The notes beneath the pieces were generated by a model, which did not search any database, had not been told where the DNA came from, and saw only the letters and a program-made list of their open reading frames with translations. A stretch of DNA of 59,022 nucleotides, the filler included, from Porpidia crustulata (lineage: Eukaryota), in the NCBI GenBank assembly GCA_964255105.1. It is 5 parts of 5 records of this genome, joined end to end, with 100 filler letters (N's around TTAATTAATTAA, not from the genome) between each part and the next. Parts side by side here need not be neighbours in the genome. Positions count along the whole stretch, not along the records: positions 23,672 to 35,391 come from CAXUWE010000611.1; 4 more parts are not named here. One strand, 5' to 3'. The translations under genes were made by a program, and so were the position numbers. This document shows, one piece after another, positions 1 to 59,022 of the stretch (the first letter of the stretch is position 1; every line of letters starts with the position of its first letter).

Positions 1-688
1 GTTGTTGTTGTTCACTGGTTTGAATGGTCTGCGCTTTTTGTTTGGGTGAAGGAGTGTTGAGAGGGTTCAAGTGAAAATGCAGATTGATGCTTGATGGGCG
101 TTTAGGAGCAACCTACATGTGATCTCTTAAGCGATGGGTAGCTATGGAAATAGGAGCAATGGATTTTAGATTCCTGAAAGAGATATCGAGGCGCCCGTAA
201 CTGCAGGGAAATTTCGAGGAACGCAGTGAGAGATTATGACAGTGAATTGTTTTGTCACAGAACCTGCTGCCCCCGAAGACATTGACGTGGTAAATCGTAG
301 CCCCCATCTGATATCTTATGTGCTTATCGGTGGCTCACGATAAGCCTTGAGCCAAACTTCGCATAAGCGGGATGGTACAAATCTCCGCCAAGGCTGCGGT
401 GACTATCTTCAGACGTCAGTCTGTTCGTTGCCAATCTCGATTACTCGAAACCAGATCCGCCGATGGGTATTTATAACTTGCATGAGCTTAATACGGTAAC
501 TCTCCCACACTTCTAGGGCGCACGAGGATGAAGCGGGCACCGAACTGTGCATTAGGTCCGGCACCCCATTTGACGACGTGGTGGATGTGCTTGACCTGCG
601 CTCAATATAACATCATGAGCCCTATATATCAAAGGACGCGATATTCAGATCATACTTCATTTGAGTCTAGAGATAGGAAGGCAGCGCG

Positions 689-2068
689 ATGGCGTATCTG
701 ATAGGCGACCGCATCAACCAGCCCGCAAAGCACCATGAATCTATCAAGGCACTGTGGGAGACGAAGTGGAAGTTTCCGGTGAGTGAATCAGATGGGTTTA
801 TAATATCGAGGGCTTGCTGAATGGTCATGAAGTGCAAAATCGGGGTGTATCCGTTCATGGATTGTAAACTTGAAGATTTCGAAACCATCTTCGTCAAGCT
901 GATCGAGGCTGACACCCGTCCTCCCTATGATTTTGACGTCTATGCGGATCATTTCTTTCCTGGCGCTGAAGCGCTGGTAGGCAAGGCCCGCGCTGCCGAG
1001 GAATCTTCCAATCTCTCCGAGGCTTCTACCTTATACCTTCGCGCCGCGGCACTCTACCGCATCGCGCGCTTTCCCATTCCCCGTTCGCCGAAGCAGAAAG
1101 AAGCCTGGAAACTGAATAAAGAGACCTATGAGGCCGGTGCGCGATTGCTCCCGGGAAAGTTCAGTGCCGTGCAGGTTCCGCATACCCATGCGATCGAAGG
1201 GGAGGGAGCTCATATCCCGGTTTATATGCGTCTTCCAGAGCATGCGTCGCCTGATTCCCCGGTCCCCGTTGTTCTCCAGATCTTTGGTCTTGATGGTCGC
1301 CGGACGGAATTTACACCCAACTCGACTGCGTTCTTGGAACGAGGTTGGGGTGGCATAGCTGTCGAGATTCCGGGCACTGGCGACTGTCCGTCGTTGAAAC
1401 AAGACCCCCTAGCCCCCGATCGCTTGTGGTCATCTCTATTGGACTGGATGGATGCGCAGAAGGAGCTGGACTCCAAGAAGACGGTTGCGTGGGGCTTGTC
1501 GACGGGTGGATACTATGCAATGAGGCTGGCACATACGCATCAGTCGAGAGTGGCGGGGGTAGTGGTACAGGGAGGAGGTTGTCATCGTATGTTTGAGGCC
1601 GAGTGGATTGAGAAGATTGACCACCTTGAGTATCCGTTTGAGTAAGTCACGCTCTCTGCCCGAACTTTTGTGCGATGTATGTGCTTACGGTTACCAGCCT
1701 GGGGGAGTGTTTGGCGGAGAAGTGGGGTTACAAGAATGTAGAGGCAATGAAGAAAGATGCGATGAAAAGGTTCTCGTTGCTAGAGAATAAAATCCTGGAC
1801 CTGCCGAGCACGCGGTTATTGCTCGTAAACGTACGTGCAATGACAACATTTCTTTTGCCGAGCTGATGCGATCTAATAGGGCATGAACGATTCGATTTTC
1901 CCCATCGAGGATTCATTGATAGCTCTGGAACATGGTAATGTCAAAGAGGCTAGGTTTATTCCCAATGGCGTGCACATGGGCGAGCCTGCTGCTGGGCCCA
2001 TCATTTTAAATTGGGTCGCAGGTATTCTGGGGCTTACCACGGCATCGAAGGCAAACGGTCATGCTTAG
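689..2068 (+). CDS. ayg1: Ayg1-like alpha/beta hydrolase (polyketide chain-shortening hydrolase family of DHN-melanin pathways), 4 exons
   Basis: Exons 689-778, 833-1641, 1698-1830 and 1880-2068 join in frame at GT..AG sites. Protein has HHESIKALWETKWKFPCKIGVYPF, YLRAAALYRIARFP, GLDGRRT, nucleophile motif GLSTGG, LEYPFDL, D.IFPIED and HMGEP, all characteristic of Ayg1. Confidence 0.88.
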
Positions 2069-2399
2069 ATTGACTGGCACCTTGTTATTATGGTGAAAGT
2101 ATTTGGCTCTCTGTTGGCATCTTCTTCTCGGTGTGCAAAAAGATATCAATATTCGAGAACGTTACGGGATCTTGGTGGTGAAACGCTAGTGTGTAGATTC
2201 GGCCGATCTACGTCATGGTTTACGATATGTACACTCAATACTGAGCATCATGAGCCCACTATCAATCACTCCAGTTGCACCCGCCATAAATTTCCAATTG
2301 CGAACTGCTGCTTCATATTACAAATTCGTAACTCATCCAGACCCAGAGTCCATCGCAAGGACGCTGTGACCATCAACAAGCTACATCGCATCATCTATC

Positions 2400-2855
2400 A
2401 TGTCTAGACTCCGAACGTCCCTGATCTTCCGCCCTGTCTCCGCAGCACGATCCACTCCTTGTCCATTTCTGCCGCTTAGACCGTTACAGCAAAAGCGTCA
2501 CGCTGGCCAAGACTACGGCTCTGGACAGGGAGACCCAAAAGGCGAAAATCCCCAAGACCAAGGCTCGAACCCATCGGCAGATCTAGAACACCCTGGCCCA
2601 CCACCACCGTCAGTCGGCCAAGGCACAGGAGGAGGTCCCACAAAGGCGCATGACCGAGGCCATAACTCACAGCAGAAAACACCTAGTGGCGGAGGGAGCA
2701 GTGGAGGTTCAGGCAGTGATGCAAAACCGAAGATTCACGACTCGAAGGTTCCGACAGAGGAGAGTGAAGAAGTGAGGAAACACAACGAGGATATGGAGAA
2801 GAGGCATGGCCGTTCATATAATCAGATCAACGATGATGGAAAGGTCGAGAAATGA
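2400..2855 (+). CDS. Conserved fungal hypothetical protein with mitochondrial-presequence-like N-terminus; C-terminus apparently truncated by nonsense codons
   Basis: 151-aa ORF with an Arg/Ser-rich acid-free N-terminus, then QDYGSGQGDPKGENPQDQG...LEHPGPPPP...EEVRKHNEDM, a motif set I recognise from uncharacterised Pezizomycotina proteins. Confidence 0.7.
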   Translation: MSRLRTSLIFRPVSAARSTPCPFLPLRPLQQKRHAGQDYGSGQGDPKGENPQDQGSNPSADLEHPGPPPPSVGQGTGGGPTKAHDRGHNSQQKTPSGGGSSGGSGSDAKPKIHDSKVPTEESEEVRKHNEDMEKRHGRSYNQINDDGKVEK

Positions 2856-3612
2856 TTCTGAAGCGGTCAGCAGTAGCCAATGCCTCCCATGGAATCATGT
2901 GGAACTAATAGATTCTTTCACATTAAGGTGGTGATGATCGAAAGTCATGATACCTTGGAATCGACAGTAAGAAACATAAGCATAGGATGGAAGGCAGGTT
3001 TGTACATATGGGAATAATGCGATTGGGCGTACGCTATTCGAATGTCGTACATGGTAACATCAGATCTACGTGAATGGACGAAATGCAGGGATTCGAGCGC
3101 TCTTGGCGGGATATGGTGGCATTTTGAATCTGAACAGATTGCACCTCGATGTATGATGATCGTGTATGACTTGGTTGACATAACTTTTGTATCAGTCGCT
3201 GCATCGAGATATTGTTAAATCCCTAAGAATCAAATCGCACTACAGCACACAGCAAGTTTCATTTTTTTGACGTAATATGATCTTTCGTTGGGTGAATTGG
3301 CGTGAAAATGACCAATTTATTCTGATCATTCTTTGGTATTTAAGCTCTATACAATCATACTGAGACTTCGAGTGTGAATGTTGATGATTTACTATCATAT
3401 AGCCGTAGGGCTGTGATAGGTTGTAAACAAATTACGTCACTTTTCGAATTGTCTACTACCTTACCGCCTCTCTTGTACCTTGTTTGTTGTTTGCACTGTA
3501 GACCTCACGTCACTGCTAATCATCATAGTATGTTGTTGCCATCTATTCCATTTGGGATTTCTTTCTGATTTTAATGCTGATCATAGAGAAGTTTTAAGAA
3601 ACCCCAGTCAAG

Positions 3613-5611
3613 ATGAGAATCTCGTTGTCCTCCATTTTGGTCCTGGCCTTGGCTGCAGAAAGCACTGTCGCAAGCTCGTGGTTTGGCAAAGCTGGTGAGT
3701 TGGTCAGCGCGACAATTTGTTCTCCTCAAGTTCGCCTCAAGAACTGCGGTATCGTAGGCTGGAATCATCGCAATCGGCTGGATTATCACCGTGAAATATT
3801 CGGGTCAACCTATTCATTCACCATCGAAATCATCGCCTGCTCTAACTTGCGTCTGACACGGATTATGGAGAAAGTTCGCTAACAGTTCATTAGTATACAA
3901 CAAGTGGCATGAGACCGAGTTAGAGAGATGGTTGTCAGATCACAATGTACCCTACCCTACACCGGCGGACCGGAAAGACCTCGAGAACCTAGTAAAGAGC
4001 AACTGGCAATCGAAGGTGTCCTCACCATACTCCGACTGGGAACCGGCTCAACTGCAGTCCTATATCAAGGCGAAAGGCCATGATGTCCAAAAAGGTTCGG
4101 AGTCAAATAAGAACAGTCTCGTCAACCAAGTCAAGAGCTACTGGCACGAGAGCGCAGACAGTGCCTCGGATTCGTACAGCAGTGTAAAGGGGTGGATTTT
4201 TGACGGGTACTTTCTTCTCCCATAGAGGGAGACATCATATACTGATATGTTCTATGTAGCTGGACAGACTCCCAGCTCAAGGCATTTCTTGATAAACACG
4301 GCATACCATCTCCGCAGCCCCGTAAGCGTGACACAATGTTGACGACGGTCCGTCAAAACTACGAGTCCATAGCCAAAAAGCTAGGCGAGACTGCTCATTA
4401 TCCTGGCAATTGGCTCTACGAGGCATGGACAGAATCGGATCTTAAGGAGTTTCTTGATGAGCGCGGAGTCCCCGTGCCGCAGCCCACTACCCGTGACAAG
4501 CTCATCGCCCAGGTTCGGAGACATTCCCGCCTTTCCGCACAGAGTATGAATGAAGCTGCAGCTTCTGCATCTTCTTCTGCCAAGGCAGCAAAGGAGAGTA
4601 TGAGCGACGTCATCCTCGACGCCTGGAGTGATAGTCAGATCAAGGATTGGGCCGACAAGAACGGTATCAAGGTGCCTCAAGGTTCTAAACGTAACGAATT
4701 ACTAGCACTCGCAAAGAAGCACCGTGCATCTTTGACCGGCGATAAAGTCTTGTCCTCTGGATCTAGTGCTCTGAACGCTGCTACTACCAAAGCTGGAAAT
4801 GAATACGCCAAAGCCACTAATGATGCTTCACTCAAGAGCCAAGAGACATTCGACAGTGCTATTAGCGCCTGGAGCGATAGCCGTCTTAAGGCATTCCTCG
4901 ATGCTCGCGGGGTTCCTGTTCCTCAAGGTGGAAAGAAGGACGAGCTCATCGCTCAAGTCCGACTCAATAAGAACAAGGCTGCCTCCGGATGGTCTGCATG
5001 GACTTTCGACACTTGGACTACCGAGAACCTCAAGTGAGCTATTGCTCTTCAATGTATTACATTACTGCTTCTGTGTAACTAACGCAATTAGGAAATGGCT
5101 GTCAAACCAAAACAACAAGGCCGTCAGTAAGGCTGGCGCCTCCCGGGACGATCTGCTCAAGCAAGCACAAGACAGTTATGCCAAGGCCTCCAAGGCCGGC
5201 GGAAGCAACTTTGCTTCGGCAACTTCTTACCTAGCCTCTGCCACGGACGCCGCTAAGGACACTACTTTTGACACCTGGTCCGACTCGGAACTCAAGTCGT
5301 ACCTCGACTCGTACGGCATGCCAGCGTACCAAGGCAGCACCACCAACGAGCTTAAGGCTGCTGCACGCCGTAATGCTAACTACTTCCGCTATGGTACATC
5401 TACTCCTTCGGAAACCATCTTCGCTAGGATTTCCAACGGAGCGCAATGGGTCCTTGATCAACTCAAGATCGGAGCTGCTAGTGGCCGCAAGGAAGCCGGG
5501 TACCAGGGCGAGAAGGCGGCTGACGCGGTGAAGGAGGGTGTCAAAACGGCTACCAACCGCGCGGGGGAAGCTACCCAGAGGGCTGGTGACAAGGTTAAGG
5601 AGGAATTGTAA
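3613..5611 (+). CDS. ish1: Ish1/Msc1-family stress-response nuclear envelope/ER protein, 4 exons
   Basis: Signal peptide MRISLSSILVLALAA. Introns 3695-3893, 4207-4259 and 5034-5091. Repeated W[ST][DE]S[DQ]LK..LD..G.P.P Ish1 motifs. C-terminal KEEL ER-retention signal. Confidence 0.88.
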
Positions 5612-6559
5612 AGGACGGCGGTGTCATGCAAGCATTCCAGGTCAGACAAGACCAACAAAAGCGGGCAAAGGAAATGAATTTCTCGGTCTACGAGTGAAAG
5701 GTAGCGGTTATGTTGTGCTCTGTACCACTAGTATGTAGTCAGCAAAATACGAGGATTTCATAGGGCCCCCATCTTTTATCCCCACCATTCGACATGCGCT
5801 GAATTATGCCCGAATACGTCCACGGAAAAGCACCAACGGCCAATGGCTATAATTATGATTCCAACATGATGCTCGCGTGGCGGGTGCGGAGAATTCAGCA
5901 GCATGGCGAATCCATGACTACAGCAAACGGGAAAGACTTGTCCCGTGTTATTCGAAAGCAACTAGACTGTACTACTACAAACCACCCACCGAACCAACTA
6001 ACATACACAGTAGTACTGACCTACTCTTGGCCTTTCTTGGGAATGGGCCGGCGGAAGTCATTCGAAGGGTCTGACCGCCATTAGCGCTTGTACTCCTAGT
6101 ACCAAGACGACCAAGCTTGATACAAACAGGCACAGCCATACACAGCATCACCCCCGTATTACCACTACCACTACCTACATACCTTACAGCTCGCCCTTTA
6201 AACCTCCCGCTAAATGCGGCAAACCCTCACGGGCACATCGGTACACTTCCGAGGTTGCCTTCTCTTTACTCAGACAAGTCAAGAATTGATAGCCTAACAG
6301 GATGGTTGCCTCGTCTCTCCATATTACCATGCCCTACCCCATCATATTCCTCTGTTATACGCCAGTCCCCACCTTTCCCCCGCAAAAGACGAGACGACTG
6401 GCTATGTCAGCCAAAGCGGGAGGAGCTTCGAAGGAACGGAAGTGGAGAGAAGAGCAGTGATTACTACAATAATACACTGACTCAGACTGTCCCCCTGGCG
6501 TCGAGCTGGAACTCTCGGGAAAGTACACTCGCTATATATCTACACTATCAACACTCGCT

Positions 6560-7751
6560 ATGGGATCTATCATGGCTCCGACTAAACCTACCATTCTCCA
6601 CCTCGGAGCCCCAATCGAACACAACCTCAGCCTACACAAGCGTATGCTCTCTCAATTCGATATCATCAACCCTCCACTTTCTGACCTGGAAAAACCTGCT
6701 TTCATCCGACACCTCAAAGCGAGGACATGGGGCGACTTCGACGCCATCATGAGACCCTTCTGGAACACCGGGGGGCAGATGGGCGACTGGGACAAGGAGT
6801 TGATTGAGCTACTGCCAAGAAGTGTGAAGGTGTATGCTAGTGCTGGGGCGGGATACGATTGGGTTGATGTGGACTGTCTGAGCGAACATGGTGAGTTGGA
6901 GAGCCAAGGGTCCATACGATGGGGAAGTCCACAATACTTTCTCCAGGAATGAACCTTGAGGTTTCAGGAGGAAAAGAACTCATTTGAGAGCAGAGGCTGA
7001 CTCCACTTACTCAGGCATCCTCTACTGCAATGGTGCAGGAGCTTCTACGGAAGCTGTGGCCGACATGGCCCTCTATCACATCATTTCCGTATTTCGTAAC
7101 ATGACCTGGTCCCACCTGGCCGCTCGCTCACTCGATGAGGAAAAGTGGTGGGATGCTCACTACAATATTCCGGCCGTCTCTCACAATCCTCGTGGCCACA
7201 GTCTGGGTATAATTGGGCTCGGGAACATTGGCTACGCCATCGCTCAAAAAGCATACACCACGTTTGGTATGAGGATTCTCTACAATGATACTAATAGGAA
7301 ACCCCGAGAGCGGGAAGAAGCGGTGCATGCCACTTTCTACCAAAGTCTAGATGATATGCTGGGCATCTCCGACTGCGTCCTGATCGCCATCCCCTCCTCT
7401 GGAAAAGCCTTGGTCACAGCCTCGACTCTCGCAAAGTTCAAGCGCGGCTCCCGCCTTGTAAATATTGCCCGTGGCAAACTTGTGGATGAGGCAGCGCTTG
7501 CTGACGCAATTGAATCGGGACACGTATCTGCTGCTGGGTTAGATGTGCATTTCGATGAACCGAATGTCAGTAAAAGACTGGTAAGGTCCTTAAACGTGAC
7601 GGTGACGAGCCATACTGGTGGGGGGGCGTTTGAGACGATTGTGGGGTTTGAGAGATTGGCTATGCAAAATGTCGAAAAGGTGCTGAATGGAGAGCCAGCA
7701 ATCACTGGCGTCAACGAGCATCGCATGAAGTCGTTTACTAATGGACACTAA
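6560..7751 (+). CDS. D-isomer-specific 2-hydroxyacid dehydrogenase (glyoxylate/hydroxypyruvate reductase-like), 2 exons
   Basis: Intron 6891-7014. Motifs SAGAGYDWVD, Rossmann GIIGLGNIG, LVNIARG, AGLDVHFDEP and SHTGG. Confidence 0.9.
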
Positions 7752-10700
7752 CAAGGATGGCGGTTGTCTGACCAATTTTGGCGGTCTTTTGTCGCACGTT
7801 TGACTACATTGGCGAGTCAATGGAGTAACTATGGGGCGCTCGCCGTGATGTTGAAAACCTCTACATTCAGTTTCCCTGATAGGGCAAGGATTTCACGGCA
7901 ACAACGGCGTGAGTATGGCAAATGTGGATTCTGTGATTTGGCCTTTACATTCAAGTCTACCTTCTCTTGGCGCTTTCAACCAGTGATTTGTATTACAATA
8001 CTTCATAGATTTTCTTAATACATTACTTTACCCTCTACCACCCCAATTTTTTCTTGTATGTTGCAGAGACGTATCGCCTTAGTGCCTTGTTTCCTTGTCG
8101 TTGCTTCCCGTCTTGGAAGTTATTATGACATACCCGCACAAAAGCCCATCTGGCCTCTTGAAAAACATATTGTGGAGCCTGATATCTAGGTAAAACCCCT
8201 AGAATGTGCTATCGCCACGTTCAGACAAAGATATAAACGACGCATGGTTTAGTAAATGCGGGTCACTGGTGCGAGCAGTAGCAGAAGAGCGGATAGATCC
8301 AACTGTGATGGCTAAGGTTAACAAGTTGAAAGGCAATCCAAGCAAGATCACTGTACTGCATGAGCATCAGGCAACCATCAAAGAATCAGTACAGTGTCGT
8401 ATATGCAGAGGCCGTTTCAAACGGGATACGAAGTATACACTTGTCGGAACATGGTCCCGGTTGGGTATCGACTTTAACGATTCATCAAATAATCCTCGAG
8501 TCAAGCAGGCAGCAAAGAAGGCAAATACAACCGTCGGAAGCAATAACAGCTTCCGAAGCTCGAAATCAAGTTACAGATCAATTCGACAAGCAGCCACATC
8601 AGTCGTGCATCAATCCTCGACTCTACTACTTTATCAAGGAATCTGAAGCCAGATCAGGTAGGCATTTCCTATTGTCACAAAGTACAAAAGTACGAAGTGT
8701 ATATCCGCAGGAAGCACAGCATCCATCTATTGTAAGGCGTCATTTTCTTGATGATGTGCAGCTGTCCCGTCCTTAACGCGTTGCTAACGCACGACCGGAG
8801 CAAGAGCATGGAAACAAGTAAAGTGAGGCGAGACGGACTGTATGAGCCAAGGGACTATATGCAATCCATTATCCGCTACATCTAGCCCTGCAGCATACAA
8901 CGAAGCAAACCACGAGAGAAAATGTGATCTGGAGATTATCATGAGACAAGACAAACTTCATCAACAAGTAGGCAGAAGTTCGGGTAGTGCGCGAGAGGCT
9001 AAGCCATTCGTCTCAGATAGCAGTGTTTCCGTGCTCGTCCTTTTTACGACGGACTGAGTAAAGCCTGCCGGCGATCAGGGAATTCTAACCCTATACTTAA
9101 CAGCCATGACAATGATGAGTCTGACTTTAGGGCCTGGAAGGGCTATGAGCGGTACTGATATTAATGTCGATTAAGTGATGCGTAAATCGCCTCACATTGA
9201 ATGTAGGTCAGCGTGTAATCGAGCATCTTCCTCATCAAAAATGGATGTCCATCGACCTGGATTCGTGGTGAAAGGGCTGTTAAGATGTTTGATTAGAAGG
9301 GGAAGAGGTAGTCTCATTCTTTCCTATCTATATTGGCAATGGTTACCATTATGGGCAAATCGAAATGCTTTGGTAGAGGAAATTGTCATTGACATAGCAG
9401 GCAGACGGGCAACAACACGTTCTACCACGCAGGCGATCCAGACATCCTTTTGGCTGGTCACACAGGTCAAATTGTGTAGCACGAAGCTCCAATGTGACCT
9501 AAGCGCAACAACGGACGATGAAATACTCTAGAATAGTTGGTTTACGCGCAGGCGCTACGCCTAGGGCATCATCACCAACTGAAACGACAATGCTGGATGA
9601 CAATCGAGATCAAGTGAGGTAATGAATCAAGTCAAGCATCGTGAGTGAAGAGCTGAAATGCGAGTGATCAAGGGCGGCATAATACAAGTTCGGGCGATAC
9701 AATGCATACTGCGCCTACAGACCATACCACAGTAAGGCATATAATCTGAAACCCATCCTCATCCGAAGCAGCAGCACCTCGAACAGGGAGAAGCGTTCGA
9801 ATATAACCGAATACTAGCCTTTCATAAATCATGACCGTTCTTCTCCGACAAGGATACCACAATGCAAAAAGAATTCAAGTTTGGGGAAAAAGAACCCGAA
9901 TGAAAAGACATAAGCTTTTAAGATGCATATAATCAAGAAACGCGAAATAACCCTATTGCATGACAGATCTTTACTCTAAATAGGCAGAAGCACAGACGGA
10001 GATCGATGATGGTGATTCTAAATTTGGCCTCCACGAGCCTTGAGATAAACTCGCTCCAACCAAGCTACTACGATGAGAACGCACAGCTTGCCATTCTCCC
10101 GAATCCGAGTTACATATCAATATACTCAGTGTTGCGGACCAACGAATCCACAGAAGCTGGCCAGTGTAAGGGATAGATGCTTATGGCGGGAAGGTATACA
10201 TTGAATCGTCAGGATAGACCCGATCGCGATAACTCTTTAGTGCATATTTTACTCAGCCATAATATGGGGGCCTCGAATTCACATCATCCCGAAAAAGGGG
10301 TGTTACCTACGGCCGAGTAGGTGAAAGCTGCGATGCAGCATGCACGAAAAGCAGACGCCAGATTTCCGGACGTAGGAGAATGCACGCGAGTCCAAGCCCG
10401 CACTTTGGAAACACTCAAACCCGAATCGCCTCGTTCATACCAGCGGCTGCATCGAATAGCAGGAATCCAATGTAGTCTCGACTCAACGCGTGATCATACA
10501 CGGGGATGCTCGAGCCCAAAGCGGTCTCCGGCGCTCAACAAGAATCATCTCACCTGATTTCCCAAAACGGTCACGATCTACTCACGCCGCTCGGAAGGTA
10601 TGAGCACGTGGACAAGGCCCGGGTGCAGGGAAGAGTGGATGGACACAGACATTCTCAAGCACGCTCAGCAAGAAGCACAGCGGGCCGTCTTTTGTGCTAC

Positions 10701-11736
10701 CCACGCTCACTGGAAGCGCTCCATAGAATTCTCGCTGTGTATGCAGCCAGCCAGAGTGTCGTTCCAGATGTGAGGAGGGGCTCAGGCGCGCCAAGCAATA
10801 ATCACCACAGGCCCGTGAGGTGGGATACCAGGAGAATCGGGATGTGGGGTTTGTGTCACCGATGGATTTCTTGTGAGTGTAGGAATGGGAGGTATGTGAC
10901 AGCTGGAAATTGAGGTTTGCCGAGAGGCTGGGGGAAAGGGGGGGATTGTGTTCTCCAAAAACGACACGGGTTGCTTGGTTTGAGAAGACAAAGAGAAGTC
11001 CTTGGATTTAGTGTGGACTGATGCTAATGAAGCTAGGACAGGGCGTTTGACTTACGTCCATCGTTACCGACGCTCTGTCGGCGTCCTCTGTTACTCTTGA
11101 GCCATGTCAAGAGTGGAAATCAACGGCGTTTCAGCTCCATTGAACGCAGGACAATATTTTCTCATCCTCAAGACTGAAGATCAGGAAATCAAAATATCTT
11201 CTCAGAACAATCACTGTGGAATAGGTATCGGAGCAGGATACAAACATATCCCAGCCCGTCGAAGTCGTGGACCGGGCTCGGGTCAGAACATACGTTCAAA
11301 CCAAAGCACGCTGTTTCCACCTGCACGCTCTAATGAGGGAACAATATCCCAATGAGATGAGAAGACTTCTCAGCGGAAGTAAGAGAGGTGGAAAGGGAAC
11401 CGCGGGGTGGATATCAAAACGCGGATTTACAACGGATCGAGCTTTTTCTATAGGTTAAAAGGAGGTCAAGGTGAGATTAAAAGATAGCGATTAGAAACGA
11501 AGGAAGGGGAGATGGGAGTACGGGGCCGTGGGTATAGAAATATGGCGGTTGGGAGGGGACATTAAAGACTTGGGTAAGGAAAATAGGGATTTGTAGGTGT
11601 GGAAACAAGAAACGGTACAAGTGAGTTGGGCTGTCCAAGAAATCGTTTTTACGAGAGGCTGGGTCGTGGGAATATATATATAGTTTTTTGCGAAAGATGG
11701 TAAGCATGGGAAAGAGGATGGGGAGGCGTATTGGAG

Positions 11737-11836
11737 NNNNNNNNNNNNNNNNNNNNNNNNNNNNNNNNNNNNNNNNNNNNTTAATTAATTAANNNNNNNN
11801 NNNNNNNNNNNNNNNNNNNNNNNNNNNNNNNNNNNN
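11737..11836. other. Artificial contig-joining linker
   Basis: 44 N + TTAATTAATTAA (stop codons in all six frames) + 44 N. Confidence 0.97.
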
Positions 11837-14132
11837 CCATTCAACTCCACCCTCCCCACCTTCCTCGCCGCCCGCTTCTCCCTCTCGCTCTCAAACCACG
11901 TCCGTTTCGGCCGGGCCAAAATCTCCGCTTCGTGCTCGATGATGTTTTCGCCCTTGCGGAGCTGCATGCTCGCGGACGACATTTGTTTCTCCTCCTTCTC
12001 GTCCGCGAGGATCTCGTCGACGGCGGCGCTCATATCCGCGATGCGCTGCGCCCAGGCGTCCGCGTCGGCGGGGTCGACGACCCGGGAGACGATCTTGGCG
12101 CCTTGGGCTTTTCCGGCTTTGACGGCGGCCTTGACGACTTTGCGGTCAGGTTCGGCGGCGATGGTGCAGGCGCGGCCGGGGCGGCCAGCGCGGGCGGTGC
12201 GGCCGACGCGGTGAAGGTAGATTTCGTGGGATTGGGGGGCTTCGTGGTTGATGACGGTGGAGATGTTTTTGATGTCGAGGCCGCGGGAGGCGACGTCGGT
12301 GGCGAGGAGGAAGGAGACGGTGGAGGAGCGGAAGGATTCGACGGAGGAAATGCGCTAGAGAGGAGGTGATTAGTTTTTTTGGCTAAGGATTGGGAATGAA
12401 GAGGATGAAGTACCTGTTCTTGTGACATGCTGCCGTGTAGTTCTGCAGCTTTTAGACCGCAAAGACCAAAGATTACACGCACGCGATGGGCTTCACGTTT
12501 TTGACGGAAGAAAATGATGACTCTCTCGGTATAGACGTTTTGGCAGAGATACATGAGATAACCCAAGCGCTTCTCTTCTCTTCCTGGACGTAATCGTACA
12601 AATTCTTGGACAAGGGTTCCGACAGTCTGCTTCCGCGCATCCACCATCAGTCGTACGGGCCGATTTAGACCAACACGAATCAATTTATCGACTCGGTCGG
12701 TCATGGTGGCCGAGAAGAGCATTGTTTGTCGGGACTTGGGGATTGTGGTTAGGATCTCATTGAGTTCGTGGGCGAATCCATCTTCGAGCATTCGGTCTGC
12801 TTCATCGAGGATTAGAATCTCCAGTGTGTCTACGGTAAAGCTGGCAGAATTGCGCATATGGTCGATAAATCGCCCGGGTGTGGCTATGATCACATCAGGT
12901 CGACTTCGTAGCACATTTTCCTGTTCTCGAAGGCTAAAGCCTCCCACTAATTGGCAGAATGTGACATCTGTAAAGCTGGCAAGTTTTTTTGCGACATTGA
13001 AACACTGGACAGCGAGTTCTCGAGTAGGCATCAAGATAGCTACCCTACTGGTTGGTACCTTTTTCGGGCGGTAGAGCAGTCGCTCGAGGACAGGAATTAT
13101 AAACGCTGCTGTTTTCCCCGAACCCGTCACGGCTCCCCCAACAACGTCTTTTCCAAGTAACGCAACAGGCATTGTTTTACTCTGGATAGGTGTTGGCTCG
13201 GAGAACCCTACAGCAGCAAGGCCTCGAAGAATTGGTCGAGATAGCGACATGTTCTGGAATGAGGCGGAAGATGAGCTTTTGACTTTTGACCTGTCAGACT
13301 TCTCCTCTGGAGCGAAAAAGGCCTCACGCCGCGCATTTTCAACAGGGTCATCCACTTCGTCCGCTGAGGACGCATTTGAATCTTGATCGTCAGGATGAGG
13401 TACAGGCTCCGCTAATGTATCGTCTTCCGATAAACTATCGGAGCTGTGATCTTCAAGACCGTCTTCGACGCCATCGTCATCTTCATTGCTCTCTGTAGTT
13501 CCCATACCAAACCCATCTTCTGCCAGCGTCTCGTCTTCCTCGTCTGTCGCTTCAACCCCATCCACTTCCGAGTTCGAAAGCTCCTCTACTGGACTGTGTG
13601 CTTCAAATGCGATCGTATTCCCGCTCCCTTGTTGAACAGCACCGCTTGGGCCCACCTTGTGCCCTTTCCTCCTAGCAATCAACTCATCAATATCCACTCC
13701 CGCCTTATCTCTATTTCTCTGAGTATCGAACTTAGCCCCACTGACTCCCCATCCATCAAAATCCTCCAATACTCCAATATCTGCATCTCCTATCTGGAAT
13801 TCGAAATCCGAGTCCATGGCTCCATCGTTTTCCCCATGTGCTGCCCATGTCTGATTTTCAGGTTTTGGTGAAGTAGAGTCAAGCAATGTCTTGCCATTTT
13901 TCTTGGTCTTTTTCGCTGTTTCGTTGAGACCGTCAGGCCTGGTACCGTTACCACTCGTAATGTCATTGGCGTCACGTTTGCGTTTCTTCGTATTGTAGGG
14001 TTGGTCTACCTGCGATTCAGATGAGGCACCATCCTCGTCTGCTATCGAAAGATCCTGGTCATTGTCGGATATCGTGAGCACAAAGTCGTCGTAGTCGTCG
14101 CTGTGAAATGGGTTCTCTAGAATAGGAGCCAT
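11837..14132 (-). CDS. DRS1: ATP-dependent DEAD-box RNA helicase DRS1/DDX27 (60S biogenesis), 3'-truncated by contig end
   Basis: Acidic N-terminus, Q motif [35 protein letters not shown] and SAT motifs. After intron 12355-12413 come [22 protein letters not shown] and the DRS1-specific [10 protein letters not shown]. Confidence 0.93.
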
Positions 14133-14191
14133 CGATGGGTTGTACCGAGCAGATGGAGTTGATATGATTATCCGCCGTGCCACCATGTACG

Positions 14192-14285
14192 AAATTTTTG
14201 GCGGAATACATTCCGTTTTCATATAAAATCCATCTCGGCACCCCGGTCTTTCAAAGTATCTAGCACGACTAAATACAATTTTTCA
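14192..14285 (-). promoter_or_regulatory. RRPE-like elements upstream of DRS1
   Basis: AAATTTTT at 14192-14199 and AATTTTTCA (TGAAAAATT on minus) at 14277-14285 lie 60-150 nt upstream of a ribosome-biogenesis gene. Short AT-rich motifs can also occur by chance. Confidence 0.35.
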
Positions 14286-15132
14286 CCTTAAAATCGATCC
14301 GAGATATAAAAATCCAACGACTATCTCAACAGCTTATTACTACGCAGACATTAATACGCAGACTTCAGGTAAAATACAAATCGCATTGTCACATTTTCCG
14401 CCGGCAAAAAGAAAGCAGAAATGTTGTCAAGGATCGATATCACTAAAGGTGGCACAATAACCGGCATCAATGTAAAACCCGTTATTGGCATTGCTCCTGC
14501 GTCATTTTAGGTAATTGTTAGATCTGAGAGACCAACAATAGACTTTGAAGTCACGGCACCCGATTCATGAAGCAAAGTGGTATTGCTACGCGAATCTGAC
14601 TTGACTAGCTACCAGGGGAGATAGGTAGGCCTATAACAGAGAAACGTGATAAAATCATCGCCTCCAGCTTAAACTTTTTCCGTGGCAATTATTGATAACG
14701 ATGTTGATATAGAGTGAGTGGCGTAATGAAGAAGCCTTTCAAGAGATCTTTGGCTTGGACCATTCCGAATATCGGGTATGGTGAAAAATCTTGTCATCGT
14801 CTCCTTGAAGCCCTTTTGGAAAACCGAGAAAGAAACGTGCCAAATAAGTAATGTTGAGTTTTTAATAGCATCCGGGGATTGAGTTCCGAAGACGCCCCTC
14901 AGTAGTTCATGAAAGGTTGAAAATGGTTGTCCTTCGGCGTGCTTTTCCCGTGCTCGTTGGTAAGGATGCTGAAGGAAATAGGGCTACTGTAAGAGATGTA
15001 AAGCCCTTTCCTGCTGTCTAACCACTGTCTGCCAATGGTGTCACTCTTTAATCTCCAAATTTTTGATTTGCTTATCGCCAGAAATCATGATTGCGAGCTG
15101 CAGCGGCGATATAGTATGAAGTCTCAAGTCGC

Positions 15133-16959
15133 TCAGTAAGTTGAGGGTATAATGCTCCCAGTCTCCCTGACCAAGTAGGCTAGATTAACACTAGACAGAC
15201 AAATCAGCTTCAGCCTTTCATGAGAATCCTTAGAAGCTCACTCTCTACCCAATTTATTTCCAATACCGGGTAAAGTGCTGACATGAAAGAAGTCAAAACC
15301 AATCAACCATTTTTTCTGCCACTTCAGGTCGTAGTCGTCATCTGCCGGATAGGGAATGGGAATGAGGACCTTCCTAATGATTCTTCGTCCGCCGTACATG
15401 TAATCGATTTTGTCCTCACCGCCAACAAACGGCGTGCCATGGCGAGGTCTATACTCCGGATCCAATGCCTCCAACATACGGTCCACCAAGGTCTTCCCTA
15501 TACCAGTACGTTTGTATTCATGGTCAACCCAGAATTGCATCTCACAGGTAAGTCGGTATGCATTTTCTTTATCCCCAAAATCTTCCGCGTACACGAAGCC
15601 AACAACAGTCTCATCATATGGACGACGAATACGATCTGTGAATCTTCCACTCAATTTGACAGCAACGAGAAATGAGTAATGCTGCTCATTCACATCATGC
15701 CAGCGGGCGCGCCACTGGGGGATGCTCAGGTCGTTCTTCTCGGAGGCAGCGACGCTATGTTTGATAAACCAGTTGTGAATAGCGGCGATCTGAGCCAAGT
15801 CACGATCTTCGGCAGGACGAACGTAAATGTTGGCCTTGGGTTTGTGAGGGTTGGGAGGCATGCTTGCAAGGATTTCGGCCTCACGTTCTTTCCACATTCG
15901 ACGCAACATCTTCCTATCCTCTTTGGACTCCACAGCCTTTTGTTCGACCTCCTTGCAGAAATCCTGCATCGCGGCGTCTGCGGTCCTCCCTTTCTTAGAG
16001 AGAGTATAGGGATCCACAGTAGGGTAGGTCTTGTGTAGCTCAGGATCCATTACGCCATTTAGCGTGTCTTGACCATCAGTGGGGGCTTCACCCGTTACAA
16101 ACCCCACCTCTTCAACATTCACCTGCGCTGGGTTATCCAGAGCTTCGTTGACAGTTTGCGCCAACCAGTCTTGCATATTCTCACGTAGACGCTTATTGCG
16201 AATGTCGGTTAAGACTGTGTTATCCCATTTAGGTGGACCTATCGGTCTTGGTCCCTTCCAGCCGGCAATTGGAGCCTGGAGCTCTAGTACCTTTCCTTTA
16301 CCCTTATTGAGAACCGGCGTAGCACCAGAAGCCTCAGAGAATGTGCTTGTCGCATTGCTGACGGTAGAAGGAGAGTGCTTGGGGGAAGTGATCTTCGCTG
16401 GAGTGTAGTTCCCGGTCCCAGCTGGGGACGGTTTGGAAGTGTGCGGTGTGTTGGTGATATCCTTGAGCATGGTTGCCTTCGACTGGTGATCTGAGGTCAC
16501 CCCGAGGCCGTTACGGGCGATAGGGCTCCCGTTTGAGTGAGATTGAACGGTCGACGACATCGGTTTGGGTGTTCTGAGGTGAGGTGGAACATAGCTCTGC
16601 CAGTCGTTATTCTTCGTATTCATCTTGACCTCGTCAAATTTATTGAAAGACGGTCGATGGGCTTTGGGTGGTGAGCGCATGTGAGGCAGTATATGCTTTT
16701 CGGTCAGAGCCTCATCAGCGATGATAGTCCCGTCAGCAGATCCTTGTGACTCCGAGATCGTACTCGTTCTGAAGTCGATAGTCATCTGTTCTGCTGCTGC
16801 TGCTGCAATATCGAGAGTTTTCCTTTTGTTGGGTGTACCGAAGATGTAGGGTGGCATATTTCTGTAGTCAAGTCTGGGACGACTATGAGTCGGTTGAGGA
16901 CCCTTCTGAACGTATCCGCAGGTAGAGTTCCAAGGTTCTATAGCATGATCGTCTGACAT
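15133..16959 (-). CDS. GNAT-family acetyltransferase with long low-complexity N-terminal region
   Basis: 573-aa ORF with C-terminal VRPAEDRDLAQIAAIHNWFI...VVGFVYA...VDHEYKRTGIGKTLVDRML (acetyl-CoA binding motif A). A short final exon (VNLAYLVRETGSIIPSTY*) follows a GTGAGC..TAG intron at about 15192-15241. Confidence 0.8.
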
Positions 16960-17820
16960 ATTGTTGCGGAAGATCAGCTCAGTAGCGGTGTCCGCAGAAA
17001 TCGGATGTGAAGCTTCACGACTACACGTAGCAACACCTTATTCTCTTTCATCTGTTTATCTATTTTGCCGACGCCAGCATGAATGTTGTTAGAATCGAAG
17101 ACGAACCTGTTAGCAAATTGAGGGTTACTACTGTCACCTACAATACGATCCTATCTTGAAATATTACTTTTCTACGCTTCGCTGATGGCGTGGTTTCTGA
17201 GCTACGCCCAAGATGTATTTGAGCGTGTGTCATATAGATCGTCTCATTCTGTCTATTTATATTCTTGTCTCCTTTCGAATGTTAGAACATTAGAAAGACA
17301 AGAAGATACTTGACATCGTTCTCTGCGGCATGTACGAATCGCAGTGAATCTAAGCCTGAACGAAGGTCAAGCATGAGAGATATGGCGTTGATAATGATCA
17401 GGATGCCCGACGTCTGATTTCTATCAGGGTTGGGGAACCGCATTGAAGAAGCGGCGTCATCTATCGTGAGCGTCTTCGATGCCGAGCGTGACTAAAGCGG
17501 TTGTGAGGAGGAAAGGTAGTGGCAACCTCTGTGCCTCTCCATGATCTAACCTTTACATGCAAGGAGACGGGTGCTTCCATCCTTAGCCGTGGAGGGAAGT
17601 CAATACAGGCTAGGAATGAGAGATATCGAGAAAAAGTTAAAAGATTACTATTTTCTTACAAAAATGAGATGATGGCTGGCTTTGATTAAGTTGGAGATAC
17701 GTGAAAAAGTAGTGCTCGTTGTGGTGCGTTGACGTCTTTCAACGGAATTTAGGCTCGTTACAATTTCTCGACACGAAACTTGAACGACTACTTGAGACAC
17801 GTTCACGTCAGAGAGCAACA

Positions 17821-18624
17821 ATGCTATCGATACTGAGGAAAGCTCGTCTTAAGGATAAGGAAATGAGAATCTTGATGCTGTAAATATGAAAGGAGTAGAG
17901 TCGTGCTATGCTCACAGCCTTTAGAGGACTCGACAATGCCGGCAAAACGACAATCGTCAAGAAGATCATGAATGAGGATGTAAACACCGTTAGCCCAACT
18001 CTTGGCTTCATTATCAAGACGATTGATTATGAGGGGTGAGTTTAGTCCCACCTCGATCACCAGCGAGATTATCGAATGTGGCTTATGCTACATCACAGCT
18101 ATAAGCTCAATATCTGTATGGCGTCAAGTCCTCAAAAATCATGTCGATGCTTACCGGAGTGGCGTAAGGGGACGTCGGCGGTCAGAAAACGTTAAGATCG
18201 TACTGGAGAAACTACTTTGAGAAGACCGATGCTCTCATATGGGTTGTTGATGCGACTGATCGCCTCAGGATTGAGGATTGCAGAGAAGAGCTTGCGGGCT
18301 TACTACTTGAAGAGGTTGGATTACTCTTTGTTGACCTTGGCAGCACTGATCTACCTCAGCGGTTGATGGGCGCCAGTCTATTGGTGTTTTCGAACAAGAA
18401 GGATGTCACGGGGTGTATGAGCGACGATGAGATCAGAGATGTTCGTATAGCAGACTTTTCACATCTCATACAACGTCGACTGACTGTGACAGGGACTTCA
18501 CTTAGACGCGATCAAGACCCACAAATGGACCATTGTCCGCTGCAGTGCGATCACAGGAGAGAATCTCAAAGAAGGTTTAGATTGGGTTGTGCAAGATGCT
18601 CGAGATAGGCTCTTCCTCTATTGA
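17821..18624 (+). CDS. ARL2: ADP-ribosylation factor-like GTPase 2 (Arl2/Cin4/Alp41), multi-exon
   Basis: Spliced translation [29 protein letters not shown]...SPTLGF...[21 protein letters not shown]...NKKD...[15 protein letters not shown]...LFLY*, with five GT..AG introns. Confidence 0.93.
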
Positions 18625-18822
18625 AATTTTGATTCTAAGGCCGATAGGAGGGGTTTCTATTCTTGGCTCAACGGCTTTCATAAAGGCCAGCCTTATGAGG
18701 CTTGAGCATGCGGGCAGAAGACTAGTCTGGTCCCTTGAATTGTAGATTAAGTGATCCGAGTCAATAAGTCGCATTGATCCCACAATTGTACTCTCTATTA
18801 ATCAGTTACTGTCCTTACATAT

Positions 18823-21800
18823 ATGTCTTTGGTAGCAGAACCTGAAAGGTCAGAAGATGTCAATGACTTTCTGCTCCGAATCCGTGAACTTGGTGACAGG
18901 CGTGACAAAGAAGATGAAGAGCGCACCAGGAAACTGGAAGAAGATTTAATTCAGAGTCGGAAAGAGAGACAAGCTCGTCGAGAGGGTCAGTCAAAAATGA
19001 CACTAAGTCATTGTCGCGAGATGATGATGATGAACCTTATGGCTAACACAACATTAGAGCGTGCAAGATCATTATCCCCAACAAAAGGATCTTCTTCCAA
19101 TACCGGCACACCCAACTCTACGCGTTCAACGATGGATACTTCTGTAGATCATGAGCCTTCAAATTCTTCTGATTACCGGATCCTCGAGACACGCGACCAA
19201 GGTCTAGACAATGACTCTCGAATTACAAATCGTGAGCCTTCAAATCCAAAATCCGAGCCTATCACACTATCGAACACCTCGTCAAACAGTGCATTGCCCC
19301 TGGCTCGTTCAGGTACGCTGTCTTGGCAACAAAGGCCAACGTCGCGAGGATCTACAAGCGGTGTGCGGAGTCGTCCTCTGTCCATGGTGGCTACGCACAA
19401 CAACGCTACAAGCTCTCCACGGGCCTGTCCTGATCCAACACCCACGAGTGGGAGCGCGGTATCGCGAGCTCAGATCGCACAGTCTCTAGGTTCGAAAGAC
19501 CCGAGTTGGTTCAAACAAACGGAAGATCGAGCAGCGGGATCAGCAGGGAATCGGAGAAACATAGGAGAAGAGGTACCAAATGTTGCCGCTCAATCCACAA
19601 ATGTGCGTTTGCCAGGCTTGTCAAGAGAAGCCTCCGCAGGAGTCGAGAGGGAGCTGAGCCCCCTTCCTGAAAGCATACGCCCGTCTTCAACTTCGAGAGA
19701 GGGTTCGATCGGAGGTATCTCCGCTACGGACCAACGATATCTCAACCCAGCTACAATTTCGTCGGCAATAGGGCTTCGGTCACTGTTGCCGAGCTTGAGC
19801 GGTCAGCGCTTCGAGCCGCCATACTCAGACACCGATTCTCCTAGCGATACCGACGCCCCTGTGGCAAGTAGAACACTGGCTATGTCTCCGGCACAAGGGA
19901 GGATATCGCCCGAACGTTTCGACAGGCCTGCTTCACCTACCAAAGGTCTCGGAGGTTTCGTACAGAGTGCTATGCTGAAAAGATCTGACAGTGTCAACAA
20001 GAGATGGAGTGCACAGCCCGGCGCTGGACTGAGTAGAGGGAATTCAATTACAAGCAATCGTAGTAGATATGATGGTTCAAGACCAAATTTGGGGAACATG
20101 AATTCTTATCGAGAAATAAGACCGGGAAATCTAAGCAGTGATAGTTCTCCAACATCAAAGTCGAGACCGGGTTCAAACCATGACAAAATTCCAGTAAGCC
20201 ATCCGCAGGCTGACAATGACGGACTAAGTACTTCATTCATGTTGGAGGACAACAAATCCGAGTCGGCCTCCGATAGCAAATTTACCAAACCAGCACTACC
20301 GTTCCAGAAGAACCCAATTACTGGATCAGAAGCACGTGAGAACAACCGAGATACAGAATTCTTGGAGAAGACGCCAACCCTAAGTCCAAATAAGAGATGG
20401 AGTCCTACTAAAGCAAGTTGGCTTGAGAACGCCATCAACAAACCGGAATCTCCTAGAACCGCTGCACCTCCACCACAACAGCCAAGCTGGATGGCCGAGA
20501 TCAGTCGAGCCAAGCAAAAACGTGGAAGTTTCGATCTCGGCAAAAGCGATACCCTTAGAGAGCCACCATTAGTCAGATCAAGTAAACCTCCTGGTATTGG
20601 AGGCCCGCCTAATGGTTTGAGAGCAGGCATAGCCAAGCAGTCTCAGGCCGGAACTTCAGACTTTGAGACTCCAGAGTCGAGCGCCGTAAAAGCCGACGTG
20701 GCTGCTAAGTCTCGGGATTCCACGACGTCTTTGCCCTCATCAAAGACACCAACAATTACGGAAGAGCGGGCAGAAACTAATGGTCGTACACCAGAAAAAT
20801 CCAACGCTATTTTTCCGCCGCCTATAAAGCCCAAGGAATCTCCAATAGACATGCGTAGGGGAACCTCTAAGCCGCTAAAGCCGAAGCCAGAAACCCCTCC
20901 GAAGAAAGATTTCAGATCTAATCTTAAATCACGGCAGGTCTCCGCAGGCAAGGAAACCAATGAAGATGCGGAATTTAAGAATGTATTTGGAAAACTCAAG
21001 CGCACCCAGACAAAAAACTATGTCGCACCAGATGAACTCAAAGATAACATCATGAGGGGAAAGGCTGGGCTTGCTTTGACAGGAGGACCCAAAAAAACCG
21101 AGCGCAAAGATGAATTTAAAGAGAGTCTACTGAAGCAGAAAGAGGCCATGAAAGCCGGAGCCTCTTCAGGAACTCCCAGGAAAATCAGTGGTAACACCGT
21201 TGGAACAGACGACCCACCAGTACCGGAAGCGCTAGCTAAGAAGAAGGGACTGATAAGATCAGAAAATGGAATGAACGATGTCAGTGCTGCAGTAGGGAAG
21301 ACACTGGGCAAGCCTGAAGTTATTGACAAGGGGGAGCGGCTACATGACAAATTCAAGCCATTACCGCTTAGTACAAAGCTCGGTATACCTACGAACGTAC
21401 AGAATGAGCGAGCTGTACAATCAAAAGTAGAAAATAGCTTCAGTGGCTCGCTGGCGACCTTGATATCGAGAGGGCCATCACCAGTCGCCGCTGGCTCAAA
21501 GGCTAGTGTGGCAATGAATCCAAGTTCCATGTCCGATTTCAAATCGTCAACATTAGATGAGACCGATGAGGCTACAGCAATTGGACCTCAGTTGACTCAC
21601 ATGACCAAAGCCAGAGCAAAAGGACCCAAGAGGCGATTGCCGAAGAATATAATTGAAAATGTCTCGGCTAGACCGTCAGCTTCTGTATCAAGTCCAGGGC
21701 CGACGGAGAGCTCGCCTAGAACGATCTCTCCGGGGAGCCAGTCTAGAGCAGACCCTTATTCAGCACCTACTATTGCTGAAAAACTTGACACGCGCCCTCT

Positions 21801-23571
21801 CGTGAGCATTTCGAATAACGGTAATCGTAAAGCGTCTCAGCCCAACACCCCTCGAAAACCGTCCACAAGTATTGCATCTCTTGATAAGGCCAAGGAGATC
21901 TCCCCTTCTTCACCAGAAAGGCCGCCGGAGGTGATTGCGAAAGCTTCACCTTTGATGAAGCCAAAATCAGGAATACTCTCTTCGAATGGCCCAAGTCGCG
22001 AAACTTTGACCTCAACTTCTGTATCTAATCCAGTCCCTTCCATACCTCCAACACCACTCAAGATTCAACGATCGCAAGCTACCAGTGCTGAGCCCACTGT
22101 GGCCCAAGAAAATCAACGGGTTAGTGCCGTAGAGGACGAGATATCTCCTCCTTCCGTACGTAATGCAGCGGCTACGTGGGAGAAGTCACCAGTTTTGAGT
22201 TCCTCGCGGCACGCTCACGTCAAATCCCCTATCAAACTGCCTACACGTAAGGATGAGGAAACGGCTTTTCAAGACGCAGGGCTTCATCGCAAAGGATCTA
22301 AAGTACCGGTTGGCCTTGGTATTCACGTTGTGAGGAATGAAATTGAGGCTTCACCACCTTCACAACATAATTTACCTATCTCCCCTGCAAAATCACCGAG
22401 AAGCCCTCCGCTACCTACTAAAAAATCCATCATCGTTGCCAACAGATCAGTTTTTAGCACCCCAGCTCCAAAAGCCAAGCCTGAACATCTGAATTCTTCG
22501 AGTCAACAGCACTCAGAAGCCGCCCGTCTGTTCGCCGAATATTTCAGTGAGGTTCCCAGTTCCAATGGAAGAGTTAACATTGACACGCAAGCGGTCCTTG
22601 CTTCAAGATCATCCAGTGCAGCTTCAAATAAAATCAAGACGCTTAGGAAGCAGATTTGGGAAGTTACTGGTGACGGCAAGTCAGTCGAGGTACCATCGCA
22701 TCAAGAGCATATTCTATTCGAAGAGAGCATGTACCTATGTAATCATGTCTTCGGCAACGCTGCTGGAATAAGGACTACAGAAGTGTACCTATGGTGTGGT
22801 GATGGGGTTCCAACTTCCGCGGCGGAAGATGCCCAATTGTTCGCGAGGAAAGTCGCCAAGGATAACAACGGCAGGCTCCTTGTCCTCCAACAGGGGAAGG
22901 AAAGTCCAAATTTCTTCGAAGCCTTGGGCGGTATTGTCATCACTCGCCGAGGAGCCAGTAGCCGAGCCGATAGGCCTTCTAGCGCTGGAGCGATATACAT
23001 GCTATGCGGTCGCCGGCACGTAGGTCAAATCGCTTTTGATGAAGTCGACTTTGACCCGCGAAGCCTTTGCTCTGGATTTCCCTTTATCGTCTCCGCACAA
23101 TTTGGGAAGCTCTATCTATGGAAGGGCAACGGGTCGAGCGCCGATGAGTTAGGTTGCGCCCGGCTGATCGGAATGGATTTGGGTCTTACCGGCGAGATTG
23201 AAGAGATTGACGAAGGAAAGGAACCGAATGTCTTCTGGGAAAGCTTTGCCAATAATAAGCGAAAAGACGCATCGACCTCGGCCGGTGACGGGAAGGCGCA
23301 GCATTGGCCTCTCAAGTCATCATGCGAAAAATACACAACGAGGCTTTTTAGCGTCGACCTTGAGACGCCGAAATCGAAATTTGGCTCTGGCTTTTCGTGG
23401 GCAAGAAGAGGGAGTGGGCCGTCCTCAGAGGAAGGGGCAACGCCAACCACACAGATCAGGGAGATTAATCCATTTACGTGTTCGGATCTGGTGGACGACG
23501 GCGTATTTGTCCTCGACACTTTCTTCGAGATCTATGTGTAAGTATCTCCTCTTGTCATCCCATCCCGGCTC
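18823..23571 (+). CDS. Large DUF4045-type / gelsolin(villin)-repeat actin-associated protein, 3'-truncated by contig end
   Basis: N-terminal DVNDFLLRIRELG..RD.EDEERTRKLEE, SPTKGLGGFVQSAM..RSDSV.KRWS and long Ser/Pro-rich linker. C-terminal gelsolin-like segments (VYLWCG, QGKESPNFFEALGG, LYLWKGNGS, VFVLDTFFEIYV). Probable in-frame intron 18986-19057; further donor at about 23539. Confidence 0.8.
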
Positions 23572-23671
23572 NNNNNNNNNNNNNNNNNNNNNNNNNNNNN
23601 NNNNNNNNNNNNNNNTTAATTAATTAANNNNNNNNNNNNNNNNNNNNNNNNNNNNNNNNNNNNNNNNNNNN
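23572..23671. other. Artificial contig-joining linker
   Basis: Same 100-nt N/TTAATTAATTAA/N linker. Confidence 0.97.
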
Positions 23672-24096
23672 CCCCAGCCATAAACCTAAACTCCGCCTTC
23701 AACCTATCCGCCCCCGCTCAGCCGGCTCCGAAGGCAATGCCCTCAGCGCCATCCACCACGAATACGTCCACCTTCTCCAGCCTCTCCGCCGCCGACGCCT
23801 GGGGCTCTAATGACGCATGGGCGACCCCGGATCCCCCTGCTGCCGGCAAACCTCAAACCAAACCTGCAGTAGCCAAAAATGTCGAGAGCGGATTCAGCTG
23901 GGGCATGAACCCAGGATCCATCACGGCTTCCAGCAAAGGCGGGTTCAGCGCGCACCCGAGTCCGCCGAAAATCGCACCGGACGAGGATTTCGGGGGATGG
24001 AACAGCGCTGCGCCGGAGACTCCGGTTGTGCCGCCGGTCCAGAGGTCGGGCGGGGGCTTTGGGGGCGGAGATATTCTTGAGAATCCTTGGGGTTGA
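23672..24096 (+). CDS. 3' end of a gene cut by the contig start; resembles the C-terminus of Age2/SMAP-type ArfGAPs
   Basis: Open frame from the contig edge with DAWGSNDAW, GFSWG, PDEDFGGWNSA and terminal DILENPWG* (adaptor-binding-type aromatic motifs). The catalytic domain is not in the window. Confidence 0.55.
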
Positions 24097-25224
24097 GAGG
24101 ATGGCAGGGATTAGTACCGGAGAGAATGGTGTACTGAGGCAGACGAATGGGGTTTGGAGGGCATAAAGCGGACGTGATGCTTGAGATGGCTTTGCTTTTT
24201 AAGTAGATTAGAAAGGCATTCCCGGGGGTGGAGGACAGAAGCATGGTAACATGGAGTATGAAATCTATGCTTTCAATGATGCCGGGTGGGTCAATCAATG
24301 GTTGTGCACAGGTTTCAGTCCCTTTAACTCGTATTCATGTGGAATGAAGTGCCTCCTGTATAACAGCGTAACCCAATAGCGCCAATATTTGCCCGATTAT
24401 AACCGCCATCCAGCGTCTAAAAACGCCCAAAAAAACTCCCGCCCGGCCCGTAAGCTTCTGTCCTTTTGGTTACCGAAATTAGAGCTTATGCTTTTGTGTG
24501 GTCTATCCCCGAGACTGGTGTCCTCCACGCGGTTTTCCGTCGCCTGGCTTCTAGTCCGTAAGTTACAAGTCGCATATCCGTAGATGGGCAATATGTTACT
24601 GAGAGGACGACGGGCATGCGGTGCGGGTAGAAGTGACGTGTGAAGATCGAAACTCGAAACCCGAAGCGGTCGTGTGGAGATAGTGTCACTGTGGTCACTG
24701 GATTCAGAGCGGTATGTTTGAGGTCGTTGTTGGAGTTTGGGTATGTTGAGGACGCGGAGGTGACGCGCAGAGTCGAGGACTTGAGGTAGCTGGGATATTT
24801 GGATATGGATATTCATATTGAAGGTGTCGTGCGCTTTGTTGGCCGCGTAGGGGCGAGGTATGGGTTGGGTGGATTGGTTGGGGAAGCCGTCGGTGTCGCC
24901 TATGGTAGGAATGGTAGAGGGTAGTGGTGGAGGATTCAGACGAGCTACAATGATTCTGTTGGAAGAGCCTTTGTTTCACCCTGAGGTGCTGCCGAATATT
25001 TGTATTGTGGTAGTCTGCAATCCGCTATTGACCTCAGGACTCCTAGCTCCGCTTTCCGAGAGTTTGTTTGTGACATCAGGTCTAGACGTTGAGGTTCCAA
25101 GTGCCGGCCTTCTTCAGCTGGAGCCTCGCTCTATCCTTGAGGCGTCCGCACCGTTGTGGGCTCTGCCAAGTGGCGCCTCAAGTTCCGCCCGCCTTCTTCA
25201 CGCCTCCTAATATTTGAAAAGTAG

Positions 25225-25670
25225 TCACCAGAAAAAGCTCAATATCCACCACAGCAGTACCACCGCCCCAATAATCATTCCGGCGAGCTTGAAGATGGCG
25301 ACTTTGTTGCCGGACTGCGCCATGCGGCCGAGGCGGCCGGCGCTTCCTTTCAGGGTTGTGGTCATTGAGGAGAAGACTTCGGACTAAGGGGTAGTATCGT
25401 TAGCTCAGGATATGCAACACGCAAAGGGTTTAGCCTTGGTGATTGAGCGGTAGGCATACAGTATTATCGATGACATCTTGACTCCGGGCATTGTCATAGA
25501 TGTCGACCGTGACACCCCTGAGAGCAGAGACTTTGGAGGAGAGCTCCGAGAGGCGGCTATTGTTTTGCCTGTACGGACGATCACTCAGATTAGCAAGGTG
25601 CAATAACAGAGGAGGTGAGGGACAGGAAGGCCCAGGAAACGTACTGTTCGCGTTCGTATGCGTCCGACAT
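25225..25670 (-). CDS. SFT1: Golgi Qc-SNARE Sft1-like protein, 3 exons
   Basis: Spliced translation MSDAYERE..QNNSRLSELSSKVSALRGVTVDIYDNARSQDVIDNT/SEVFSSMTTTLKGSAGRLGRMAQSGNKVAIFKLAGMIIGAVVLLWWILSFFW*: short SNARE helix plus C-terminal transmembrane anchor. Not in the ORF track because of introns. Confidence 0.85.
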
Positions 25671-26069
25671 GGTGGGTGGTTGGGTATCAGAATAGCTAGG
25701 CAATATACGAAGTATCAGATAATACAGCACAGAGATAACAGGAAGGGCATTGGAGGTGGTTCTTGTGTGTACGGATCGAATGGATCAATGACTTGAAAGG
25801 TCGTCAAATGCGGCGTAATTCGATGCGTAATTTACTAGGCGCTAGAGTACCCTATACACTAGTACAGAACTGAAGCGCTCACGTGCTTTGGCGTTCAAGC
25901 CTCCTCAAAGACGATGAGATTCGCCATGGACAGCGATAATGATCAATCGTGCATCAATCATCTGCCATCTATATCATGGCAGATAACAGTCCTCATCTCA
26001 CACAAAATCGATTCCTAGCGGTTACTGCCAGTAGGCAAATTTTTTGGCGAAAAATTAGTCAGACAAACC

Positions 26070-27722
26070 TCACCAATCTATCGCTTTATTAGGATAGAAG
26101 ACGGCCAGAAGTGTCTTGTGGCTATACGTGATCATTCTTTCCCGCTCAAAGGCTTCTCCTGAGAGCTTGGAGCATGAGATGGTACGTGTAAGAGCGGGCG
26201 AGACTGATTCGCTGGTCTTCCGTCTTTTACAACTCTCCAGAACCGGGAACGAGTCGCGTCTCTTTAGAGAAAATTTCTCTATTAGTCGCTTCCCTTCTTC
26301 TTGCTCAAGTCTCATCTGATCTTGCCATTGATCAATCCGTCTCCTGTGCTCTAGATCTAGATCTACACAGCTGAGAGTATCGGATATGGCCACGCTTCTC
26401 GCTACCCATTCGTTCGGAGCCTTCTCTGTTTCCAAACTGAAAGGGTTGAGGCTATCAACGATTTTTCCTCCCCATTCTGCAATGTATTCCATATTGGGAC
26501 CGGCCATCGGATCAACTTCCTGGCTTTCGCGGTAGCCGTCATCTGGGTCATCAGCAAAATCCGACTCTTGTTCAAACTCGTTCTCAAGCAGGCCAAGCCT
26601 CCTGGCCAAGGATGTTGCTTCTTTGTGGTTTTGCTCGGCCGTGATGAGGGCTCTGGTGTTCCGTGCGCCCTTTTCAAAATGGAATAAGTCTAGCTCAATC
26701 TCAGTGAACTCGTGTGTATCCCCATTTTTGTTCTCTCGAAAGACCCTTTTGTCGTTATCGTTCTCATCACGGGTAGCGTCGAAGGCTTCTTCGGCACGGA
26801 AGAGAGTCTGCCGTGTTTGCTCCACCTCTTCTAGTATTGCGACAATCTCAGCCTTACTGAGGCCTGAAGGATACTCGCCAGAATCTTGAGGGACCAGCGA
26901 TGCAGATGCTTGACTTTCTGTGTGGTAAGAATTATTTTCCTCTTCCGGTAAGTTTTCCGGTACTGCATCATGGATCGATTCAGGTATGTGAAGCAGTCCC
27001 GCCTCGTTCAAAATTGACTCGAATGTGCTGAGCGATTGGGTTCTTAAGTGTTTAACTTCAATTTGTAAGTAGCCAAGTTCGTGATCGAGATCGCGTCTGC
27101 GCTCCTTTTGCCGGCGATATGCGGGTTCCAGCTCATCAATCTCTTGCCTGATTCTGATCTTCTCGTCGCTATTTCGGGTCGATTCGACCGAGAATTTCAA
27201 GTTTGCTAGATGGTCTTTGGTTCTTTGGACCTTCTTTGTGGCTTCTCTGACTTGCTTCTCAAGACTCTGCAACTCATGGCTTGACTGGATGACTTGTGAT
27301 AATTGCATGATTGCACTCCTTGTCAAGAGTATGGCCAGACCGTCCCGAGAACTTACAATCCGACTCGGTCCATCGGTAAACTCAGATGTGTATTCCTGAT
27401 CTTCTAGCACAGTGCGACTTCGAGGAGGCGATTTGGCTCTCGAACATGCTGCAGATAGAGTATGTATATCTGATGGTACAGGATCGACAATGTTATCCTC
27501 GGGAGAATGATCCTGGGTGAAAACAGGAGCTTCGAGTTCGGTTGGTAGTGGGGATTGTGGGTCTTTGGAAGCGTCCTTTCCCAGCTCGGGCGCTGGATTT
27601 GAATCTGAAGCTCCCAGCAGAAGCGCATGTATACGTTGAATGCCTTGCGGTGGTAACGGCCTCCATGGTGTGTGAAAAACTTTGTAGGTCTTCTGCGCAA
27701 AGGTTTGAAAGCGTTGATTCAT
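26070..27722 (-). CDS. Hypothetical acidic coiled-coil protein (module partner A1)
   Basis: Intronless ORF of about 550 aa from ATG 27722 with heptad-rich central region. Shares LAIL.T, TE.DL, R.LI.AE, ARRL.LLE, Q.SDF.DD.DDGY, W.A.S.AISD..SC and RRI.QW with 29606-31171. Confidence 0.8.
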   Translation of the reverse strand: MNQRFQTFAQKTYKVFHTPWRPLPPQGIQRIHALLLGASDSNPAPELGKDASKDPQSPLPTELEAPVFTQDHSPEDNIVDPVPSDIHTLSAACSRAKSPPRSRTVLEDQEYTSEFTDGPSRIVSSRDGLAILLTRSAIMQLSQVIQSSHELQSLEKQVREATKKVQRTKDHLANLKFSVESTRNSDEKIRIRQEIDELEPAYRRQKERRRDLDHELGYLQIEVKHLRTQSLSTFESILNEAGLLHIPESIHDAVPENLPEEENNSYHTESQASASLVPQDSGEYPSGLSKAEIVAILEEVEQTRQTLFRAEEAFDATRDENDNDKRVFRENKNGDTHEFTEIELDLFHFEKGARNTRALITAEQNHKEATSLARRLGLLENEFEQESDFADDPDDGYRESQEVDPMAGPNMEYIAEWGGKIVDSLNPFSLETEKAPNEWVARSVAISDTLSCVDLDLEHRRRIDQWQDQMRLEQEEGKRLIEKFSLKRRDSFPVLESCKRRKTSESVSPALTRTISCSKLSGEAFERERMITYSHKTLLAVFYPNKAIDW

Positions 27723-28221
27723 CTTCGCGCAGTTTTTTAATTCTCCAAAATTGCTTTTTCGCACTTGAGGGTCAGATCGTGCGGTTTCCTTCCCTAAGCA
27801 AGACGAATGAACATTGGATGCCAAGTTCAAAAACGAAATTAGAGAACGCCGCAGTCTATATGGAGGCAGCCGCTTCTAGTTTTCTTTATTGTGTTCTTTG
27901 TTCTGCAAGTCACGATAATCGGACGAATGATAACTCCGTCGATCAGAACTTTGGAAACATACCCTAGCTTTTCTTTATCCTCGGGCGTATCAATTGGTCA
28001 AGGACTGCATTGTCGAGCAGCCTCGTCTTGTCTCTTTTTTACTCTATGAAATTGAATCCGGATCCGGTCTTTCCTCCAGCAATGGTTGACTGGTTTCATA
28101 AAGCTTCGATTTCTCAACTGTATGTGCACTACAAAATCATTCATGCTCTTTCAATACATTGAAGTCTACTCTTTGCATAATTTCTCCGAAAAAAACCATA
28201 AGCATCCAACATCTGATCGAC

Positions 28222-29145
28222 ATGTCTCGAACTTACTCGCGAATAACGGCTCATAATTGGAGAAGGTCGAGAAGTAATTTGCAAGGAACAAACGTGGCCC
28301 CCTCGCCAAACACCTCATATAGTCGCCCTACGGTCTCTCCAATTGACGAAGACGAAGGATTTACCACAGCCTCACATGGAAAAGCAGTTTTTACCTTTTC
28401 GAGTCACAATAACCTGTCTTACAACCGAGATCGAGCTACTTCTCCTCTCTCGCCAATATCTGCAAGCCGTTCAAACTACATCGCGAACAAGAGGAGCTCC
28501 CGTCTGGGGAACTCCCCTCTGAATCAAGATGCTAGTAGAAGAGCCGAAGTATACGATCTTCGACACAAAACCCCCTCGATGTTCAGACATTCCGTCGTGG
28601 GTTCCGCCCGTGGGATAGTTGATCTCAAAAGCGACCGAGTGCAAAAGCTTTCGAAATACCTCTTCAAACCAGGCATGGTGGTTCGAGGAGTATGTCATGA
28701 ACAAGACTTCCATAACGGAGCTAGTGACTCGATCATGACGTTTGCTGGTAAGTATACTACCGAGAGTAAGTTCGGTCTTATCCATTCAAAGTACAGGAAA
28801 ATGATAGTGGTTGGCCTTTATGACAATCATTACCTCGCTCTTCCCTTGTACACTCACAACGGTAATGGTGTCTCCCGCAAATCCAAGCCCGACGAGTTCG
28901 TTTCCGTTCATGATCACCGATCCCGCGAGCCAATAATAAGACAGACAAGGCATAGTCCACTCGTTACCGGGGAGATGAATGAGGGCATAAATATAATAGA
29001 TCCGAAAAGTTGCGCGCACATTACCCATCCTGTGGCGAGGAAATATGACCTTCCTCTGGTGGTTGAAGGAAACTTAGACAAGGAGTCTACGGACCGTCTT
29101 TGGGATTTGTTCGACGAATCGTTACGGACCGCTGCCCCAACGTGA
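28222..29145 (+). CDS. DUF6590-like protein with PemK/MazF-like motif pattern (module gene B1)
   Basis: Ser/Arg-rich N-terminus, then a domain of about 150 aa: PGMVVR..HEQD...SKFG.IHSKYRKMIVV...HYLALPLYTHNGNG...DHR...KSCAHITHPVARKYDLP...EG. Paralogous to B2 and B3. Confidence 0.8.
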   Translation: MSRTYSRITAHNWRRSRSNLQGTNVAPSPNTSYSRPTVSPIDEDEGFTTASHGKAVFTFSSHNNLSYNRDRATSPLSPISASRSNYIANKRSSRLGNSPLNQDASRRAEVYDLRHKTPSMFRHSVVGSARGIVDLKSDRVQKLSKYLFKPGMVVRGVCHEQDFHNGASDSIMTFAGKYTTESKFGLIHSKYRKMIVVGLYDNHYLALPLYTHNGNGVSRKSKPDEFVSVHDHRSREPIIRQTRHSPLVTGEMNEGINIIDPKSCAHITHPVARKYDLPLVVEGNLDKESTDRLWDLFDESLRTAAPT

Positions 29146-29283
29146 AAAACATTTCATACGGTTGATATATGCAATCCCTTACTCGGTATATCATGGGCTT
29201 AGGAAGACGCGACAAGGTCAAAGACTTTACGCATAACACTTGGAGACATATTCAACGACCTTTGCTGCTTCCTAGTAATTGGT

Positions 29284-29565
29284 CGCGTTTGGCTATTTGT
29301 ATTATAATCTTGATAACAATTCTTTTCCGCCCCATTATCTGAATCTTCTTAATCGCTGTGTTGCATGTATATACAATCTACCGAATCATTCTTTATTTTT
29401 CACAGTAATGTGCAAACACTTTTCTGGGTACGCGTTCGGCTATTCGTATTACAATCTTGATAACAATTGTTCTTCTATTATCTAAATCTTTTTAATCGCT
29501 GTATTGCATGGACACTCTACCAAATCGTTATTTATTTTTCACGGTAATGTGCAAACACTTTTCTG
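29284..29565. repeat. Diverged tandem direct repeat, two copies of about 140 bp
   Basis: Copy 1 (29284-29426) and copy 2 (29431-29565) both run CGCGTT.GGCTATT.GTATTA.AATCTTGATAACAATT ... TTTATTTTTCAC.GTAATGTGCAAACACTTTTCTG. Confidence 0.92.
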
Positions 29566-29605
29566 TATCCTTCGATAAGACGTTAATCAATAAGAATTGA
29601 CATTA

Positions 29606-31171
29606 TCACATTGGCCGATAAGAACACGAATGCCGTCTAACAAAAGGACCGCGCTCTTCAGGACTTCCGGGGCGTTGCGGTAAGTCAAATCCCATGGTCT
29701 GCTTTCGCAAGCGTTCACTCTCCTGACGCTGAATTTCACAGAGCTCATGCCATTGATTGATCCGTCTTGCCCTCCGCGGTACTTGTTCGTGGCAACTAAA
29801 GCTGTCGGAGATGGCGATACTCTTTGCGTCCCAGAAATCTATATCATTCTCCTCAAGGTCCGGAACTCCCGTGCTCCCGGCTTCCGTGACCGTATCGAGC
29901 CATCTTTCGATGAAGTTGCGATTGGGTACGGCTGCCATCTCGTTTTCGAAGCTCAGGCTATAGCCATCGTCTACATCGTCGGGGAAATCTGATCCCTGAT
30001 CTGATCTGACTTCGAGAAGATTGAGACGTCGTGCTTGTATCAGGGTCTCTTCATAAGCTGTTTCTGCATTGATAAGATCCCTCGTTAGATTTTGCTCTTC
30101 TTCAAGATAGCAGAGGTCAAACTCTGTTCTTGTAGCTGATGTGCGGCCCTCCCTGACGAATTGATACCAATCCTCTAGCTCCATTTGGTACCTTTCCTTT
30201 CGGTTATCGAAAGCTGTTCTCAAATAATTCAGGAGATTCTGCTCCTGGAAGAATTGTTCGAGCAAATCGTGATGCGGGTTTTCTATACTTTTGACCGATA
30301 CATCGCCGTTACTGGGAGTAATTGAATTGGTCCTGCGTGATTCTTCCTCAATCTCAGCGTTGCGCTCTGTGTCCGGCTTAGGGGGACTCATCAACTCCGC
30401 ATCAATGAACAACCGCTTGAAGGACGCATTAGACACGTTTTGTAAGTATCTTAGATCTTGTTCCCCCATCCGTATCTCTTCTTTCAGAGCGTTTTTGGTC
30501 TCGTTATCTTTGAGTAATTTCAATTCTCGTTCTTCGAGCTCTAGAGTGGTCCGTATTTGCTCCTCCTCACTTTCGGTGGCTTGAGCTGTATCGCGTAGTT
30601 GCTCCACCAGCATCTCATTGATAGCAACCTGCCTTTGGATGCTTCCAAATCTCTCTTCATTGATCTCTAGCTTATACCTCGCCTCATCAACGTGCTTCAC
30701 CTCAGAAACCATTCTTTCAGTGATAAGGATCGCAAGACATTCTTTCGTGCCATCATTAGCCATGACGATTTGGCCGGGTCCTACGGCATACGGCGAGTCT
30801 TCTGATTGCACAGGCTTCGCTTCTTGCAAAGGGGTGTTGTATATTTCAGCCTGAGATCCTGTCATGTTATCGAGACCTTCATTTTGAATTTGTTTGTCGA
30901 TATACTGGTGGCTCTGTGGCAACTCAGGTCTATCGATGTGGTATGAGGAAACGTCCGAATCGCTCTTAGAGTTAGACACGTGGCCCGGAGCATGTCCATT
31001 ATAATCTTCACGCAATGAGTCTTCTTCGATGCCTTCTGATGATGGTAGTCCGGACGTTGGGTTTAGTGTAGCCGAGCTTCCCAAGTTGGCAATCTTCCAG
31101 GGTAAGCTAGCTTTGTTAATCATCTTCTGAACAGATATTCCCACCCCAGCACTCAAGCGTTGAAAATCCAT
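29606..31171 (-). CDS. Hypothetical acidic coiled-coil protein (module partner A2), paralog of A1
   Basis: Intronless ORF of about 520 aa from ATG 31171 with the same ordered motifs as A1 (e.g. TRTEFDLCYLEEEQNLTRDLINAE, QGSDFPDDVDDGY, WDAKSIAISDSFSC, RRINQW). Confidence 0.8.
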   Translation of the reverse strand: MDFQRLSAGVGISVQKMINKASLPWKIANLGSSATLNPTSGLPSSEGIEEDSLREDYNGHAPGHVSNSKSDSDVSSYHIDRPELPQSHQYIDKQIQNEGLDNMTGSQAEIYNTPLQEAKPVQSEDSPYAVGPGQIVMANDGTKECLAILITERMVSEVKHVDEARYKLEINEERFGSIQRQVAINEMLVEQLRDTAQATESEEEQIRTTLELEERELKLLKDNETKNALKEEIRMGEQDLRYLQNVSNASFKRLFIDAELMSPPKPDTERNAEIEEESRRTNSITPSNGDVSVKSIENPHHDLLEQFFQEQNLLNYLRTAFDNRKERYQMELEDWYQFVREGRTSATRTEFDLCYLEEEQNLTRDLINAETAYEETLIQARRLNLLEVRSDQGSDFPDDVDDGYSLSFENEMAAVPNRNFIERWLDTVTEAGSTGVPDLEENDIDFWDAKSIAISDSFSCHEQVPRRARRINQWHELCEIQRQESERLRKQTMGFDLPQRPGSPEERGPFVRRHSCSYRPM

Positions 31172-31618
31172 AATACAGTAACGAGAGATGCGGTAGGCGT
31201 TTGTTTGCAAAATTCTTTCTTGTTATCGTCTCTGTCGCGCAGCGAGAAAAGTCCAGAAGTTTGACTGAGAAACTAGGCTTCACGAGCCATAATATGGGCG
31301 ACAATCAAGATCCTTTATCCCATCTACATCCAAAAATAAACAGCGAAGATTGGGTTCTTTCAAGGCTGCTCAGTACCTCGATCAAAGATTAGCTTGTCCT
31401 TCGACCTTGTTTCGTAGCAACGGATTTATGCTGTCTTTGTTCCATCTGTGTTCCCTTTCGCTCTTCATACGTTCTTTCAGAAATCCCCAATAAGGATAAC
31501 CTACAACTATAATAAATCACAACAGACGAGTCGAATTCGTGACATACAGAAAACTTGACGTTGGATCAAATACGCTCGAAGTTTGGCAAACATTTACCAT
31601 AACAACAAAAACATATCA

Positions 31619-32473
31619 ATGTCTCGAAACATTGCAAGAAGTAGCGTAGGCGGCAGTGGTTCTCGGAGGGACTCGACAGTCCCTCAGCCTGCTCCACCGC
31701 CATCGTCTTCTTCATCAGGCGGATGGAGGGCCAAATTCGCTCAGAGTGCTTCGCAAAAGCCGATGTCACCAGTCGCCGAAACCGATGGCTTCGAGACCGT
31801 GAAGTACAGTAGGGGTTCGAAGGCGAGCGTCGCTGGCGCCGCAAGATTGCACGTTTACGCGGAGAGGCCCAAGCCAAGCTCAATCTACAAGGAGTCCTGC
31901 ATCCCAGTGGCGGATAGAGATTCAGCACTCATGGCAGTACAAAACAGCAAAGGGGTAAAGATACCGAAAGAGAAGTACCATCCCGGTATGCTCATCCGCG
32001 CAGCAATGCATGAGCCAGACCTCAATCAAGGGGGCGCGGCTTCCTCTAATATCACCACCACGACCGTTGCCGACGCATACAGGACCGACTCCAAGTTTGG
32101 ACCTATTCACACAAAGGTACGCAAAGCGATCATCATTGCCCTATATCAAGACCACTACCTCGCTGTCCCTCTCTTTACCCACAATGGCAACGGGCTACTG
32201 CACAAAGTCAAGCCAGAGGAGTTCATCTCTGTCCGCGATCATCGACATCACGGCAACTTCAAAACCCAGTCGAAGCATGGCGTTTTGGCGACGGAACATC
32301 TCAACGCTGGCGTTAAACCACTGCACGAGAAGTCGACGGCGCATATTACCTATCCGATCTCGAGGAAGTATGATCTTCCAGTCGTACATGAAGGTCATCT
32401 GGCTACGGAGGCGACCCACCACCTGGTCAAACTCTTCAATATGTATGCACCAAAGGCTACTGCCAGGCCTTGA
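31619..32473 (+). CDS. DUF6590-like protein with PemK/MazF-like motif pattern (module gene B2)
   Basis: Starts MSR like B1. Domain PGMLIRAAMHEPD...SKFGPIHTKVRKAIII...HYLAVPLFTHNGNG...DHR...KSTAHITYPISRKYDLPVVHEG. Confidence 0.82.
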   Translation: MSRNIARSSVGGSGSRRDSTVPQPAPPPSSSSSGGWRAKFAQSASQKPMSPVAETDGFETVKYSRGSKASVAGAARLHVYAERPKPSSIYKESCIPVADRDSALMAVQNSKGVKIPKEKYHPGMLIRAAMHEPDLNQGGAASSNITTTTVADAYRTDSKFGPIHTKVRKAIIIALYQDHYLAVPLFTHNGNGLLHKVKPEEFISVRDHRHHGNFKTQSKHGVLATEHLNAGVKPLHEKSTAHITYPISRKYDLPVVHEGHLATEATHHLVKLFNMYAPKATARP

Positions 32474-33681
32474 TAACGATCCTGTCCCTTATCTCTTAAA
32501 TGTCATAGTCAAAATGTTTGAAAACTTTCATGCTTTAGCCATGTATCCCTACACGTATATTACTAAGAGCTGCATATAATTTGTGTTTATTGATTTTGAA
32601 AGGAAAGTAAATGGGCCTCGGCTCGTCCACCCAACGGGCAAAGATATCGGTGGTGTAACATCATGATTTGTCCAGAGCATCTGAGAACTAATCTACTTAT
32701 CCAATTGAAATGTTAGAATTACCTTGCATTGAATTCCATTTCGTGCGTTGAATTCAAGCAGGTTTCACACTTACATACATAGACCACATCGCATACTGCC
32801 ATGTCTATGCCGAGACGAACGTACTCGATACCTTAGATCATCGTCTCTGAATTCGATCAAATCACTTCGAATTTCTCCCTCGATCGATTCGGAACGATCT
32901 TCTTTGTGTGTTCGACATCAAAGACATGAAGAGAATTACTTCTTTGGGATACCCTAGCAGATATTGGCAATACTCGTATTGCTAAAGCAAGCTACACTGT
33001 ACCATGAGTTCTGCACAAGAAGATTACCTAGATAGAAACTAGCAAGTGGTCCACAAATTCTACTTTGATAGGACACCTCGACAATAATATAATACTAGGA
33101 TTTCTAATGTAGCCTCTGAAAACGCGAAAGGCCGATGATATGCCCTAATCTGCGTCCTCGGAAAAATCGATATCATTGTTTGAACGAGCGTGGCTCGTTG
33201 ATTTGCTGAGACGTTCAATGGTTCATGCTCTGTTTCCTAAAGCGTTTGTTTTTTTGCAGCGGAAGCCATCACCTAGGTCGTGAAGAGGATGGAAAGTTGG
33301 AACAGCAGATCTGACCATTTGGCAGATGTTCTCGATGGAAACGATATCGTCCATGTTCGGACAATGCTGTTGAGGATCCGAATTATCTATGAGTATGGTA
33401 GAGGCGGACAAGAAGACTTATACTGGGATGGCCGCAAGGCGACTGTCCTACGACTGATTCAGGGTGTGTCTGTCTGTCCTCTCTTTGTACAGTGGCTATT
33501 GTTTATTCGATGAGAGGCAATGTCGTACTCTCAGCAATCTATGCTGGTCATATAAAAGGATGTTCCAATTCACCTTTCAGCTTTTACATCACGTAAAGCT
33601 ACAGTCATCCAAGCCAACCTTGAAGTTTCTGAAGAATATCTGGGATATCAAAACTTCCAACGGCGATTTTAATTTTCAACT

Positions 33682-34686
33682 ATGACGGAACGAAATTTTT
33701 CCTGCAGCACCACAACAGGCACCGCCTCCCAAAGACTCCGGCAGGCATCACAGAATTACAAGTATGCCCAGGGGAGATCTCACGAGAACTCGAGCCAGCA
33801 GGAGAACTGGAGGAGCAGGCAAGGTTCCGCGATCAATAGCGGAAAATCTAGCATCGTCGACCAAGATGGCTTTACCACGGTGTCAAGTCGAAGACAAAGC
33901 TCGACAGGAAATTCTGTCACGGCTAATCAGAAATTGCGACGTTCGATCCCGATGATGCTTCCAGCCAATACTCACGGCACGCTACTCCAAGCAGAGACTA
34001 TGGTCTGTCCAGCGAGGAAGGGATCCGTCCTGAGCCGTGCTGCAGTGGAGCGTGGATCCGTGTATGCATCTTCGGGCAAAGCCGATTTCAAGCAATCTGG
34101 ATACAATCGTCGCGCCAGCATGTCCGAAAAGACCAGAGCATCTTATCTGACGAAAGATATGTTTGCACTCGGCATGATCATTAGGACAGTCCACCACGAG
34201 CCCGACTTTACCGAAGGCTTCCTCAACGCAATGATCGCTGACGAGTACAGAACCGAGTCGAAATTTGGCCCAATCTGCTCAAAGTACCGCAAGATGATCG
34301 TTGTCGTCTTATATCGTGACCATTACGTGGCCATCCCAGTTTATTCGCACAACGGCCGAGGGTCCGAGAAGCGGATCGACGCCGACGAGTTGGTGTCTGT
34401 GCAAGACCACCGGCTGCCACCCGCTGTGTACCAGACCCAATCTCCACACACACCGCTCGTGACGGAGCAGATCAACACCGGCGTGGATCTCTGGCATATC
34501 AAGAGTGCGGCACATTTTACCTATCCGGTGTCCCGGAAATACAACCTCCCAGTGATCGTGGAAGGCACGATCGGGCAGGTTTCTTTGGCAAAGCTGACGG
34601 CACTGATGAACACCTACAGTGGCATGGCTCATACAGGTCTGCTTAATGACTTCATTCCATATATGAGGTCAAAATCATTTGCTTGA
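33682..34686 (+). CDS. DUF6590-like protein with PemK/MazF-like motif pattern (gene B3, no intact partner)
   Basis: 334-aa ORF. Domain LGMIIRTVHHEPD...SKFGPICSKYRKMIVV...HYVAIPVYSHNGRG...DHR...KSAAHFTYPVSRKYNLPVIVEG. Confidence 0.82.
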   Translation: MTERNFSCSTTTGTASQRLRQASQNYKYAQGRSHENSSQQENWRSRQGSAINSGKSSIVDQDGFTTVSSRRQSSTGNSVTANQKLRRSIPMMLPANTHGTLLQAETMVCPARKGSVLSRAAVERGSVYASSGKADFKQSGYNRRASMSEKTRASYLTKDMFALGMIIRTVHHEPDFTEGFLNAMIADEYRTESKFGPICSKYRKMIVVVLYRDHYVAIPVYSHNGRGSEKRIDADELVSVQDHRLPPAVYQTQSPHTPLVTEQINTGVDLWHIKSAAHFTYPVSRKYNLPVIVEGTIGQVSLAKLTALMNTYSGMAHTGLLNDFIPYMRSKSFA

Positions 34687-35391
34687 TCCGGGTTGATCGC
34701 AGACAGCATCCGGAGTCGTCAGTAATGCCGAGAGCGCTTGCTGCAAATGGCCGAAATGGAAAGGCGTCCCACAAAAGTGCGATCGATTTTTAGCGTCACG
34801 TAAACTTATGATATATATGATTTCCTTGGATTCTCTGTCAGATTAAGATAGTTCCCGCATACAAACAAACCGGTCAAAATCAAATTTATCTGTTTTCAAA
34901 CCAGAACATTGGAAAAAACAATATATGCAGAGCATCTTCTTCCAATTGCCCGAAATAAAAATGTGGACTACATAGTAAGTAAGTGGGAAGAAATTGCTAT
35001 ACATGAATAATACCAAGTAGTGTATCGCAATTGGTTGGCAAGAAATCCTATTTGGGAAAACAGCACAGAAACCATAGATCTAGAGACGAAATATACGATA
35101 GGGTAGTCCTGCATTATGCGGAGGGATTAAGAGCTTAAAGAATTTGAGAGAGAGAAGATTCAGTGCATGATGACTTACAAGGTGACAGGGTCTTCGAGCG
35201 AGTGGAGGTCCGTGCGTCAAATAAAGTAGGCATGCCCGGCATGGGGGGGCATGGTCTATCAGATTTCCACTCAACAACATTTGTATATATAAGACATTCG
35301 TTTGAAGGGTAATTGATTGGACTACAACACGTCTCTCTGCATCGATCAGTACAAACAATGAAGTCCTACCTCCCGGACCACGAAGGATACC

Positions 35392-35491
35392 NNNNNNNNN
35401 NNNNNNNNNNNNNNNNNNNNNNNNNNNNNNNNNNNTTAATTAATTAANNNNNNNNNNNNNNNNNNNNNNNNNNNNNNNNNNNNNNNNNNNN
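35392..35491. other. Artificial contig-joining linker
   Basis: Same 100-nt linker. Confidence 0.97.
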
Positions 35492-35520
35492 CCCCCTCCC
35501 CCCCAAAATCTGTGATGAGA

Positions 35521-35990
35521 TCACCCAAGCACCAAATCCGGCGTAATCAGAGCAATCTCATACTCAATGAGGACATCGTTCTTGAACAGGTGGCAGTAGC
35601 CGCAGCCCGCCACGCACCACAACTCCCGCTCCATCTCGCAAGGCCAGGATCCCGCGTGCTCCCCGTCGAAGATGTAGTTAACCTGGAGCGTGCTTAGGTT
35701 CCATCATGATGTTTCGGCGCGCAAGATCCCCGTGGACAAAGACAGATATGCTTGACTCGGACGTCTTCACCGGCTTTGCCGCCTTGGACGACGCGGAGAG
35801 GTTGGTGTTTTGGTGTAGGTGTACGCGGTCAAGGTGTGATCTTCATAGCCCTGCTCTTCGATATCGAGTAGCGCGCCGTGTTTGCCGTTGAACGGATCGA
35901 AACTCTGGTCCGTCTTGAGGTGACGCGTCTTATAAGCAGGTAGGTGGTACTTGGTAGTGATATTCGCGACGGGGAGAGACAGAATTGATA
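35521..35990 (-). pseudogene. Aminoglycoside-phosphotransferase (APH)/kinase-like pseudogene fragment
   Basis: Minus-strand VFVHGDLARRNIMMEPK (catalytic HGD..xxN loop). After a 1-nt frameshift: TLQVNYIFDGEHAGSWPCEME (degenerate DWE.AG motif). The 5' boundary is approximate. Confidence 0.6.
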
Positions 35991-38900
35991 GGTATAATAG
36001 ACAGTAGACAATGAGACAATTATCAGAGTAGCATCAGGGTTCGAAGATTTTAGCAAAAGAGTTTGGGGGAGGCCCACTGCCTTGTATCTTTTTCGACCCA
36101 TGGGGTAAGCTCGGTCATCCATTCTCGTCTACCTTTGCTACCCTTTTGCGTCGTTGTACTCATAAGTGGAAACATTGATGACGGGGCACGAATCAATGCA
36201 CTCCTCCGCCCAGAGTCTAGCCACAGTATGTCAATTTCCAAAACACCGTGGAATAGTTAAACCTCAACAACTCCGTGTAGTAACCAGCTTGATGGCGCCT
36301 GTGTAACAGCTTTTGCCTAAGCCAAGATCCAGGTTGGTTTTACAGCAGGAGCAAAAAGCAAGAGAAAGGAGTGAAGAACGGCTTCAACGAGGGAGCAGGG
36401 CTTTCGAAGCCAGAAAACTTCTCGGGCGGTCTATCTGATCGATATCATTGTTCACTTCATTCAACGCTTTCAGCAAAGCGTCGGCGTTAGGTATTTCGGA
36501 ATACGCCCGTGGATATGCCAAATTCAACGACTACTTTCGGGCATGGTCGGGCTCAATGGCCATGTAGTAGATACGTATATTCATATTTGTTATCTCAGTG
36601 CTCATGCTATTGTAGTAAGAGGAGAGGAAGTGCATATGCTGCCTGGATAGCGAGCGGCTGTCTGACATAGATAACAAGGTATGACATTCTTCATGTCCCT
36701 GACATCGATAACGGGTGAAAGCAACCCTGAGCGCATGGGTAGAGCAGGGGAGTATTCAAAGTGTCGTTTTCGAGGTTGGAGATCCAGCCTCGTTGACTCG
36801 ATGTGCGTTCTCGTCCTCTTCCCCATTGATTCGTGGCTGCGGACTTTGATGTCTCAATGCGGCAGGCTCACTGGCACTAATTTACGTGTGAGATTATGGA
36901 TTTCATAATTCATGATTTTGTGACGGCGTGGAGAAGAATCGACATTATTACGTGTGAGTGTGAATTTCCTCTATCAATGCTATAACTCGCAGAGTCCCTG
37001 CACTCTGAGCTTTGACGACAAAAAAGCTTACCATCTGGAGCATGTTCATCTACTTCAACAAACGGTGATCCAGACCAATACAGATATTATGTTTCCGCGC
37101 CGTCTCCTAGGCGATCACTTTTTCAATCCATTCACTCATGTCCGTATGTATTCTCGTTTATGCGATCGGCTCTCCCTTCTAAAGTTATTGCCCATCCCGT
37201 TTGAGAAGCTCAAGAGGCATGTGAATGTCATCGGTCTGAAACCACAAAGCGTCAAGACTCTGCCGCAAAGCCTGGCGACTCTGAGTGTCTGAGCGAGCCG
37301 TGAGTAAACTAAAATATGCCCTGCAGATCGGAGAACATGCGCGAGACGTTGTGGGATTGGGGGGAACATAGTCACTTTAGCACGTCACGGATTTACTAGT
37401 CTGAGGCTCGGGGGCCCTCCGACTGGTCTGTTTCCCCGTCAAGCCGGATGAGGACTTGAAGTCGGGCCAATGATCAGGATCTACTTCCAACCGAGATTCC
37501 CCTGAAGTAGGTGGATCTTACCTGCCGCTAAATCCCCACGCTAAAGTGTCATTTTTGTGAGACGATGGGATCAAGACGCCTTTTCATATGCGTTCGTGGA
37601 CAGCCTTCCACGTGAGCTGACAGATGGGGTTGTGTGTCGATCCATGATTTCAAAATGGTGGCTTTTTGAGTGTTGTGTGGAGGAAGATCTAGAACGTTTC
37701 TCCAAATCTTCGACGAAGCTTTCGAAATTATCGCTACCAAGGAGTTCTAATCCCCTGTCTTCGTATCTCGGTACCAGGCAACATCAGGGTGCAATTCGAG
37801 CCGGCAGATCTCATGTCGATCATCTGATTACAAGGATGGTGACAAGGTCGAAATTTCATCGGCCATCTCTTGTGACCGTCCCCAAAATCGTTTTCTCTCT
37901 TGAATTCACTGCTCACTTGACACCTATTTTCGTGTCAAAGGAATTACTGTTCTCGACATCGTTGCTCACGCATCATGAATCACTATTACCTACCTGACAA
38001 TACCCCACACGATTCAACGGGAGATTTGCCGAAAGGCGATATTACGATCTAGACCAGTCTCACGTCAAACCACGCGATGGTGGCTTGACTGGTCCAGAGC
38101 TGAAGGATAGCCTGATGCTAGCTTCGCAGTGCCCTGCGTGCCTGCATACCTTACTCTATCCTATTTTACCTCGTAATCATGTTCATTTAATTTGACAACG
38201 GCCTGTCAGCACACATGAGGATTCGCCGTCCGTCAGCAATCAGCAGTTTAGTTGCGATAGCCAGATCGGATCTGCTCGCAAATCTCACTGTTGTTCCCTG
38301 AAATCCTTTTTCAACTACCTGATCCTGGTTGGCGGGCTCCCATGGCGTAAAGAAAGGATGGTCTAACCTAGAATAGTTCAGCCTCGGTGCCTAGTTAATA
38401 CGTCGACCTGGCCACATCTGGGAATGGGATTGACATTCAAGGTGGACTTGCACTTGGACTTGGCTCAATGCCGAGCCCAGTAAGAACATTAATATCTGTT
38501 AAGCCTTGTCGGCATGATCCAGACTCATACGTAGGTTTGCCGAATTCGTCCTTCTAGCTCGAATCTCACAAGTTCCCACGCTCGTGCCTGGTAGTTCGCA
38601 CAAGCTTCGTGTTACCGTCTTACTCGCTCCGTAAGTCCATGGATGACGGACCAACTGCACGACGTACTACCGTCTCTCAAAAGCGGCGTTTCAAAGTCTA
38701 TCTTTAATTCCCGGCCGTGACTGATGAATCGTCGATCCTGTGTCATCCCTCTCAAGTCTCCATAATCCCATAACAAGCCTTTCTGTCATTCTGTTTCATC
38801 CATTTCAGTCTGTCCTTCCGTATTCGGTGTTGCACAAGCGATCGAAATGGACCCCAACAGAACACAGTCAGGGCACTGTATGATCCACCTCTGACGCACC

Positions 38901-38998
38901 TCGCCTTGATTGTGACCAGCATAATTTCTCGCTGAGTATTTTGCACATAACAACGCCGAGTCCACCACCAAAGTCGTCATACACTGCTGATTCTCGCT

Positions 38999-40363
38999 AT
39001 GGCATCCCTCAACACCAACCACGGGAGCCAGCAGCAACGTCTGCAACCTCATATACCAAAACTTCTCTACCGGTCCACGTCGGCGGATGATACCAGTAGC
39101 ACGGGCAGTTCACTGAGCACAGGCTTAACAGACAGACCATCCTTGAATGCCTCTACAGCTCCAAGCTCGCCGAGACACTCCGATTACTGTCCCTCGCCTA
39201 CGTCGTCACGAGTACCGTCTGATGCTCTAGCTGCAATTGGCCCCAAATCACCGGGTCTGTTGCCTCCAAAAAAGCGAGGCGGCTCATTCCTCCGGATGTT
39301 TACAGTCAAAGAACCATCGAGTCAGGCCTTTGAGGACTACCAAAAACAGATGTTGAAGAAGGGGGCATCGAAGAATGGCCGAGTCGCCCCGGTTGGCATG
39401 CCTGGTGTTTCCTCCGCAAAGCTGCCGCCAACGGTTCCAAAGGTCAATTCGAAATGGGATGGTGTTCCATTGGCAGTCAAAGAACGGGAAAAAGAAAAGG
39501 ATATGGCGAGGCGGCAGTCAACGTCGGGCTACAGTCGTTCGATCAATAGCTCGACGTCTGATGCGACACATAGCCGGTCCTCCTCGAGAGGGGCATCGCA
39601 AGGAGCGTTGGACCATCGCCAGAACGGGAAGCTGTCGTTTAACAACAGCAGCGGTAACTTGTCTGACATGTATGGATGGGAAAATCGAAGCACTTCGAGT
39701 GGAAATAAGTCACCTTCAACCAATGATGCCGATTTTACATCGTTCTTCCCTTGCTATAAGCAGCCGAACCCATCACCGTCAGGTCTCACGAAACAGAGTT
39801 TGGCCGATCTCACTATTCCGCCCGAACACTACGCTTCTCCGGCTCTCACACCTTACGACTCATCACCTCCAACACCTTCACCGCACCCTTCCCCCAGAAT
39901 AATAGTGGCCTCGCCTCATTCGGCGCAGGGTTTGAAGGATGATATCAAGACGACAACGCTTGAAATACCTCCGGATGCCGAAAAGATCATCATCAAGTCA
40001 TCTGGTGTCAACATCCTCGGGCCACCAGCATCGGCAAGACGCAAGCCGAAACCTCAACCATTCCTGGCGGGCGAAGCCCAGGAGATGCAGCTACCGTCGA
40101 AAGATGTCCCACTACGGCCGATACTAAAACGAGAATCGAAAGCCCGCACCATCGACGCGGTGCCTCGCCCCCATCTCCCTGCCAAAGCACTGGCGATCGA
40201 GTCGGAGCTGTCCAAAAGGCCCAACACCGCCCGAGAAAGGCTCGGCTTAGGAGCTATGGTGAAAGGCACAGCTATCCCGCCTTGGGAACCGTCTGATAAT
40301 ACCGTGGAGGGAGACGGGCAGAAAACGAAGAGGATGAGCAGGATATCGCGGTTCAGCAAATGA
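38999..40363 (+). CDS. Ser/Pro-rich conserved fungal hypothetical protein
   Basis: 454-aa intronless ORF with a non-low-complexity core F.VKEPSSQAFEDYQKQM...GVSSAKLPPTVPKVNSKWDGVP. Confidence 0.75.
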   Translation: MASLNTNHGSQQQRLQPHIPKLLYRSTSADDTSSTGSSLSTGLTDRPSLNASTAPSSPRHSDYCPSPTSSRVPSDALAAIGPKSPGLLPPKKRGGSFLRMFTVKEPSSQAFEDYQKQMLKKGASKNGRVAPVGMPGVSSAKLPPTVPKVNSKWDGVPLAVKEREKEKDMARRQSTSGYSRSINSSTSDATHSRSSSRGASQGALDHRQNGKLSFNNSSGNLSDMYGWENRSTSSGNKSPSTNDADFTSFFPCYKQPNPSPSGLTKQSLADLTIPPEHYASPALTPYDSSPPTPSPHPSPRIIVASPHSAQGLKDDIKTTTLEIPPDAEKIIIKSSGVNILGPPASARRKPKPQPFLAGEAQEMQLPSKDVPLRPILKRESKARTIDAVPRPHLPAKALAIESELSKRPNTARERLGLGAMVKGTAIPPWEPSDNTVEGDGQKTKRMSRISRFSK

Positions 40364-42552
40364 TCGCAATCGTCCGCCACCGTCGCATGCCCACCACAAC
40401 ATCGCCCTGACGCGGCTCAATCCCCTTTCCATTCATTTAGTTTTCCGACTTTCCCGTGCACATACCCCTCTGCTCTTTGCTTTTCTAGCGATCTAGCGCA
40501 CGGCGTTCCTGGGGAAAAAATCCACGGTACCAAGCGAGCGATTCTGTTTTGTTTTTTCCGGCGAGGTGCCTTTGCTTTTTGCTCCAGCGTTTGCTGGCTG
40601 CTATATACCCCACGCGGAAAACACACTGCTACGGCGTTACATGGTTTTTGCTTCCATGACTAGGTGACGAGGAGACGGTGGGGGAAGGTGGGAATGTATG
40701 TGGCTGTTATGCTAATGCTAATGCTAATTCAATGCCACTGGCACCTTTTCGGCCGATCTTGTGTAGAATCATTGTGAGCTCCGTCCTTATTTTGTTCCGT
40801 TTGGGAATCCCCTGATTATTGCAAGCAACGGGCCGGTAAACCTTCGAGTTCCAATAGCCATATCCTCCCTTATCCCCCATCACCAACGCTCCTAGTAGAT
40901 GCCATGTCAGCGGAGAATCTCGCGTCCTTAGGTATTCTTTATCATTTTACGCGTGGGAGGAGTCATTGGGGAGTTCGGCGAAGTGGAGGATTTGGTATCG
41001 TAGAGGGGGATTGGGGGTGTGATCTCGATGTCATAAGCGCGTTGGTGGTAGTATTGTCATGCTGGAAGACTGGTTTTTCGGAGGGGATTCAGGGTGATGA
41101 TGTTGAAGATTATGGAGCACAGTTGTCTATCAATGATGGTGGGAGGAATGGTGGTCAAAACTTTTAGACAAGGGCTGCTTTGTAATCGTCTATCAGCTGC
41201 ACGCTCGTCAAAGTTGGTCTTGTGCCTATTGTGGTATTCATAAAACACGTACGGACATTACTGCAACTTCATGTACATCAAATGATGCTGAGGGCTATTT
41301 CAGAGATCGCGGGCCAGCTAAGCGCTCTCGTAGACGGCGGCTAGTCGTGGTTTGAGCGCTAGACTGGCAGGGATTGAGTTGTAGGGTCAACGAGCTCAGT
41401 TTTCTCACGACGGGCATACTTCTTGTTTACAACGGCTCGGGTAGTATCTATAAGTCAATCCTTTGCAGCGCATGTCCTGTTTGTTATCTTTTTTCACAGA
41501 TCGTTGTTCCTATCGATCTTTGGCCCCGAGCTATACTGTGGAGGTGTAACTAAGGGGGCAAAGCTCCTCCCTCGTCTTCCAGCAATTTTTTGAGTGATCA
41601 GGAGCGGAGAGGCGATCTACGAAGTCACTTGGTTACTTAGAGGTTTTCAGCTTCGAATTCTCGTTTCAAAGGCCCGACGCCATAGCTATACTCTCCGTGT
41701 ACGCATCCGATATAAAACACCTGTATTACCATTTGCTTCATTCTTTTTGACCTTGATACTGTCTGTTTTTGAAGGAACGTCAAAATACCTGCGTTTACCT
41801 TTCAGAAAGAAAAACAGTTCTGTTTGGGGGAAAAAGTCCTTATCTGACACAAGAGGCGAATACTGACGGCGATTGGCAAGACCGTGGAAGTATAGGCGGA
41901 CAAGTCTGCTTTACCATCTATATACAGAAGAGGTGAAGGGCTGGAGTGGCTTCAATTGATAACGGTCAGACCCTTTTGTCTTTTTTTCAACTTGAAATTT
42001 TGCCTGCCAAGGGGGTACCATTGAGTAAGGATAAGATTGGTCAATCGAGTTCAGTTCTTGATCACAACTCTACCAAGAATAAAAGAGCCTTGTGGCAGCT
42101 GAAGTTGGACTTTGGATGAACACAAGTCTATCAAATCCTCGTCAGCATATCACTGGCCCAGGAGGGCTTTGATACCAGTTACGGCGGAAGAGAACGATTT
42201 GATATGCGTCCGGCAAGGAACGACACGTGTTTAGAAAGTCCCTTGTGTTGTTGGTCTATATTAGCGCCTCATTCGGTTTAGCTTGACAATGTAAGAGCCC
42301 GCAACCCATTTTATTTCATCTCACCCACACGACGTCACAAACCCATCCTTTGCTCCAACACATTGTCCGCTTTGTTTCTTCATACTGCCCCATACCCAAT
42401 TGGCTACTCTATTCTTTTGAGCATCGTCCTTTGTGCAAGACTCGTAGAGTTGCAGCTGCACCACCTACCAAATCTTGTGATCTAGCATGACGCCTGTTTC
42501 CCTCACAAATTTTTTCCCATCATGAATTCTAGATGGGACTACCATACCTCGC

Positions 42553-45500
42553 ATGAGGATCGCTTTGTTGAATTTCTCCATGCTGAGATTCCCTGAGAAT
42601 GCAGAAGCTAATGATGACAAGACCACTCCCCCGCCCCGTCCGCGGAGAGCTCTTAGCACTCGGTTAGCACAAGTCGTCGGCCGTAACGCATATGAAGACC
42701 CGGCTGACGCCGATAACGAGAAGTCCGAGGGCGAAGACCAGGGATATACTGGATCAAGACGCACAGAGATCCCCGACAGCCAAGAGGATTCTGCGCACGA
42801 CGACCTCTCACGTATCGAGGAAGATCAATCTACGGATCCGGGAGCTCAAGACTTCTCCAGCCTTGAGGATTCGTCCGATACCGACGACGGCCCTGGTATC
42901 ACACAGCCTCTCCCGCCTGTAAGTCAAATTCCTCACTACTACCAGAAGTACTCCTATCTGCCATTTTCATGGTTATCGCGGACCCCAGTCTGATATTTGT
43001 ACAACTGTGTTGATAAATGATTGGAGAAGCTATTCTTGGACTTAATAATTTTCTTGATTGAAGAGCTCTGAAGGACCTCTTGTCATGTATATTGTGAAGA
43101 AATCCCTCATAAACCCAACAGAGTCCTGGCGGGGACCCTATAAATATATCACGTATTGCCACAAAGCTGACCAATCCTGCCATTTTCATATGTATATTCA
43201 CATGTTATAGACTGCATCTTCGCCACCATTTCCTTATGTTATATCTTCGATACTGACTTTGAAACGTCATAGCCTCTACACGACGACGGTATCGACTGTA
43301 ACGGCCGCCTCCCTATCGAAGATCCACGATTCGCGGGCAGAAAAATGGAGGAGGCGGCTACGCAAGAGTTGACGCAGCCGTATACAGATCCGCGCCGCCT
43401 AGGAGGACCTCCAATTATTGATCAGGATATCGCAGATATTTTCTGCATCCTGCATCCGACTTCTCCGCTTGCCTTTGAGGCTGTCGAATTCGTTGCCGCA
43501 AGCACGCCTCAGCATATTCTTCAAAATCATGGCTTGTCCCACATTCTTGAAGAAGTCGAGTGTGATACAGGACTAGGCAACGAACCAGATCAAGCGTTAG
43601 GCCATGTGGCCGGTGGCGACCACGAAGTCAGCGATTTATCAGCAGCTCCAACAAGAGCAAGCCCTGCGGGAGACATAGCTTTACGTTTCTCATCGCGCGT
43701 CCACGATGTCTGCTTGGGTTGGTCATTTGGCAAGAGTCCGAGAAAGTCTGATATGATAATCTGCGACAGATCGAAAGCCCACATCATCAGCGCCATGCAT
43801 TTTTGCATCTACGTAACAGAAGGAGGAGTCGCAATGCTCGAGGACTACTCCACAAACGGGACATGGGTCGATAACATTCTCCTTAAAAAGAAGTTACATG
43901 ACAAGGATCCAAGTTACCCAGTCCGACGTATGCTCAATGCCGGCACCGAAATCAGCATCATGATAGCCGACGATCAAAAGCGGGGGCTTAGGTTTCATGT
44001 TGGGTTCCCAAAGTATGAGAACGTGCACTGGAAATTCCAGTCAAAGCTCCAAAGGTATCTCGGCTATGTGGCCCAAATGAAACGTCAACGAGAGGCTGCG
44101 GCCGCTATGGGTGTGAATATGCCAATAATGCTGCCTCCTGTAAGTCATTGAGAATGGCAATCATCGTTATAATCGCGAATCTGCTGATAGATACCTAGGT
44201 TGCTATGAACCCCTTGGGCAATGATGAGCAAGAAGACACCCCACTAAGCGCTAACTCGCTTCAAACATTCGCAACAAGCTCAGGACAGTATACTCACGGC
44301 ATGCACTGGAGTGGCGGTTCTATCTACAACGTGACAAGACTGCTGGGCAAAGGAGCCTTTGCCATAGTGTATCAACTTGCCACGAAGCAAGATGGGGAAT
44401 TGTTTGCTGCAAAGCAGCTAGAGAAACGTCGTTTTATGAAAGACGGTATTCTTGATCAGAAGATTCATAATGAATTGGTGATCATGAAGGATTTGCATCA
44501 TGTAGGTGGAGCACATGTTGCTTTCATATATCATTGACTAATCGATTTTTTCTATAGCCGAATATTGTGCAGTATGTTGGTTATGAAGAGATCCCGCTTT
44601 ATCTCTATATCATCATGGAATACGTACCCTGCGGAGATCTCATGACATACATCAACCACAAGACGGTGATGCCGGAATATTTATGTCAAACCATGTCTCG
44701 ACAGATTTGCAGTGCCTTGGAATATCTCCATGAGCGTAAGATTACGCATCGAGATATTAAACCAGACAACATCCTCATTGCAAGCAAAGAACCATTCGTG
44801 GTGAAACTATCAGATTTCGGCCTCTCAAAAGTCATCGCCGACGAGGAGACATTCCTCAAGACCTTCTGCGGCACTCTTCTGTACTGTGCTCCGGAAGTAT
44901 ACCCTCATTACGACCGTTTCCAGGCCGGTAAGAGGGGAAAGCGTCGTCGTGACGAGCCTCCACCTAGGACTTCACCTTACAAGCAGTCGGTAGACATCTG
45001 GGCTTTTGCTGCAGTACTCTATCACCTGCTTTGTGGCACGCCTCCCTGGACAGGATCTAGTGAGTACAAAGGCACCAACATGTTTGAGACCATCATGACA
45101 ACTCCCGTGGACTATGGTCGCTTGGAGCGTGCTGGTGTTACTCATGATTGCATGCACTTCCTAAGTCGAATGCTTGTCGTCGATCCGGAGAAGCGATTAA
45201 CCGAGACCGAATGCCTCCGACACCCTTGGCTAACTGGGAAGAAGGATGGCTGGGACATGACTATCATAGAGTTGGAGGCTAGTAGGAAGCCGAAAGGTAG
45301 CTTGGGTACAGACAGACGCGAAATAGATACGAATGCTGCCCCATTAAGAGGTATGTGGGACATAAGCCACACGCAAATGGATACCGCCGCTCGAGTTCAA
45401 GGTAGTTGGGATTTCGATGAAGTCAAGACGACTGAAGTCACCCAGCTTCCCCAGATGAAGGGAAGCTGGGATCTAGATGAACCCGAGGTGAATGCAGGCG

Positions 45501-47210
45501 CTCCGCAGATAGGTAGTTGGGATCTAGACAACATCAAGACAACTGCTGGCGCCAAGAAGCAAGGTGATTGGGAATTCGATGAAATGGAGATAGAAGCTGG
45601 TGTTGAAGGTCTTCAAACCACCTCTGGAAACGAAGACGATGAACTCGACGCTTCGCAGTTGAGCTTGCATGATAAGCCCACAAACCAAGAAATTGAGGAC
45701 TCGGATGAGGAATACCTTAGCGATGTCGATGAATTACCGGACACTCGTGCGTCAAAGCGGTTCAAGTATGCCTCTGAGACTCAAGCAGGTACATTTCCAG
45801 CCGTCGATTATCCTCTTCTGCCTAATATGCAAGAGGTTCAGCCAGGTACTGAGTCGATTCATCCTACAGGTAATCGTCTCTTTGGTGAGATTGGAGTATC
45901 AGCGCTCCGCAGCTCTGGAGTATTAGGATATGACGCGCATGCCGCTTTGGAAATGCCCATAGAGGGAATCCGCGACGGAGGTACTAGTGCGTCTGATATT
46001 CACTACTCCACTGATTACAGTGTTACCAGCGACGGATTAAGCCAACATCAGCTACAGTACCCGCAAGCTTTGCCTGGTCCAAACTTTACCGGCTCTGCGC
46101 CCAGCTTATACGGCACTGAAGCTTTAGTTGGTCAATTAAATATGGCGTCGCCCGAGTCTGCCGTATCTGGTCCGTCCCCGGCAAGCACTTCAGCGGCGCC
46201 CACAACACCCAAGACCCGCGAACCCTCGCCACTATCAACTGATGCAGTCGGTTCTAAACGTTCAAGCCAGGACGTTGTCGAGGATGTTACTCCAAAACGG
46301 GCAAAGTCGAGCTATGCAGACCGTTCTCTTCAACCCTTTGTCAGTCACTCAACCAAGCGTCAGCAATTAGCTTCAAATTCTCCCAGCAGCAAGACTACAG
46401 AAAAGCAGAAGCGTACTGTCGGGAAATCGAGGGCGACCTCGACGTCGAAAGTTAGTCAGGTCTCGAAGAGCACTACAGCCGAGACTGTTGAAGGAGGAAG
46501 TGCAGCCGGAGTGTTGACCAACCACTCGAACCTTCCTGAAAGCAGTGAAGCCGGAGTATTGACCGGCCCTGCAACAGATCACCAAGACCTCAATGCCGAC
46601 ACAGAGCCATCGGCCTCGAACGAGTCAACCTCAGCCTCTACAACAAAAGATGAAACTGCATTCACCAAGCCTCTACCTCGCCTCGGCAAGCTCACCCCAA
46701 TCGAAGGATCAATTGACGCCCCGACCATCAAACTAGAAAAGCGCCAAACCACCTACGGCCGCGACCCGAGCTGCGACTTCAAACAAACGCCGATGAAGGA
46801 CGTTCGCGTCGGCAAATCCGCCTTCGACATCATCTTCTGGCGCCCCCGCATCGAAGCCCAGCTCGCCGACGACCCTAGCCTCGACTGGACCGCCCTCGCC
46901 GACCTCACCGCCATCATCACCACCCGCTCGACCCGCGGCGACGTCCGCATCAACGGCGTCCGCCTCACCCACGGCGGCGAACGCGGCTGGCATTACGGCA
47001 AGCTCTACCGTAACGATGTCGTCAGCGTTTTCCGGCCCTCAGGCAACGCGGGCGCGGCGGCGGAGTCGCTGGCGTTTAGGTGCGAGTTTTTTGTTGGGGC
47101 GAGCGCAGCGGTGAGGCCGGAGGGTTTTCGGGTGGTGGTGGAGACGGCGAAATTTCAGGAGGCGATGTTGCGGAAAAGCCAGGAGGAGGCGAGGGGGAGT
47201 CGGGGGAGCG
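42553..47210 (+). CDS. RAD53: Rad53/CHK2-family checkpoint kinase (TQ cluster, FHA, kinase, C-terminal FHA-like), 3'-truncated by contig end
   Basis: ATQELTQPYTDPRR; FHA (FGK...ISAMHF...DYSTNGTWV); kinase LGKGAFA, FAAK, HRDIKPDN, DFGLSK, TFCGTLLYCAPE; second FHA-like TTYGRDP. Introns 44140-44198 and 44502-44557. Probable extra 5' exon 42553-42918 with intron 42919-43272; alternative start at 43345. Confidence 0.85.
45241..45600 (+). repeat. Intragenic degenerate repeat of about 17-20 codons (G-x-W-[DE]) after the kinase domain
   Basis: KKDGWDM, KPKGSLGT, PLRGMWDI, RVQGSWDFDE, QMKGSWDLDE, QIGSWDLDN, KKQGDWEFDE. DNA-level similarity such as ggtagttggga and tgggatctaga recurs. Confidence 0.8.
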
Positions 47211-47310
47211 NNNNNNNNNNNNNNNNNNNNNNNNNNNNNNNNNNNNNNNNNNNNTTAATTAATTAANNNNNNNNNNNNNNNNNNNNNNNNNNNNNNNNNN
47301 NNNNNNNNNN
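47211..47310. other. Artificial contig-joining linker
   Basis: Same 100-nt linker. Confidence 0.97.
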
Positions 47311-48250
47311 GAGCGTGGGGGGGGAAGGGTGTTGTAAGATTTAAGGAGCCTCGTCTTGCATTTGAGTTACAGCGGGCGTAATATGGTGCATGGGAATGGC
47401 GTTGAACTGGAAATAGCCACAACAACACAATTCATGCTAGATATGAAATGCTACTTTCCACAAGCATATACGATCCTGCGATGCCGCCTCCAACCCTGGC
47501 ATAGCTACTTACCGAACATGCAAGTCTCAGGTATTACTCCGGCTGTCTCTATAAACCAAGACTCCATTGACCGCCTTAGATACCAGCGAACTTGAGACTT
47601 ACTCTTGAAAATGTATGGATATTTACTGCGCTGTTCAGATTCCGCCGAGGGCGATCAGGAAATCGATGGGCGCTGAGCTGAGATGGTGGTGATGGTGAGG
47701 ATAGGGTTTGAATTGGAAATGTGAGGGGTTGGAGATGGGTGGAGCTTTAATGGCTATTGAGGGAGGAACAACTATGGAAGAAAAGCTGGGAATGGAAAGG
47801 CGACTGTTGAGTGTGGAGTCGTGCTCTTGGATTGTGGATGGATGTGGAAATGATATATAGGGGTTTCATCTAGAATATTGGACCATTGTTGTTCATTATA
47901 ATTGTGAAATAACAGTAGTAGTAAGTGCAGTGTTTTTACACTTTTTAAAGCTTTTGAGTCTTTATGTTATCTTATGATTTTCGGTTGTATGAATATTTTT
48001 AGTTGAAGGATCGATCCTTCGTCCGCACGATCCGCTGTCAATCTTCTTCCCCTCATTCACCGACCACACATCTCGATAATGGTTCATGCTTGAACAAAGA
48101 CACGGTCTCGAGACTTTAAAGATTCAAAATACTGCCAACAGCTGCGATACTTTCAGAAGCCTAGCTTTCTGCTGGAGTCTACGTGTGGTGGTTGAAGTGG
48201 GGAGTCTCAATCGGATATTTTTCGGCCTCTGAACTGTTTGTCTCAGCAAA

Positions 48251-49556
48251 ATGTCTGGTCTCGATACTCTTCCATTAGAGATTCAACTGGCCATATTGAG
48301 CTATCTCGAAGGGGATCACTCATCAATATACGCACTAGCACTCGTCAGTCGCGGCCTGAGGCGACCATCACAACAATGTCTGGTCCAGCATGTTGAATTT
48401 AGATTTTGTACGCCCAGCGGCCATTATTCAAAATCGTTCAAGCTCTTCAAGCGTTTGCTTGACGGGAATGAAGCGATGGCACACTACGTCCAGAACGTCA
48501 CTGTACGTTGGTATACGACTAGTAAGTTTAGTGCAACAATAACCCAGGAGAAACCGAAGGCGTATACTCAAGTAAACGATCTACTGAGAAGGCTGCCGAA
48601 GGTACGGACGCTCAGTCTCTACATGCACAGGTTATCGCAGATCGCGTTCGATCCTACATTCCTTGATACAAATCGGATGCCTTTGCTACAAGATTTGATT
48701 CTGGATGATCGTAAAAGCACGGTCGAGCATGTTGCAATGTACCTGACGAAATCCTCTGTGCAAACGCTACAGCTGAAGTCAATCAGATTTCCAGTGCCTC
48801 TGAGTCGAAGCATCGTCGATGGACCCGTCTCTCGGACATCAGCGTTGTCAACACTGCATGCTGGTTCGTCCCAAATCCAGCCTTCCGTTCTTTCTGGTCT
48901 TCTTAGCTTCCCTAGAGCTCTTACAAGCCTCAATTGCTCTTTAGGCGGTGGTGAAACGGATTTTTCGCCAGCAGCTGTTATCCGGATGCTGGATCCCGCC
49001 AAACACTCATTGATTGAATTAGATCTATCGATAGACTTGAAATACTGGCGTGGTCATGATAAGACGCGTATGGATTTAAGTCATTTCCTTGCCCTCAAGC
49101 GATTGCGTATGCCAGCTTCATGTCTATTTCCAGCGCCAGTACCGCAGGGGAAGGAACGTGACGATTTGTGGGCTTTACTTCCGAGTACAATTGAAGAGAT
49201 AGATGTCAGTCTCCCCAAATACCTATTAACCTCCAAAGCAAAGTAATTGATGGCTGACACCAGTCCTTCAGATTTCATTCAGCTGTGGCTGGTTATTCCT
49301 CGACGTAATTGAAGATCCTTGCATTATCAATGGTCCTTTACCATCTACAATTAATTGGCTGGCCGAGCTTGCAAGACACAAAGTCAGCTCACTGCACAAT
49401 CTGCGGCGGATTCACGTTGAACAATTCCGGCGTCATTCCAGATCCCTTCCATATCGCAAGATCGGGTGGACTCCGTCGACAGACTTACAGGATGCAGTCC
49501 ATGCGAATGATGTTCTTTTGACGGTAGACTTGTGGGACCAACGTATATACCCATAG
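48251..49556 (+). CDS. F-box-like protein with leucine-rich-repeat-like C-terminal region, 2 exons
   Basis: N-terminal LDTLPLEIQLAILSYL...LALVSRGLR and repeated L..L.L segments (LPKVRTLSL, LQDLIL, LTSLNC, LIELDL, LKRLRM). Intron 49205-49271 restores a 95-codon last exon. Confidence 0.78.
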
Positions 49557-50779
49557 ACTGACTATCGGTTTGCTGGATCTATGTAGGTGCGACTCATTCC
49601 TATATCTCTTTTAATGAGACACTTGACTTATAATTACAAGTATGAATAATACTAGATAGGTCTCATGCTCGAATTATCCTGATCATATACTGATCGTGAA
49701 CTTGGAGATAGGATGCTCTGAGACCGAAAGATACCTAAAATTGACGCGCGCCCATATCTAATCATTCAGTTCACGTTGAAAGTCATGTAGTCTCGTGGTT
49801 GACAGCCCTTCTATAGATTAGGGTTACATTTTCCAGATACAAGACTGCATTCCGAATATCTCTAGCGATACCAACAGCGATGAAAGATTGATCATCAAAG
49901 CATCAACCCGGGCTTACGACAACGTTCTGATTTCTTTCATATTTCAGTTGAGTATGAATGCCTAGGGCCTTCTGTCTCCCCCTCGTGATCTGTCGTGGAA
50001 ATCAAGGGTCACATTCATCAAACGCAACACAAGACGGCTTTGAAGCCACCTGCTCAGCGAATAAGAGGCAGACCCCTTGGCTGATGAGAACTTGATACCG
50101 TTGTCCATTGCCCAAATTCCACTTAGAGACCCGTACGCACCTTTACATCCTGATCATACCTCGTATCATAAGTTGACTACCATGCTGAGATGAAAAGAAA
50201 ACAAATTCCCGTTACTTGCCTACCAGTCATGCTTGGGAAACCGTCAGTTTCGTAAAACGAACATGCGTATCGGATATTTAGTTTTTCATGAGTGGCACGA
50301 ACCAGGTAAAAGACTGCTTGGAATCAGCCTATCCACAGGGAGTGTCAAACGTCATGGGACCACTTCGATAGGGGTGTCACGCTTAAGAGGGCTATTGAGT
50401 TTTGATGTCCCTTGGTGGTCGAATCTTGACGTCGAAGTCTGGCTGTTCCGTGCGATTTTTTCAGGATGCTGAAGCGGATTTGTGGATTGGAGATTGGAGA
50501 GTCGATGTTATTCCCGAGTGAGATAGTAACAGGCACACAAAGCCGCTCATCGTCTCAACGCAAAAATCCCTCAATCCCGAACTCTCCCTATCTAGTATTC
50601 TATCACTCCATCGAAAATGTTATTCATCGCCCTCTCATCATCTCAAAAAGCTTATTTTTCAAAGAGTTCTGATCCTTGTTCACGACTTTTTCACCGCCAC
50701 GGCTTTGTTTAACCCTCTCTCTTATTCACTTATCCCACCAGCGCAAAATACTGAGTCATTCCATCACATCTCTCATCAG

Positions 50780-51480
50780 GATTCAGCATCAAATTCTAGT
50801 ATTGACGTCTTATGGAATTTCCCAAACAAATGGCTGAGACAGAAATTATATTCCAAAAATGGGAAAGAGAGCTCTGTATTATAATAATGAGATGCAGAAA
50901 GAATTTTGAACAGTACATTTAAGGTATGGAAAGGAAAAACCGGATGTACGGTTTCTTCATATGGAGGCAGCCATCCACATTTTCGCCATCAGAAATTTCG
51001 ACAGCGCCAGTACCATAAGAACCGTTGTCTACTGTCGACGGATTTGTGAAAAACAATGAAGCATTAGATCAAAAGGATTCTCTAATACTCTAGAGACAAC
51101 AGTATTCTACGAGAAATCAAGATAATCTTTATGATAATCATTAGCGTTAACCATTTCCACGCTGTAGTAATAGGAAAGGCTATAAAGAGACATCGGCGAA
51201 CGATGATGGTTTCGGAGAAAAGATCGAGGGTGTGGTGGTGAGGATCTGGCTTGTGAGACAGAAAGGACGGGAAACGGGATAGACTGAGGAACTCTTCTGA
51301 AAAGTAGATTCGAAACTCCATGGAAAACCCTTGCAAGAAATCGAAAAGGAATTGATCAAATTACCGTCATTCGAGACTGAAAGAACATTAAGAAATCAAA
51401 CTTTTCAAAAGGGTTGGAAAGTTTCAAGGATCGTAACGCAGACCGGTTCATCCATTCTGAAATATGGGAAAAGGATCTGA
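50780..51480 (+). mobile_element. Highly degenerate Ty1/copia-like retrotransposon remnant (integrase to RT start)
   Basis: AT-rich and stop-ridden. Fragments in copia order: SQTNG (cf. PQQNG), MQKEF* (cf. LPKEFW, TGG>TGA), VWKGK/KPDVRFL (cf. W.GKKPDVSHL), EIEKELIKL and FKDRNAD (cf. FK.KRNADG). Boundaries are approximate. Confidence 0.45.
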
Positions 51481-52448
51481 GCATGGGTCAATGAAGATGA
51501 GACGAGGATACGGAAAGAAGAAGTTGTAAATGTAAAAGATCATGATTTTATAAAGAACATGTCAAGGAATGAGGGAAAACGAGTTCATATTCGTAGATAT
51601 AAGATCTACGAGACCGAAATCAACCGTAAGCACTCCCAAGATCATGTTGAGCACCTTCATCTTAACGAATTCATATATCTATCTAAGAACAACCGCAAAT
51701 GAGTGATCTCATAATCTCCCTATCCCCAAAGGATACCCCGCTAGCTTAATGTCTGGGAGCGTCGTGATCTTACTCGTGGTCGAACCAGGGGTTTCCCGCG
51801 AACGTAAATTCTCCCAGGGATGCGGAAGCTTAATGATACCAAGGACCCTAATGCAAAAGCTCCAATTGCTTCAAAAAATGGTAGATTGGAGCATATTGTT
51901 AAACGCTGATGTCGCTATGACTCCGCAAATCTCGAGTATCAGATGCCTGAACCGATGTGAGCGTCGTTTCGGGCATGAGGTATACAATGTTTCCAAACTG
52001 ACAATGCTTATTATGGGCAGACAAACGAGTTTAGACTTTGCTCGTTTGCTAACGATTCCCGTACGTACTGATATAAAAGCCTGGACCATCATATGTGTCA
52101 TTGATAGGGAGAAACTTTCTCGCAATTCAAGCATGACGGCTTACACGAACCCGATCGATGTTTTCGTATTACCGGCGCATTTAGTCTGTTTTTCTACAAG
52201 AAACTCGAGACGGACGGCAGAGGCAAGAAAGAAGCAATACAACTGCAGGACAAGAAAAAAGATCAAGAGAAAACGGGGAAAGAGAGGTAAGAAATGGTTT
52301 TCTATCGAAGGGTGTTCTCTCCCAAGTTCCACAGCGAACGCTTTCATTACTGACAAAAACAACCAGCTAGCCACGGTCTAAACCGATAAATGAATAAACT
52401 AACCTACCAACCAAACCCCTTCCTCTCGACCCCTCGAAATGTTCCCAA

Positions 52449-53540
52449 TCACCGATTCGCCGCTTGAAATAAACCAAGTACCTGATCCCTAGTCACATCG
52501 CTGGGTGCCTTGACGACAAAATTCCTGGGCAAGCCCAATTTGAAACCCCGAGACTGCAGTCCCCTGACGAAATCCACCCCCAAAAAACACCCACCCGTAT
52601 GGTACGCGTCCGAGAAATCCAGCGTCAGATCCTCCAGCCCCGTAAACCTGTCATTCCACGCGATCGTGTGCAATTTGTGCCACCAGACGTGTCACAGCCG
52701 CGCCTCGGGTCGAAGGAGAGAAGCATGCGTTGGTATCGCGAATGTCGAGTTCAAGAACGGCGCGGTGAATTCGATTTCGGCCATGTCTTGGAAGGTGAAG
52801 CGAACCTCGATGGACTTGATCATACTGATGGCAGCGCGCTGGGCCTCGTTCGTTAGAAAGGACATTGTGTCGAGAGCGAGTCCGTCACCTATGACCCAAG
52901 TGTTGCCGGACAAGTACTTCTCGCGGTATTTGGCGTGGAGTTTGCGGTTGAAAGCGGAGAACGGGCTTGGGATTGAGGGGCGGAACACCCGATTAGAGTC
53001 GCTGGATTGGCTGTCAGACTTTGGGATCTTGGATGTAAAGATTTTCCCGGGAAGAGCAAAACCGTCGCAGAGTTCCTCGACAATCATCATCTGAAGCTTC
53101 TCGGGAAGATTTTGGATACGGGTCTGTGTCTCGAGCCATCCAGAATCCAGGTTCGCTTCTCCCTTGCTTGTTTCCGTATGCACAAGGGCTGAACTCGTAT
53201 CATCATCATTGCACACGTGCCGAGAGGGGGTTTTACTCGGCTGATCATCGTAGATTGTGTCTAAATTAGACCTAGACGCTGCCAGAAATTTCTGGAAATG
53301 ATAATCGTTCATCATGTTGAACCTGACCCAAAGGTATGCGAGCTGTTTCCGGCTCATCCGTGCGAAGGGCATCCTCAGCCGATTGATCTGATCATCCGAC
53401 ATCGTGGAAACAGCAATGTATAGCTGGATCTGCTTCCCAGACGGCAAATTCCGCAATAGCCAAGCGATTGCACTCTCTTTGCAGAATTCATGTTGGCTCT
53501 TGGAACTGAGTTTCGCCATCTTATTCAAAGGATATTTCAT
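52449..53540 (-). pseudogene. Hypothetical protein gene (F-box-like RIQNLPEKL segment) interrupted by one in-frame TGA
   Basis: ORFs 52692-53540 and 52449-52673 are in the same frame, separated only by TGA at 52692-52694 (EARL*HVWWHKL). Both halves align with the neighbouring paralog. Confidence 0.7.
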
Positions 53541-54263
53541 GGTTCGAGTAGGATAGCAGGTCGTCCGAAGGCTACTACAAATCGAAACGATCTCGGAGTA
53601 GTCGTTGAAGATTATGTGGAACTAGGCGAGTAGGGAGCGGATAGAGACATCTCGCAGATTGAAGAACACTTGACATCTTTATAGTCGTAGACATGAATCT
53701 GGATATGTACCATTGTTCAAATTCATTCTGGTCGAGAACAGCAACCGCACATTCACATTGTCCCTCTCTTGTTGTCGATGTGTCGGTCATTCTTTGATGC
53801 TCATTTCAACAAAGAAGAGTTCAACAAAGCTCAGCACAATCTCTGTGACTGAACAATCATCACTGTGATAGTGCAACACTTAGTATGCCGTGTTGACGCT
53901 TTTGTAGCGGTTACGTTCACAATGTCTCCGAAATGGAATTTCATAGCAACATTCCCGAGAGAATTATTTTACTGAGGGGCAAAAGAAGAACAATAAAACA
54001 AAAATCACTTGACATTCGCAGCGCCAATAGGATTTGAACCTGTTATGAATTTGAAATTATAATCCGCTAACAATAGAGAGGGACACGTTCATGCGAATCA
54101 ACACAACACCAGAAAATATCTGGCCGACGTCCTGAAATACATGAAACGGGTTTATCGAGGCATGCAAATTGTGAGATAAAGCTTTATAGATGACGGTTGG
54201 AGATGATATTCGTGGCAGATAATCTTAAGGACATGTTTGGAACTGTATGGGACGCTAAACGAT

Positions 54264-55322
54264 TCACGATAAGATCGCGAGAATCTCAGTTCTCCATGCC
54301 TCAGTGGGTGCTAAAACCACAAAGCGCTGAGGGAGGCCGTGGATGAAGCTCGGTAAAGTCTTCGCTACCTCGACTCCTAGGAACGTACCATCTAGACCAA
54401 AGGTCTCGGTCATATCCAACGTCATGCTGTTGAGTCGAAGTAAGGCTACTTGGTTCCATTTTTGAAGCTACAGGTCCTTGAGTTGAGCCACCACATCATC
54501 ATTTGTATTCAATCGGGCCATAGCTTCTTCGAGGCCTTGGTCGATGCTTTTGGCAGACTCGCTCGACAGCAGCTTCCGCTCTACGCTCAGATCGTAGATT
54601 GTGAACCGTAAGCTCACAGAAAGGATGTTCCAAAGCTGAATCATTGGCAATTCGTACAAGAGATCTGTAGAGACATTTGGTGAACCGTCGTCAATGACCC
54701 AGATGAGGCCGCTTTGTATGGGTTCAAGTTAGTCGATGGGTAAACCCTTCAGCTGAAGCATCGACGATAGGAGAAATTGGGGAGCGCTCGTCTCACGAAT
54801 CGCATCAAACATACCATCAGGGAGATTGTGGATTCGCAATATTAATCCCTAAGCATCGCCGGGCTTAGAGGGGAGATGCCGGCATTGGCCAACTTCTATG
54901 TCGGCACAGATCTTCAGCAATCTCCAAAAGCAAGGTAATGAGCAGCCAAGAAGAATCCGAACGAGGATATGATACTGCTCATCTGTGAGCTTTGCGAAGA
55001 ATGTCCGAACGCCTTCAATCTTCAGTCTCGCGTCATCAAACAAGAACCTGATCAGTGAAAACCTCTTACGCTTGTCGCTGAGGTCTAAAATCAATTTTTC
55101 GGTTGCAAAGGGCTTGGTGTTGAACAAATTGATAAGAATCGTCGAGAGCTCCTTGACCACAGATTCAACGTCGGTGTTACCAGTACTGCATTTGCCAACG
55201 TTACCAGCCGTTCTTGGTCCTTCGCATATCGTCAAATCATTGAGTATGGTCGTAATAGCCAGGATAGAACGCTCAACACTTGGATCCGTGGCATTCTTCA
55301 TCGAGGTCTGAGATGTAGACAT
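54264..55322 (-). pseudogene. Tandem paralog of 52449-53540 with three in-frame stops and an internal deletion
   Basis: A single frame carries RIHNLPD, WVIDDG, SVSLRFTIYDL, MTLDMTETFGLDGTFLGVEV and GLPQRFVVLAPT, matching RIQNLPE, WVIGDG, SIEVRFTFQDM, LTLDFSDAYHTGGCFLGVDF and GLPRNFVVKAPS. Stops at 54849-51 (TAG), 54729-31 (TAA) and 54468-70 (TAG). Confidence 0.75.
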
Positions 55323-56451
55323 TTAAGCTATTCGCTGGAATGTTGGTGGTATGTAGAACCTAGTGTGTAAGTTTCTAAGAGCATACCCGGGGTGATCTCC
55401 AAGTCATAAATCGAGTAGTCTTAAAATCGTTCATTGTCTGAGTAAGTAGTAGACTTTAATACTGAGAACAAACGCTGCTTTTCTCCTTTGTATGGGATAA
55501 AGAGTATGAGAATATTAATTTGACAGGACACAAAGGACTTAGACCGCAATCTCGCTTCGCTTATGACGATTATAATAACTGCAAATTGAGAGCTCATCCG
55601 AAGCTGAGAAAGAGAAATCCGAAGGTGCGCCGTAATTTAGTCTGTAGCCGTAGGACTCTGATTCTACTGATAAGTAAGATATACCAGGTGGAGTTCACGC
55701 CTATGCCATTCTGCAACGAGCAGTACCCCATCGGCTGACAGCTGATAGTGTTTTCTCATGTGGACTTTGGTATTTTCCGAAAGTAACAAGGGGTTTACTG
55801 GTATGTGCGGCAAGTTCTCCGGTGATATTTCCGATCTAAATTTACTGCATAGAGATGGCTTGATGACAGCCGAAGTATGGAATACAAATCAGGTTCCATT
55901 AGTGACAAAGCACTGATGCCTCTACTCGTCCAAACAAGATCAATGACTTACGATTCCGTAGTGCTGTCAGAATTGAAAGAGCACCTACCTATGCCTTGTG
56001 TGCATGACGATGAATGAGCCTAGCCAGCCTAGCCTTCATAGCTCGACTTCATCTTAGGACTGAGGGATATTGGAATTTTCAAGTCTTCGATTAAGGCAAA
56101 GACAGATGATGAGTGAAAGCTTAGAGTCACTTAGATCTCGATTAAAAGCAAGTGATTTTATAACTGGGTTATTAGCAAAGGGTTTTGCGCAGATGCAGAC
56201 TGGACTTTGAGTGACCTACTTTAATAGATCCGAATTTCATAAAATCCTCAAGTGTACAAGATTCGATCGCTAAATTCTCTCGCTGACTGATACAGTTACT
56301 AACTTTCGGTGGTGTAAGTTCGTGTAGGAAGGCGCACTGAGGACTGGCGGGGGAATGGATAAGTCCATTGCTTGTTGTAATATACTCCTCGCCATATTTT
56401 CATCTTTGGCAGTGGGTATTTGAGTTATCGTCGCTCCGCGCTATCAAGAGA

Positions 56452-58872
56452 TCACAGCATACTTGCCCTCCTGCTCTCATCGGCGCCTCCCGTCCGACTT
56501 CCTGAATTGCCATGCACAACCGATGGTTTGACTCTAGATCCGACAAACCCCCTTCTATTCCGGCCAGTTCGACCCCGTCCTAGCCAGTTGAGTTTTAGGG
56601 TCTTTGCCAAATCTTCCATCTTGACCTGCGCATCGTCGGCACTTTGGACGCTTGCTAGTACACTCACACATTGCAGCATCCTTCCCACGGTTTCGGTGAC
56701 TTGCGAGCTGTCCGGCTGCATCTGTCTCCTTGCTGGTGATGGGGCAAATGGTGGTAGATCAGGAGTAGACAGGTTCGATGTGGCCCTACTTCTTGCACCA
56801 GCCGTATCTCCAAGTAGGGTCGAGCCTTGAGAATTGTAGCTCGCCAAGGCAGGATCTAGGCTTGCTGCTGTGCCAGGCCGGCCGTTAAGATTTGGGCTTT
56901 CGTTGACCATATTGACACTCGCATTGATACTATCTAAGCGAAGGCGCGAGAACGTTGCCTTCAATGAGTCATGACGAGGCAAGATGACATTATCCCGGTA
57001 TGACATCAGCACAATCCTCCTCACGTCAAATTCATTTCCGAATGCATTTTCGGTGGAATCGGGGTTTGCACCCCAGAACTCAGCGGCATCCTGCGGCGAC
57101 AAGATGGTGCCATGGCCCTTGAATTCAAGGTCGAGTGGCAGGAAGACAGCTTGCATGTATGGCAAGACTACTCCAAATACGTGAAGCCAGATGTTGACAA
57201 GTTGAGTGACCAGGCCCTGGTCAGGTATGCCTCTTAGCGACTGGTCCAGTGATAGAAACCCAGTTTGAAGCATGTCACGAAGATCATCGATAATCATAGT
57301 GGGAAGGCGCTTTGTTACACACCGCTGGATGTTTATCGATACAAGTCTATTGAGATCTTCGACTGGAGTGCGTAGCTCTTCGCCCTCAAACACGATCAGA
57401 ATCTTGGCTTTTAAAAAATCCCAAGCATCTTCAGGAGTCATGTTGTTCAAACCAAACCCCTGCAACGTTGACTGGCTAGGCATTTCCGTTGGATAAGTAG
57501 TTCCAAAAGATGCGTTCCCAGGAGCGGAAGTGCTCAAGTTTGTGAAAGGGTCAGCCTCTGGTCGTTTGACGTCAAAAGGTGGGATCGCTGCCGCTTTCTC
57601 CTCTTTTTTCTTTTCTCGTAGTGCTCGGCCTCCATGGCGAAGGTCTAAACCGCTCACCGATTTTGCAAATGACGTTGCTGTTGGGCCCGGAGACGCCGGC
57701 GCAAATGAGTACAATGACTGCGGTGCACTAGGGTCTAGGGGCTTAGAGTTGCTGGATGCAGACGACAAGGGCAGAGAATGGTCATCCATCTTGTCTCTGA
57801 GTTTGTTCTTCTGGCGGGATAGAAAGTGGTGCTTATGAGCTTTCTCCTTTTCTTTCTCCTTCTCGTAGTTGATAGGGACCAGAGTCGACGTCGATGTGTT
57901 ATTAGTAGAATATATGGAAGAAGTACCCCCAGTTACCATTAAATCAGCGAGGCTTGTCACAGAGGGATTGATCAATTTCGAAAGTCCGCTTGATCCGGAT
58001 GGGCCCATTTTATTTGGTGACGGTAGAGGTCTGTCCTTGTGATCGGCTTCCTTATTGATGGATATCCCCAATTGCTTTGGTTTCGAAAAAAGCTTTATCT
58101 TAGATCTCTCGGTCTTGAGCTTGTGCTCCTTCTCCGCAGGCGCTTGGAATGTTGTTAATCCGGGTGAGAGCTGAGGTGTCCGAGGAAAAGCAGCATTCGC
58201 GGCAGTCGTAGCTGCAGCTGTATTCCCTCCAACGAGTCCATTGTAATATTGTTGCGTCGGCGTACCAGGACCGCTTGGCATTTTCGAAGGATCACGGACA
58301 GTCTGTATAGGTGGAGGTTTACGCCTTCCAGTTATAGGCTCTGGGGGGGCCTGAGGGCTTGGAACGGTCTGGGAACGTTTCCGGGCATGCTGGTTGGACG
58401 GTTGATGTTGCATGGCAGCCTGTGCGGCTATCTGAGAGGCATTAAGCTTGGCCATTGCTGCATGGTTTGTCGACGTAGCTGAAGGAAGGGACGGCTCGAA
58501 GAAACCCTGAGAGTGTTGCCTTTTGTGTCTTTGCAAATCTGGCCCGATTAAGGGAGAGCCCTTCCGAGGAGGCAGATCGCTATTAGCATGCGGTACTGTT
58601 GGTCTTGAGAAATTATTGACTGAAGTGGTACTGGAATTTGAATTGGAACGTGGGTAGAAAGGCGGTCGAGGCGACGCATACTGTTGTTGTTGCGCATTGA
58701 CAGGCCTTTTGTCAATAGACAAAGTGGTCACTTGCGACGAGCTGGACGAGTCACTTTCGGAAGGATCGGTGCTGGCAGGGCGCCTTTGGGAAGGGTCTGA
58801 GGGGGTAGATGGTCTGGGAGAGAAAGCGCCAGGGCGCCGATACGTTGAGGAATTCATATTGAAGGTACACAC
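56452..58872 (-). CDS. hbrB: HbrB-domain protein (Bit61/PRR5-like TORC2-associated)
   Basis: 806-aa ORF. Ser/Pro-rich N-terminus, then DAWDFLKAKILIVFEGEELRTPVEDLNRLV...WLHVFGVVLPYMQAVFLPLD...SYRDNVILP...RMLQCVSVLASVQS.D..Q, typical of the HbrB family. The start may be ATG 58857. Confidence 0.85.
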   Translation of the reverse strand: MCTFNMNSSTYRRPGAFSPRPSTPSDPSQRRPASTDPSESDSSSSSQVTTLSIDKRPVNAQQQQYASPRPPFYPRSNSNSSTTSVNNFSRPTVPHANSDLPPRKGSPLIGPDLQRHKRQHSQGFFEPSLPSATSTNHAAMAKLNASQIAAQAAMQHQPSNQHARKRSQTVPSPQAPPEPITGRRKPPPIQTVRDPSKMPSGPGTPTQQYYNGLVGGNTAAATTAANAAFPRTPQLSPGLTTFQAPAEKEHKLKTERSKIKLFSKPKQLGISINKEADHKDRPLPSPNKMGPSGSSGLSKLINPSVTSLADLMVTGGTSSIYSTNNTSTSTLVPINYEKEKEKEKAHKHHFLSRQKNKLRDKMDDHSLPLSSASSNSKPLDPSAPQSLYSFAPASPGPTATSFAKSVSGLDLRHGGRALREKKKEEKAAAIPPFDVKRPEADPFTNLSTSAPGNASFGTTYPTEMPSQSTLQGFGLNNMTPEDAWDFLKAKILIVFEGEELRTPVEDLNRLVSINIQRCVTKRLPTMIIDDLRDMLQTGFLSLDQSLRGIPDQGLVTQLVNIWLHVFGVVLPYMQAVFLPLDLEFKGHGTILSPQDAAEFWGANPDSTENAFGNEFDVRRIVLMSYRDNVILPRHDSLKATFSRLRLDSINASVNMVNESPNLNGRPGTAASLDPALASYNSQGSTLLGDTAGARSRATSNLSTPDLPPFAPSPARRQMQPDSSQVTETVGRMLQCVSVLASVQSADDAQVKMEDLAKTLKLNWLGRGRTGRNRRGFVGSRVKPSVVHGNSGSRTGGADESRRASML

Positions 58873-59022
58873 ATGTAGCCTTCATGCTGATTCCATGGAA
58901 CTAGCCCAAGCCAGCGGAGGATACGACGTGCATTGGGAACATACGGGCTCTACAATGACTTATTTCTTATGAGAGATGTCGAACATTGCAAAGTGCGAGC
59001 CCGGGAAACGCGTCCAACCCAT

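Follow-up and report, generated by a model that had tools for sequence, protein, structure and literature searches.

Toxins of the MazF, Kid and CcdB type are regarded as proteins of prokaryotes and plasmids. CcdB, the gyrase poison of the F plasmid, is not a nuclease and is without the Arg/Thr pair, and the type III toxin RNases ToxN, AbiQ and CptN are neutralised by RNA repeats. The parts available of a study on MazF enzymes describe Arg29 of Escherichia coli MazF (EcMazF) as the general acid/base and Thr52 as stabilising the transition state, and place Ser50 of MazF-mt3, the residue after the catalytic Thr, near the scissile phosphate as well (PMC11394972). With regard to eukaryotes, a 2008 automated survey, as far as its available text goes, reported no MazF-type sequences and found only ParE-like and Doc/Fic-like ones (PMC2446400). 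In the literature searched, we came across no account of a MazF-fold family native to eukaryotes. Here we compare with these systems a locus of the lichen fungus Porpidia crustulata, in which proteins carrying the Pfam domain DUF6590 are encoded next to large acidic proteins on the opposite strand.

The window, that is, the whole stretch of DNA that was analysed (59,022 nt; assembly GCA_964255105.1), contains three paralogous DUF6590 genes, B1, B2 and B3, all on the plus strand (Table 1); positions are those of the window throughout, and residues of the domain are numbered along the 169-aa domain of B1. The window resembles an ordinary fungal chromosome, with other genes for a DEAD-box helicase, a protein kinase, an HbrB-like protein and a DUF4045/gelsolin protein; at 18823-23541 (+), a 1572-aa protein with no relation to the B genes joins DUF4045, DUF7904 and a gelsolin repeat. 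The open frame of B1 extends over 28159-29145, and its likely ATG at 28222 was chosen by likeness to the relatives P0002 and P0008; the open frame of B2 spans 31583-32473. In a three-way alignment, B2 and B3 are 40% and 37% identical to B1 overall, while identity among the paralogs at the level of the domain is 48%. The nearest named relatives of B1 are found in lichen-forming ascomycetes (Letrouitia and Brigantiaea assemblies). The stretch that a first-pass annotation of this DNA had singled out, 28640-29120, falls within the C-terminal domain of B1.

Table 1. Features of the divergent A and B genes, in window coordinates (residue numbers where marked aa).
Feature	Position	Strand	Description
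A1	26070..27722	-	550 aa, acidic (pI 5.1), coiled-coil; divergent from B1; no Pfam family
A1 acidic segment	~aa 385-460		holds QESDFADDPDDGY
A1-B1 intergenic	27723..28221	.	499 bp; presumed shared bidirectional promoter
B1	28222..29145	+	307 aa; basic disordered N-terminus (~aa 1-135) and C-terminal DUF6590 domain of predicted MazF fold
B1 DUF6590 domain	28636..29142	+	169 aa; predicted SH3-like barrel with C-terminal helix, MazF/Kid/CcdB type
Arg54 codon	28795..28797	+	candidate equivalent of MazF catalytic Arg29
Thr73 codon	28852..28854	+	candidate equivalent of MazF Thr52 or Thr53; H-N-G-x-G loop next
A2	29606..31171	-	521 aa, acidic (pI 4.7); A1 paralog; divergent from B2; no Pfam family
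A2-B2 intergenic	31172..31618	.	447 bp; presumed shared bidirectional promoter
B2	31619..32473	+	B1 paralog; domain 31943-32470
B3	33682..34686	+	B1 paralog; domain 34147-34683; no A gene upstream

The products of B1 to B3 are ordinary members of DUF6590 (PF20233), a fungal Pfam family without assigned function. The Pfam profile matches B1 with an E-value of 2.8e-12 (47.3 bits) and B2 with 2.4e-9 (37.8 bits), at a gathering cut-off of 27, and it matches all 115 members of our family alignment, referred to here as alignment A3, which contains the three window domains, B3's included. Each motif of the series that the first-pass annotation had listed for the three paralogs is present in B1, B2 and B3: PGM or LGM with a hydrophobic strand, HE.D, a variable loop, K.RK with four hydrophobic residues, HY...P.[YF][TS], HNG.G, DHR, KS.AH.T.P..RKY, EG and a C-terminal helix. 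This motif pattern is well beyond chance. An exhaustive phmmer search of 1.84 billion proteins retrieved 474 representative clusters (50% identity) at E<=0.001, and 269 at E<=1e-10. Clusters of the family in the ESM Atlas are 100% eukaryotic, mostly from Ascomycota; a search of genome contigs for prokaryotic relatives with two peptide patterns, a method of low sensitivity, gave 20 stretches, of which 0 were confirmed. In the literature searched, we found no paper naming 'DUF6590' or 'PF20233'. One protein in the phmmer results, P0050 (6329 aa, rich in K, E, I and N, with FN3-like repeats; 21 stretches), was excluded from the family because its repeats match the DUF6590 query weakly and repeatedly, around HNGxG...P.EF (26 stretches, each at most 8.4 bits); its summed score against that query is high, a pitfall when counting the family. 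The B domains are basic, with a pI of 8.0-9.7 in the window, a family median of 9.1 and values above 8 in 95 of the 115 members.

Upstream of the domain, residues 1-135 of B1 are disordered (pLDDT 41-58 in a full-length AF2 model that predicts the domain as confidently as when it is modelled by itself) and basic, with a pI of 10.9. At 28357-28371, this region contains a G-[FWY]-x-[TS]-[VAI] motif (D/E-G-F-T-T-A/V) that is common to B1, B2 and B3 and is found in 15 of the 95 family representatives with an N-terminus of at least 60 aa, nine of them having exactly GFTTV. GFTTA-type motifs may serve as linear interaction or targeting motifs; the full-length model predicts no docking in cis of the N-terminal region, GFTTA included (pLDDT below 60), onto the domain.

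The AF2 model of the B1 domain, built from alignment A3, is a confident one (pLDDT 93.0, pTM 0.87; 92.3-93.0 over five models). It has strands at residues 14-23, 65-72, 88-92, 109-114, 126-128, 133-136 and 141-147 and a hairpin of 41-44 with 47-61, and it ends, as the first-pass annotation had noted from the sequence, in a helix (149-165); the loop between β1 and β2 (21-40) is long and flexible, with a pLDDT of 64-73. When this model was compared by VIA-align with 48,161 solved chains, without a Foldseek prefilter, ranks 1-11 were all occupied by MazF/Kid/PemK-type or CcdB toxins, with Z-scores from 11.1 down to 8.2. The top match (Z 11.1, rmsd 2.0) superposes over 102 of 111 residues, and coverage of the toxin chains is near-complete with the C-terminal helix included (102/111, 107/115 and 97/107 residues). 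CptN, an RNase toxin of type III, comes at rank 12 (Z 7.6), and RNases fill ranks 1-9 and 11-12; the first unrelated fold, a Tudor domain of UvrD, scores 5.8, the toxins lying 2.4-5 Z units higher. A Foldseek search of the PDB likewise placed MazF-type chains in 28 of its best 30 rows, with a probability of 0.97-1.0 and a target TM of 0.52-0.66, the best E-value being 0.013 and none reaching 0.001. In the ESM Atlas, a bacterial PemK/MazF cluster appears at rank 16 with a score of 0.87, which we take as a lead only. Because the matches span nearly whole chains and stand clearly above the SH3/Tudor background, the MazF/CcdB fold is well supported as a predicted model, and the DUF6590 domain very likely adopts it. 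The proposal that this is a eukaryotic MazF-fold protein thus agrees with structure prediction, which yields an SH3-like barrel with a C-terminal helix and superposes it, over most of the chain, on solved structures of the CcdB/MazF superfamily, and the top matches of both structural searches are of the PemK/MazF/CcdB type that had been anticipated. A shared fold alone shows no function.

Two copies of the B1 domain are also predicted to pair. ESMFold2, run without alignment A3, gave ipSAE values of 0.71, 0.69 and 0.69 (best control, 0.42), with at least 86% of contacts in agreement between runs and a partner pLDDT of at least 80. Among proteins whose solved structure is a pair of one chain, 21 of 30 reach the tool's mark for this score, as against 0 of 23 whose solved structure is a single chain; with an ipSAE of 0.69, above that mark, the domain would be a homodimer like the members of the CcdB/MazF superfamily, by prediction only, and the pass may stem from MazF dimers of solved structure that the model has memorised. 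The predicted interface is symmetric, the two copies of strand 130-134 pairing across the dyad (132 with 132, 133 with 134), and it takes in the β2-β3 turn (59-67), H21-Q23, H65-Y66 and the C-terminal helix (152-168). The last helix of MazF-mt3 likewise belongs to the dimer interface, according to the available parts of its description (PMC11394972).

At the level of sequence, by contrast with structure, DUF6590 is not detectably related to MazF. PF02452 (PemK) matched 0 of the 115 members of alignment A3 at E<=10, where apart from DUF6590 itself only scattered noise was seen, and the family profile found nothing among PDB sequences at E<=10 (hmmsearch); matches of B1 to PDB sequences by phmmer were rejected as chance matches (e.g., Trp synthase, E 0.35). 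For profile comparisons, EcMazF was taken from the K-12 record, and two further references were a narrow MazF alignment (alignment A4) and a broad PemK profile comprising EcMazF, ChpB, 18 PemK/MazF toxins encoded on plasmids of bacteria and an archaeon, and six sequences with P-ids; a PF02452 search through L001 gave the mazF and chpB loci of E. coli alone. By hhalign, alignment A3 aligned with the single EcMazF sequence at a probability of 0.8% (P 0.069) and with alignment A4 at 0.2% (P 0.28) in a different, non-collinear register, and a domain-only profile aligned with alignment A4 at 0.4% (P 0.14) and with the broad profile at 1% (P 0.057). No comparison of DUF6590 with MazF/PemK was significant (P 0.057-0.28), and forced global runs aligned just 12 end residues.

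Within these alignments, two residues are candidates for an active site. The PemK alignment has the motifs R-P-h-h-V-h-S and P-h-[TS]-[ST], and DUF6590 has K-x-R54-K-M-I-V-V and P70-L-[YF]72-[TS]73-H-N-G-x-G, in which 114 of the 115 family members have Arg at residue 54, residue 73 is Thr in 92 and Ser in 22 (114/115 together) and Gly78 is invariant (115/115). Four of the five hhalign comparisons run in local mode place Arg54 on Arg29 of EcMazF, and Pro70 on Pro50 (P 0.057-0.14, none significant); the fifth, between alignments A3 and A4, aligns the Arg54 region in another register. An extended alignment with the broad profile is collinear from β1 to the C-terminal helix, pairing G13 with G10 and E144-G145 with K91-G92 and matching the two helices, and here Tyr/Phe72 is aligned with Thr52 and Thr73 with Thr53, which is one residue out of step: Thr73 stands at Pro+3, whereas the catalytic Thr/Ser of MazF and PemK stands at Pro+2. 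Of the two equivalences that had been proposed for the invariant Arg of the K.RK motif and the Thr/Ser after the Pro, the first is thus plausible from conservation and alignment, and the second, one residue off in the alignment, is a candidate. The strand in the model stops at 72, so Thr73 would be the first loop residue, and the shift could be absorbed in space. Many near-invariant polar residues are without a counterpart in MazF (counts out of 115): H21 97, E22 104, K52 102, H65 92, Y66 108, H74 97, E87 104, S90 107, D93 114, R95 112, H128 94, R135 105 and Y137 105; H94 (82) and H106 (88) are also conserved. These extra residues may mean that the site, or else the ligand, differs from that of MazF, and an active site, if there is any, would be larger than or unlike that of MazF.

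The A genes on the other side of the intergenic regions form a family of their own. P0289, of 550 aa, is 100% identical to A1, and A1 and A2 share 28% identity (E 9e-30). In the family alignment, a coiled-coil middle is followed by the invariant segments QESDFxDDxDDGYxxS, ISDxxSC and RRIDQW; close to the N-terminus, members show GPSRI..S.DG. A word-indexed search gave 11 relatives, and look-alikes in the ESM Atlas are unnamed Ascomycota clusters; neither a Pfam family nor a named relative of A1 or A2 was found in Pfam, the word-indexed search or the ESM Atlas. A metagenome locus scan run with family alignment A2 (the label of an alignment, not the gene A2) identified 37 related loci, eight of them with too little upstream DNA, which left 29 assessable. 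An A homolog lies just upstream of B, on the opposite strand, in 25 of these 29, which are highly redundant and amount to about eight locus types, seven with A. The four loci without A (L026-L029) share 39% identity with B1 and count as a single locus type; the genes upstream in L027 are, in place of A, fragments of a GMC oxidoreductase. Orthologs also pair up, a 63% ortholog of B1 occurring with a 45% ortholog of A1, and a 75% ortholog of B2 with a 40% ortholog of A2. Thus, in the lichen-fungus lineage, A and B form a divergently transcribed pair that is conserved and whose two genes diverge together.

The pairing has exceptions within the window as well. No A remnant was found upstream of B3 at 32400-33750 (best E 0.43); a B3-like copy (56.5%) in L005-L011, L013 and L014 does have A upstream (L005, 6971-10280), and the partner of B3, a gene that is itself intact, was therefore lost or moved in the window. 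Since both B3 and L026-L029 are without A, A is not an obligatory antidote. A small, co-transcribed upstream antitoxin of the AbrB/RHH type, as in type II toxin-antitoxin systems, is not seen among the neighbours of B, where the upstream gene is instead divergent, encodes 520-550 aa, belongs to no Pfam family and is missing at B3 and in L026-L029. Two side observations concern gene structure at related loci: in L015 (7987-8863), a third A-like copy follows the second A-B pair as a two-piece match, pointing to an intron or a frameshift, on a contig that stops short of any third B; and distant B copies in L032, L035, L037 and L039 match in two or three pieces, which suggests introns or decay.

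Taking the predicted fold and dimer together with residue conservation and gene pairing, we tentatively favour the explanation that DUF6590 is a dimeric RNA-binding and RNA-cleaving domain of the MazF type, with A as its regulator. DUF6590 would be a fungal form of the MazF/Kid/CcdB fold that has diverged and become larger, a small SH3-like β-barrel closed by a C-terminal helix, which forms a symmetric homodimer through strand 130-134, the β2-β3 turn and that helix. We infer that the dimer would bind and cleave single-stranded RNA without metal in a MazF-like manner, Arg54 acting as general acid/base and the Thr/Ser73-His74-Asn-Gly-x-Gly loop stabilising the transition state, with the long variable β1-β2 loop gating the active site. 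In lichen-forming fungi, A and B would be expressed from a common divergent promoter region, and the acidic A protein would probably be the binding partner or regulator of B, possibly through the invariant QESDFxDDxDDGY segment. The combination of a basic B and an acidic A parallels the charge complementarity described for MazF and MazE in the available parts of that study (PMC11394972), and A might inhibit B by charge mimicry in the fashion of MazE. An extended version of this explanation, which we consider improbable as a whole, is that A-B pairs are a nuclear-encoded counterpart of toxin-antitoxin systems, in which a MazF-type RNase dimer is held in check by the QESDFxDDxDDGY segment of A and the pairs have duplicated and diverged jointly; possible roles might then include defence against mycoviruses, allorecognition, spore killing or stress-induced RNA decay.

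The main rival, less probable than the explanation we favour and yet a serious possibility, is that the MazF/CcdB fold serves here as a non-catalytic dimeric binding module for a protein, for RNA or for the acidic A itself, with the conserved Arg, His and Asp residues as a recognition surface and CcdB bound to gyrase as the analogy. It would be harder to reconcile with the fact that Arg54 and Thr/Ser73 are each conserved in 114/115 members and collinear with the MazF catalytic pair, that the nearest structural matches are RNases (VIA-align ranks 1-9 and 11-12), and that the B domain has the basic character of a nucleic-acid binder. An unlikely second rival, also put forward in the first-pass annotation, is a MazF scaffold with a different active site, a metal-binding or His-based set acting on RNA or another substrate, for which H21/E22, H65, H74, D93-H94-R95 and H128 are candidates; the conserved histidines (H21, H65, H74, H94, H106 and H128, in 82 to 97 of 115 members) and E22, D93 and R95, each in at least 104/115, speak for it, and against it no metalloenzyme was found among fold members by Foldseek or VIA-align, while H21-Q23 and H65-Y66 belong to the interface predicted for the dimer and may therefore serve a structural purpose. 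Finally, the notion that the likeness is convergent or a modelling artefact, DUF6590 being a generic SH3/Tudor-like barrel unrelated to MazF, is very improbable given toxin matches that are nearly whole-chain with the C-terminal helix, that exceed the first unrelated fold by 2.4-5 Z units, and that start from five AF2 models all with a pLDDT of 92.3-93.0.

Should DUF6590 prove to be a MazF-type RNase, as in the explanation we favour, a large fungal family of 474 clusters would gain a testable function, the conserved A-B pairs would provide a model in eukaryotes for regulation that resembles that of toxin-antitoxin systems, and regulators or conflict elements that cleave RNA would be added to fungi as a new class; a domain without catalysis would still be an example of a toxin fold re-used in eukaryotes. 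Compared with known systems, CcdB is the more distant superfamily member, scoring below nine RNase members of the fold against the B1 model, and nothing at this locus points to gyrase; the structural scores of ToxN, AbiQ and CptN against the same model are much under those of MazF. The differences from MazF, PemK, Kid and ChpB (PF02452) are considerable, as DUF6590 is fungal and nuclear-encoded, has a domain of 169 aa against about 110 aa with insertions at about 24-46 and 93-125, bears a disordered N-terminal extension of about 135 aa, is without detectable sequence similarity (0/115) and carries its Thr at Pro+3 rather than Pro+2; moreover, the partner of MazF is a small co-transcribed AbrB/RHH antitoxin, whereas that of DUF6590 is a divergent coiled-coil protein of 520-550 aa that is missing from some copies. 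The likenesses to the same toxins are a predicted homodimer formed via the C-terminal helix, a long flexible β1-β2 loop, a near-invariant Arg opening the second core strand, a Thr/Ser ending the third strand after a conserved Pro, and a basic protein whose gene adjoins that of an acidic partner.
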